Below, piece by piece: positions 1 through 39,599 of a stretch of 39,599 nt of DNA; within the stretch, counting starts at the first letter, position 1, and each line of letters begins with the position of its first letter. The stretch comes from Actinomycetota bacterium. GTDB lineage: Bacteria > Actinomycetota > CADDZG01 > WHSQ01. Both the position numbers and the translations under genes were made by a program. The stretch is taken from positions 1 through 39,599 of the forward strand of contig JBOGWW010000295.1 of NCBI GenBank assembly GCA_050693655.1. Direction: 5' to 3'. The notes beneath the pieces are model-generated. The model worked only from the letters and a program-made list of their open reading frames with translations, had not been told where the DNA came from and did not search any database.

Positions 1-182
1 ACGTAGATGCTGCCGTCGGTGGGTTCCTCCTCCTTGTTGAGCATCTTGATGAAAGTGGACTTCCCGGAGCCCGAGGGGCCCACGACGAACACGAACTCGC
101 CCTTCTCGATGAACATCGAGACACCCTCAATCGCGAGCGTGCCGCCCTTGTAGACCTTCTTTAGATCGACTGTCTTGATCAT
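1..182 (-). CDS. ftsE: Cell-division ABC transporter ATP-binding protein FtsE, N-terminal fragment that runs off the left edge
   Basis: My own translation of the minus strand from the ATG (complement of 180-182) gives MIKTVDLKKVYKGGTLAIEGVSMFIEKGEFVFVVGPSGSGKSTFIKMLNKEEEPTDGSIY. It has a Walker A motif (GPSGSGKST) and sits in the usual position downstream of prfB. It is absent from the ORF track because it is partial. Confidence 0.85.
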   Translation of the reverse strand, partial: MIKTVDLKKVYKGGTLAIEGVSMFIEKGEFVFVVGPSGSGKSTFIKMLNKEEEPTDGSIY

Positions 183-210
183 GCTCTCTTCTCTTCTTCA
201 GGTGAGTGAA

Positions 211-1284
211 TCAACTCGCGGCCGGCGCGAGACGATCGAAATAGCGTCGGGGATGATCTTCGCCGTGGATGTCCTCGTACTCGTTCCAGGCGTTCTCGTA
301 GTACAGGTTCCCACGTTTGGAGATTTCGTCACATGCCTTGCTTGTCAAACCTAGTGTACGCAGCCTTTTCGTGAGCGAGGTCAACGAGAAGCTCCGCACC
401 TCGTAGGGGTTGATCAGCAGGTTGGGTGGGGTTTCCTGCGGCGCGATCGCGTATCTGCGATCCGGCGCCGCCACGATGCGGCAAGCCGATTCGAGCAGCC
501 GGAAGATGGTCGACTCCACCCGCTCGAGATTGCTGCGGTCCCTCAGTCCGGCCTCCATCAGGGCCCGGACTCCGAAATTGACGTGACGTGACTCGTCGCG
601 CGCCACGGCCGTGAAGCCGGTGTAGAAGCCGGGGAGGATTCCCATCTCTCGCACCAGGCCGAGCAGGTATTTCTGACCCGTGAGCGCGAGCATGCCCTCG
701 ACGACCAGGTGGTAGATGGTGATGCCATCGACCCAGGCGCCGTAGTCGCGAGGGTGGTTGCGCACCCGTTCGGTCGCGTCGACCAGATCGTTGTCGAAGA
801 TCACCCGGAACGCATCGACGGTCCGGTCGCGCAGGCTCGCCAGGGCCTCTGGCAGACCGCCCTCGATGCCAACGACCTCCTTGAAGAAACGCGAGAAGAA
901 GACCGAATGCCGTGCCTCGTCGACCAACTGCGTCGACAGAAAGATGCGGGACGGTTCGTCGGGGGCCGCGTGCACCAGTGGCGACAACGTGTCGGTCACG
1001 GCCTGCTCTCCGATAAAGAAGAGGGTGAAGGTCTGCTGCAGTTCGGTTCGGACTCCCTCGAGGCCCTCTCCCAGGGACTCCCAGTGAAGGCGATCCTCCG
1101 CGAAGTCGAGCTTCTGCGTGGACCAGTTCTGGTTCTCCCAGCGGTTGTAGAGGTCGAGCGGCGTCGGCCTCGACTGCAGGAGGTAGTCCATCTGGACGTA
1201 GACGTCGTCGATGTGGACATCCCGCAACTCGGGGAGAGTGGCTTGCTCGACTCGCTCTGCAGTGGTTCGCATGGAATCGGTCAT
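211..1284 (-). CDS. Ferritin-like di-metal carboxylate protein of the ribonucleotide reductase R2 superfamily, more like R2lox than a radical-generating R2
   Basis: The 357-aa ORF carries the R2 metal-ligand motifs FFIGE93QAV, DE123ARH126, VVE196GM and DE231SRH234. The radical-Tyr position (His126+4) is Phe, and the first ligand is Glu rather than Asp. A CACAAT hexamer lies 7 nt upstream of the ATG with no SD, which suggests a leaderless mRNA. No nrdA/nrdE partner is in the window. Confidence 0.65.
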   Translation of the reverse strand: MTDSMRTTAERVEQATLPELRDVHIDDVYVQMDYLLQSRPTPLDLYNRWENQNWSTQKLDFAEDRLHWESLGEGLEGVRTELQQTFTLFFIGEQAVTDTLSPLVHAAPDEPSRIFLSTQLVDEARHSVFFSRFFKEVVGIEGGLPEALASLRDRTVDAFRVIFDNDLVDATERVRNHPRDYGAWVDGITIYHLVVEGMLALTGQKYLLGLVREMGILPGFYTGFTAVARDESRHVNFGVRALMEAGLRDRSNLERVESTIFRLLESACRIVAAPDRRYAIAPQETPPNLLINPYEVRSFSLTSLTKRLRTLGLTSKACDEISKRGNLYYENAWNEYEDIHGEDHPRRYFDRLAPAAS

Positions 1285-1357
1285 AGGGAAAATTGTGGCA
1301 GCTTCGGCTTGAATTGTCTTGCTTCGGTCACGAGAGGCCTCCCAGTTCGCTTCTCGC

Positions 1358-2465
1358 CTATTCTTCGGCAGCTCCGGCTCGTCTCCTTAGTTCCGCCTCC
1401 ACGAATCGATCGAGAGCACCGTCGAGCACCGCCTGCACGTTGCCGGTCTCGACGGAGGTGCGATGGTCTTTCACCATCTGATAGGGATGCACCACGTAGG
1501 AACGAATCTGCGAACCGAATCCGATATCCTGCTTCTCGCCGCGCAGGGCGTTGACCTCTGCCTCGCGCCTCTCGCGTTCGAGGGCCACGAGGCGTGATTT
1601 GAGGATGCGCATCGCAACGGCTCGATTCTGCATCTGTGAGCGTTCGTTCTGCACCGCTACCACTGTGTTCGTAGGGAGGTGCGTGATGCGCACGGCCGAG
1701 TCCGTGACGTTCACGTGCTGCCCCCCTGCGCCCGAGGAACGGTAGGTGTCGATCCGCAGGTCGTCGGGATTGATCTCGACATCGAAGTCCTCTTCGATCT
1801 CCGGCGTCACGTCCACCGAAGCGAACGAGGTGTGTCGCCTCTTGGCGGAGTCGTATGGCGAGATACGCACGAGCCGGTGCACTCCGCGCTCCGTTGCGCT
1901 CAAGCCATAAGCGTGACGTCCTTCGACCGTGAGCGTCGCGCTCTTGATGCCCGCCTCTTCGCCTTCGGTCAACTCGACCAGTTGGTGCTTGAATCCTCGC
2001 CTCTCGAACCAGCGCTGATACATGCGCAGCAACATCTCGGCCCAATCCTGTGAATCCGTTCCGCCTTCGCCCGCGTGCACTTCGAAGATGGCCGGGTAGT
2101 CGTCGAATTCCCCACCCAGCAAGGCCAGTACCTCGAGGCCGGAGATCTCCGCTTCCATCGCCTCGACTTCGCCGGCCACCTCGCCCAGAGATTCTTCATC
2201 GGACTCGGATTCGGCCAGCTCCAACAGAACGAGCGCATCCGAGGTTCGTTGCGCCAGACCTTCGTAGGAAGAGATGTCGTCGGACAGGCGTGCGATCTCG
2301 GACATCGTCTTCTGTGCGGTGGAGGAGTCGTCCCAAAAGTCGGGGGCGGCGCTGGCTTTTCTCAGCTCTTCGACGCGCGCCCGTTTGGCGTCGTCGTCAA
2401 AGGTACTCCTTGACCTGCTCGAGCTTCTTATTGATGGCTATGAGTCGTTCGCGTGCGTCGTCCAT
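1358..2465 (-). CDS. prfB: Peptide chain release factor 2, produced by a programmed +1 ribosomal frameshift
   Basis: Frame 0 from the ATG at 2465 reads MDDARERLIAINKKLEQVKEYL and then TGA. The +1 frame continues DDDAKRARVEELRKASAAPDFWDDSSTAQKTMSEIARL into the 315-aa track ORF 1358..2305. The protein has a GGQ motif (SGAGGQHVN) and an RF2-type SPY/SPF motif (RISPYDS). The joined product is about 368 aa. Confidence 0.95.
2396..2410 (-). promoter_or_regulatory. prfB +1 frameshift site (SD-like AGGAG, slippery CTT, in-frame TGA followed by C)
   Basis: The minus strand reads AGGAG TAC CTT TGA C. This matches the canonical RF2 autoregulatory frameshift cassette, with the SD-like element 3 nt upstream of CTT. 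Confidence 0.9.
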
Positions 2466-2511
2466 ATGGTGGTGAGGTTACCTCCGGTTCGAGCACGGCA
2501 CGGCGCGGAGC

Positions 2512-2538
2512 GGGGCCGGGTCAAGACGTCCCGGCCCC
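2512..2538 (-). terminator. GC-rich hairpin between the pepX-like ORF and prfB, a possible terminator or RNA-processing structure
   Basis: A 9-bp perfect stem (ggggccggg / cccggcccc) with a 9-nt loop starts 24 nt downstream of the pepX-like stop. There is no U-tract, so its function is uncertain. Confidence 0.3.
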
Positions 2539-2561
2539 GTCCTACACCCCCGCGACAAGCC

Positions 2562-4058
2562 TTAGAGTCCCGCCTCCCTGGCGGCGTCGTGGCCGCCCAC
2601 GATCGGAAGCGTCACTCTGCTCAGCTTCGTGGAAAGCTCGATGTTGGCCCTCGTCTGGTCGGCGAGGCTGCCGTAACTCGGGTAACTCCCCACGACGATC
2701 ACTCCGATCTGGTGGCCCGGCTTGAAGACGTAGTCCTCGGGCAACAGCGGGAAGTCGAAGTTGTAGACCTTACCCGCGACCAGAGGCACGCCCTCCAAGT
2801 AGGAGTAACGATTGAGCGCGTCGAGGACGCCCTTGGTCACGACCTCGCGCGATTCCGTCGTCACCCGCCTCTCGGTCTGCCGGTAGCAGGGATCGTCGGC
2901 GGGGCTGGTCTCGCCCCAGCAGTCCTCCGTCGCTAGGGTTCTTATGCCCTCGCCGCTCAACCTGTGGGCCACGCGCGTGTCGGTGCCGTAGTCGACCAGG
3001 ATGGCGCCGAGGTTCGTGTCGGTCTGGTCGGCCGAGGCTCGCAGCCTCACCAGGGGCGTACCCGTGAAGTGCAACGGCTGCTCGAGCGGTTCGGAGAGAA
3101 AGGCAAGCCGGTTGGGCTTGAGGATGGTCTCGTCGCTGACCATCGTGGTTTCGTTCTGGTTGGGATTGTCCTGAAAGGGACGCGTGGTGGGCTTGCCTCC
3201 GGCCGGAGTCAGCCCCACCTCTCCGGCACCGTTCGGGTCACCGGGGTGCAGCCAAACATGCGTATCGTCGGCGGAGGGATGCGGCCACGATTCGTATGTC
3301 TCCCACTCGTCGGCCTCGCGCTCGACGTCGGCCATGGGCTCGTCCATGATGCCGTTCGGAACTCCCTGCAGCCAGTAGTCGAACCAGCGGTGCAGGGTGG
3401 CGACCCATTCCGCGCGCCGGAAGTCGAAGGGATCGACGTGGCCCGTCTGAGTGAGCCACAGCTTGCGCGGCACGTCGTTAGCCGCGAGACCGTACCACCA
3501 CTTGCTGAAGTGATCCGGCTTGACGTTGTTGTCGTTGATCCCGTGGACGACGAATACGCTCGCATCGACGTTGCCGACATGGGGGTTGTAGTCGCGCTCC
3601 GCCCAGAAATCCGTGTAGTCACCGTGCTCGTCCCCGTCGATGGCGCTCATGTGGTCACGAACCGGCCGGCAGTACTCGCGCCGGTCCGGATTGGTCACCG
3701 TGTTAGAGAGACTCGCGGGATAGTTGTTGCGCGTCCTGATCCCGTTGCTGCGGGTGTAGTCGTACCAGCTTGAGATCGCGGAGATCGGGACGATCGTCGT
3801 GAGCCCTTCGACCCCCGTCGCAGCGACCGCGTTCGCCAGCGTCCCATCGTAGGACTTGCCGATCATCCCGGCCTTGCCGTTGTCCCAGGTAGCGGTCACC
3901 ACATTGCCGTCGGCGTCGTACCCGGTCGCGCGTCCGTTGAGCCAGTCGATGGCGACCTTGCCGCTGAGGTTGTCGGGCGTACCGCCCGTCACCGGACATC
4001 CGGTGGAGTTGTTCGTCCCCACCATGTCGAGGAGCATGACGGCGTACCCGCGCGGCAC
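2562..4058 (-). CDS. Xaa-Pro dipeptidyl-peptidase (peptidase S15, PepX/CocE/NonD family), apparently missing its N-terminal region
   Basis: The ORF shows AVIDWLNGRA, the nucleophile elbow GKSYDG, an Asp candidate in HGINDNNV and a His candidate in QTGHVDP. The first possible start is the GTG at 4058. Family-like sequence continues in frame upstream to the secA stop codon with no start codon in between (see findings). Confidence 0.8.
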   Translation of the reverse strand: MPRGYAVMLLDMVGTNNSTGCPVTGGTPDNLSGKVAIDWLNGRATGYDADGNVVTATWDNGKAGMIGKSYDGTLANAVAATGVEGLTTIVPISAISSWYDYTRSNGIRTRNNYPASLSNTVTNPDRREYCRPVRDHMSAIDGDEHGDYTDFWAERDYNPHVGNVDASVFVVHGINDNNVKPDHFSKWWYGLAANDVPRKLWLTQTGHVDPFDFRRAEWVATLHRWFDYWLQGVPNGIMDEPMADVEREADEWETYESWPHPSADDTHVWLHPGDPNGAGEVGLTPAGGKPTTRPFQDNPNQNETTMVSDETILKPNRLAFLSEPLEQPLHFTGTPLVRLRASADQTDTNLGAILVDYGTDTRVAHRLSGEGIRTLATEDCWGETSPADDPCYRQTERRVTTESREVVTKGVLDALNRYSYLEGVPLVAGKVYNFDFPLLPEDYVFKPGHQIGVIVVGSYPSYGSLADQTRANIELSTKLSRVTLPIVGGHDAAREAGL

Positions 4059-4163
4059 GAAGTAGTTGTCGTAGAACAGCGGCCAGCGGTCGAGAAGCCC
4101 GTCGCCGTCGTTGTCCTGCTTGCGTTCCGACTCGTTGCCGCGACCGAGTGTTCCGAAAAAGCC

Positions 4164-6905
<2,742 letters not shown>

Positions 6906-6925
6906 AAGGGCATTATGCCCCCGCC

Positions 6926-6994
6926 TCTGGGCTTCGGCGAAGCTACGCTGCGCCTCGCCGAGCAAGAGGCTCGGAACTCCGCCCTTGGGGTCGG
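6926..6994 (-). repeat. Multi-hairpin intergenic repeat, copy 1, in the secA leader
   Basis: A 65-nt stretch (tctgggcttcggcgaagctacgctgcgcctcgccgagcaagaggctcggaactccgcccttgggg) is identical to copy 2, which lies 78 nt away. It contains hairpins ccgagc-N5-gctcgg and ccgccc-N3-gggcgg-like. It ends 21 nt upstream of the secA ATG. Confidence 0.9.
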
Positions 6995-7003
6995 ATCAAA
7001 GTA

Positions 7004-7071
7004 TCTGGGCTTCGGCGAAGCTACGCTGCGCCTCGCCGAGCAAGAGGCTCGGAACTCCGCCCTTGGGGCGG
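7004..7071 (-). repeat. Multi-hairpin intergenic repeat, copy 2, downstream of the response-regulator stop
   Basis: This is a perfect 65-nt duplicate of copy 1, separated from it by a 13-nt spacer (78-nt period). Its terminal hairpin is CCGCCC-ttg-GGGCGG. Confidence 0.9.
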
Positions 7072-7099
7072 CATAGTTTCTGCTTTGGGCGGCGAGGGC

Positions 7100-7792
7100 C
7101 TACTTGATGTCGAGAAGCTTCTCGCGGACGGCGTAGACCACTGCCTCCATGCGGGAGTGCAGGTGCAGCTTCTCGAGGATGTTGCGCACGTGGTTCTTGA
7201 CGGTGTTCTCGCTGATGAAGAGCTCGGACCCGATGTCACGGTTGTTCATGCCCTTGGCGACGAGCTTGAGGACCTCGAGCTCGCGGTCGGTCAGCCGGGG
7301 GCCGGGGACCTGGTTGCGCTCGTCCCGGCGCTTGACCATCGCCGCGAACTCGGTCAGGAGCTTGGAGGCCATCGAGGGCGAAATGAGGCTCTGACCTGCA
7401 TGTACCGAGCGAACCGCGTTGGCGACCTCTTCGATCGAGATCTCCTTCAGGAGGTAACCGGAGGCGCCCGCCTTGATGGCGTCGTAGAGGTCCGCCTCCT
7501 CGTCCGAGATCGTCAGCATCAGGATCCGGGTGGAGGGCAGCGTGTCCTTGATCAAGCGGGTCGCCTCGATGCCCGAGCGCTTCGGCATCCGGACGTCCAT
7601 GAGGACTACGTCCGGCGTGGTCTCCTCGGCCTGGGTCAGCGCCTCGTGCCCGTCGGAGGCCTCGCCGACGACGTCGATGTCGGGCTCCCCCTCGAGCACC
7701 ATCTGTAGTCCTCGCCGGAAAAGGGCGTGGTCGTCGACGATGAGGACCTTGACGGCCTCGTTGGTGCTCTCGGCTTGCGGCTGCTGTGCCAC
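7100..7792 (-). CDS. Two-component response regulator, NarL/FixJ (LuxR) family, with no cognate kinase in the window
   Basis: It has a receiver domain (VLIVDDHALFRRGL, phospho-acceptor context VVLMDVRMP) and a LuxR HTH (LTDRELEVLKLVAKGMNNRDIGSELFISENTVKNHVRNILEKL). The start is a GTG preceded by AAGGGG. Confidence 0.92.
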   Translation of the reverse strand: MAQQPQAESTNEAVKVLIVDDHALFRRGLQMVLEGEPDIDVVGEASDGHEALTQAEETTPDVVLMDVRMPKRSGIEATRLIKDTLPSTRILMLTISDEEADLYDAIKAGASGYLLKEISIEEVANAVRSVHAGQSLISPSMASKLLTEFAAMVKRRDERNQVPGPRLTDRELEVLKLVAKGMNNRDIGSELFISENTVKNHVRNILEKLHLHSRMEAVVYAVREKLLDIK

Positions 7793-8098
7793 TTAAACCC
7801 CTTTGTGTGTCTCATGAGGTTCGCCGAGAAACTTCCAGTATCTGTCGGCGAAACCGGCCCGATGTGGTCACTCCTGACCAGATTGTAGGGCCTAGGCAGG
7901 TGAAAGACCCTAAGCAATAAGTACTAGACCGGACGGGAGCACCTCCCTACCTCGACCGTTCGACATTCAGACACCGTTTTGGTGGGCTGAGTGCCGAAAG
8001 CTCATGGCTCCTCGCCTCTGGCCCTTCGGTGCCCGGTTTGACTGGCCTCTCGCCCTCCGATGCCGGTCTGCGCCTCTCCGAGTGTGCAGTCCCTAGGC

Positions 8099-8704
8099 CT
8101 AGGCCGAGCAGGCGGCCAGCACCTCTACCCGGCCGGCCCCCGCCCTCCTGAGCGCCTCGGCACAGGCCGCCGCGGTCGCTCCGGTGGTGACCAGGTCGTC
8201 CACCAGGGCCACCCGGGGCGGAGACATCTCGGCCGCAAACGCGCCCCGAAGGTTGGCCCAGCGCTCGGCGGCCCCGAGGGAGGTCTGGTCGAGAGGTTTC
8301 CCCCTTCGCGTGAGCAGGGGGGCGACGGGAAGGCCGAGCCGGGCGCCGATCTCGGCCGCGAGGACGCCGGCGTGATCGAATCCGCGTCCCCGGTTCTCGC
8401 GCGGCTTGCCCGGCACCCAGGTGAGGACCTCGGCCGCGAGACCCCGGGCCGCCACCTCGGCGACGAGCTCCCGAGCCAGCGGGACCGCGGCCCCTCGGTC
8501 ACCCCTGAGCTTCAGGTCGAGCACGAGCGACCGGGCCCCCGCTTCGTAGGGCCAGGCCACCAGGAGGTGGTCCACCCCCGGCACGACCGGAATCCGCGCG
8601 CTGCCGAGGCCGTCCCGGCACACCCCACAGAGAGGCTCCCCCCTTCGTCGGCAACCGGCGCAGCGTGGGGGCGCCCCCAGGGCGAGCAGCTCGAGCAGGG
8701 CCAT
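8099..8704 (-). CDS. comF: ComF family protein (phosphoribosyltransferase-like)
   Basis: An N-terminal Cys cluster (CAGCRRRGEPLCGVC) is followed by a PRPP-binding loop (VALVDDLVTTGATAAA). Confidence 0.85.
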   Translation of the reverse strand: MALLELLALGAPPRCAGCRRRGEPLCGVCRDGLGSARIPVVPGVDHLLVAWPYEAGARSLVLDLKLRGDRGAAVPLARELVAEVAARGLAAEVLTWVPGKPRENRGRGFDHAGVLAAEIGARLGLPVAPLLTRRGKPLDQTSLGAAERWANLRGAFAAEMSPPRVALVDDLVTTGATAAACAEALRRAGAGRVEVLAACSA

Positions 8705-8912
8705 GCGTCGACCCTAGGCACTCGCGGTGACGGAAATGCGCTCGGGCCGTGCTTCGGAACGCGAAGATGACGCTTGCGAACCCGCCCGAATGACGGTACA
8801 CAGGCATGCTGGCCCGGTCGGTTGAGCCGAGGGCGTGGGTTGCGAGGCGCATCGCCCAACCCACTCGGGTCGAATGTCCAACCATCTTGATCGGCGCGGA
8901 GGCGGATAACTC

Positions 8913-9788
8913 ATGGAGTGGTGGGAACGAGTGGAGGAGCTGTGGGACGTCTGGTTGATCCGGACTGCGATCCAGGTCGCGTTCGTCCTTCTCATAGCCT
9001 TCGTACTGACCCGGCTCCTGCGCCGCATCACGACGAAGGTCGGCAACAAGGTCTCGAAGGAAACCACTCCGATCCGAGCCCTGCAACGGACCGAGACCCT
9101 CACGCGAGTGCTGTCGTCGGCCGGCATCGTGGTGATCTGGGTGCTGAGCACCTTCTACATCGTGGGAGCCCTGGGCGCGAATCTCGCTCCGCTGCTGGCC
9201 TCCGTAGGAATCATCGGTCTGGCGGTTGGTTTCGGAGCCCAGAACCTCGTGCGCGACGTGGTGAGTGGGTTCTTCATCCTGCTCGAGGATCAGTACGGCG
9301 TGGGAGACATCATCGAGATCAACCAGGTCGCCTCGGGCAAGGTCGAGACGCTGACGCTCCGGGTTACGGGGATGCGTGCTCTCGACGGCACGATGCATTT
9401 CATCGCGAACGGTGAGATCACACATATTGCGAACCGCTCCAAGGACTGGGCTCGCGCAGTCATCGACGTCGGAGTCGCCTACAAGGAAAGCTCCGAGAAG
9501 GTTCGACGAACCCTGGAAAGGGTCGCCCTGGAGGCCAAGGAGAACACCGAGCTCGGCCACTCTATGTACGCCGCACCGGAGATACTCGGTGTTGAGATGC
9601 TGGGTGAGTACGAGGTCACCTGGCGCGTCATCGTCGACACCAAGCCGGGCAAGCAGTGGGACGTGGGGCGCTCTCTGCGCGAGCGCATCAAGGCGGCCTT
9701 CGACGAGGACAACATCGAGATCCCCTTCCCGCACCAGGTGATGATCAGCGCCGAGGACAACGGCTCGAAGGCGCGCGTCGGGACCTGA
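8913..9788 (+). CDS. Mechanosensitive ion channel, MscS family
   Basis: TM helices are followed by the MscS signature region LAPLLASVGIIGLAVGFGAQNLVRDVVSGFFILLEDQYGVGDIIEI. Confidence 0.9.
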   Translation: MEWWERVEELWDVWLIRTAIQVAFVLLIAFVLTRLLRRITTKVGNKVSKETTPIRALQRTETLTRVLSSAGIVVIWVLSTFYIVGALGANLAPLLASVGIIGLAVGFGAQNLVRDVVSGFFILLEDQYGVGDIIEINQVASGKVETLTLRVTGMRALDGTMHFIANGEITHIANRSKDWARAVIDVGVAYKESSEKVRRTLERVALEAKENTELGHSMYAAPEILGVEMLGEYEVTWRVIVDTKPGKQWDVGRSLRERIKAAFDEDNIEIPFPHQVMISAEDNGSKARVGT

Positions 9789-9797
9789 CCCCCGCGC

Positions 9798-11560
<1,763 letters not shown>

Positions 11561-11600
11561 CTACTCCTCTTGTTGGTCGGTCGCTCGTTCGGTCGATTTG

Positions 11601-12689
11601 CTACTGCTCTGCGAGTTGTTGCTTGAACCTCTCAATGACCGGCACGGGGCCGGGATCGACGTTGTTGATCAAACCGGCGTAGATCGCTGCCAGCTGAGTG
11701 GTGAGAATCAGCGAAAGCAACCGAGCGAGGGTGCTGATGCCCTGCGATTGCAGCTCGATGACTTCGCTCACCGATCCCTCGATCAACCGCTTCGTGACAT
11801 CGAGTCTCTGGGCGACACGCTCGTGGTCATCGCCGTCGCGCAGGAGCACCACCACGAACTGCTCTCTGGGTACGTGCGGCCAGCCGTAGGGCTCGATCTC
11901 GTTGTGATTCATCTCGGGAAAGGAGTGTGCGAAAGCCGGCACCTTGGCGTACTCGTTGAGGTCGCACTTGAAACGGTACGCGGCCACCTCGCATAATCCG
12001 TTGCCGCCGTAGATCACGGGTACGCGACCGGCAAGCGAGGCTCCCAGCCGCTTGGCCGCATTCGCTTCGAGCGGGATGCCACGCGCACACCGTTTCGCAA
12101 CGCCGGTGAGCATCTCCACCGCCTCCTCGACGTCGTCGGTACAGTCCGGAACCAATCCGATTTCGACCAAAACGGCCATCACGGGGAGCGCCAGATAGCC
12201 GAGCGAGGCGCGCGGCTGCAGGCCTCCCGGCACCTTTACGTGCGCGACCCCGTAGCTGGTAGCGCGTTCTGCGAGACGCCCGCCCGAAGACACCGCTACG
12301 GAGCGCGCTCCCCGGTCGTGCAGCTCATCGAAGACCGCGAGGGTCTCTTCCGTGTCGCCTGAGTAGGAAACCAAGAAGGCGAGCGTGTTGCGACCGATCC
12401 ACTCGGGCAGCGGCCCGTAGCCTTTGATGGTGCGCCAGGGAACGCCGAGCCGGGGCTCGACCAGGGCCTGTACCACGTCTCCCGAGATCCCCGAGCCGCC
12501 CATGCCGACGACCACGATGTTTTCCACGCCGGCGGCATCGGGCAGGTCGCGCGCGGCCCGGCCAATGGTCCACGCCTCTCGGCACTGGTCCCCGAGATGC
12601 TCGATCACGTCGAGCACGCCTAGGGAGTCGAGTCGGGTGACGGCCTGAACGTCGTCGAGATTCACCCGGGATGGCCCTCGCCCTTTCAT
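11601..12689 (-). CDS. SIS-domain bifunctional phosphoglucose/phosphomannose isomerase
   Basis: SIS motifs are present (VVVGMGGSGISGD, FLVSYSGDTEETL). I place the start at the ATG at 12689, which overlaps the upstream Trm112-like stop in an ATGA arrangement. The track start at 12770 is an upstream extension. Confidence 0.85.
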   Translation of the reverse strand: MKGRGPSRVNLDDVQAVTRLDSLGVLDVIEHLGDQCREAWTIGRAARDLPDAAGVENIVVVGMGGSGISGDVVQALVEPRLGVPWRTIKGYGPLPEWIGRNTLAFLVSYSGDTEETLAVFDELHDRGARSVAVSSGGRLAERATSYGVAHVKVPGGLQPRASLGYLALPVMAVLVEIGLVPDCTDDVEEAVEMLTGVAKRCARGIPLEANAAKRLGASLAGRVPVIYGGNGLCEVAAYRFKCDLNEYAKVPAFAHSFPEMNHNEIEPYGWPHVPREQFVVVLLRDGDDHERVAQRLDVTKRLIEGSVSEVIELQSQGISTLARLLSLILTTQLAAIYAGLINNVDPGPVPVIERFKQQLAEQ

Positions 12690-12859
12690 GCCGGTTTCTC
12701 GGCCTCGTCGATCAGCATGACCGGGATGTCGTCCCGGACCGGATAGCGGTACCCGCATTCGCCTCGGCACACGATGACGTTCTCGGCCTCGACGTACTCC
12801 ACCTCACCTCGGCAATTGGGACAGATGAGAATGTCGAGCAGCTTCTGATCCAGCGGCAT
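12686..12859 (-). CDS. Trm112-like zinc-ribbon small protein (57 aa), not in the ORF track
   Basis: My own translation gives MPLDQKLLDILICPNCRGEVEYVEAENVIVCRGECGYRYPVRDDIPVMLIDEAEKPA. It has CPxC...CxxxC and the DDIPVML motif typical of Trm112/DUF343. It is tightly packed between the pmm stop (12862) and the SIS start. Confidence 0.8.
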   Translation of the reverse strand: MPLDQKLLDILICPNCRGEVEYVEAENVIVCRGECGYRYPVRDDIPVMLIDEAEKPA

Positions 12860-12861
12860 TG

Positions 12862-14199
12862 TCAGTCTCCTCTGATCAGGCCGAGCACCTCATCGCGCTT
12901 GGCCAACATGAGCTCCTTGGTGCGGGCCTCGAGATTCAACCGCAGCAGTGGTTCGGTGTTCGACGCCCTGCAGTTGAACCACCAGTCCTCGTACTCGACC
13001 GTGAGCCCATCGGTCCAATCCGGTTGGGCATCGGAGTAGGCGGCGGCGAGCTTGTTGATCGTGGCCTCCTGGTCCGAGACCTCGCTGTTGATTTCGCCCG
13101 ACGCCCAATATCTGCGCAACGGCGACAAGGCCGCCGACAAGGGACCTTCGGATGCCGACATTGCTTCGAGCACGAGCAGGGCGGCGATCATGCCGGAGTC
13201 GGCTCTGAAGTTGTCGCGGAAATAGTAGTGCCCCGAATGTTCGCCGCCGAAGATGGCCCCGGTCTCGGCCATCACCTGCTTGATGAACGAATGCCCCACG
13301 CGCGTGCGGATGGGCTCGCCGCCTTGCTCTCGGATTACTTCGGGAACGGTCCAAGAACAGATCAGGTTGTAGATGACCTTCTCACCGGGGTTCTTCTGCA
13401 GCAAGGTCTGGGCGACCAAGGCGGTCGTCAGCGAGCCGGAGATCGGTTCGGACCTCTCGTCCACGAGGAACATCCGGTCGGCATCTCCGTCGAAGGCGAT
13501 GCCGACATCACATCCCTGTTCGAGCACGAGTTTCTGCAGATCTACAAGGTTGGATTCCTCGATCGGGTTGGCCGGGTGATTCGGGAAGTTTCCGTCGAGT
13601 TCGAAGTAGAGCGGGGAGACCTCGAGAGGAAGGTTCTCGAACACGATCGGCACGGTCTTCCCGGCCATGCCGTTGCCCGCATCGATTGCGACCTTCAAGG
13701 GCTTGAGGCTGTCACCGTCCACAAAGGAGCGACAGTGCGCCGCGTAGTCATCCAGGACATCGACCTTCTCCACCCGGGGCGTTGTATGCGGCGGGTCCAG
13801 AGTGGCGGCTATCTCTCGTATGTCGTTCATTCCGGAATCGGAGCCGATCGGCACGGCCTGCGCCTTGCACATCTTGAGGCCGTTGTAGCGAGCGGGGTTG
13901 TGCGACGCGGTGAACATGACTCCGGGTAGATCGAGCTTGCCCGAGGCAAAGTAGAGCGCGTCGGTGCTCACCTCACCGATGTCGACCACCGAGGAGCCCT
14001 CCGCCGTCACGCCCTCGGCGAACGCACTCGCCAGCGGCTGCGAGGAGGGACGCATGTCGCGCCCCACGATGATCCGATCCGATTCAACGAAGCGCGCGAG
14101 CGCCGCACCCACACGGCCGGCAACGTCCTCGTTGAGGTCGTCGGGATACACGCCCCGGACGTCGTAGGCCTTGAAGATGGTGTTCAGGTCGCTGGTCAC
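12862..14199 (-). CDS. manB: Phosphomannomutase/phosphoglucomutase
   Basis: The N-terminus reads IFKAYDVRGVY, the active-site serine loop is FTASHNPARYNG, and the Mg loop is FDGDADR. The start codon is GTG. Confidence 0.94.
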   Translation of the reverse strand: MTSDLNTIFKAYDVRGVYPDDLNEDVAGRVGAALARFVESDRIIVGRDMRPSSQPLASAFAEGVTAEGSSVVDIGEVSTDALYFASGKLDLPGVMFTASHNPARYNGLKMCKAQAVPIGSDSGMNDIREIAATLDPPHTTPRVEKVDVLDDYAAHCRSFVDGDSLKPLKVAIDAGNGMAGKTVPIVFENLPLEVSPLYFELDGNFPNHPANPIEESNLVDLQKLVLEQGCDVGIAFDGDADRMFLVDERSEPISGSLTTALVAQTLLQKNPGEKVIYNLICSWTVPEVIREQGGEPIRTRVGHSFIKQVMAETGAIFGGEHSGHYYFRDNFRADSGMIAALLVLEAMSASEGPLSAALSPLRRYWASGEINSEVSDQEATINKLAAAYSDAQPDWTDGLTVEYEDWWFNCRASNTEPLLRLNLEARTKELMLAKRDEVLGLIRGD

Positions 14200-14328
14200 G
14201 AGCGCAGTCTAAGAGACGCGCCGGGCGCCCCGGTCAGGGGTGTTACGGCCCTCTGGAGGTGTCGCGCGCCCTCCCGGGGCGGAGAAAAGGCATTGACGAC
14301 GACGCCGGGGGCTGCAAGGCTTCGCGAA

Positions 14329-14598
14329 ATGATCAAAGAGCAGGTCTTGCGCGAGGACCAACAGTGGCGTGAGCATGCATCGTGCCTCCACTTCTCTGCA
14401 GTCCTATTCTTCGGCTTCGATGACACCGAGGCCCCCGCGGAGAAGAGGCTGCGCGAGGACCAGGCGAAGACGGTCTGCTACGAGTGTCCCGTCCGCCAAG
14501 AATGCCTCGACTACGCCCTCTCCGCGCGCGAATCTCACGGCATTTGGGGCGGTATGACCGACGTGGAGCGACGCCGGTACGCCAACCGCTCCCACTAG
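14329..14598 (+). CDS. whiB: WhiB-family Fe-S transcriptional regulator
   Basis: Four Cys are present (HASC ... CYECPVRQEC), followed by the GIWGG turn and a basic tail. It is divergent from pmm, as whiB2 is in mycobacteria. The start could instead be at 14293. Confidence 0.88.
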   Translation: MIKEQVLREDQQWREHASCLHFSAVLFFGFDDTEAPAEKRLREDQAKTVCYECPVRQECLDYALSARESHGIWGGMTDVERRRYANRSH

Positions 14599-14645
14599 CT
14601 CGCTTCATTGTTCCGAAGCCTGGAGCCCCTTGTATCTTCTGGCAC

Positions 14646-15323
14646 GTGTCCGACCCGCGGCCCAAACCGACCCAGACGCTGTCAAAAGTCCTTACGCGCT
14701 TCCGCAGGCGCGGTCCCGTCGAAGTGCTCGGCACGGGCATTCGCCGGCTCAAAGAGTTCGTCTCGTCGTCCGACGAACTGATCATTCTGGCGCGGCCCGC
14801 GGGCGGCGAGACTCCCGAGAGGGACGACCTCGCTTTCGTCGAAGCGGCCGCGTCGGACGGGAGCCGCTATGCACGAGACATCGGTACCGATTCTCGAACA
14901 ACCTTTGCGGCACGCCTGTCGGACGCCTCGCGCTGCTTCCTGGTCGTCGAGGAGGGAAAGGTGTTGCACGCCACTTGGGTCACGACTCGGTCGGCGTGGA
15001 CGAGAGAGCTCGGCGGCTACCTCCTGGCGCCCGGCGGTGACTGCTACGTCTACGAATCGTTCACGCGCGCGGATGCGCGCGGCAGGGGCGTCTATCCCTT
15101 CGCGCTCGAGGGCATCTGCGCGTGGGCGGCCGCCCAGGAACTGGGACGCGTCTGGATCGGTGTCGAGGCAGACAACAACCCGTCGCGGCGCGCGGTCGCC
15201 AAGGCGGGGTTCGAGCCTCAGCTGACCATCTCCTACCGTCGCAGCTTGGGCCGGCTCGAGGTCAGCGGTGGGCGCTGTCCCGAGGGAAGCATCGAAATGC
15301 TGTGCTGGAGCAAGTCGGGATGA
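14646..15323 (+). CDS. GNAT family N-acetyltransferase
   Basis: The C-terminal acetyl-CoA-binding pattern is ESFTRADARGRGVYPFAL ... NNPSRRAVAKAGFEP. I chose the GTG at 14646 as the first start downstream of whiB. The track start at 14484 overlaps whiB. Confidence 0.7.
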   Translation: MSDPRPKPTQTLSKVLTRFRRRGPVEVLGTGIRRLKEFVSSSDELIILARPAGGETPERDDLAFVEAAASDGSRYARDIGTDSRTTFAARLSDASRCFLVVEEGKVLHATWVTTRSAWTRELGGYLLAPGGDCYVYESFTRADARGRGVYPFALEGICAWAAAQELGRVWIGVEADNNPSRRAVAKAGFEPQLTISYRRSLGRLEVSGGRCPEGSIEMLCWSKSG

Positions 15324-15420
15324 GAACCGGCGGGCGCAGACCCGCCTCCGTCACGGTGGCGCGAAGGAGCAAAGCGAGCCATACTCTTTCGGTCATCAGC
15401 GCTTCAGGGCGATCAAGTTT

Positions 15421-15560
15421 GCGGGCGCTCGGAAGTCTGATACCGACTCGATTCGCTCTGCCGTAGAGGTAAAAACTCGCCGCCAGAGCGGAAGCCGGCA
15501 CACCCCCTCAACTGGCACCTGTTGCCGGTCGAACGGCATCACCGACGCCGAGCGCCCGCA
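15421..15560 (+). ncRNA. Candidate structured RNA or palindromic element, closed by a 12-bp perfect stem with nested hairpins
   Basis: gcgggcgctcgg (15421-15432) pairs perfectly with ccgagcgcccgc (15548-15559). Inside lie a 7-bp hairpin (15454-60/15484-90) and a 6-bp hairpin (15495-500/15523-28) with a C-rich loop. The region is non-coding, has locally lower GC and is followed by an intrinsic terminator. The strand is inferred only from the terminator tail. Confidence 0.3.
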
Positions 15561-15572
15561 GCCCCACGACAA

Positions 15573-15592
15573 AGGCCGCCTGGCGGCGGCCT
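15573..15592. terminator. Bidirectional intrinsic terminator hairpin
   Basis: The structure is aggccgcc-tggc-ggcggcct (8-bp stem). It is followed on the + strand by cgttgtctgattcttg and on the - strand by tttgtcgt. It lies 33 nt downstream of the minus-strand Zn-ribbon ORF. Confidence 0.7.
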
Positions 15593-15624
15593 CGTTGTCT
15601 GATTCTTGTAGATCGAGTGCGGGA

Positions 15625-15792
15625 CTAGCGCCGGCCTGCGAGGCCGAGCACCTGCTCGAGGGCCACGGGGCCCCCCTCGTTTTCCCACCATTTCGCCTCG
15701 CATTTGCGACACGAGTAGAACTGGACCATCTCATCGGTCAGGCGAATCTCGATGTGGATGCAGTCTCGGCCCTGGCACTCCGGACAGTTCAT
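15625..15792 (-). CDS. Small zinc-ribbon protein (55 aa), function unknown
   Basis: The product is MNCPECQGRDCIHIEIRLTDEMVQFYSCRKCEAKWWENEGGPVALEQVLGLAGRR, with CxxC...CxxC. A GGGAGGAAA SD lies 3 nt upstream of this ATG. The track start at 15900 is an extension. Confidence 0.6.
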   Translation of the reverse strand: MNCPECQGRDCIHIEIRLTDEMVQFYSCRKCEAKWWENEGGPVALEQVLGLAGRR

Positions 15793-15949
15793 CGCTTTCC
15801 TCCCGGTCGAACTCCGCCCCAGTGGAGTCGGTTGCTTGATAATCGGCACCCGCGGGCGCCCGGGATATACGTAATCGACGCGGTTGGACAAAGTGCTCAA
15901 AGCGGGCAGCGGAGGAGAGGTCCCGGGGGTCGGACCAGAGACGACGGAA

Positions 15950-16183
15950 TCAGACCAGGGACGACTGGGACTTCAGGAAAAGGCGCGGCTCGGAGCGGCG
16001 ATCGTCCAGTAGCCAGCCGCGGGGAGCCACGAGCTTGTCCGCGCAGCCGAAGCAGAGCTCGTAGAGGTGCGGCGAGACCTCCCCCTCGGGCGCGTCGTGA
16101 AGGACCGCCAGACGAGCGGCGTAGTCATAGGCCAAGAGGGCCGAAGCGGGCTGGTGGCAGCTCGGCTTGGAACAGAGTCGCAC
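15950..16183 (-). CDS. DUF3499-family protein
   Basis: The sequence CSKPSCHQPASALLAYDYAARLAVL...PHLYELCFGCADKLVAPRGW matches my recollection of the DUF3499 pattern. It also occupies the conserved position next to pmm/whiB (Rv3258c-like). The start codon is GTG. Confidence 0.7.
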   Translation of the reverse strand: MRLCSKPSCHQPASALLAYDYAARLAVLHDAPEGEVSPHLYELCFGCADKLVAPRGWLLDDRRSEPRLFLKSQSSLV

Positions 16184-16255
16184 GGAGGCAGGCTATGACG
16201 GCCCGCTCGAGGATTGGCGGATTCGCGGAGGCCGGCCTCGTTTTACGCTTCGGCC

Positions 16256-17065
16256 ATGCCAACGGCGACCTTCGACGACGTCACCATCCACTACGAGAGA
16301 CGCGGTAGAGGGAGCGGGCCTCCCCTGCTCGGCATCATGGGCTTCGGGCTCGACCAGCGCTTCTGGGCGAGCCAGATCCCGGTCGTCACCGAGACCAACG
16401 AGTTCATCACCTTCGACAACCGGGGGGTGGGGCACTCGCACGGTCCCCCTGTCGCCACGATCGAGGACATGGTCGAGGACACCTTGCGGCTGCTCGATCA
16501 CCTGGAGATCGAGCGCTGCCTCGTCTACGGAATCTCGATGGGCGGCGCCATTGCCCAACACCTCGCGCTCGAGCATCCCGAGCGCGTTTCGGGACTGGTG
16601 CTCGCGGTGACCTGGGCCCGGCCCTTCGAATTCATGCGCCGCCAGCACCTTCTGGCGAGGGCCCTGATCGAGGCGGGCGGCCCCGAGGTCCTCGTCGAAT
16701 CGACCCTGGTGCGCATGTTCACGCCGGCCTTCTTCGAGATGGGGGCCGAGGCGCTGGACCAGATGGTGAAGGCGTTGTTGGCGGACTCGGGCCCCGACAT
16801 GCCCCGGCCCGAAGTGCTTCTCGCCCAGGTGGATGCGGTCGACAAGCACGACGTCATCGACCGGCTGCCGGCCATCTCGGTGCCGACGCTCGTCATCGGC
16901 GCCCGCACCGACATGATGGTTCCGTACCTGGGCTCGGAAGAGATCGCCGGCGCGATCGAGGGGGCCGAGTTCGTGACGCTCGAAACGGGCCACGGCTGCA
17001 TGATCGAGGAGATGCCGGCCTACAACGCGGCCATCCAGGCCTTCCTGGCCAAGCAGCTGCCCTAA
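16256..17065 (+). CDS. Alpha/beta-fold hydrolase
   Basis: It has an HG-type oxyanion region (LLGIMGFG), the nucleophile elbow GISMGG and a C-terminal His (ETGHGCM). The start could instead be the TTG at 16214. Confidence 0.85.
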   Translation: MPTATFDDVTIHYERRGRGSGPPLLGIMGFGLDQRFWASQIPVVTETNEFITFDNRGVGHSHGPPVATIEDMVEDTLRLLDHLEIERCLVYGISMGGAIAQHLALEHPERVSGLVLAVTWARPFEFMRRQHLLARALIEAGGPEVLVESTLVRMFTPAFFEMGAEALDQMVKALLADSGPDMPRPEVLLAQVDAVDKHDVIDRLPAISVPTLVIGARTDMMVPYLGSEEIAGAIEGAEFVTLETGHGCMIEEMPAYNAAIQAFLAKQLP

Positions 17066-17087
17066 CCGGGCCGGTAGCCGCATCGGC

Positions 17088-17134
17088 GAGGTGTGGACAT
17101 TTGCTCACCCCATAGGGGGCATAGATGTCCGCAG
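17088..17134. repeat. 47-nt imperfect direct repeat, left copy, flanking the DUF559 gene
   Basis: gaggtgtggacatttgctcaccccatagggggcatagatgtccgcag matches 18179-18225 at about 37 of 47 positions by eye. It is internally palindromic (ggacat...atgtcc and cccc..gggg). Confidence 0.7.
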
Positions 17135-17153
17135 CTCGGTATCATCGAAAGCG

Positions 17154-17200
17154 CAACCCGCAGGGTAAGTAGGTCTCGACCGAACGCTTTCTGCGGGTTG
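17154..17200. terminator. Bidirectional terminator-like hairpin between the hydrolase and the DUF559 gene
   Basis: A 10-bp perfect stem (caacccgcag / ctgcgggttg) encloses a 27-nt loop. It is followed by tcttgtt on the + strand and by cgctttcgat on the - strand. Confidence 0.5.
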
Positions 17201-17205
17201 TCTTG

Positions 17206-18129
17206 TTACAGCTTCAACTCGGCCTGCCCTAGCAAGCGCCCGAGCTTCCGAATGAAGGTAGCTCCTTGAGTCCGCATCACGAGTCGCGTTAGGCGGAGGA
17301 CCTTCCAATCGAGATCGACGTAGAAGTTGCCTCGAGCGGCATCCCGCTCAAGCGACTCGAAGCCCTCATGCCATTCGTGGCTATCGACCTCTATTCCAAC
17401 ACGAACTTCGGGCCAGGCGAAATCCAGCCGGCGTCGCTCTCCTGCGTCGCTTGTAACCCAGTGCTGGAGCTTGGGCGGTCTGAATCCGTGTGAATCAAGG
17501 AAGTTCTTCGCGTCTATCTCGAGCGGTGAGTCCGTGCTCGCCCCGCCAATCCGCTCCCGAATCAGCGTTCTGAGGATGGCTGTCCCTCTGCGCCCACGAC
17601 TTCCCACTTCGTCGAGTCGGGACAAGATGAGGGCCGGGTAGGTGAGACGCTGTCGTAGCGCGGAATCAAGCGCCTTTTCGAGTGCGGTGGGATCCAGCAC
17701 CCCGGCGAGGTCGATCAAGGTAGAGGTTGGATCCGTAACGGTGAAACCCCTGTAACGGACCGTGTGCAAGGGACTGCCGCACCTAGTTCGGTGGACGATG
17801 ATGCCCGGCGGAGGTCTGCGTCGGAGCCGCGAGGAGACCTCGATCAGTCGGTCGTGAACTCCATCCAGGTTCCAGAGTCGAGCTGCGGCTCGGTGCGAAA
17901 CGAAACCCTCTGACCATAGACACGCGGCCATCAGCATGGTTTCCCAAACCAGCCGCGTCCCCCGGATGCAATACACGCCGGTGAGGACCTTCAGCCAACG
18001 CCCAGAAGTCAGCCGGTGCTCGATCGAACGATGGGTCAGGCCGCACGCTACTGCCTGGGAGCGGCGAAACACGCCGTGTTGCCGCTCGGCCCACTGCTCG
18101 CAGCATTGGTCGGCCGCGAGAAGGCTCAT
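17206..18129 (-). CDS. DUF559 endonuclease-like protein with an AbiEi_4-like N-terminal wHTH domain
   Basis: The N-terminus (HGVFRRSQAVACGLTHRSIEHRLTSGRWLKVLTGVYCI) is typical of this family. The C-terminus (RLDFAWPEVRVGIEVDSHEWHEG...RDAARGNFYVDLDWKVLRLT) resembles the Vsr/DUF559 fold. I place the start at the ATG at 18129. By eye, GC looks lower than in the neighbouring genes. Confidence 0.8.
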   Translation of the reverse strand: MSLLAADQCCEQWAERQHGVFRRSQAVACGLTHRSIEHRLTSGRWLKVLTGVYCIRGTRLVWETMLMAACLWSEGFVSHRAAARLWNLDGVHDRLIEVSSRLRRRPPPGIIVHRTRCGSPLHTVRYRGFTVTDPTSTLIDLAGVLDPTALEKALDSALRQRLTYPALILSRLDEVGSRGRRGTAILRTLIRERIGGASTDSPLEIDAKNFLDSHGFRPPKLQHWVTSDAGERRRLDFAWPEVRVGIEVDSHEWHEGFESLERDAARGNFYVDLDWKVLRLTRLVMRTQGATFIRKLGRLLGQAELKL

Positions 18130-18178
18130 GGAACCATCCCACCGGTGTTTCGCAGAACCCGCTGTGACGTGAGTCACA

Positions 18179-18225
18179 GAGGCGTGGAAATTCACTCACA
18201 CCATAGGGTGAGCAGATGTCCTCAG
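18179..18225. repeat. 47-nt imperfect direct repeat, right copy, flanking the DUF559 gene
   Basis: gaggcgtggaaattcactcacaccatagggtgagcagatgtcctcag is in the same orientation as 17088-17134, 1091 nt away. It is immediately preceded by the palindrome ctgtgac-gtga-gtcacag (18162-18179). Confidence 0.7.
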
Positions 18226-18260
18226 TTCGCCGAATGCACAGCTAGCGGACTGCTCTTTGG

Positions 18261-19064
18261 CTAGAGGTAGCTCCGCAGGTTCCATAGTTCCGGGAAGAAC
18301 CGCTTCGACAGCGTCGTGCGCAGGTAACCGGCCCCCGTTGAGCCTCCGGTGCCCGTCTTCGAGCCGATCTGACGCTCCACCATCAGGACGTGGTGCTGGC
18401 GCCACAAGGAGAACAGCTCGTCGTGGGTCAGCAGCGCCTCCGAGAGGTAGAACTCCTCGGCGTACCGGCGGCGGTTGCGGGCGATCTGCAGCAGGCTTGC
18501 TCTCCGGGCCTCCTCATCGTCGCCGGGCATCGGGAGTCCCCGCTTCCCGAGCAGCGCACAGAAGCCGTCCCACAGGGTCGGATCCTCGAGGCGGCCCCGC
18601 AGCCGCACCTCTTCGTCCCCGGTCAGGACCAGCCGCTCGACGTAGCGCTCGTCCTTCAGGCCCGAGAGAAACTCGACCTCGCGGAACTGGATCGACTGGA
18701 AGCCGCTCGCCGGAGCGAGGTGCTGGCGAAACTCGAGGAAGTCCCGGGGCGACATCGACTCGATCACGGGGACCTGGGCGATCATCACCCGCTCTATCGA
18801 GTGAGCCCGCTCGAGCAGGTGCTTCGCCTGGTGGGCGTCGCCCTCCAGCATGAGATCCCTGACGCTGGTGAGCTCGAACAGGAGTTGTTTGAACCAGAGC
18901 TCGTAGGCTTGGTGGACGACGATGAACAGGAGCTCGTCATGGGCCGGCGGATCGCTGAGCAGATGCTGGAGCGCCAGCAGGTCGGGGACCTTCAGGTAGC
19001 TCCCGTAGGACAGCTCGCGGTCCTGCTCGCCGAAACGGGGGGGCCGCGGCTGGGACTCGCTCAT
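18261..19064 (-). CDS. kynA: Tryptophan 2,3-dioxygenase
   Basis: LSYGSYLKVPDLLALQ and DELLFIVVHQAYELWFKQLLFEL form the characteristic TDO N-terminal core. Confidence 0.9.
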   Translation of the reverse strand: MSESQPRPPRFGEQDRELSYGSYLKVPDLLALQHLLSDPPAHDELLFIVVHQAYELWFKQLLFELTSVRDLMLEGDAHQAKHLLERAHSIERVMIAQVPVIESMSPRDFLEFRQHLAPASGFQSIQFREVEFLSGLKDERYVERLVLTGDEEVRLRGRLEDPTLWDGFCALLGKRGLPMPGDDEEARRASLLQIARNRRRYAEEFYLSEALLTHDELFSLWRQHHVLMVERQIGSKTGTGGSTGAGYLRTTLSKRFFPELWNLRSYL

Positions 19065-19112
19065 CGTGTCTGGTTACCACACGGTGAGCGGGGTCGCCGC
19101 GGAGGACGTGGA

Positions 19113-20219
19113 TCAGCCGAGCGTCGTGGATACGATCGAGGCACCGACCTCGATCCTGTCGTACAACTGAATCACGTCGTCGTTCGACATCCGCACGCAT
19201 CCGTGCGACGCGGCCGTGCCGAGCGATGAGAGGTTCTCGGTCCCGTGGAAGCGAATCGCGGGAGCCGACCAGTTGACCGCCCGCACCCCGAGGGGATTGT
19301 TCACGCCCGGCGCGATCTCGGCCGGCATGCTCGCGCCCCACCCGTCGGGGGCGGGATTGATCCACGTCGGCATGTAGCGCAACTCCGTCACCGTGTAGAC
19401 GCCGGTGGGCGTTGGGTAATTGGGCTGGCCCACCGCAACCGTCCACGAACTCGAGATCTCGCCATCCTCGTAGAGATAGAGCTTGCGCTCGTTGTGACGC
19501 ACGAGCAGAACCTGGTCGTAGGCCTCGCTCGTGACCTCGGGCTTGAGGATCTTGTGCGCGACCTCAACTCGTTCGCCTCCTCCGCGCAGCGCTTTGCGGA
19601 GGCTCTTGAAGGACTTGTCGACGTTGACCTGAACGCCGGTCTTCTCCTTGGTGATCTCGACCCAACCGGTCGAGTAGTCGAGGGCGGCATCCACCGGCTC
19701 GACATCGATCTTGCCGGCGATCTTCTTGACGAGTGCCTTGGCCCCCTTGCCGGGGTAGGTGATGGCCACGTCGCGCTCGAAGTCGACCCGCTCGTTGAGG
19801 AAGCGCATACCGACCTTGTCCATGAACGAGGTTTGCTCGCTCGCCGACATCGCCGTCTCGACCGCACGCTTCGCGTCACCGTGGGCGCCGAGCGCACGCG
19901 GGGTGGTGGTCCACTCGCGACCCTCGTAGGTGAGCGTGATCTCGCGGTCCAGTTGAGGGGCGATCTCGGTCTTTACCGCCCTCAGCGCCTCTTTCGAGGT
20001 CATCCCCGCGACGTCGATTCCCGCCACCGAGGTGCCGGGAAGAAGCTTGCCCTCGTAGGAATTCGAGTAGTCGTAGGTGGCATAGGCCACGCCGGCGACC
20101 CCGAGCCCAAGAATTCCCAAGAGCACGGCCAGCAGGATTAGGCCGCGCTTGCCCACCCGGCGGCGGGCCGGCGTGTCGCCCCGCGTTACTTCGCTGTTCG
20201 TCTTCTCTTCTGTGCCCAT
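19113..20219 (-). CDS. L,D-transpeptidase (YkuD domain) with an N-terminal membrane anchor and a PG_binding_4-like region
   Basis: The catalytic motif is FHGT...SHGCVRM at the C-terminus. A TM helix (LILLAVLLGILGLGVAGVAYA) is present. I place the start at the ATG at 20219. Confidence 0.88.
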   Translation of the reverse strand: MGTEEKTNSEVTRGDTPARRRVGKRGLILLAVLLGILGLGVAGVAYATYDYSNSYEGKLLPGTSVAGIDVAGMTSKEALRAVKTEIAPQLDREITLTYEGREWTTTPRALGAHGDAKRAVETAMSASEQTSFMDKVGMRFLNERVDFERDVAITYPGKGAKALVKKIAGKIDVEPVDAALDYSTGWVEITKEKTGVQVNVDKSFKSLRKALRGGGERVEVAHKILKPEVTSEAYDQVLLVRHNERKLYLYEDGEISSSWTVAVGQPNYPTPTGVYTVTELRYMPTWINPAPDGWGASMPAEIAPGVNNPLGVRAVNWSAPAIRFHGTENLSSLGTAASHGCVRMSNDDVIQLYDRIEVGASIVSTTLG

Positions 20220-20362
20220 GCCTCTTAAACCTCTGGGGTGCTCGGGGAGTTGCATCCTACCTGCGCGTTTGTGATTAGCGGAAGCCCCAATCTGAATCGG
20301 CCTCTTTCGGCCCTGAGTGAAGCCGAGGCCGGCGGTTGCCCGGCGAGAGAGGCGGTGACACG

Positions 20363-21757
20363 ATGGACTTCATGGAAATACACGACTCGCTTCTCGATCT
20401 CATCGGCGACACTCCCCTGTATCGCTTCCGAGCCATTACCAGGAACCTTGCCTGCGACGTGGCGGCCAAGCTCGAGATGCTGAACCCCGGGGGCAGCGTC
20501 AAGGACCGCATCGGGATCCGCATGATAGAGGCGGCCGAGCGCGACGGCCTGCTCCGACCCGGTGGCACAATCGTCGAACCGACTTCGGGGAACACCGGCG
20601 TGGGCATCGCCATGGCGGCGGCCGCCAAGGGTTACAAGTGCGTTTTCACCATGCCGGACAAGATGAGCCAGGAGAAGATCTCGCTGCTGAGGGCCTACGG
20701 CGCCGAGGTCGTCATCGCACCCACCGCGGTCCCGCCCGATCACCCCGAGTCCTACTACCGCGTCGCCGACCGCCTGACCGAGGAGATCCCGGGCGCCTTC
20801 CAGCCCAATCAGTACTTCAACGCGGCGAACCCTCAGACGCACTACGACACGACGGGGCCCGAGATCTGGCGCCAGACCCAGGGCCGGATCACGCACTTCG
20901 TCGCCGGCGTCGGCACCGGCGGAACCATCAGCGGCAGCGGACGTTACCTGAAGGAGCAGAAGCCCGAGGTCCAAGTGATCGGCGCCGACCCCGACGGTTC
21001 GGTCTACTCCACCGCGGAGGCGAGGCCCTATCTGGTCGAGGGCGTGGGCGAGGACTTCTGGCCCGAGACCTTCGACCCTTCCGTCGTGGACCGCTACGTC
21101 ACCGTGACCGACAAAGACTCGTTCCTCGCAGCGCGCAGGGTGACGCGCGAGGAGGGCCTGCTGCTGGGAGGCTCGGGCGGCCTGGCCGTGCACGCCGCCC
21201 TCGAGGTCGCCGCGGAACTCGACGAGCACGCGCTCATGGTGGTGTTGCTTCCCGACTCGGGGCGCGGTTACCTCTCCAAGCTTTACAACGACTCGTGGAT
21301 GCTAGAGCACGGCTTCTTGGACCGTCCCGGCACCGCGGCGCGCATCGGCGAGATAGTCGCCGCCAAACGGCAGCTCGGGCCCGACATGCCGGATCTCGTG
21401 GCGGTCGCGCGGGACGAGAAGGTGGGCCGCGCCATCGACCTGCTTCAGAGTTACGGGATCAGTCAGATTCCGGTCGCCACCTCGGACAAGCCCGAGACCG
21501 TGGACGACATCGTCGGTTCGGTGCACGAGCGGGGACTTCTCGACCGCGTCTTTCGCGACCGGGACGCCATCGGCCGCTCGGTATCAGAGATCATGGACGA
21601 AGCACTGCCCGTGGTCGAGCTTCGTCACGGGATCGACGACGTGGTCATGGATCTCTCCCAGGGGGCCGAGGCCGTGGTGGTCGTGGACGGCCCCAAGCCG
21701 GTCGGGGTGCTCTCGCGCGCCGACCTGTTGGAGTTCCTGGCCCACCAGCCGAGCTAA
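20363..21757 (+). CDS. cbs: Cystathionine beta-synthase (PLP domain plus tandem CBS domains)
   Basis: The PLP lysine motif is NPGGSVKDRIG, with TSGNTGVGIAMAAA nearby. The C-terminus carries a CBS pair (ISQIPVA..., GVLSRADLLEFL). The start ATG follows a GAGAGAGG SD. Confidence 0.9.
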   Translation: MDFMEIHDSLLDLIGDTPLYRFRAITRNLACDVAAKLEMLNPGGSVKDRIGIRMIEAAERDGLLRPGGTIVEPTSGNTGVGIAMAAAAKGYKCVFTMPDKMSQEKISLLRAYGAEVVIAPTAVPPDHPESYYRVADRLTEEIPGAFQPNQYFNAANPQTHYDTTGPEIWRQTQGRITHFVAGVGTGGTISGSGRYLKEQKPEVQVIGADPDGSVYSTAEARPYLVEGVGEDFWPETFDPSVVDRYVTVTDKDSFLAARRVTREEGLLLGGSGGLAVHAALEVAAELDEHALMVVLLPDSGRGYLSKLYNDSWMLEHGFLDRPGTAARIGEIVAAKRQLGPDMPDLVAVARDEKVGRAIDLLQSYGISQIPVATSDKPETVDDIVGSVHERGLLDRVFRDRDAIGRSVSEIMDEALPVVELRHGIDDVVMDLSQGAEAVVVVDGPKPVGVLSRADLLEFLAHQPS

Positions 21758-21780
21758 CGCCGGGCGGGCTTCAATTCGGG

Positions 21781-21825
21781 CTTTTGGAACACCGACGTCG
21801 CCGAGCGAGGTGGATTTTCCAAAAG
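21781..21825. terminator. Hairpin in the convergent cbs / cystathionine-lyase intergenic region
   Basis: A 9-bp perfect stem (cttttggaa / ttccaaaag) encloses a 27-nt loop in unusually AT-rich sequence. Direct repeats of ggcgatttc follow it. Confidence 0.35.
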
Positions 21826-21910
21826 GGGTCGAAGCGGCGATTTCGGGTCCGGCGATTTCAATTCCGTCTTTCGATGCCGGGTTTTGGGTTTGGTTCTTAT
21901 CGCGGTTGTC

Positions 21911-23068
21911 CTAACTCGCCGCCAGCGCCTGGTCGAGGTCGGCGACGAGGTCGTCGGGATGCTCGATCCCGACCGACAACCTCACGAGGGAGTCCGAGAC
22001 CTCGAAGCCGGATCCGATCAGGCTGGCGTGGGTCATCTTGCCGGGATGCTCGATGAGGCTCTCGACGCCGCCCAGGCTCTCGCCCAACCAGAAGAGCTTC
22101 GTTCTGGCGCACGCCGCGAGCGCCAGGTCCTCGCTCGCGGCCTCGAAGCCCACCATGCCTCCATAGAGGGGAGTACCGGCCGCCGACATCTGCCGCGTCG
22201 CGACATCGTGACCGGGAAACCCGGAGTCCCCCGGATAGTGAACCCGCGTCACCGCGGGATGGGAGTGGAGATGCTCCGCCACTCGCTCGGCCCCCTCGCT
22301 GTGAGCGCGCATCCGTATCGCCAGGGTCTTGAGTCCGCGCAGGAGCAGCCAGCAGTCCATGGGCCCCGGGACCGCCCCGACGGCGTTCTGCAGGAAGCGC
22401 AAACGGTCGGTCAACCCATCGTCGCCCGTGGTGACGGCCCCCATGACGAGATCGGAATGACCGCCGAGGTACTTGGTGGCCGAATAGACGACCGCGTCGG
22501 CGCCGAAGTCGAGCGGCCGCTGCAGGTAGGGGGTGGCGAAGGTGTTGTCCACCACCACGAGAGCGCCGGCCTCGTGGCCGAGCCGGGACAGCGCGGCCAG
22601 GTCCAACACCTTGAGCAACGGGTTGGTGGGCGTCTCGGCGACGAGAAGATCGACGCCTGAAGCGCAGGCCCCGGCGACCGCTTCGAGATCCGTCATGTCC
22701 ACGGCCTCGAAGGTGAGCCCAAGCTGGTTGAAGACCCGGGCGAAGAGCCTGTGGGTACCGCCGTAGACGTCGTCGGGAATCAGAACCCTGTCTCCCGAGC
22801 TCAAGGTCATGGCCAGGGTGGTGATCGCCGCCATGCCGGAGGCGAAGGAAACACAGTGTTCGGTCCCCTCGAGGGCGGCGAGACAGGTCTCGAGGGATCG
22901 GCGGGTGGGGTTGTCGGTCCGAGAATATTCAAATCCTTTGTGCGTTCCTACAGCTTGCTGGACGTAAGTCGATGTTTGATAGATGGGGACCACGGCCGAG
23001 CCGGTGGTTGGGTCGGGGTCCTGGCCCGTATGGATGGCAACGGTTTCAAAACGAATATCCTCGGACAC
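21911..23068 (-). CDS. Cystathionine gamma-lyase/gamma-synthase family PLP enzyme
   Basis: After the GTG start the product reads SEDIRFETVAIHTGQDPDPTTGSAVVPIYQTSTY. The PLP lysine motif is YSATKYLGGHSD. The 628-aa track ORF is an artefactual 5' extension antisense to the neighbouring gene. Confidence 0.9.
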   Translation of the reverse strand: MSEDIRFETVAIHTGQDPDPTTGSAVVPIYQTSTYVQQAVGTHKGFEYSRTDNPTRRSLETCLAALEGTEHCVSFASGMAAITTLAMTLSSGDRVLIPDDVYGGTHRLFARVFNQLGLTFEAVDMTDLEAVAGACASGVDLLVAETPTNPLLKVLDLAALSRLGHEAGALVVVDNTFATPYLQRPLDFGADAVVYSATKYLGGHSDLVMGAVTTGDDGLTDRLRFLQNAVGAVPGPMDCWLLLRGLKTLAIRMRAHSEGAERVAEHLHSHPAVTRVHYPGDSGFPGHDVATRQMSAAGTPLYGGMVGFEAASEDLALAACARTKLFWLGESLGGVESLIEHPGKMTHASLIGSGFEVSDSLVRLSVGIEHPDDLVADLDQALAAS

Positions 23069-23899
23069 TTGTGCGCTCCAGTTCGTGAGGCGGAGGGACT
23101 GAAGATCGACGTTTTCTCTAACACGCAGGCAGACGGCTTCATTGCAGTCGTCGGCCAGCTTCGCAAAGACCACGGCCGGCTGCCGCTCTCTTACGTAGAG
23201 GCGGTTGAGAGCGCCGGGGGCAGCGCGCGCGTGATCTCGACCTTTCAGGTGCTGGCCGGTGAGGAGGTTCCCGCGGGTCTCGAGGCCGTCACCGGAGTCG
23301 AGGAGACGGATACCTCGGTGCTCGACGGCGCCGTTGGCCTGCTCCTCCCCGGCGGAGGCGACATCGACCCCTCGTGGTACGGCTGCGAGACCCATCCCCA
23401 GACCAACCGGATAAGCCACCGGCGCGATCGGTTCGAGCTGAACCTGATCCGAGTGGCGCTGGAGCGAGACATGCCGATCCTGGGGATCTGTCACGGCATG
23501 CAGCTGCTGAACGTGCGCTTCGGCGGAACTCTGGATCAAAACCTCGGCGACGATCCCAAGTGCATCCGACACGATGTCGGGATGCCCAGCCCCCAGCCCG
23601 TTCACGGGATCGGCGTCGAGCCCCACAGCGTGCTGGCCGAGATCCTGGGAGCAACCCGGCTCGAGGTGAACTCGCATCACCACCAGGGCGTGGCCCGGCT
23701 CGCCGAGGGTCTCGAGAGCGCGGCCTGCGCGGACGACGGCGTGCTCGAGGCGCTCGTCGCGCCCGCCTACTCGTGGGTGGTGGCGGTGCAGTGGCATCCC
23801 GAGGCGATGACCGGCGACGCCGCGCAGCGGCGGCTGTTCGAGAGCTTCGTGGAGGCGAGCGAGGAATTCGGGGCCCTCTTCGACCGGGTAGCCAGCTAA
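23069..23899 (+). CDS. Class-I glutamine amidotransferase, peptidase C26 / gamma-glutamyl-GABA hydrolase-like
   Basis: It has YVEAVESAGG, the nucleophile motif GICHGMQ and the His motif VQWHPE. The start is uncertain. Candidates are TTG 23069, ATG 23030 and the non-canonical ATC 23105, which sits 7 nt after GGAGGG. Confidence 0.75.
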   Translation: MCAPVREAEGLKIDVFSNTQADGFIAVVGQLRKDHGRLPLSYVEAVESAGGSARVISTFQVLAGEEVPAGLEAVTGVEETDTSVLDGAVGLLLPGGGDIDPSWYGCETHPQTNRISHRRDRFELNLIRVALERDMPILGICHGMQLLNVRFGGTLDQNLGDDPKCIRHDVGMPSPQPVHGIGVEPHSVLAEILGATRLEVNSHHHQGVARLAEGLESAACADDGVLEALVAPAYSWVVAVQWHPEAMTGDAAQRRLFESFVEASEEFGALFDRVAS

Positions 23900-23950
23900 C
23901 GGCCCAAGGCCAAAGGCGGCACCAAAGGGGGAATTTAGCGTTCCGCAGCC

Positions 23951-25372
23951 CTAGTTCTGCGGCCCTCCGAAGTCGGGCTGGCCCATGACCGAGGAGGCGT
24001 CCGAGCGACCCTCTTCCCAGGCCACGCGCTCGGCCACGATGCCGCCGCCCTCGGAGGTCACCGCGAGAAACGCTCCCCGACTCGACCCCAGGTCGTCGAG
24101 CGAGACCGACACCCGTAAACCGGCCGGCACCGTGATTCCCTGGAGTTGCTCCGGGCGTGCACCTTCCCCGGACCCGTTGTAGACCACCACGTCCACCGTC
24201 GCGTCCCGCGGGGTCGGATTCTGAAGGACCAGGGATTCGGTCGTGGGCCGGGTCGAAGGCGGCGCCACCAGCCAGGCGTCCGAGGCGCGCGTGGCTCCCA
24301 CCTCGGTGATACGGCCGGTCATCTGGCCGCCGTCAAACACGGTCGTGGAATCGGCCACGATGGGAACCTCGTTGTCGACCGTAACCACAGCGCTTACGCC
24401 GCCGACATTGCGTCTCCTCGCGTCCAGCCGGTTGGCGACCGCCAAACGCGTCGCGGATTGGGGCGGGACTGCGATCTCGATGAGCTTGGAGGACTGGACC
24501 GGCCCCTCGTTCGTCGACAGGGCCACCGAGACGCTGGACTCCTGCTCGTTGGGGTTCATGAGGGTGATGGTCTGCCGGGCCTGCCCGCTCACCTCGCCCG
24601 CGGGGAAGTACCACTCGGTGGCCGGAGCGGGAGCACCCAGAGAGAACTCGAGGCCCGGGGATTCACCCTCCGGATTCGTCCACAGCGCTTTCCAGGCGAT
24701 GACCCGGCCGCGCACCGAGTGCAGACGAACGGACAACAGGTCTTGGGGAATGGCGGCTCCGCTGATGGAGACGACCTCGACCTGCCCGGAGGCTACGGCG
24801 ACCTCGGAGAGCTGCGCCGATGTCTCCTCGCCCTCCTCGGTCAAGAAGTTGACCCGGACCACCGCCTCGTCGGGGAACGGGTTCGCCACGACGAGCCGGT
24901 AGTCCGTTGCTACCGAACTGTCGCCGCTCGGGAAGTACCAGTTCTGCGAGGAGTCCGTGGCGCAGGTACCGGCCCCCACTCCCTCGACGGTCCCCGAACG
25001 TCCGACTCGAGCGTTCACGAAATGAGAGGTGGCAGCCGCGACCGGTGAGCCAAAGCCCTCGGCCACCACCGGTTCGGGGGTCTCGATCGGGCGCGTGACC
25101 GTGGATCCGGCGGACAGCTCCAGAGGCTCAGGCTCCGGGGGTTCGAGTTCGACCGGGACCACATCCGGCGACGCGGTCGCGAGCGAGACATTCGCCCCCG
25201 ACCCCTCCTCGAGGATTCGAGAGGAACAGAACTGTGCCCGTTCGAAAAACGGGGGGCCCGGTTGCTCGGCCGAGGAGGGCTCCGCGTCATCCGTCGCGAG
25301 ATCGAACCCGATACCGGCGAGCATGAGCACGGCCACCGCGATGAGCAGCGTCAGGTCACGCATGCGCTCCAT
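23951..25372 (-). CDS. Membrane-anchored extracytoplasmic protein of unknown function (DUF5719-like), coupled to the GT2 gene
   Basis: An N-terminal TM helix (LTLLIAVAVLMLAGIG) is followed by a long beta-rich region with repeated WYFP(S/A)G motifs. Its ATG at 25372 overlaps the TGA of the upstream GT2 gene. The family assignment is from memory. Confidence 0.55.
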   Translation of the reverse strand: MERMRDLTLLIAVAVLMLAGIGFDLATDDAEPSSAEQPGPPFFERAQFCSSRILEEGSGANVSLATASPDVVPVELEPPEPEPLELSAGSTVTRPIETPEPVVAEGFGSPVAAATSHFVNARVGRSGTVEGVGAGTCATDSSQNWYFPSGDSSVATDYRLVVANPFPDEAVVRVNFLTEEGEETSAQLSEVAVASGQVEVVSISGAAIPQDLLSVRLHSVRGRVIAWKALWTNPEGESPGLEFSLGAPAPATEWYFPAGEVSGQARQTITLMNPNEQESSVSVALSTNEGPVQSSKLIEIAVPPQSATRLAVANRLDARRRNVGGVSAVVTVDNEVPIVADSTTVFDGGQMTGRITEVGATRASDAWLVAPPSTRPTTESLVLQNPTPRDATVDVVVYNGSGEGARPEQLQGITVPAGLRVSVSLDDLGSSRGAFLAVTSEGGGIVAERVAWEEGRSDASSVMGQPDFGGPQN

Positions 25373-28300
25373 CAGGAAGGCGGCCTCCTCTTTTCGCTCC
25401 GGCGGCTCGGGAAGGCGGCTCCGATCATGAACAACCACAGCAGGGGCAGCACCACCAGCCACGCGTAGTCGATCAGGGAGCGGGAGAACTCAAGTTCGAG
25501 CGGCGCCTCATCACCGCCGGGAAGATCGAACGCGTTGCCCCACCCGGACTCGGTGCGTTCCAACTCGTCCCCGCCGCTCGTCGCGCTCCAGTTCTCGTCG
25601 CGCGTCTCGGCCAAGAAGACAACTCCCGGTACCGAGACCTGAGAAGCGCGGTATTTCGAGGGATCCTCGCGCGCCAGGATCGCGTGCTCGGAGGGAGGTT
25701 CGCCCGAAGCAATCGTGGGATCCTCCTCCGAGATCGCGGCCACGTAGGGAGGGAGCTCCTCGTACACCGCCGCGCGCTCCAGGGCCGCGGCGTTCTCGAA
25801 CACGAGGAAGTCGCTCTCGCTGCGGATCAGAGCGAGGTCACGCTGCGCTCGCCAGGGACGCGTCTCGGAATCGCGGTCGACGATGATGAATCGAATGTTG
25901 AAGCTTCCCAAGAGGCTTCCCGCGCGGTCGGTCTCTCCCGACTGGATCGAGCCGACGACCTCCTCCAGTCGTTGAGCGCCGTCGCCGGTGTTGCCCGCGA
26001 AGAGATCGTCGAGAGCGGGACCATTCGGGTCCGTCAGGAAACCGGCCCAGTGGGGACGAGCCGAAGTGGCGGCCCCGCCGGTCCAATCCCGCCCCACCCA
26101 AAGCGCCCGGAAGTCCCCTTGGCGCGCAGAGTCCGCCCGCAACAGCGCGGTGATCTGATCCGTCTCGGTCGCCTCGGGCGCGCTGCCATCGCCCATTCCG
26201 GGGGCCCAATCCCCTCCCGCCAGCGTCGGGGCCAGGCCGGTGACGGCCAGAAACAGCGCGGCGGCGAGTCCGGCAACGGTGACCCCCTGCACGAGTCCGA
26301 ACCCTCGTCGGGGGAGGTCGAGACGAAAGGCGCCGACCGCAAGACCGGCCAGGCCCGAGAACGAGAGAGAGATCAGAACGCCCATCTCCGTCGGCGAAGC
26401 GACCGCCGGGGCCAGGATCCCCGACGCGGTGGCCGTCACGAGAAAACCCATGCCCACGATCAACGCCCAGAGTGCGATCGCCAGCCGGCGCCGTTGCCCG
26501 GCTCCGGTGGCAACGGCCACCACTCCCAGAACGGGAAGAGCAAGCCCCAGCAGCACGGGACCCTCCGGAGTCTGGCCGAGCAACACGCTGATCATCCCGT
26601 GGCCGTTGAAATGAGTGACGAAATCCGCGTAGGGCGCCCCCGCATTCAGGACCGACAGCGCGCCACCCTCGCTCGCCCAGCTCAGACTCCAGGGCAAGAG
26701 CAGCGCCCAGCCGAGCGCCAGACCGATAAGGCATCCGCCGAGCCCCTTCAGTTCGGTCCCGGCCCTCCCCACCACCGTGCGAATGGCGGTCAGAAGCAGG
26801 GCCGCGAGGAGGTAGAGGAACAGAGAGCCGGGCACGAACGCGGCCGATAGGGCCGCGAACAGCCCGAGGGTCGCCACCTCGCGTCCCGCCGACCAGCGCG
26901 CGGGTCGAACCCAACCGACCAGCCGCAGAATCGACAACAGCACGTAGGGGGCAGCCGCACCGAAGACGAGAGATCCCAGCGCGCCGGCGCGCAGGCCCGC
27001 GTAGCCGACGGCTCCGAGCACGTACACGACACCCGTCGTGAAGCGAGCGGGACGATCCACCAGTTCGGAAACGAGCCGCGTGGCTCCGAAAAAGGCGGCG
27101 GCGGCCAGCAGCAGGAGTAGGAGCTTCTGGGCGAAGCCCGCCGCCCCGAAACTGACAAACTGCACCACACCCAGTACCAGGAACGACGTCGGGGCCGGTC
27201 CGGGACCACCCAAACCGGCGTCCTGCCAGGGCGAGGCCCACTGGCGCCACATCGATGTCGCGCGTCCGGGAAAGGGCAAGAGCTCGCCGAACGTCGCGGC
27301 CGGCGCCCAAAAGAGGTCTCTGAAGCCCAGAACGACAAACACGAGGATCGCGATGACCGCGGCGATCTGCCAGCCCCTGATGCGTGCCGTGGCGGCGCGC
27401 GCTTGAGTCGTCCGGCGAGACACGATGTCTGCCCTGCGGCCCCAGGTCTCCTCCAGGCGTTCTGCTTGGTCGAGCGCGTACGCCCCCAAACGCGCCGGGA
27501 GGCGCACCATGAGCCGCGTCAGTTCGGTGTCGGTAACCTTTCGAGTGCTTTGCACCCGCCTGCGCTCGCCCAGAGTCTGCGGGAATCGCACGAGATTCCA
27601 CGTCAGCGCGCGCCCGAGATTCCCGACCTCACGTGGTTCCCGGAGTATGAGAAAGCTCAACATCTCGCCGATGGTCAGCAACACGAACAAGGGGATCAGC
27701 GTCAGGAGACGCAGCCCCGACGCGTTCTTGGTGATCGTGTGGAGACGGTTGCGACGGATGAAGTAGCGCGGGGGCCCGAAGCGCGTCGAGCGCTGCCCCC
27801 TCGCCATCGAGATTGCGTGTCGCGCCCTCGCTGCGGGTTCCAGCCTCACCGTGTACCCCAATAAGCGCGCGCGCCAGCAGAGATCCAGGTCTTCGCTGTA
27901 CGCGCCGAGATGCGCATCAAAACCGCGCATGCGCTTGAAGACGTCGTGGCGGATGAGCATGACCGTACTGGTTACGTAGAAGACCTCGGTCGAACGGTCG
28001 TGCTGACCGAGGTCGATCTCTCCTTGTTCCAAGCCCTTGTAGGGGTAGCCGAAACGGTCGATCGCCATGCCGACCTCTTCGAGGATGGTCGGATCGCTCC
28101 AGGAGACGATCTTGGGTCCCACCACCGCCGTCCTCTCGTCGTCCCGCAGCCGTTCGGCCATTCTCGCCACGGATTGAGGCGTGAGCGCGGCATCATCGTG
28201 GACGAAGAGCAGATAGTCGGCGTCGGTCCTGACACGAGAGAGCGCCCAGTTGATCGCAGCGCCGTACCCAAGGGGGCGCGGGGTGCGCAGATAACCCCAT

Positions 28301-28554
28301 CTCCTTCGACGAACGTGACGCTTGACGATTCGCTTGAGACGCGGTTCCTCGCGCGGGCGCGACGATGCATCGTCCACGACCAGGATGTCGAGGTTCTCGT
28401 AGTCTTGGTTTGCAAGCGCGACGAGGGAGTCCCGAAGCCATCGCCGGCCGTCGTGCGTCACCACGATGGCCAGAACGCTCGGCTGTTCGGGAGGTGCACT
28501 CACCGCTTCCGGGTCCCAGGACCCGCGCGGCACCGAAGTCGTCTCAGTACTCAT
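25372..28554 (-). CDS. Family-2 glycosyltransferase fused to a large polytopic membrane domain (1060 aa)
   Basis: GT2 motifs are present at the N-terminus (VLAIVVTHDG, ILVVDDASS, FVHDDA, EDLDLCWR). These are followed by about 700 aa of hydrophobic segments. Confidence 0.85.
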   Translation of the reverse strand: MSTETTSVPRGSWDPEAVSAPPEQPSVLAIVVTHDGRRWLRDSLVALANQDYENLDILVVDDASSRPREEPRLKRIVKRHVRRRRWGYLRTPRPLGYGAAINWALSRVRTDADYLLFVHDDAALTPQSVARMAERLRDDERTAVVGPKIVSWSDPTILEEVGMAIDRFGYPYKGLEQGEIDLGQHDRSTEVFYVTSTVMLIRHDVFKRMRGFDAHLGAYSEDLDLCWRARLLGYTVRLEPAARARHAISMARGQRSTRFGPPRYFIRRNRLHTITKNASGLRLLTLIPLFVLLTIGEMLSFLILREPREVGNLGRALTWNLVRFPQTLGERRRVQSTRKVTDTELTRLMVRLPARLGAYALDQAERLEETWGRRADIVSRRTTQARAATARIRGWQIAAVIAILVFVVLGFRDLFWAPAATFGELLPFPGRATSMWRQWASPWQDAGLGGPGPAPTSFLVLGVVQFVSFGAAGFAQKLLLLLLAAAAFFGATRLVSELVDRPARFTTGVVYVLGAVGYAGLRAGALGSLVFGAAAPYVLLSILRLVGWVRPARWSAGREVATLGLFAALSAAFVPGSLFLYLLAALLLTAIRTVVGRAGTELKGLGGCLIGLALGWALLLPWSLSWASEGGALSVLNAGAPYADFVTHFNGHGMISVLLGQTPEGPVLLGLALPVLGVVAVATGAGQRRRLAIALWALIVGMGFLVTATASGILAPAVASPTEMGVLISLSFSGLAGLAVGAFRLDLPRRGFGLVQGVTVAGLAAALFLAVTGLAPTLAGGDWAPGMGDGSAPEATETDQITALLRADSARQGDFRALWVGRDWTGGAATSARPHWAGFLTDPNGPALDDLFAGNTGDGAQRLEEVVGSIQSGETDRAGSLLGSFNIRFIIVDRDSETRPWRAQRDLALIRSESDFLVFENAAALERAAVYEELPPYVAAISEEDPTIASGEPPSEHAILAREDPSKYRASQVSVPGVVFLAETRDENWSATSGGDELERTESGWGNAFDLPGGDEAPLELEFSRSLIDYAWLVVLPLLWLFMIGAAFPSRRSEKRRPPS

Positions 28555-28587
28555 AAATGTGGGGCTTGGAAGCCATGGCTGTTCGGC

Positions 28588-30984
28588 TCAAGCCGTAACG
28601 GTCTCGTACAGGGTAGTCCTACGGCGCGGCACCCGGCCAATGGAGTGGATGAGTTCAACCATCGCATCCGGAGTAAGTTCCTGACCGTGACTGGCGCCGG
28701 CGGCGCGCGAGATGTTCTCGTTCATCAGAGTGCCACCGAGATCATTCGCCCCCGACTGCAGCGCAAGCTTGGACCCTTCGACGCCCATCTTCACCCAGGA
28801 GACCTGGATGTTGTCGATGGCCCCCTGCAGCGCGATGCGCGCGACCGCATGCATCTTCAGGGCCTCGTCGAACGTTGGCCCGCGCCGGGCCTTTCCCCTC
28901 AGGTAGATGGGTGCCGCCATGTGCACGAAAGGCAACGGGACGAACTCGAACAAGCCCGCGCCGCCCTCGGCCGATATCTCATCGTGCAGCGCTCGAACGA
29001 CCACGAGATGACGAGCCCAATTGCGGGGCCCCTCGACCGTTCCGAACATGATGGTGGCGTTGCTACGAAGCCCGAGCCGGTGAGCGATCCGGTGCACCTC
29101 GCACCATTCTTCGGTGGTGACCTTGTCGGGACAGATGATGGCTCGGATGTCGTCGTCGAGCACCTCGGCGGCCGTCCCCGGCAGCGTCTTCAATCCCGCG
29201 TCGCGCAGCGCGACCAAGAACTCCTCGATGGACAGTCCCGAGGCGTGAGCGCCTTGGGCCACTTCGAGCGCGGTGAAGGCGTGGACGTGCATCTCGGGGA
29301 TGGAGTCTTTGACCGCGCGCAGGTACTCCAGATAGTTCTCCGCGGTGAAGCTGTGATGGATACCGCCTTGCATGCAGACCTCTGTTGCGCCCAGCTCCCA
29401 GGCCTCGCGCGCACGAACCGCGACCTCTTCGGGCGTCAGAAGATAGGGCTCACCCCTCAGGTTCAGCGACTTGGGGCCCTTGGAGAAGGCGCAGAATCCA
29501 CACTTGAAGTAGCACATGTTCGTGTAGTTGATGTTGCGATTGATGACGAAGGTGATCTCGTCGCCGACGGTCTCGCGGCGCAGCCGGTCGGCCACCGCGT
29601 AAAGTCGTTCTGCCTCCGCGCTGCTGGCGGTGAAGAGGAGCGCTATCTCTTCTTCGCTCAAGCGCGCTCCCGCCTCCGCCTTGTCCAGCGTTTCCTTCAA
29701 TTGCGGACGCACGGCGCGTCCCGGAACGCGGTAGGCCCCGGCCAGAGCTTGCTCGACCGCGATCGCCGCCTCGTGTGGTGGCTCGTGGTCGGCCCCCGAA
29801 TACCACTCGTCCGTGCGTGGAAAACCCTCTGCGTCGGTCGCGTCGAGGACCCGGGCGCGCAGCTCCGGGTGAACCCAGCGACCGAGCGCAGCCGGCGAGG
29901 AGCAGTAGGACGGATACAGCGCGAGTCTCTTCGTCAGTGAGTAGCCGCGCGCCCCGGTCACCTCACTCAGCTCCTGCAGCTGGGGCCATGGTGCTTCGGG
30001 ATTGACGTGATCGATCGTGACCGGTGAGACGCCACCCCAGTCATTGATACCGGCGTCGATGTACGTGCCGTACTCGCGCGGAGTGAGGTTCGGAGGAGCC
30101 TGCAGCGCGACGTCGGGAGGCAGGATCAAGCGGGCCAGCGCGATGGTCGCCGAGATTTCCCGTACCTGCGGTTCGGGCGCGCCGGCCATCAAGGTCTCGC
30201 GCTTCGCTCGGAAGTTCTGAACGATTACTTCCTGGATGTGCCCGTGCCGTTCGTGCGACTCCCTGATGGCGAGGAGCGCGTCGATGCGTTCGGCGGGCGA
30301 CTCTCCGATGCCGATCAGAATCCCGGTTGTGAACGGCACGTCGGCGTCACCCGCCGCCTCCAGCGTCGCCAGGCGAACCGCCGGCTTCTTGTCCGGTGCT
30401 CCGAAATGAGCCATGCCCCGCTTCAAGAGCCGTTCCGAAGTAGTCTCGAGCATCATTCCCTGACTGACGCTGACCTCTTTGAGCGAGCGCGCCTCCTCGT
30501 GGGTCAGCGTGCCCGGATTCGTGTGCGGCAGCAGAGAGGTGTGCTCCAGCACCGCCCTGCAGGCCTCCGCCAGGTACTCGATGGTCGAGTCGTAGCCCAG
30601 GGCGTGGAGCTCGTCGCGCGCTCGGCGCCACTTGCGTTCGGGCTTCTCTCCGAGCGTGAAAAGCGCCTCGCGGCATCCCGCCGCGTCCCCCCGCCGGGCG
30701 ATTGCGAGCACCTCGTCGATCGTGAGAAACGCCCCTTCACCGGGGACCGGAGGGTGGGCGAAGGTGCAGTAGCCGCACGCGTCCCTGCACAGCTTGGTGA
30801 GCGGGATGAAGACCTTGGGCGAGTAGGTGATTCTCGGCCCGGTGCTCGCATCCCGGAGCGCGCCGGCAGCGGCCATAACGGGGCGCGGATCGTTCACCGC
30901 CAGGGCGGCGAGGCGGCGCGCCTCGGTGTCGTCGAGCCGCCGCCCGCGCGCGGCGGAGCTCGCCAGACTCATCAGTTCGCTCAT
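28588..30984 (-). CDS. fbiC: FO synthase (7,8-didemethyl-8-hydroxy-5-deazariboflavin synthase), fused CofG+CofH
   Basis: It contains two radical-SAM cysteine motifs, CRDACGYCTF and CYFKCGFCAF. The length of 798 aa is typical of FbiC. Confidence 0.95.
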   Translation of the reverse strand: MSELMSLASSAARGRRLDDTEARRLAALAVNDPRPVMAAAGALRDASTGPRITYSPKVFIPLTKLCRDACGYCTFAHPPVPGEGAFLTIDEVLAIARRGDAAGCREALFTLGEKPERKWRRARDELHALGYDSTIEYLAEACRAVLEHTSLLPHTNPGTLTHEEARSLKEVSVSQGMMLETTSERLLKRGMAHFGAPDKKPAVRLATLEAAGDADVPFTTGILIGIGESPAERIDALLAIRESHERHGHIQEVIVQNFRAKRETLMAGAPEPQVREISATIALARLILPPDVALQAPPNLTPREYGTYIDAGINDWGGVSPVTIDHVNPEAPWPQLQELSEVTGARGYSLTKRLALYPSYCSSPAALGRWVHPELRARVLDATDAEGFPRTDEWYSGADHEPPHEAAIAVEQALAGAYRVPGRAVRPQLKETLDKAEAGARLSEEEIALLFTASSAEAERLYAVADRLRRETVGDEITFVINRNINYTNMCYFKCGFCAFSKGPKSLNLRGEPYLLTPEEVAVRAREAWELGATEVCMQGGIHHSFTAENYLEYLRAVKDSIPEMHVHAFTALEVAQGAHASGLSIEEFLVALRDAGLKTLPGTAAEVLDDDIRAIICPDKVTTEEWCEVHRIAHRLGLRSNATIMFGTVEGPRNWARHLVVVRALHDEISAEGGAGLFEFVPLPFVHMAAPIYLRGKARRGPTFDEALKMHAVARIALQGAIDNIQVSWVKMGVEGSKLALQSGANDLGGTLMNENISRAAGASHGQELTPDAMVELIHSIGRVPRRRTTLYETVTA

Positions 30985-31070
30985 GGCCTGGCAGGCTATC
31001 AGCGGGGAGGAAGCACTCGATGTGGGCCCCTCGCTGCCGGTTTGGTCTTTGCCTCCCCTATGCTGCAGCC

Positions 31071-31991
31071 ATGAAGGTCACCGCCCTCGCGGGAGGGGTC
31101 GGAGGAGCCAAGCTGCTTGTGGGCCTGCAGCGCCGGCTCGGCCCCTCTCTCACCGCCGTCGTCAACACCGCCGACGACGCCCGCGTCTACGGCGTGCACG
31201 TCAGCCCGGACGTCGATATCTGCATGTACTGGCTCGCGGGCCTCGCCGACACGGCGAAGGGCTGGGGCATCGAGGGCGACACTTTCTCCGTGGTCGAGGG
31301 GATGAGGAGACTCGGGCTGGACGCGTGGTTCAACCTCGGCGACCGTGACTTCGCGACATGCCTCCACCGCACCGCGCTGCTCGGAGCGGGCAAGAGCCTG
31401 AGCGAGGTGACGGCCGACCTCGCCCGCAGGCTGGGGGTGAAGGCGAAGCTGCTCCCGATGTCCGACGACGAGGTGCGAACCAAGATCGTCACCACCGACG
31501 GGCGGACCCTCGATTTTCAGGAGTACTTCGTCAAGGAGGCCACGGCCCCCGAGGTGGCCGAAGTCCTGTTCGCCGGCATGTCGGAGGCAACCCCTGCGCC
31601 GGGGGTCCTGGATGCCTTGGTCGAATCGGACGCCGTGGTCCTCTGCCCGTCGAATCCCATGGTGTCCATCGGACCCATACTGAGTCTCGCCGGAGTGCGT
31701 GACGCTCTTCGCTCGCATCCTCGGGTCGTAGCCGTCTCCCCCATCGTCAAGGGTGCGGCCCTGAAGGGACCCGCCGACAGGATGCTCCGCTCCCTGGGAG
31801 CCGATGCGAGTGCGGCAGGGGTCGCCGAACTCTACAAGGACTTCGCCGACGTTTTCGTTGTCGACGCTTCCGACGCGGACCAGGTGGCCCGGATCGAGTA
31901 CTCCGGCCTGAGGGCCTTCGGTCGCGACACCATCATGAGCGATCACGACGCGGCCGAGCGCCTGGCAGGCGAGTTGCTCGAACTCACGTGA
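31071..31991 (+). CDS. fbiA: 2-phospho-L-lactate (or EPPG) transferase, CofD/FbiA
   Basis: The N-terminus is MKVTALAGGVGGAKLL, with VNTADD and CPSNP motifs. It is divergent from fbiC and overlaps the cofE start by 4 nt. Confidence 0.93.
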   Translation: MKVTALAGGVGGAKLLVGLQRRLGPSLTAVVNTADDARVYGVHVSPDVDICMYWLAGLADTAKGWGIEGDTFSVVEGMRRLGLDAWFNLGDRDFATCLHRTALLGAGKSLSEVTADLARRLGVKAKLLPMSDDEVRTKIVTTDGRTLDFQEYFVKEATAPEVAEVLFAGMSEATPAPGVLDALVESDAVVLCPSNPMVSIGPILSLAGVRDALRSHPRVVAVSPIVKGAALKGPADRMLRSLGADASAAGVAELYKDFADVFVVDASDADQVARIEYSGLRAFGRDTIMSDHDAAERLAGELLELT

Positions 31992-32674
31992 CCGAGATCC
32001 GCATCACGGCGGTTCGGGGCATCCCCGAGGTGCAGCCGGGCGACGACTTGGGTGCGCTGATAGTCGCGGCGACGGGCCGCGGCGGCTTCCTGGACGACGA
32101 CGTCTTGGTAGTGGCTCAGAAGGTGGTCTCCAAGGCCGAAGGACGAGTCGTGCCCGGGAGCGACCGGCGCGCCGCTGCACGGGCCGAATCGGTGCACGTG
32201 CTGCGCCGCCGGGGAGAGATGCTGATCTCCGAGACCCGGCACGGTTTCGTATGCGCCAACGCAGGGGTCGATGCCAGTAACGTCGAGGGGGACAACGTCG
32301 TCCTGCTTCCACTCGACCCGGATCTGTCGGCCCGCCGTCTCCGCGCCCGGCTCAAGCATCTGGTGGGGGCCGACGTCTCGGTCATCGTGAGCGACACCTT
32401 CGGGCGCGCCTGGCGGCTCGGTCAGACGAACTCGGCAATTGGGGTTGCCGGGCTCGAACCCTTCATCGACTACCGCGGCACGATGGATTCACAGGGTCGG
32501 GACCTGTCCGCCACCCGGATCTGCGTCGCAGACGAGCTGGCGGGAGCCGCCGAGATGGTGATGGGCAAGACGACGGGCATCTGCGCGGCGATCGTCCGGG
32601 GAGCGCCGGTCATCAGGGGCCGCGGGGCCGCGACCGAGATCGTCCGGCCCCCCTCCGAGGACATGTTCCGCTAA
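31988..32674 (+). CDS. cofE: Coenzyme F420-0:L-glutamate ligase (CofE domain only, 228 aa)
   Basis: The motifs VVAQKVVSKAEGR, GFVCANAGVDASN and SDTFGRAWRLGQTNSAIG are present. The start codon is GTG. There is no C-terminal nitroreductase-like domain. Confidence 0.9.
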   Translation: MTEIRITAVRGIPEVQPGDDLGALIVAATGRGGFLDDDVLVVAQKVVSKAEGRVVPGSDRRAAARAESVHVLRRRGEMLISETRHGFVCANAGVDASNVEGDNVVLLPLDPDLSARRLRARLKHLVGADVSVIVSDTFGRAWRLGQTNSAIGVAGLEPFIDYRGTMDSQGRDLSATRICVADELAGAAEMVMGKTTGICAAIVRGAPVIRGRGAATEIVRPPSEDMFR

Positions 32675-32681
32675 GAACTCG

Positions 32682-32750
32682 CCCGCCCGGAGGGCGGGGT
32701 TCCGAGCCTTTCGCTCGGCGAGGCGCAGCGGAGCTCCGCCGAAGCCCAGA
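32682..32750 (+). repeat. Multi-hairpin intergenic repeat, copy 3, inverted relative to copies 1 and 2 but co-oriented with local genes
   Basis: cccgcccggagggcggggttccgagcctttcgctcggcgaggcgcagcggagctccgccgaagcccaga aligns with the reverse complement of 6926-6994. The stems are conserved and the loops differ. Confidence 0.8.
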
Positions 32751-32850
32751 GAACTCACTCTTTTCGGAGGGCCCTGCGAGGGATTCCGGCGAACGGGACT
32801 CTTTCGCAGTCTTACTAGGCATTTATCCGGCTGCTGGTAGCCTCGCCGCC

Positions 32851-33507
32851 GTGAGCAAGAAGCTGCATGACAAGCAACAGCGACGTCTCGCCGAGGAGGC
32901 GAGACGGGCACGCCAAAAGAAGGAGCACCGCCGCGCCAATCTGATCACGATCGGGATCGCCGCCGCGGTCGCCCTCGCGGTTGTGGCCTTCTTCGTGTTC
33001 GGAGGTGACGACCCCGACGAGAACGTGGGGGTGGCCGCCTCGGAGGCAAATTGCACGGAGCGTGAGACCTTCGAGTCCGAGGGCAACCAGCACGTGGACA
33101 CGGGTACCCCGGTCGCCTACGAGGCCGACCCCCCCACGACCGGGAACCACTGGGCCGAACCGGCCAACGCGGACTTCTACGAAACCGAAGTCGCGGCCGA
33201 GCAGCTCGTCCACAACCAGGAGCACGGACAGATCGTCGTCTACTACAACGCCGACGCCCCCCAGGAGGTCCTCGACGAGCTCGAGGAACTGGTGGACCAG
33301 GAGCGAAATACGACCCTCGCCGCGCCTTGGGACGGCATCGAGGAGCCCTACAACTTCGTGCTGACGGCCTGGGACGGCGCCAACGACGAAGGCGTGCAGA
33401 TGAGCTGCGAGCAGCCGAGCCAGGGGGTCTTCGACGATTGGCGCGAGGAGTTCCAGGGACGAGGGCCGGAGCAGATTCCCGGTATCGGGACCTTCAGCGC
33501 CGACTGA
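32851..33507 (+). CDS. DUF3105-domain membrane-anchored protein
   Basis: A basic N-terminus and a TM helix are followed by GNQHV..Y..DPPTTGNHW...VHNQEHGQIVVYY, the DUF3105-like His/Glu pattern. The start codon is GTG. Confidence 0.75.
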   Translation: MSKKLHDKQQRRLAEEARRARQKKEHRRANLITIGIAAAVALAVVAFFVFGGDDPDENVGVAASEANCTERETFESEGNQHVDTGTPVAYEADPPTTGNHWAEPANADFYETEVAAEQLVHNQEHGQIVVYYNADAPQEVLDELEELVDQERNTTLAAPWDGIEEPYNFVLTAWDGANDEGVQMSCEQPSQGVFDDWREEFQGRGPEQIPGIGTFSAD

Positions 33508-33537
33508 GCCCGGCCTCGAAGCGAAGCCACGTCGAAC

Positions 33538-34683
33538 TCACTTCGCTCTGGTCCCATGAGTCCACTCCGTCCAAGCGTAGTTCTTTCCCTTGCCGGTGTT
33601 CTTGAACTGACGCCATGGGCGCCGGTCACCGTACCAGAACACAGCGAGCGCGGGCACGTGATCTGAGTCGGCCGAACCTCCCGTTCCCCACCAGCCGCCG
33701 AAGCCCTGGTGCCACCTCCACAGGCGGTCGAAGGCCCTTCGTAGTGCGGAATCAGCCCAACGAAGAACACCGTATCCGCGCCGTCTCAGCAGCTCAGCCT
33801 GCATGGTGACGCCCTGCAAGCTTCCCCATACATAGTTGGTCTTGCGAGGTGGCCATGAAGCGGGCCCACCTCGAGCCAGCTCTGTGGCAAGAACCCCACC
33901 GATGCTGCGCTTAGCTCCGTCGATCCTCTTCGTGCACCCTTTGGGGTTGATTCCGATTTGCCGCTTGGTGCAGAGCCATCCACGGTCACCGTTGAACGAG
34001 AACCCCCTGTACGCGGATGAAACTCCCAACCAGCCCCTGAACACCCTCGCGGCTCGCTTTAGTTCTCTCTTGTCGCCGAGGTAGATGGCTGCGGCGATCC
34101 GGCTGCCGCCCGACATCGTGCCGTGGTTCGTCAGTATCTCCTGGTGTCTCTGGGCTAGGGTCCTGTCGTCGACCTTCATCCTCAGAACGGACCCGAGCCA
34201 TTCCCGCCACCTGGCTTCTCGGGCGGATTCGTAGGCCCGGAAATTGATGAGATCCGCCGCGATTATGTAGCTGGACAGGTTCCGGCCCAGCGAGGTGTTC
34301 GCCGCACCTTCCTCAGTGCCGATGGTCGCCATCAGAGCGTCAGCCACGCGGGCGCGATAACGCTCGGCCCTCCTTCCTGGATATGTCCGAGCGAAAACGA
34401 GAGCTCCCGCCAGCGTGTAGACATCGTGATGCGAATCGTTATCGGCGACGTCAGCCCGCCCCCAGTTGTCGCTCGCAGCGGACTTCATCCGTTTCCACCC
34501 AGGGCCTCGCTTCGGTATCGACCGAAGCTGGGCTCTACCAATCCACATCCCGTAACGGACGGGTTTAGCTGATACCCGAGCGCCCCTGGGGGTCATCGAC
34601 GGTGAACGGTCGGGCACCCCCGGTAGCAAGACGGCCATCAAGATCGTGGCGAGCACCACGGCGCGCAAGACACTGATTCGCAT
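33538..34683 (-). CDS. Secreted alginate-lyase-like (alpha/alpha-toroid polysaccharide lyase-like) protein, paralogue 1
   Basis: It has a signal peptide (MRISVLRAVVLATILMAVLLPG). By eye it is about 55-65% identical to the N-domain of the next gene. The TNHGTMSGGSRIAAAIYLGD stretch resembles the NNHSYW...region of alginate lyases. The ATG at 34683 is preceded by GGGGGAAG. Confidence 0.5.
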   Translation of the reverse strand: MRISVLRAVVLATILMAVLLPGVPDRSPSMTPRGARVSAKPVRYGMWIGRAQLRSIPKRGPGWKRMKSAASDNWGRADVADNDSHHDVYTLAGALVFARTYPGRRAERYRARVADALMATIGTEEGAANTSLGRNLSSYIIAADLINFRAYESAREARWREWLGSVLRMKVDDRTLAQRHQEILTNHGTMSGGSRIAAAIYLGDKRELKRAARVFRGWLGVSSAYRGFSFNGDRGWLCTKRQIGINPKGCTKRIDGAKRSIGGVLATELARGGPASWPPRKTNYVWGSLQGVTMQAELLRRRGYGVLRWADSALRRAFDRLWRWHQGFGGWWGTGGSADSDHVPALAVFWYGDRRPWRQFKNTGKGKNYAWTEWTHGTRAK

Positions 34684-34769
34684 AAGGCTTCCCCCAAAGC
34701 TCTCGCTTGCATTAAGCATCTGTCCTGAGCAAAGCGAGCAGCCTAGCAGGAGTAGCGGATGGATTAAAA

Positions 34770-34793
34770 CCCGATAGAGCGGGCCTTTTCGGG
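34770..34793 (-). terminator. Probable intrinsic terminator after paralogue 2
   Basis: The minus-strand RNA folds as CCCGA-N14-UCGGG (or CCCG-CUCUAU-CGGG) and is followed by UUUUAAUCC. It begins about 10 nt after the stop at 34803. Confidence 0.45.
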
Positions 34794-34802
34794 AAAAAAG
34801 GA

Positions 34803-36623
34803 CTATCCGGCCGGCTCTAGGGCGAGCACGTGGGCGATACTGGTTGATCTCTTTCGGAGCCGTGCGCCGCGCTTGCCCGCAGCACCCGCGGCCTCTATGA
34901 CCTGATCGGCGGCCGCGCTGCCCACTCTGTATTTTCCACTTGCGTTGAGCACCCGGAATCGTCTTGTCATCGTCCACGGAGTGGAAGCGATCGTCCTCTT
35001 CGGAACCCCTCCGAGGAATACCAGCACGGAGTCCGGGGTGGTGGTCTTGATAGAGGGCGCCCTCATCCTTCTCGAGCGATCGCTCACTCTGCCCCCCTGG
35101 GCGACGATGGGATCGTGGGGGTTCACGCCACGATAGGCGACCATGCCGCCGGCGGCGGGATGACTCCCGCGGAGGCCGAAGGCGTAGGTGGACGGCTCGT
35201 CGTGGCTAACCACCCGGTAGTACGTCGCCTTGAAGCTGACGTTGCCGTTGTCGTCGGAGCGAACCAACTTCCAACCACCGGGACGGGTGATCCTGGGGTT
35301 ACCGCGCACATCGAGCGTCGCGATCATCACATCTCCCGGCTCTAGTCCGGCCGGCACGGCCAGCTCGAGCGAATCCGATCGCCGCCCGTTGTCGCCACTG
35401 GTGGCTCCGACCGGAGCGATGCCGGATCCCGGCGGACGGTCGGGGTCCGGTTGGGGTTCGGGACCCGGCTCGGGTTCCGGTAGGGGTGGTGGAACGGTTC
35501 CAGAGGGCGCGCGCATGCCGTGGGTCCACTCGGTCCATCCGAAGTTCTTTCCGGCCCCGGCAAGCTCGGGTTGCCACCACGAGCGCTTGTGTCCGTACCA
35601 GAACGCAACGAGAGCGGGAAGGTGAGCCGAATCCACCGACGCACCATCCGCCCACCAACCGCCGAAATCTTGCTCCCACATCCACAGCCGGTCGAAGGCG
35701 CGCAACAGGGCCTCGTCCGACCACTGGAGCACAGGATAGCCCCGCCGCCTCAACAACTCGGCCTGCATGGTCGCGCCCTGGAGTCCGCCGCCGACGTAGT
35801 TGGTCGTGCCCGGAGGCCACTGTGCGGCACCCGACCTGATCTGCTCGGCGGGGAGAACCCCATCGATGTCCCGCTGTGCTCCGGCCACAAGGCGGGCACA
35901 GCCGGCTGGATTGATTCCGCGCAGCTTTGATGGGTCACAGAACCAGTCCTTGTCGCCGCCGTAGGTAAACCCGTCGTAGGCGGAGGAGTCTCCCAGCCAT
36001 CCCTGGAACACCCTGGCCGCCCGGCTCAGCTCTGCGCTGTCCCCCAGATAGATCGCCGCGGCGATACGCGAGCCACCGGACATCGTGCCGTGGTTGGTGA
36101 GACGGCGCTCATGCCTCTCCGCCAGCGTCATGCCGCCGACTTTCCTCTCGAGCAAGGCATCCAGCCACTGCCGCCACTGTGCCTCTTCGCTGGGGGCAAA
36201 ACCGGGAAAGTTGATGAGGTCCGCGGCGATCACATACGAGGAGAGGTTTCGTCCCAGGGAGGTGTCGGCAGGCTCGTTGTGCTCCGTTCCGATCACCGAC
36301 ATCAGAGCGTCGACGACCTTGACCCGATAGTGCTCTGCTTCGGGATGCGGGTAAAGCCGAGCAAAAACGAGCGCACCGGCGAGCGTGGACACGTCGTGCT
36401 TGGAGTTATTGTCCGAGATGTTCGCCGGCCCCCAGTTGGAGTCTGCGGCCGATCTCATCTGCGACCAACCCGGCCCCGACATGGGGATGGAGTCGAGTTC
36501 CGCCTTGCTTATCCAGATTCCCTTGTAGATGGGCTTGACGGCGGCGCGCGCTACTCCCGGGAGCGACGCCACAACGAGTGCCGACACCAGTGCGCCCGCG
36601 AGAAGCCGGCGGGTGAGTCGCAT
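34803..36623 (-). CDS. Secreted alginate-lyase-like protein, paralogue 2, with a Pro-rich linker and an uncharacterised ~190-aa C-terminal module
   Basis: It has a twin-arginine-like signal (MRLTRRLLAGALVSALVVASLPGVARA), a lyase-like domain, the linker PPPLPEPEPGPEPQPDPDRPP, and a C-terminal module homologous to the C-terminus of the ORF at 38643. AGGAG lies 5 nt upstream of the ATG at 36623. Confidence 0.55.
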   Translation of the reverse strand: MRLTRRLLAGALVSALVVASLPGVARAAVKPIYKGIWISKAELDSIPMSGPGWSQMRSAADSNWGPANISDNNSKHDVSTLAGALVFARLYPHPEAEHYRVKVVDALMSVIGTEHNEPADTSLGRNLSSYVIAADLINFPGFAPSEEAQWRQWLDALLERKVGGMTLAERHERRLTNHGTMSGGSRIAAAIYLGDSAELSRAARVFQGWLGDSSAYDGFTYGGDKDWFCDPSKLRGINPAGCARLVAGAQRDIDGVLPAEQIRSGAAQWPPGTTNYVGGGLQGATMQAELLRRRGYPVLQWSDEALLRAFDRLWMWEQDFGGWWADGASVDSAHLPALVAFWYGHKRSWWQPELAGAGKNFGWTEWTHGMRAPSGTVPPPLPEPEPGPEPQPDPDRPPGSGIAPVGATSGDNGRRSDSLELAVPAGLEPGDVMIATLDVRGNPRITRPGGWKLVRSDDNGNVSFKATYYRVVSHDEPSTYAFGLRGSHPAAGGMVAYRGVNPHDPIVAQGGRVSDRSRRMRAPSIKTTTPDSVLVFLGGVPKRTIASTPWTMTRRFRVLNASGKYRVGSAAADQVIEAAGAAGKRGARLRKRSTSIAHVLALEPAG

Positions 36624-36689
36624 TACCACTCCTTAGACCGGTCATCCGAGAAGCGGCTCGACCTCGAGCGCGGTCCACTTCACAACCGG

Positions 36690-36781
36690 TCACCTAGTCC
36701 ACGGCACCTAGCACCAGTAGTCCGGTTGGGTATGGATTGCCGACCGAGCTAGTCCCCAGGTGCTAGATCTCAACTAGGTGA
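36690..36781. promoter_or_regulatory. CTAG-rich nested inverted repeats upstream of paralogue 2, a candidate operator or leader structure
   Basis: The outer inverted repeat is tcacctagt (36690-98) / actaggtga (36773-81). The inner one is cctagcacc / ggtgctag. There are five CTAG tetramers within 84 nt, CACCTAG occurs twice and CTAGTCC occurs twice. Confidence 0.4.
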
Positions 36782-36838
36782 GACATCGGCGAACGCCCCA
36801 GCGGGCTTGAGCGGAAAACCGATTAGAAGCCAAAACAC

Positions 36839-36870
36839 AAGAGGGGGCAGCCGTCGGGCCACCCCCTCTT
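36839..36870 (-). terminator. Intrinsic terminator after the propeller-protein gene
   Basis: A 9-bp stem (aagaggggg / ccccctctt) encloses a 14-nt loop. On the minus strand it is followed by GUGUUUUGGCUU. It lies 20 nt after the TAA at 36891. Confidence 0.75.
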
Positions 36871-36890
36871 GCCTTAAGGTCCCCCAAGGA

Positions 36891-38462
36891 TTACCGGCGG
36901 AACCTCTTTGTCGACGACCGGCCGCCGAGGCATCTGATCGTCCCGGCTCCATCCTGGATCATTAGTCGTTTTACGACCGCGTAGTAGCGCCCTCTGCCGC
37001 CCCGCTTGTGGGGGGCCGACCATTTCCCGTTGCCGCGGCTGGTCGTGCGGGCGACGACCCTGTCTTTCCCCCGTCGTACCTTCTTGATTACCAGCTTCCG
37101 ACCTGAGATACAGCGTGCGTCGTCGGACTTCACCTTTCCGAGGAAGCGGTGCGGCCGGGCACGATGCTTCAGATTGGTTTTCGACTCGGCGGTGTTGGCG
37201 GGCGGCCCTGAGCCGCCCAGCCGGTTCCACCAGTAGTGGGAGCCGCCTGAGGCCATGACCACGATGCCGGAGGCGGCGGTCGCGTTGGCCTTCATGGAGG
37301 TCGCGTTGTTGATCGCCTCCCCGTTCCCTCCCCGGATGAAGGGCGTCGAATGCGTCGGGAACGAAATGTCATCGAGCGAGGTCGCCTTGTATTCGATCCC
37401 CTCGGCGAGATGCCCCTCGTCGATGGTCATGAACACGTAGGCCTTGTTCTCGCTCGGGTCGACGTGCAGCACTGCGATGGGGCGGGTCTTGTCCCCCTCC
37501 GAGCGGAACGTCACGGGATGGGGCTCCCAGGACCCCGATGGGGACCGCACGAGGAGGCGGATGATCGGCTGCTCATCGGCCGTGTGGCTGGTCTTGACGA
37601 CCGAGAAGATCTGATCTTGTGCGGTCTTCATGTTGATGTGGTCGTTGGCCTCCAGCGCACCACTCAGAGCCGTCTCCTCGCTCCACGAGGTGTCGGGAGC
37701 GCCATCACGGTGCACCGCGAAGGAGATCTTGTCGGCGCTCTGGTTGGACCACATCACTCCGATGGCGGGCCCGGTGTTGTCCGAGAAAGAGACGACTGCC
37801 GAGATGTCGTCAACGAGCACGCCGGTTGCCCCCAACACCGGTATCACGAACGGGACTCCCCACTGGGTGTGGTCGCTGCCCTCGGTCCGGGCGACGTATA
37901 TCTCGCCTCCCTGCTCGTAGCTCACCCAGAGGTTGTCGAGGCTGTCGCGCGCCAGGGTCAGGGCCTCCGGCCTCGTGCCCGGTACGGTGACCGGGACATC
38001 GAAATCGGTGTCGGGTGAGTAGCTTCCGCTCGCGTAGGTGAACCGCATCAGCTTGTTATCGCCCGCGTCACCGTTGGCGCGCGCCAGGATGTACAGCTTG
38101 TTTCCGAGCGACAGGACGTCCTCTTTGATCGAGGGTCTCGAGTCGATGACCACTCCGGTGCTGACCCAAGTCTCGTCGGCGAGTCGATGGATGGTGTGGG
38201 CCCCCTCCAGCTCCGGGTCGAGCATCGCGGCCCACCACTCGCCGTCGTGGAACCACAGCTTGGACTCCGGCTTCTGCCCGGTGATCGCCCGACCCGAGGG
38301 CTCCGCGTCGAAGCCACCGTAGGCATGCGATTTGAAGCCGACCTGCGAGCTCTGCTGAGCAACTGCTTGCGGGGGCACGATCTGAAGCATCGTGGCCAAC
38401 ATCACAAGTCCTAGAAGCGCAGCACCCCAACTGCGACGCCTTCCCCAACCTCGCTCCGCCAT
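36891..38462 (-). CDS. Secreted BNR/sialidase-like beta-propeller protein with a basic C-terminal beta-sandwich-like tail
   Basis: It has a twin-arginine-like signal (RGWGRRRSWGAALLGLVMLA...AVAQQ) and degenerate Asp-box-like motifs (GSDHTQWG, APDTSWS, SPSGSWEP). The C-terminus (CISGRKLVIKKV...GNGKWSA...GRYYAVV...C) resembles carboxypeptidase-regulatory-type domains. Confidence 0.5.
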   Translation of the reverse strand: MAERGWGRRRSWGAALLGLVMLATMLQIVPPQAVAQQSSQVGFKSHAYGGFDAEPSGRAITGQKPESKLWFHDGEWWAAMLDPELEGAHTIHRLADETWVSTGVVIDSRPSIKEDVLSLGNKLYILARANGDAGDNKLMRFTYASGSYSPDTDFDVPVTVPGTRPEALTLARDSLDNLWVSYEQGGEIYVARTEGSDHTQWGVPFVIPVLGATGVLVDDISAVVSFSDNTGPAIGVMWSNQSADKISFAVHRDGAPDTSWSEETALSGALEANDHINMKTAQDQIFSVVKTSHTADEQPIIRLLVRSPSGSWEPHPVTFRSEGDKTRPIAVLHVDPSENKAYVFMTIDEGHLAEGIEYKATSLDDISFPTHSTPFIRGGNGEAINNATSMKANATAASGIVVMASGGSHYWWNRLGGSGPPANTAESKTNLKHRARPHRFLGKVKSDDARCISGRKLVIKKVRRGKDRVVARTTSRGNGKWSAPHKRGGRGRYYAVVKRLMIQDGAGTIRCLGGRSSTKRFRR

Positions 38463-38642
38463 GCCGATTCTCCCCTTCGCCGGGCTGCGATCAGCTCGCA
38501 GGCAACCCCTCTGACGAGAGTCATTCTCGGTTGATAAGGGGGTATTGCACCAGGCACTTCGGTGGATTTCCGGCTAGGTAGTTTGCGCAAATCGCCACCC
38601 GCTCTCTTTGGAGAGGGCCCAGGAGCCGACGCTGAGGATCCA

Positions 38643-39599
38643 CTAGGGCCCGGGCTTGAGCGCCACCAGGTGAGCGATGCTGGGGGCGTCCTTGGCGGCG
38701 GTGGCGACCCGCTCACCGGTGGCCCCGGTGGCGGCGCGCGCCTCGGTGGCGCCGGCCGAGGTGATCTTGGACGAGCCCGTGGAGGCGAGGTCCCAGCGCT
38801 CGGTCATGCCCGAGGGCGGTGCGATCTGGGTGGCGCCCCGGATGGCGAAGGAGCCCACCAGCATGGTGTCGGGCACCGTGGTCGTGATGGAGGGCGCGGT
38901 GATGAGCGTCGACGAGGCGTTGACCTGGCCGCCGGAGGCGTCGACCGGGGCTCCGGTGTCGACCCCGGAGAAGGCCGCGATGCCGCCCGCCGCGCCGCGC
39001 TCGACGGGGAAGGTCCAGGTGTAGGAGGCCGGCTCCGAGGAGCCCGCGCTGCGGTAGTAGGTCTCGAGCTTCAGCGCCGAGCCGTTGACGTCGGAGCGGA
39101 TCAGGGTCCAGCCCACGGGCGGCGTCACCTGGGGCTTGCCGCGCACGTCGATCGAGGCGAGCATGACGTCGCCCGCCGCCACCCCGGCGGGCCGGTCGAT
39201 CGAAAGCGTGGTCGCGGTCGCGTTGGCCGCGGAGCTGGCCGCCACGAAGCTGATGTCGGTTGGGGCGCCGGGCTCGGTCACGGTGATCGTCACGGTCGCG
39301 GGGTTGGAGTCGAGCTCCCCGTCGGACGCCTTGAAGCTGAAGCTGTCGGTCCCGGTGAAGCCCGAGGCCGGGGTGTAGGTCACCTCGGCGGTGTCCGAGT
39401 TGGGGCTCTCGGTGCTGCAGGCCCTGTCGGTGAGCGCAGACAGGGTCCCGCTGGCCGGCGAGGTGGTGGTCGAGAAATCGAGCTCGCAGGTCTCGGGATC
39501 GGTGGCCGACAGGGTCACGGTCACGGCGGTGTCGGCCGGGGTCGTGGCGCTCGCGTCGGCCGCCGTGGGAGCGCTGTTGGGGGGAGGCTCTGAGCTGCC
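38643..39599 (-). CDS. C-terminal part of a large secreted Ig-like/cadherin-like repeat protein ending in the same uncharacterised ~190-aa module; runs off the right edge
   Basis: The frame is open to the window edge (GSSEPPPNSAPTAADASATTPADTAVTVTLSATDPE...). The repeat signature is EVTYTPASGFTGTDSFSFKASDGELDSNPATVTITV. The last 190 aa align almost without gaps to the C-terminus of the ORF at 34803. Confidence 0.7.
   Translation of the reverse strand, partial: GSSEPPPNSAPTAADASATTPADTAVTVTLSATDPETCELDFSTTTSPASGTLSALTDRACSTESPNSDTAEVTYTPASGFTGTDSFSFKASDGELDSNPATVTITVTEPGAPTDISFVAASSAANATATTLSIDRPAGVAAGDVMLASIDVRGKPQVTPPVGWTLIRSDVNGSALKLETYYRSAGSSEPASYTWTFPVERGAAGGIAAFSGVDTGAPVDASGGQVNASSTLITAPSITTTVPDTMLVGSFAIRGATQIAPPSGMTERWDLASTGSSKITSAGATEARAATGATGERVATAAKDAPSIAHLVALKPGP

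Follow-up and report, generated by a model that had tools for sequence, protein, structure and literature searches.

We propose that the four genes closing this 39,599-bp stretch of DNA encode, in two paralogous versions, a conserved module of two proteins, in which a secreted PF05426-related enzyme is paired with a secreted beta-propeller, and that this module processes an anionic exopolysaccharide, probably that of the producing cell, with a shared C-terminal domain (CTD) as a putative targeting module. Judging from sequence comparison, we put the joint probability of the two-copy module and the proposed polysaccharide-processing mechanism slightly above one-half (roughly 0.55).

Gene layout and local context

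The window is an entire contig (39,599 bp), and its last gene, g4, is truncated by the assembly end. The window contains housekeeping genes throughout below 33.5 kb, after which the ORF list gives four consecutive minus-strand ORFs (g1–g4), as a sequence-only reading of this DNA had described. That reading recognised only the first two products as paralogues; by sequence comparison, the island is not four different proteins but two paralogue pairs (g1/g2 and g3/g4), with these features:

33538..34683, minus strand: g1, secreted lyase-like protein of 381 aa without the CTD, paralogue of g2 (ORF, PF05426, local family HMM)
34803..36623, minus strand: g2, secreted lyase-like protein of 606 aa with signal peptide, lyase-like domain, Pro-rich linker, and CTD (ORF, PF05426)
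34809..35402, minus strand: CTD of g2, beta-sandwich (local CTD HMM, E = 1e-69; matches to PHROG 3329 and 13624)
35517..36524, minus strand: lyase-like catalytic domain of g2, PF05426-related (local HMM, E = 3e-145)
36691..36780, no strand assigned: three CTAGGTG/CACCTAG heptamers clustered upstream of g2, a speculative candidate operator
36837..36872, minus strand: intrinsic terminator 3′ of g3 (16-bp GC-rich stem, 4-nt loop, T-run)
36891..38462, minus strand: g3, secreted beta-propeller protein (523 aa) ending in a basic tail (ORF, homologues, AlphaFold2)
36891..37199, minus strand: C-terminal ~100 aa of g3, very basic, with two Cys (pLDDT < 50; absent from aligned homologues)
37200..38360, minus strand: beta-propeller domain of g3, uncharacterised family, with motifs QKPESKLW and ADDHINLK (local HMM, E = 2e-175)
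38643..39599, minus strand: g4, 318-aa 3′ portion of a second propeller gene that runs off the window (P0002 match)
38652..39233, minus strand: CTD of g4, beta-sandwich, related to phage minor tail proteins (local HMM, E = 1e-78)
39282..39578, minus strand: Big_9/cadherin-like Ig domain of g4, single copy (PF17963, E = 2.4e-12, fragment residues 8–106)

The N-termini of g1, g2, and g3 look signal-peptide-like when judged by eye, in agreement with the three signal peptides claimed earlier, and AG-rich ribosome-binding sites lie 5–7 nt ahead of the ATG in all three (g1: ATG at 34683–34681, preceded by GGGGGAAG; g2: AAGGAG 5 nt upstream of the ATG at 36623; g3: GGGGAG 7 nt upstream of the ATG at 38462).

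A terminator and promoter region for every gene and palindrome-rich intergenic DNA had also been proposed, and neither was borne out. Only one strong terminator was found (36872–36837, separating g3 from g2), terminators overall were about as frequent as chance predicts (4 against 3.3 expected), the search for sigma-70-like promoters gave none, and the repeat scan returned only 11 inverted repeats, all short, in 6.3 kb. The heptamer CTAGGTG/CACCTAG occurs five times in the window (1.6 expected window-wide by chance), with three copies upstream of g2. GC3 is low in g1 (0.72, z = −2.6), high in g4 (0.96, z = +2.7), and typical in g2 and g3, and the suggested check of GC and codon usage thus gave no uniform foreign-island signal. 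Absence from relatives was another suggested check: on relatives' contigs carrying fbiC-cofD-cofE-DUF3105, which extend 1.5–3.6 kb downstream of DUF3105, no lyase-like or propeller gene was found in that downstream part.

The lyase-like and propeller families

The products of g1 and g2 are tandem paralogues (60% identity over 377 aa, E = 1e-160), and they carry the alginate-lyase signature attributed to them earlier: both exceed the gathering score (22.2 bits) of PF05426 (Alginate_lyase) (g1: 34.5 bits, E = 1.9e-8; g2: 35.3 bits, E = 1.1e-8), with only ~30% of the model covered. The matched segment (profile 131–212) is where the NNHSYW motif of AlgL sits, and N179-H180 of g2 (in a TNHG motif) fall within ~3 of the Pfam positions of the AlgL NNH. 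A local HMM made from 71 homologues recovers g1 with E = 1e-121, and PF05426 is matched by 49 of 54 family members. N179, R265, and Y278 (g2 numbering) are invariant among these 54 sequences, and g1 retains the TNHG, R, and Y positions in its alignment with g2. Their order is collinear with N-H, R249, and Y256 of AlgL, although the underlying hhalign alignment lacks significance (probability 0.1). Most family members have Trp in place of the NNH His, which leaves room for a different chemistry. The database gene call for g2 (P0121) is likewise 606 aa long, and a homologue with 70% identity (P0122) has an identical domain architecture. Elsewhere, lyase-like proteins are fused to dockerin, SLH, type IX secretion sorting, Big, and CBM96 domains.

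AlgL is encoded in the alginate biosynthesis operon of Pseudomonas. The lyase-like family resembles AlgL/A1-III (PL5, PF05426) in having a catalytic part of ~340 aa in a predicted exported protein, in matching PF05426 over the NNH segment with Asn, Arg, and Tyr collinear with the PL5 catalytic Asn/His, Arg, and Tyr, and in having genes inside polysaccharide-synthesis loci. It differs in the His-to-Trp replacement, in occurring in Wzx/Wzy-type rather than alginate synthase-type loci, and in its constant propeller partner and frequent CTD; furthermore, neither an HMMER profile search of the PDB, which found nothing, nor hhalign detected similarity to a solved PL5 structure.

The g3 product is confidently modeled as a beta-propeller of an uncharacterised family (AlphaFold2: mean pLDDT 82, residues ~17–400 mostly > 90), with a tail of pLDDT < 50 (residues 403–499 of the 499-aa call that was modeled); even the best homologues align to no more than 88% of g3. 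Its top Foldseek matches are all propellers (E = 1e-7 to 1e-5), namely the PA2794 "putative neuraminidase" (3H6J), GH33 sialidases, the ulvan lyase Uly1 (7DRQ), and fucose lectins, which at ~380 aa are of similar size but reach query-normalised TM-scores of only 0.34–0.46 and identities of 7–15%. With neighbors this distant, the propeller may be a lectin and not an enzyme. The earlier description of a sialidase-like propeller with degenerate Asp-boxes is therefore upheld for the generic fold but not for the family: the canonical Asp-box (S-x-D-x-G-x-x-W) is absent from g3 and 120 homologues, none of 46 propeller homologues matches a BNR/sialidase Pfam family, and no Pfam or NCBIfam family covers the propeller of g3 or of any of its 243 homologues. 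Distinctive motifs (QKPESKLW and ADDHINLK) and 19 invariant positions, D, H, K, and R residues among them, characterise the family.

The g4 fragment comprises only a linker, one Big_9 domain, and the CTD within the contig, and had been taken for the end of a large cadherin/Ig-repeat adhesin. Over its 318 aa it shares 81% identity with residues 409–724 of P0002, a 727-aa protein consisting of a g3-like propeller, one Big_9, and the CTD, and by this match g4 is a second propeller protein. Other propeller proteins are fused to CBM96 (6 of 46), PKD, SLH, a Polysacc_lyase domain, or GT2.

Shared C-terminal domain and genomic neighborhood

Domain sharing within the island, as claimed earlier, is confirmed by the CTD, an all-beta domain of ~195 aa common to g2 and g4 (43% identity, E = 3e-43), attached through a Pro-rich linker in g2 and through a linker and an Ig-like domain in g4, and missing from g1 and g3. 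Its AlphaFold2 model from g4 has a pLDDT of 98.2, and searches returned no PDB structural neighbor and no Pfam model. By sequence and predicted structure, it resembles a domain of annotated actinophage minor tail proteins: a BFVD Foldseek search gave 82 matches (TM-score up to 0.89), some annotated as minor tail proteins; PHROG matches were 3329, 13624, and 6813 (E from 8.6e-8 for 3329 with g4 to 3.4e-9); tblastn gave 32–39% identity to actinophage minor tail proteins; phages of Rhodococcus, Gordonia, and Mycobacterium have proteins similar in sequence; and gp21 of Rhodococcus phage Jflix2, whose gene follows the tape-measure gene, has two copies. Neither a solved structure nor a Pfam model was found for the phage domain, and the CTD differs from it in forming the C-terminus of predicted secreted cellular enzymes rather than part of a virion. 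A second comparison is with CBM96, whose founding member, a module of the lyase Dp0100, binds alginate (PMC9971899). CBM96 is also a beta-sandwich accessory module and takes the position of the CTD in other lyase-like and propeller proteins, whereas the putative targeting CTD does not match the CBM96 Pfam model.

Among 80 propeller loci from other genomes, many of them short, 14 have a strongly matching lyase-like gene within 10 kb, and in nine of the 14 the two genes are <400 bp apart; these nine span five phyla (Actinomycetota, Chloroflexota, Bacteroidota, KSB1, and Acidobacteriota). The two-plus-two set is also present in L029 and L035, the groups with this arrangement being KSB1 and Cytophagia, and the order lyase-like, then propeller, recurs in L083. 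In 10 of these loci propellers carry a fused CTD, in L049 and L064 lyase-like proteins do, and the domain is joined to both families in two phyla. Co-occurrence across genomes, an earlier suggested check, is thus found in part, with some homologues standing alone or in unrelated contexts (L084, L085, and L098).

We assigned Pfam families to 113 neighbor ORFs of 17 loci of this kind and listed the 25 most frequent. The commonest are nucleotide-sugar epimerases/dehydratases, GT4, Bac_transf, Wzy_C, Wzz, UDP-glucose/GDP-mannose dehydrogenase, and Wzx. Homologues lie within polysaccharide-synthesis loci of the Wzx/Wzy type (L001, L002, L083, L095, L096, and L097), which makes the earlier verdict of no assignable pathway too pessimistic. 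The loci with the nearest relatives of g4 and g2 (L099 and L100) have an ATP-grasp and a sulfotransferase-like gene on their flanks, both also present in L001 and L002. For the present genome, the link to such loci is drawn through these homologues and is not demonstrable on the contig itself, because the contig ends inside g4; no Wzx or Wzy gene is present in its upstream 33.5 kb.

Alternative explanations and proposed function

A possible but rather unlikely explanation is nutrient scavenging, with the proteins degrading foreign acidic polysaccharides (alginate-like, microbial or plant polyuronates) for carbon, the duplicates differing in specificity, and CTD or CBM modules keeping the enzymes on their substrate. 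The multi-copy arrays (three propeller and three lyase-like genes in L077, three propeller genes in L032) resemble polysaccharide-utilisation loci, the dockerin, type IX sorting, and CBM96 fusions are typical of degradative enzymes, no biosynthetic locus adjoins the island within the window, and absence at the equivalent position in relatives would suit a niche trait. However, biosynthetic functions dominate the 25 commonest neighbor families, which include no SusC/D, TonB, ABC sugar-uptake, or uronate-catabolism family, and in L096 the lyase-like gene ends a same-strand run after Wzy and Wzx.

We consider it improbable that the proteins are non-catalytic, with the propeller a lectin and the lyase-like domain an inactive scaffold in an adhesive or matrix-organising complex. 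Fucose-binding lectins match the propeller about as well by TM-score as the enzymes do, the lyase-like family does not conserve the catalytic His, and the Ig-like domains and phage-tail-related CTD suit binding, but the invariant Asn, Arg, and Tyr and the many invariant charged propeller residues look more like active sites, and some propellers are fused to a Polysacc_lyase or GT2 domain. Chance assembly of four unrelated secreted proteins in a variable region, with no common function, is very unlikely and already disfavored: the strong terminator between g3 and g2, heterogeneous codon usage, and solitary homologues would fit it, but not the close pairing in nine loci, the repeated two-plus-two arrangement, or the fusion of one CTD to both families. 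Descent from the tail-spike or tail-fiber depolymerases of a prophage is scarcely credible despite the homology of the CTD to minor tail proteins, given that the scanned window genes include no recognisable phage structural, integrase, or lysis gene, that g1–g3 carry apparent signal peptides, a feature absent from virion proteins, that no PHROG matches the lyase-like or propeller domain, and that the CTD profile matches ~37,000 cluster representatives, among which large multidomain proteins are numerous.

A module of lyase-like enzyme and propeller acting on an exopolysaccharide remains our preferred reading. The dedicated extracellular glycan-processing system suggested earlier is broadly supported by the pairing in five phyla, the CTD fusions, and the polysaccharide-synthesis neighbors, although several of its details were wrong. 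All four proteins would be exported. The lyase-like enzyme would cut an anionic, probably uronic-acid-containing, extracellular polysaccharide through beta-elimination by its invariant Asn, Arg, and Tyr, with His assisting in g1 and g2. The propeller may work on the same polymer as a second depolymerase, a debranching enzyme, or a binding subunit. The CTD would target its carriers to the polymer or the cell surface, leaving g1 and g3 to diffuse freely. The substrate would most likely be the producer's own exopolysaccharide, processed for chain-length control, release, or remodeling.

Such processing would parallel the depolymerases of other polysaccharide-synthesis loci, PslG and PelA being examples encoded in or beside exopolysaccharide loci. 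Vibrio cholerae RbmB is described as a lyase acting on Vibrio polysaccharide (PMC11637428). The proposed module would share with RbmB-type depolymerases the logic of a secreted glycan-cleaving enzyme encoded alongside the synthesis genes of its polymer; it differs in fold and family, in having two components that are often duplicated, and in its predicted targeting domain in both partners. Because the lyase-like/propeller pairing recurs in at least five phyla, often beside genes for extracellular polysaccharides, cleavage or trimming of a sugar coat is the module's most likely role, which offers a useful lead but is not surprising.

Gene layout and surroundings

The housekeeping block that the sequence-only reading had placed up to about 33.5 kb was recovered, and all genes at 211-33,507 are housekeeping genes (among them those for a ribonucleotide-reductase small chain, RF-2, SecA, S-adenosylhomocysteine hydrolase, phosphoglucose isomerase, phosphomannomutase, L,D-transpeptidase, cystathionine enzymes, a membrane GT2 with DUF5719, FbiC, CofD, CofE, and DUF3105). 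It is followed by four minus-strand ORFs in a row at 33,538-39,599; this part of the earlier observation of a four-gene island stands, and several of its details were not confirmed. The features of the region are as follows.

33538-34683, minus strand: g1, putatively secreted lyase-like protein (381 aa); ATG at 34683, GGGGGAAG upstream
34803-36623, minus strand: g2, putatively secreted lyase-like paralogue of g1 (606 aa, the same length as database call P0121); ATG at 36623, with AAGGAG 5 nt upstream
36691-36780: cluster of CTAGGTG/CACCTAG heptamers, upstream of g2
36872-36837: hairpin after g3
36891-38462, minus strand: g3, propeller protein (523 aa); ATG at 38462, GGGGAG 7 nt upstream
38643-39599, minus strand: g4, 318-aa fragment, open at the window end

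The g4 ORF is truncated by the assembly, since the window is the complete 39,599-bp contig. The database call of g3 starts 24 codons downstream of the ATG at 38462; we preferred the longer start because a ribosome-binding site is present and the signal peptide of the homologues is restored. Judged by eye, the N-termini of g1, g2, and g3 have a charged and then a hydrophobic stretch, in agreement with the signal-peptide-like N-termini claimed for three of the genes. An Ala-x-Ala site is visible, again by eye, in g2 and g3, and a T-R-R-L-L motif in g2 could direct Tat export.

Each gene had been thought to possess its own terminator and promoter, which we did not observe: the hairpin after g3 is the sole convincing terminator, other terminator-like sites occur at chance level, and the promoter scan found no sigma-70-like sites. 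The strong folding of the g3-g2 spacer (z = -4.2) is mostly due to this hairpin, and no riboswitch or other known RNA was matched in the spacers (Rfam, E up to 1). Three of the five CTAGGTG/CACCTAG copies in the window lie in a single 90-bp stretch of the g3-g2 spacer (chance alone would give 1.6 copies over the entire window), and the cluster could be an operator for some regulator.

GC3 is 0.84 ± 0.05 in 21 housekeeping genes, 0.72 in g1 (z = -2.6), and 0.96 in g4 (z = +2.7), and the composition of g2 and g3 is typical. The comparison returned no uniform foreign signal or signature of horizontal transfer; g1 and g4 deviate in opposite directions. g1 may be under relaxed selection, given its deviating GC3 and the lack of a clean Ala-x-Ala cleavage site. 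Eight metagenome contigs carry a DUF3105 gene 60-73% identical to that of the window, most of them also with cofE, cofD, or fbiC nearby; in the five that extend 1.5-3.6 kb downstream of DUF3105, no lyase-like or propeller gene was found there, so the position is variable.

Within the housekeeping block, 23951-28554 encodes a 1,060-aa GT2 fused to a long polytopic membrane half, which accounts for the AT-skew peak at 26-27 kb, followed by the DUF5719 gene; these two genes lie at a distance of 5-10 kb from the island and might produce a surface glycan. A gene at 17206-18195 has an AbiEi antitoxin-like N-terminal domain.

Lyase-like and propeller families

g1 and g2 are 60% identical over 377 aa and are by profile score members of the Pfam family PF05426 (Alginate_lyase; 34.5 and 35.3 bits, respectively, vs. 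a cut-off of 22.2), the match covering only positions 131-212 of the 275 in the profile. Their description as alginate-lyase-like tandem paralogues is sustained to that extent, but not by sequence similarity to solved PL5 enzymes. A family search returned 71 homologues with a core of ~340 aa, PF05426 being matched by 49 of 54 (best E 6e-16), and attached to this core are dockerin, SLH, type IX secretion sorting signals, Big, fn3, CBM96, or metallophosphatase domains.

Among the invariant positions of the family are N179, R265, and Y278, and the residue after N179 is His in g1 and g2 (TNHG) and Trp in most members. We take the catalytic residues to be H202, R249, and Y256 in AlgL, and N191, H192, R239, and Y246 in A1-III. 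On PF05426, g2 N179-H180 falls at profile positions 170-171 and the AlgL NNH at 168-172 (offset within about 3); therefore, the matched segment appears to carry the PL5 catalytic Asn-His. The spacing from R to Y is 13 residues, against seven in AlgL. Searched against the PDB, the family profile found no chain at E up to 10 and g2 as a single sequence (phmmer) found none, whereas AlgL, used as a control query, readily recovered A1-III and the 7WXJ/7FHU lyases. Alignment of the family with AlgL (4OZV; sequence verified on the PDB alignment) by hhalign was collinear and not significant. Because direct comparison with solved PL5 enzymes fails, we infer no more than that g1 and g2 may be PL5-like in mechanism.

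g3 matched no Pfam or NCBIfam family. Its model is a beta-propeller (residues ~17-400, mostly pLDDT above 90) with a disordered basic tail, and the modelled strand pattern suggests 6-7 blades. The sialidase-like label and the degenerate Asp-boxes proposed for it had to be given up: no Asp-box (S-x-D-x-G-x-T-W), canonical or relaxed, is present in g3, the canonical form is found in 0 of 120 homologues, no BNR or sialidase HMM matched, and the 25 Pfam families matched most often by 46 propeller homologues include neither BNR nor sialidase. The resemblance is that of a generic propeller. A sequence search of the PDB gave no usable match, and Foldseek against the PDB returned only generic propellers (query-normalised TM-scores up to 0.46), including PA2794 'neuraminidase', the ulvan lyase Uly1, sialidases, and fucose lectins. 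The best match, 3H6J, had E = 1e-7 with a TM-score of only 0.41, and the second was the beta-propeller lyase Uly1 (7DRQ; 0.40, both query-normalised); lectins and a PL-family lyase score the same as 3H6J against the g3 model.

A word-limited search returned 243 propeller homologues, and a scan of one genome per species at least 543 loci, in Actinomycetota (including cultured Micromonospora and Dactylosporangium), Chloroflexota, Acidobacteriota, KSB1, Bacteroidota, and others. Nineteen positions are invariant across the family; Asp, His, Lys, and Arg residues are among them, H227, H251, R303, K266, and K335 being examples. Its members are fused to CBM96 (6 of 46), PKD, SLH, a Polysacc_lyase domain, or a GT2; the founding member of CBM96 recognizes internal alginate chains (PMC9971899).

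The last ~100 aa of g3 (36891-37199) are very basic, with two Cys and pLDDT below 50, and are missing from the aligned homologues; it may represent either a small domain for binding or a sequence gained recently. In loci of Dactylosporangium (L073, L080) and of Micromonospora and relatives (L020-L022, L034, L047, L070, L074, L079), the propeller is C-terminal to a 200-400-aa N-terminal extension, which in Dactylosporangium weakly matches the profile of the C-terminal domain (CTD) common to g2 and g4 (E about 1e-11); no lyase-like gene was found within 10 kb in these loci.

The g4 fragment contains a single Big_9 domain and shares 81% identity with residues 409-724 of P0002, a 727-aa database protein whose first 400 residues are 65% identical to g3 and are followed by one Big_9 and the CTD. 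From this identity to the tail of P0002, g4 is almost certainly a second propeller protein. It had been read as the end of a large cadherin or Ig-repeat adhesin, which we rejected on the one Big_9 and the length and propeller of P0002, and the four proteins fall into two paralogue pairs, g1/g2 and g3/g4. For annotation, fragments of the g4 type should not be called adhesins on an Ig domain alone.

Pairing of the families and polysaccharide context

We ran local HMMs for the lyase-like, propeller, and CTD domains on 80 propeller-centred loci from other genomes. A strong lyase-like match (E below 1e-20, within 10 kb on either side) was present in 14 of the 80, and in nine of these 14 the two genes are less than 400 bp apart (Solirubrobacteraceae: L023; Chloroflexota: L025, L049, L064, L076, and L077; KSB1: L029; Cytophagia: L035; Terriglobales: L057), enrichment being judged by this repeated adjacency, not by a statistic or background rate. 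L029 and L035 have two lyase-like and two propeller genes, as in the window, and two or more propeller genes occur in 22 of the propeller-centred loci. A second, more divergent lyase-like and propeller pair, in the same order, is found in L027, L030, L057, L064, and L068, and in L083, a locus from a relative, the lyase-like gene precedes the propeller gene by 192 bp. Propellers that carry the CTD occur in 10 loci, and lyase-like proteins that carry it in L049 and L064.

Around 17 loci with both families we surveyed 113 ORFs. The commonest neighbor Pfam families were nucleotide-sugar epimerases/dehydratases (7) and GT4 (5), followed by Bac_transf, Wzy_C, and Wzz (4 each), and UDP-glucose/GDP-mannose dehydrogenase and Wzx (3 each); phytase-like propellers numbered 4.

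Table. Gene content of loci from other genomes with a lyase-like or propeller gene
L001: Wzy, deacetylase, GT4, GT2, propeller, Wzx, APH, GT4, ATP-grasp
L002: Wzx, deacetylase, GT4, lyase-like, sulfotransferases, Wzy
L083, L095, L097: GT, Wzy/Wzz, or APH genes next to the family member
L096: Wzz, Bac_transf, GT4, GT2, Wzy, Wzx, then the lyase-like gene

That polysaccharide loci can encode depolymerases is already well known, and the homologues in L001, L002, L083, L095, L096, and L097 are located as such depolymerases are; those in L084, L085, and L098 lie outside polysaccharide loci. We examined whether a 378-aa gene upstream of the L001 propeller gene might be an overlooked member of the lyase-like family, and it is not. 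No Wzx/Wzy locus was found in the 33.5 kb upstream of the island, and on the other side the contig ends inside g4. A polysaccharide locus beyond that end is plausible, because genes next to the nearest relatives of g4 (L099) and g2 (L100) resemble those of L001 and L002: L099 and L100 share an upstream ATP-grasp gene (95% identical to each other and 49% identical to that of L001), and a sulfotransferase-like gene downstream in L100 is 52% identical to one in L002.

In L099 (1-818) and L100 (1-1032), from near-identical organisms, the ATP-grasp gene is followed by the g4 orthologue in the former and the lyase-like orthologue in the latter, and weaker homologues of it (24-32% identity) occur in eight further propeller loci. 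APH-like kinases, sulfotransferases, metallophosphatases, and phytase-like propellers recur beside lyase-like and propeller genes (L001, L002, L095, L097, and the surveyed neighbors), and some proteins fuse the lyase-like domain to metallophosphatase-type domains; the target polymer may be phosphorylated or sulfated.

We favor, with a probability of roughly 0.55, the reading that g1-g4 form a duplicated lyase-like and propeller module for processing an anionic exopolysaccharide that is probably made by the cell itself, the CTD serving for targeting. The glycan processing proposed earlier was right in outline and wrong in several details. That the enzymes serve nutrient scavenging is improbable, and that the products are surface proteins with no catalytic role is more doubtful still; mere chance proximity of the genes seems very unlikely.

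The shared C-terminal domain and its implications

The CTDs of g2 and g4 are 43% identical (E = 3e-43). The domain modelled from an alignment of 60 sequences is all-beta (204 residues, pLDDT 98.2); none of 60 members scanned is covered by Pfam, and Foldseek against the PDB gave no match at E up to 1e-3 (best TM-score 0.30). A search of predicted viral structures (BFVD) yielded 82 matches (E up to 1e-3; highest TM-score 0.89). Among them are proteins of Mycobacterium phages Gaia and Tweety that are annotated as minor tail proteins, and one from a Microbacterium phage with the annotation glycerophosphodiester phosphodiesterase. The CTD also matched PHROGs 3329, 13624, and 6813 (E = 8.6e-8 for g4 and 3.3e-5 for g2), so that it resembles the beta-sandwich domain of phage minor tail proteins in both sequence and predicted fold, and tblastn found matches in nine actinophage records (Rhodococcus, Gordonia, and Mycobacterium phages). 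The local CTD HMM gave two matches in gp21 of Rhodococcus phage Jflix2. In this annotated minor tail protein (L094, 3835-7830), encoded next after the tape-measure gene, CTD-like domains stand in tandem at ~548-696 and 718-876 (ORF numbering).

The relationship of the CTD to a phage domain would suit a phage remnant, but no phage genes were recognized among those scanned in the window and g1-g3 have apparent signal peptides; we rejected a prophage origin on these grounds and consider it the least likely explanation.

An exhaustive HMMER search with the CTD profile returned 4,572 cluster representatives at E up to 1e-30 and 36,926 at E up to 1e-3, the latter count possibly including Ig-like matches because the profile has some flanking columns. 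Many matches have 2-6 matched stretches within proteins of 500-3,500 aa, and the domains found together with the CTD are Ig-like modules, metallophosphatases, a GH16, and a beta-helix; most simply, the CTD would be a promiscuous module for extracellular targeting or binding. Immediately after the g4 orthologue, L099 has a further CTD-coding stretch split over two reading frames (3279-3883), which could be a stand-alone CTD gene with a frameshift or could reflect a sequencing error.

Neither the propeller partner nor the phage-related CTD has a Pfam or NCBIfam model, and no description of them was found in the literature searched. They would add two unannotated protein families, the propeller with at least 543 loci in species-representative genomes and the CTD with a profile matching about 37,000 cluster representatives. 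Should exopolysaccharide be what the module processes, it would provide a way into the matrix polymers of little-studied soil phyla (uncultured Actinomycetota, Chloroflexota, Acidobacteriota, and KSB1). More tentatively, the lyase-like protein, propeller, and CTD might constitute a multi-phylum exopolysaccharide-processing system that has so far gone unrecognized, in which the propeller would be a new carbohydrate-active enzyme family and the CTD a carbohydrate-binding family with tens of thousands of members in cellular enzymes and actinophage tails. Host enzymes and phages would in that case recognize the same surface glycans through the same module. The findings also suggest a connection, amenable to testing, between the glycan enzymes of cells and the tail domains of phages.

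Follow-up and report, generated by a model that had tools for sequence, protein, structure and literature searches.

SLH domains (PF00395) consist of a short, helical and triplicated motif, and ConA-like folds are abundant in the PDB. CBM96 (PF24517) is an experimentally defined alginate-binding module (PMC9971899). In siphophages, carbohydrate-binding modules (CBMs) of the tail and baseplate, such as the BppU-CBM of mycobacteriophage Douge and BppA/BppL of Tuc2009, bind host glycans (PMC13033339, PMC13252515), and for exposed tail and baseplate domains of a mycobacteriophage this binding has been shown experimentally (PMC13033339). MshQ has been proposed from modelling as the tip-located pilus counterpart of the adhesin PilY1 (PMC13533445). 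In the open-access literature on minor tail proteins, on MshQ with LamG and on DUF6701, we found no published description of the domain presented here, which occurs twice in the window that we analysed, the whole stretch of 39,599 nucleotides of an Actinomycetota contig. By comparison with Pfam-A, NCBIfam, PADLOC and the PDB, we place this module in the well-known class of accessory binding modules, as an undescribed family whose fold is apparently unrepresented. We consider, with a probability of roughly 60%, that it is a non-catalytic targeting module, lectin- or CBM-like, which binds a glycan or a surface.

Four genes, all on the minus strand, lie between positions 33538 and 39599 of the window (Table 1). 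A preliminary description of this DNA had reported that the C-terminal ends of two of their products, an "Ig-repeat protein" and the second of two lyase-like paralogues, align almost without gaps. Indeed, BLASTP with compositional adjustment aligned 38643-39215(-) with 34803-35378(-) with 78 identities over 187 positions (42%), 60% positives and a single gap (E=1e-40), and the alignment contains all of the shared landmarks that had been listed (GDVM, DVRG, GW, RSD.NG, YYR, EP..Y, AAGG, GV, APSI.TT.PD and SIAH..AL.P). Low-complexity Ala/Gly/Thr bias, which the same description had named as a possible source of this likeness, is contradicted by a shuffle test. The two copies score 353 in local alignment with BLOSUM62, whereas 1000 shuffled versions of one of them score 36 ± 6 and at most 66 (z about 50). 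Since this score lies far above the shuffles and the E-value of 1e-40 is already composition-adjusted, the two copies are real homologues, and composition is ruled out as the source of the match. The family HMM gives no match in lyase-like paralogue 1, in agreement with the reported absence of the module there, nor in the 523-aa protein, and the Pro-rich linker described ahead of the module in paralogue 2 was found in the translation. As for the extent of the segment, its C-terminal location holds but its start does not, as the domain begins about 15 aa further upstream. According to the family profile and to the second AlphaFold model, the module covers about 203 aa, the added residues forming one more beta-strand at its start (ISFVAASSA in one copy, IAPVGATSG in the other); the coordinate 38643 given earlier takes in the stop codon and the final two residues. 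By inspection, the N-terminus of paralogue 2 (MVMRLTRRLLAGALVSALVVASLPGVARA) looks like a Sec signal, and the signal-like MRISVLRAVVLATILMAVLL suggests that the Met at 34683 is the likely true start of paralogue 1.

Table 1. Features of the module-bearing gene cluster, with positions in the window.
Feature	Position	Strand	Evidence and remarks
Lyase-like paralogue 1, without module	33538..34683	-	Pfam Alginate_lyase E=3.1e-8; mechanical ORF reaches 34977
Lyase-like paralogue 2, 608 aa: signal peptide (putative), alginate-lyase-superfamily domain, linker, module copy B	34803..36629	-	Pfam Alginate_lyase E=1.1e-8, aa 140-221
Module copy B, about 205 aa	34809..35423	-	aa 403-607 of 608, C-terminus of lyase-like paralogue 2; family HMM E=1e-66
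Pro/Glu-rich linker joining the lyase-like domain to module copy B	35424..35510	-	APSGTVPPPLPEPEPGPEPQPDPDRPPGSG, aa 374-402, read from the translation
523-aa secreted protein without module; N-terminal domain of about 420 aa (p523_N)	36891..38462	-	No Pfam, NCBIfam or PDB match
Module copy A, about 202 aa, all-beta (predicted)	38652..39257	-	aa 115-316 of 318 visible; family HMM E=1.2e-88; C-terminus of the ORF that leaves the window
Single Big_9 / cadherin-like Ig domain directly upstream of module copy A	39282..39578	-	Pfam Big_9 E=2.4e-12, aa 8-106; Cadherin_5 E=3.1e-7

The gene that carries copy A stops at 38643 and leaves the window at 39599, with 318 residues visible, and its product had been called an "Ig-repeat protein". 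These residues are 81% identical to aa 409-724 of a 727-aa relative (P0251), in which a single Big_9 domain (416-514) precedes the module (522-724) and the first 408 residues, 65% identical to the 523-aa protein of the window, form a p523_N domain. Because of this match, the truncated gene probably encodes a paralogue of the 523-aa protein, built of p523_N, one Big_9 and the module, with its N-terminus outside the window, and not a long Ig-repeat adhesin. The cluster would then consist of two paralogue pairs, one lyase-like and one of the p523 type, each with one module-bearing and one module-less member. The p523_N domain, which corresponds to the first 420 residues or so of the 523-aa protein, is itself a widespread family, and elsewhere it is often fused to the module. 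The 523-aa protein is 52% identical to aa 10-424 of another relative (P0122), which goes on with Big_9 and two modules. In two Limnocylindrales (Chloroflexota) MAGs (L011 and L013), the lyase-like orthologue also ends in the module, and a p523_N protein with two modules is encoded within 5 kb of it; in six further loci, p523_N is likewise found beside the module.

The preliminary description had recognised no named domain in this segment, and our searches agree with it. Copies A and B gave no match in Pfam-A, even at E≤10, nor in NCBIfam (E≤1) or PADLOC, and against the sequences of the PDB both phmmer and a profile hmmsearch returned nothing other than kinesin noise (E about 0.8). No Pfam family covers the module in 66 further members (58+8 multi-copy relatives), and module-only homologues carry a "-" in a precomputed Pfam annotation made with a newer release, which includes PF28xxx. 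Given a 100-sequence alignment as input, AlphaFold2 modelled copy A (aa 128-317) with a pLDDT of 98.0, a pTM of 0.93 and 11 strands, and copy B (last 210 aa) with a pLDDT of 96.7, a pTM of 0.92 and 12 strands, including the extra N-terminal one. Both copies are thus confidently predicted as a discrete domain, as expected of the independently folding, appended unit that had been suggested. The predicted fold is all-beta, with 12 strands when the N-terminal strand is counted, two of them very long. When the two independent models were compared by Foldseek with 350,542 PDB chains, there was no match at E≤1e-3 and all TM scores were 0.35 or lower. The best matches were Vip3 toxins (E 4e-3, TM about 0.25), and these, together with weak matches to capsid, cupin and Fab structures, were taken as noise (TM≤0.35, rmsd about 20 Å). 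No structural match to a known CBM or lectin was obtained in this Foldseek search of the PDB, and the Pfam-A and PDB Foldseek searches indirectly exclude any CBM family for which Pfam has a model or a structure has been solved. Membership in the ConA-like lectin / LamG group was rejected as well, with no Pfam match at E≤10, no PDB Foldseek match at E≤1e-3 and TM≤0.35.

The family is large. A word-indexed search returned 99 relatives, mostly from soil metagenomes and from MAGs of Actinomycetota and Chloroflexota, with Big_9, He_PIG, Big_5, fn3 and PKD as partner domains. An exhaustive profile search of 1.84 billion cluster representatives retrieved 40,225 proteins at E≤1e-3, a count that may be somewhat inflated as the profile included about 60 weakly conserved flank positions, 23,699 at E≤1e-10 and 4,904 at E≤1e-30. 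A single peptide pattern sufficed to recover 163 relatives in GTDB species genomes, almost all of them MAGs, from Chloroflexota, Actinomycetota, Beta- and Gammaproteobacteria, Rokubacteria, Acidobacteriota, Myxococcota, Verrucomicrobiota, Patescibacteria and others; plasmid sequences yielded no relative by tblastn. In 58 relatives scanned with Pfam, the module is accompanied by fn3, Big_9/cadherin-like, Big_5, PKD, Metallophos, RGI_lyase, GH16, GSDH, Kelch/galactose-oxidase-like, Calx-beta, DMFA2_C and RHS domains, and glyoxal/galactose-oxidase-like domains are also among its enzyme-type partners.

Each of the best 150 representatives of the profile search has between 2 and 6 copies, and successive copies are separated by a median of 5 aa. 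A copy stands at the protein end in 64 of these 150 proteins and within the first 80 residues in 80 of them. Given these positions and this spacing, the module is a unit complete in itself, of about 203 aa, which a protein may carry at any position and often carries as an array. It is therefore not always C-terminal, a question that the preliminary description had raised, since N-terminal, internal and tandem copies all occur. The same description had proposed a binding, anchoring or sorting role. Whereas the domain context supports binding or anchoring, the sorting part of this proposal does not survive the finding of N-terminal and internal copies and of tandems of up to 6. A C-terminal secretion or sorting signal, comparable to a T9SS CTD, a sortase signal or PEP-CTERM, would fit the location of both window copies at the extreme C-terminus as well as the 64 representatives that end with a copy. 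However, beyond the N-terminal, internal and tandem copies, the module occurs in phage virion proteins, its 203 aa are those of a folded domain, and the C-terminal ends of the window proteins (SIAHLVALKPGP and SIAHVLALEPAG) show neither an LPXTG motif nor a hydrophobic helix nor a basic tail. We thus reject this explanation on the copy positions and regard it as extremely improbable.

Over 409 aligned copies, the most conserved residues other than Gly and Pro are W163 (99%), W/F194 (97%), E188 (90%), D143 (88%) and Y192 (87%). Such conserved aromatic and acidic side chains are the usual make-up of a sugar-binding site, as far as the alignment can tell. A small glycanase would nevertheless show the same conservation, and the module might be an all-beta enzyme not yet described, a glycanase, lyase or esterase relying on Asp143 and Glu188; moreover, depolymerases are frequent on phage tail proteins, and one of the phage protein clusters related to the module, PHROG 13624, is labelled "hydrolase". 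Several observations argue against catalysis. No polar residue is invariant in the 409 copies, where D is replaced by H or N and E by D or S, and E266 is an Arg in the lyase copy. The partners of the module already possess catalytic-type domains (Alginate_lyase, GH16, Metallophos, GDPD), and in PHROG 13624 the module spans only positions 21-206 of 651. Furthermore, up to 6 copies abut one another, which is unusual for enzymes; because directly abutting tandem arrays are typical of binding modules and not of catalytic domains, they speak for a binding module. We therefore judge a catalytic function to be improbable.

The most informative evidence on the function of the module is, in our analysis, its exchange with other domains at the same place in related proteins. 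Among 120 p523_N homologues, the C-terminal slot that follows an Ig-like spacer is occupied by the module in 16, by CBM96 in about 19, by Laminin_G_3 in 2 (P0274 for instance) and by SLH in 2. Here, and in DUF6701/MshQ-like proteins, which show the same kind of swapping, the module is thus interchangeable with established binding or anchoring modules. Like CBM96, which lies C-terminal to a PKD or Big_9 spacer in the p523_N proteins, it is an all-beta, appended domain tied to alginate-lyase-type enzymes. It differs from CBM96 in that there is no kinship by sequence or profile and no hmmscan match, and in its length (about 203 aa, against about 150-164 aa). A divergent CBM96 was also rejected by hhalign of the two family alignments (probability 0.2%, E 0.37). 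The LamG or ConA-like lectin domains (PF13385, Laminin_G_3) share with the module the slot in p523_N and MshQ-like proteins, a beta-sandwich of similar size and an adhesive or ligand-binding role. In the models, the module is a discrete fold contiguous with a carbohydrate-active enzyme (of the Alginate_lyase superfamily in the window, and with GH16 or RGI_lyase elsewhere), which is the structural criterion of the CBM class in CAZy.

The presence of SLH in the C-terminal slot of two p523_N homologues makes it a candidate functional analogue if the module anchors its protein to the wall, although the two are dissimilar, with no sequence match and a 12-strand beta domain in place of the helical motif. 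The module might accordingly bind the cell-wall polymer of its own producer, as SLH, LysM and GW modules do, without targeting an external substrate. This would suit the two window copies, both of which are C-terminal on Sec-type secreted actinobacterial proteins that have no sortase motif, and it might also suit the phage tail proteins with the module, which must recognise bacterial envelopes. On the other hand, the substrate or ligand binders CBM96 and LamG occupy the slot far more often than SLH, the module stands at the N-terminus of pilus proteins, pointing away from the cell, and it is shared by phyla with very different envelopes (Chloroflexota, Proteobacteria, Myxococcota, Patescibacteria). 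We thus regard self-anchoring as unlikely, yet, given SLH in the same slot, as a serious alternative to the targeting of a substrate. The swaps bear also on a purely structural role, in which the module would serve oligomerisation, spacing or assembly with no specificity for a glycan or a small ligand. It is indeed a predicted all-beta sandwich found alongside Ig-like spacers, and tail and pilus proteins build multimeric machines. Yet the module replaces CBM96 and LamG and not the Ig spacers, which occur in addition to it; it is terminal and not bridging in most enzyme fusions, and the aromatic and acidic residues that it conserves are of a type expected to be exposed. We give such a structural role little probability.

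The second group of proteins in which the module is exchanged is related to MshQ. Of eight representatives scanned, five begin with 3-4 copies and continue with the MshQ domain, DUF6701 (P0101, P0106, P0116, P0124 and P0141). More generally, DUF6701/MshQ-like proteins have either 1-4 module copies or Laminin_G_3 in their N-terminal part; among 120 DUF6701 homologues, Laminin_G_3 was present in 15 and the module at the N-terminus in 3. A Pfam search found no DUF6701 (PF20419) in the window proteins, which have only the module in common with these pilus proteins. Since DUF6701/MshQ proteins carry module copies, the name "MshQ" that JGI gives to several module-only fragments comes from the shared module and not, as their domain content indicates, from membership in the MshQ family.

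Phage tails are the third context. In BFVD, a set of predicted viral structures, there were 59 matches at E≤1e-3; TM reaches 0.89 and the rmsd is about 2-3 Å. Most are uncharacterised Caudoviricetes proteins, and they include "minor tail proteins" of the Mycobacterium phages Hawkeye, Gaia and Shauna1 as well as a Microbacterium phage protein of 806 aa that bears the annotation glycerophosphodiester phosphodiesterase. The PHROGs 3329, 6813 and 13624 are matched by the family, at 7.4e-7 and 8.7e-5 (phrog_3329) and about 2e-3 (phrog_13624) for the window copies and as low as 8.7e-14 and 3.6e-11 for two relatives (P0050 and P0035). These profile matches indicate true homologues at the level of the domain only; the PHROGs are whole-protein clusters, mostly of unknown function, and do not define a domain, and the window proteins are cellular secreted enzymes and not virion proteins. 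Relatives were found by tblastn in Rhodococcus, Gordonia and Mycobacterium phages, and 104 contigs of IMG/VR code for relatives as well. The minor tail protein gp21 of Rhodococcus phage Jflix2 (1331 aa), whose gene directly follows the tape measure gene, has two tandem copies (E 3e-19 and 1.5e-24). A homologue from a metagenome (P0060) is encoded in an array of phage-like genes, where a weak match to a "minor tail protein" occurs two genes away. The module thus resembles the baseplate CBMs of siphophages in its occurrence in minor tail proteins beside the tape measure gene, sometimes in tandem. It has, however, no significant structural likeness to them (best 5e7t_G, probability 0.54, TM 0.33-0.35, E 0.44) and no sequence match in the PDB. 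Likewise, the glycan-binding tail and baseplate domains of a mycobacteriophage are a functional precedent, yet they are not detectably related to the module.

Because of its conservation, its tandem arrays, its terminal placement on catalytic-type proteins, its phage tail and pilus contexts and the slot-swapping, we favour the reading of the module as a non-catalytic binding domain, and we infer from the same observations that its ligand is a glycan. In this cluster, the module would be attached through a spacer, a Pro-rich linker in one case and a Big_9 Ig domain in the other, to the C-termini of two secreted enzyme-like proteins. Its ligand may be an exopolysaccharide or else a glycopolymer of the cell envelope, and binding would keep the attached catalytic domain at its substrate or on a surface, with avidity added by tandem copies. 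Phages might use the module on their tail proteins to recognise the host surface, and MshQ-like type IV pilus proteins carry the same domain. It is conceivable, at somewhat less than even odds, that the module represents a new sugar- or surface-binding family with a fold absent from the PDB. With more than 20,000 clusters at 50% identity, this family would rank among the larger ones that Pfam does not yet cover. Its domain would then serve, across many bacterial phyla, as a "recognition cassette" common to the receptor-binding proteins of phage tails, the pilus-tip proteins of the MshQ type and secreted enzymes that degrade polysaccharides.

An unannotated accessory domain would not in itself surprise a specialist; what goes beyond routine here is the size of the family, the lack of a PDB counterpart and the link between phages, pili and enzymes. 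If the module binds glycans, it would constitute a new CBM-type family, and protein regions that now lack annotation would gain a function by the tens of thousands. These regions would cover candidate receptor-binding domains of actinobacteriophage tails, of use for host-range prediction and phage engineering, as well as the outward-facing part of MshQ-like pilus proteins. Glycan binding would also tie the unannotated domain family of the 523-aa protein and the lyase-like proteins of the cluster to one polymer substrate. Moreover, a confidently predicted fold without a PDB counterpart clearly merits an experimental structure and an entry of its own in Pfam/InterPro. Subtypes of the module specific to a partner, such as a lyase-type clade, were considered and rejected, as the copies do not cluster by partner. 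The lyase copy of the window is only 32-34% identical to the lyase copies of Limnocylindrales, and the other window copy is 51-56% identical to copies of the p523 type.

At the end of the window, the four minus-strand genes form a lyase-like pair (1/2) and a p523-type pair (A/B), each made up of paralogues in tandem; within each pair one member carries the module and the other lacks it. This suggests that each activity encoded by the cluster is present in a tethered and a free version. The ORF truncated where the window stops, which the preliminary description had called an Ig-repeat protein, shares 81% identity with residues 409-724 of P0251, a homologue of 727 aa whose N-terminus is p523_N (the domain formed by the N-terminal ~420 residues of the 523-aa protein). 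Thus, the end-cut ORF probably encodes a paralogue, with only one Big_9 domain, of the adjoining 523-aa protein.

Coordinates of the features discussed
Feature	Location	Strand
Cluster of four genes	33538-39599	-
Lyase-like paralogue 1, mechanical ORF	33538-34977	-
Lyase-like paralogue 1, internal Met	34683	-
523-aa protein (p523_N, its N-terminal ~420 aa)	36891-38462	-
Basic tail of the 523-aa protein (101 residues)	36891-37196	-
End-cut ORF	38643-39599	-
1060-aa GT2 glycosyltransferase and DUF5719 protein	23951-28554	-
Coenzyme F420 biosynthesis genes and DUF3105 protein	28588-32674	
1133-aa GT2 (Actinomycetota MAG locus)	L006 6709-10110	
P0002, P0056 (apparently stand-alone module proteins)	L006 4285-6475; L007 7001-8576	

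Searches of Pfam, NCBIfam and the PDB returned no match for p523_N. At least 230 homologues of this domain were found, including proteins of cultivated Micromonospora and Dactylosporangium, and their C-terminal fusion partners are Big_9 with the module, PKD with CBM96, He_PIG with LamG, or SLH. The family is itself uncharacterised; given these fusions, p523_N is probably a glycan-active catalytic domain. In the 523-aa protein itself, the position held in homologues by a spacer and a binding module is taken by a strongly basic tail (19 Arg and 12 Lys). As for lyase-like paralogue 1, its mechanical ORF has 175 nt in common with the 3' end of paralogue 2 and contains the internal Met from which a signal-like MRISVLRAV… begins; judged from the sequence, this Met is a more plausible start than position 34977.

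The real module family and its long multi-copy members were visible only in the exhaustive search and not in the word-indexed protein search, which returned no match longer than 331 aa and missed even the window's own lyase-like paralogue 2 (identity 42%, with no 5-mer in common). Moreover, P0002 and P0056 overlap the preceding gene call and resemble the C-terminal parts of longer proteins that frameshifts or the gene caller had split. The stand-alone occurrence of the module is therefore probably over-counted. The precomputed Pfam annotation, taken from a newer release than the hmmscan library used, assigns PF28243, PF28247 and PF28238 to MshQ-like (DUF6701) pilus proteins. The presence of these entries does not follow that of the module: P0378 has the module without PF28243, and the reverse is seen in many proteins.

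In L006, the Actinomycetota MAG locus, the GT2 gene directly adjoins a p523_N-Big_9-module gene; in the window, the GT2 and DUF5719 genes lie about 5 kb away from the cluster. This GT2 possibly synthesises the polymer on which proteins of the cluster type act. Between the window GT2 gene and the cluster lie the DUF3105 gene and the F420 biosynthesis genes (FbiC-type radical SAM with CofH_C, CofD and the F420 ligase CofE), all of which are consistent with an actinobacterial origin.
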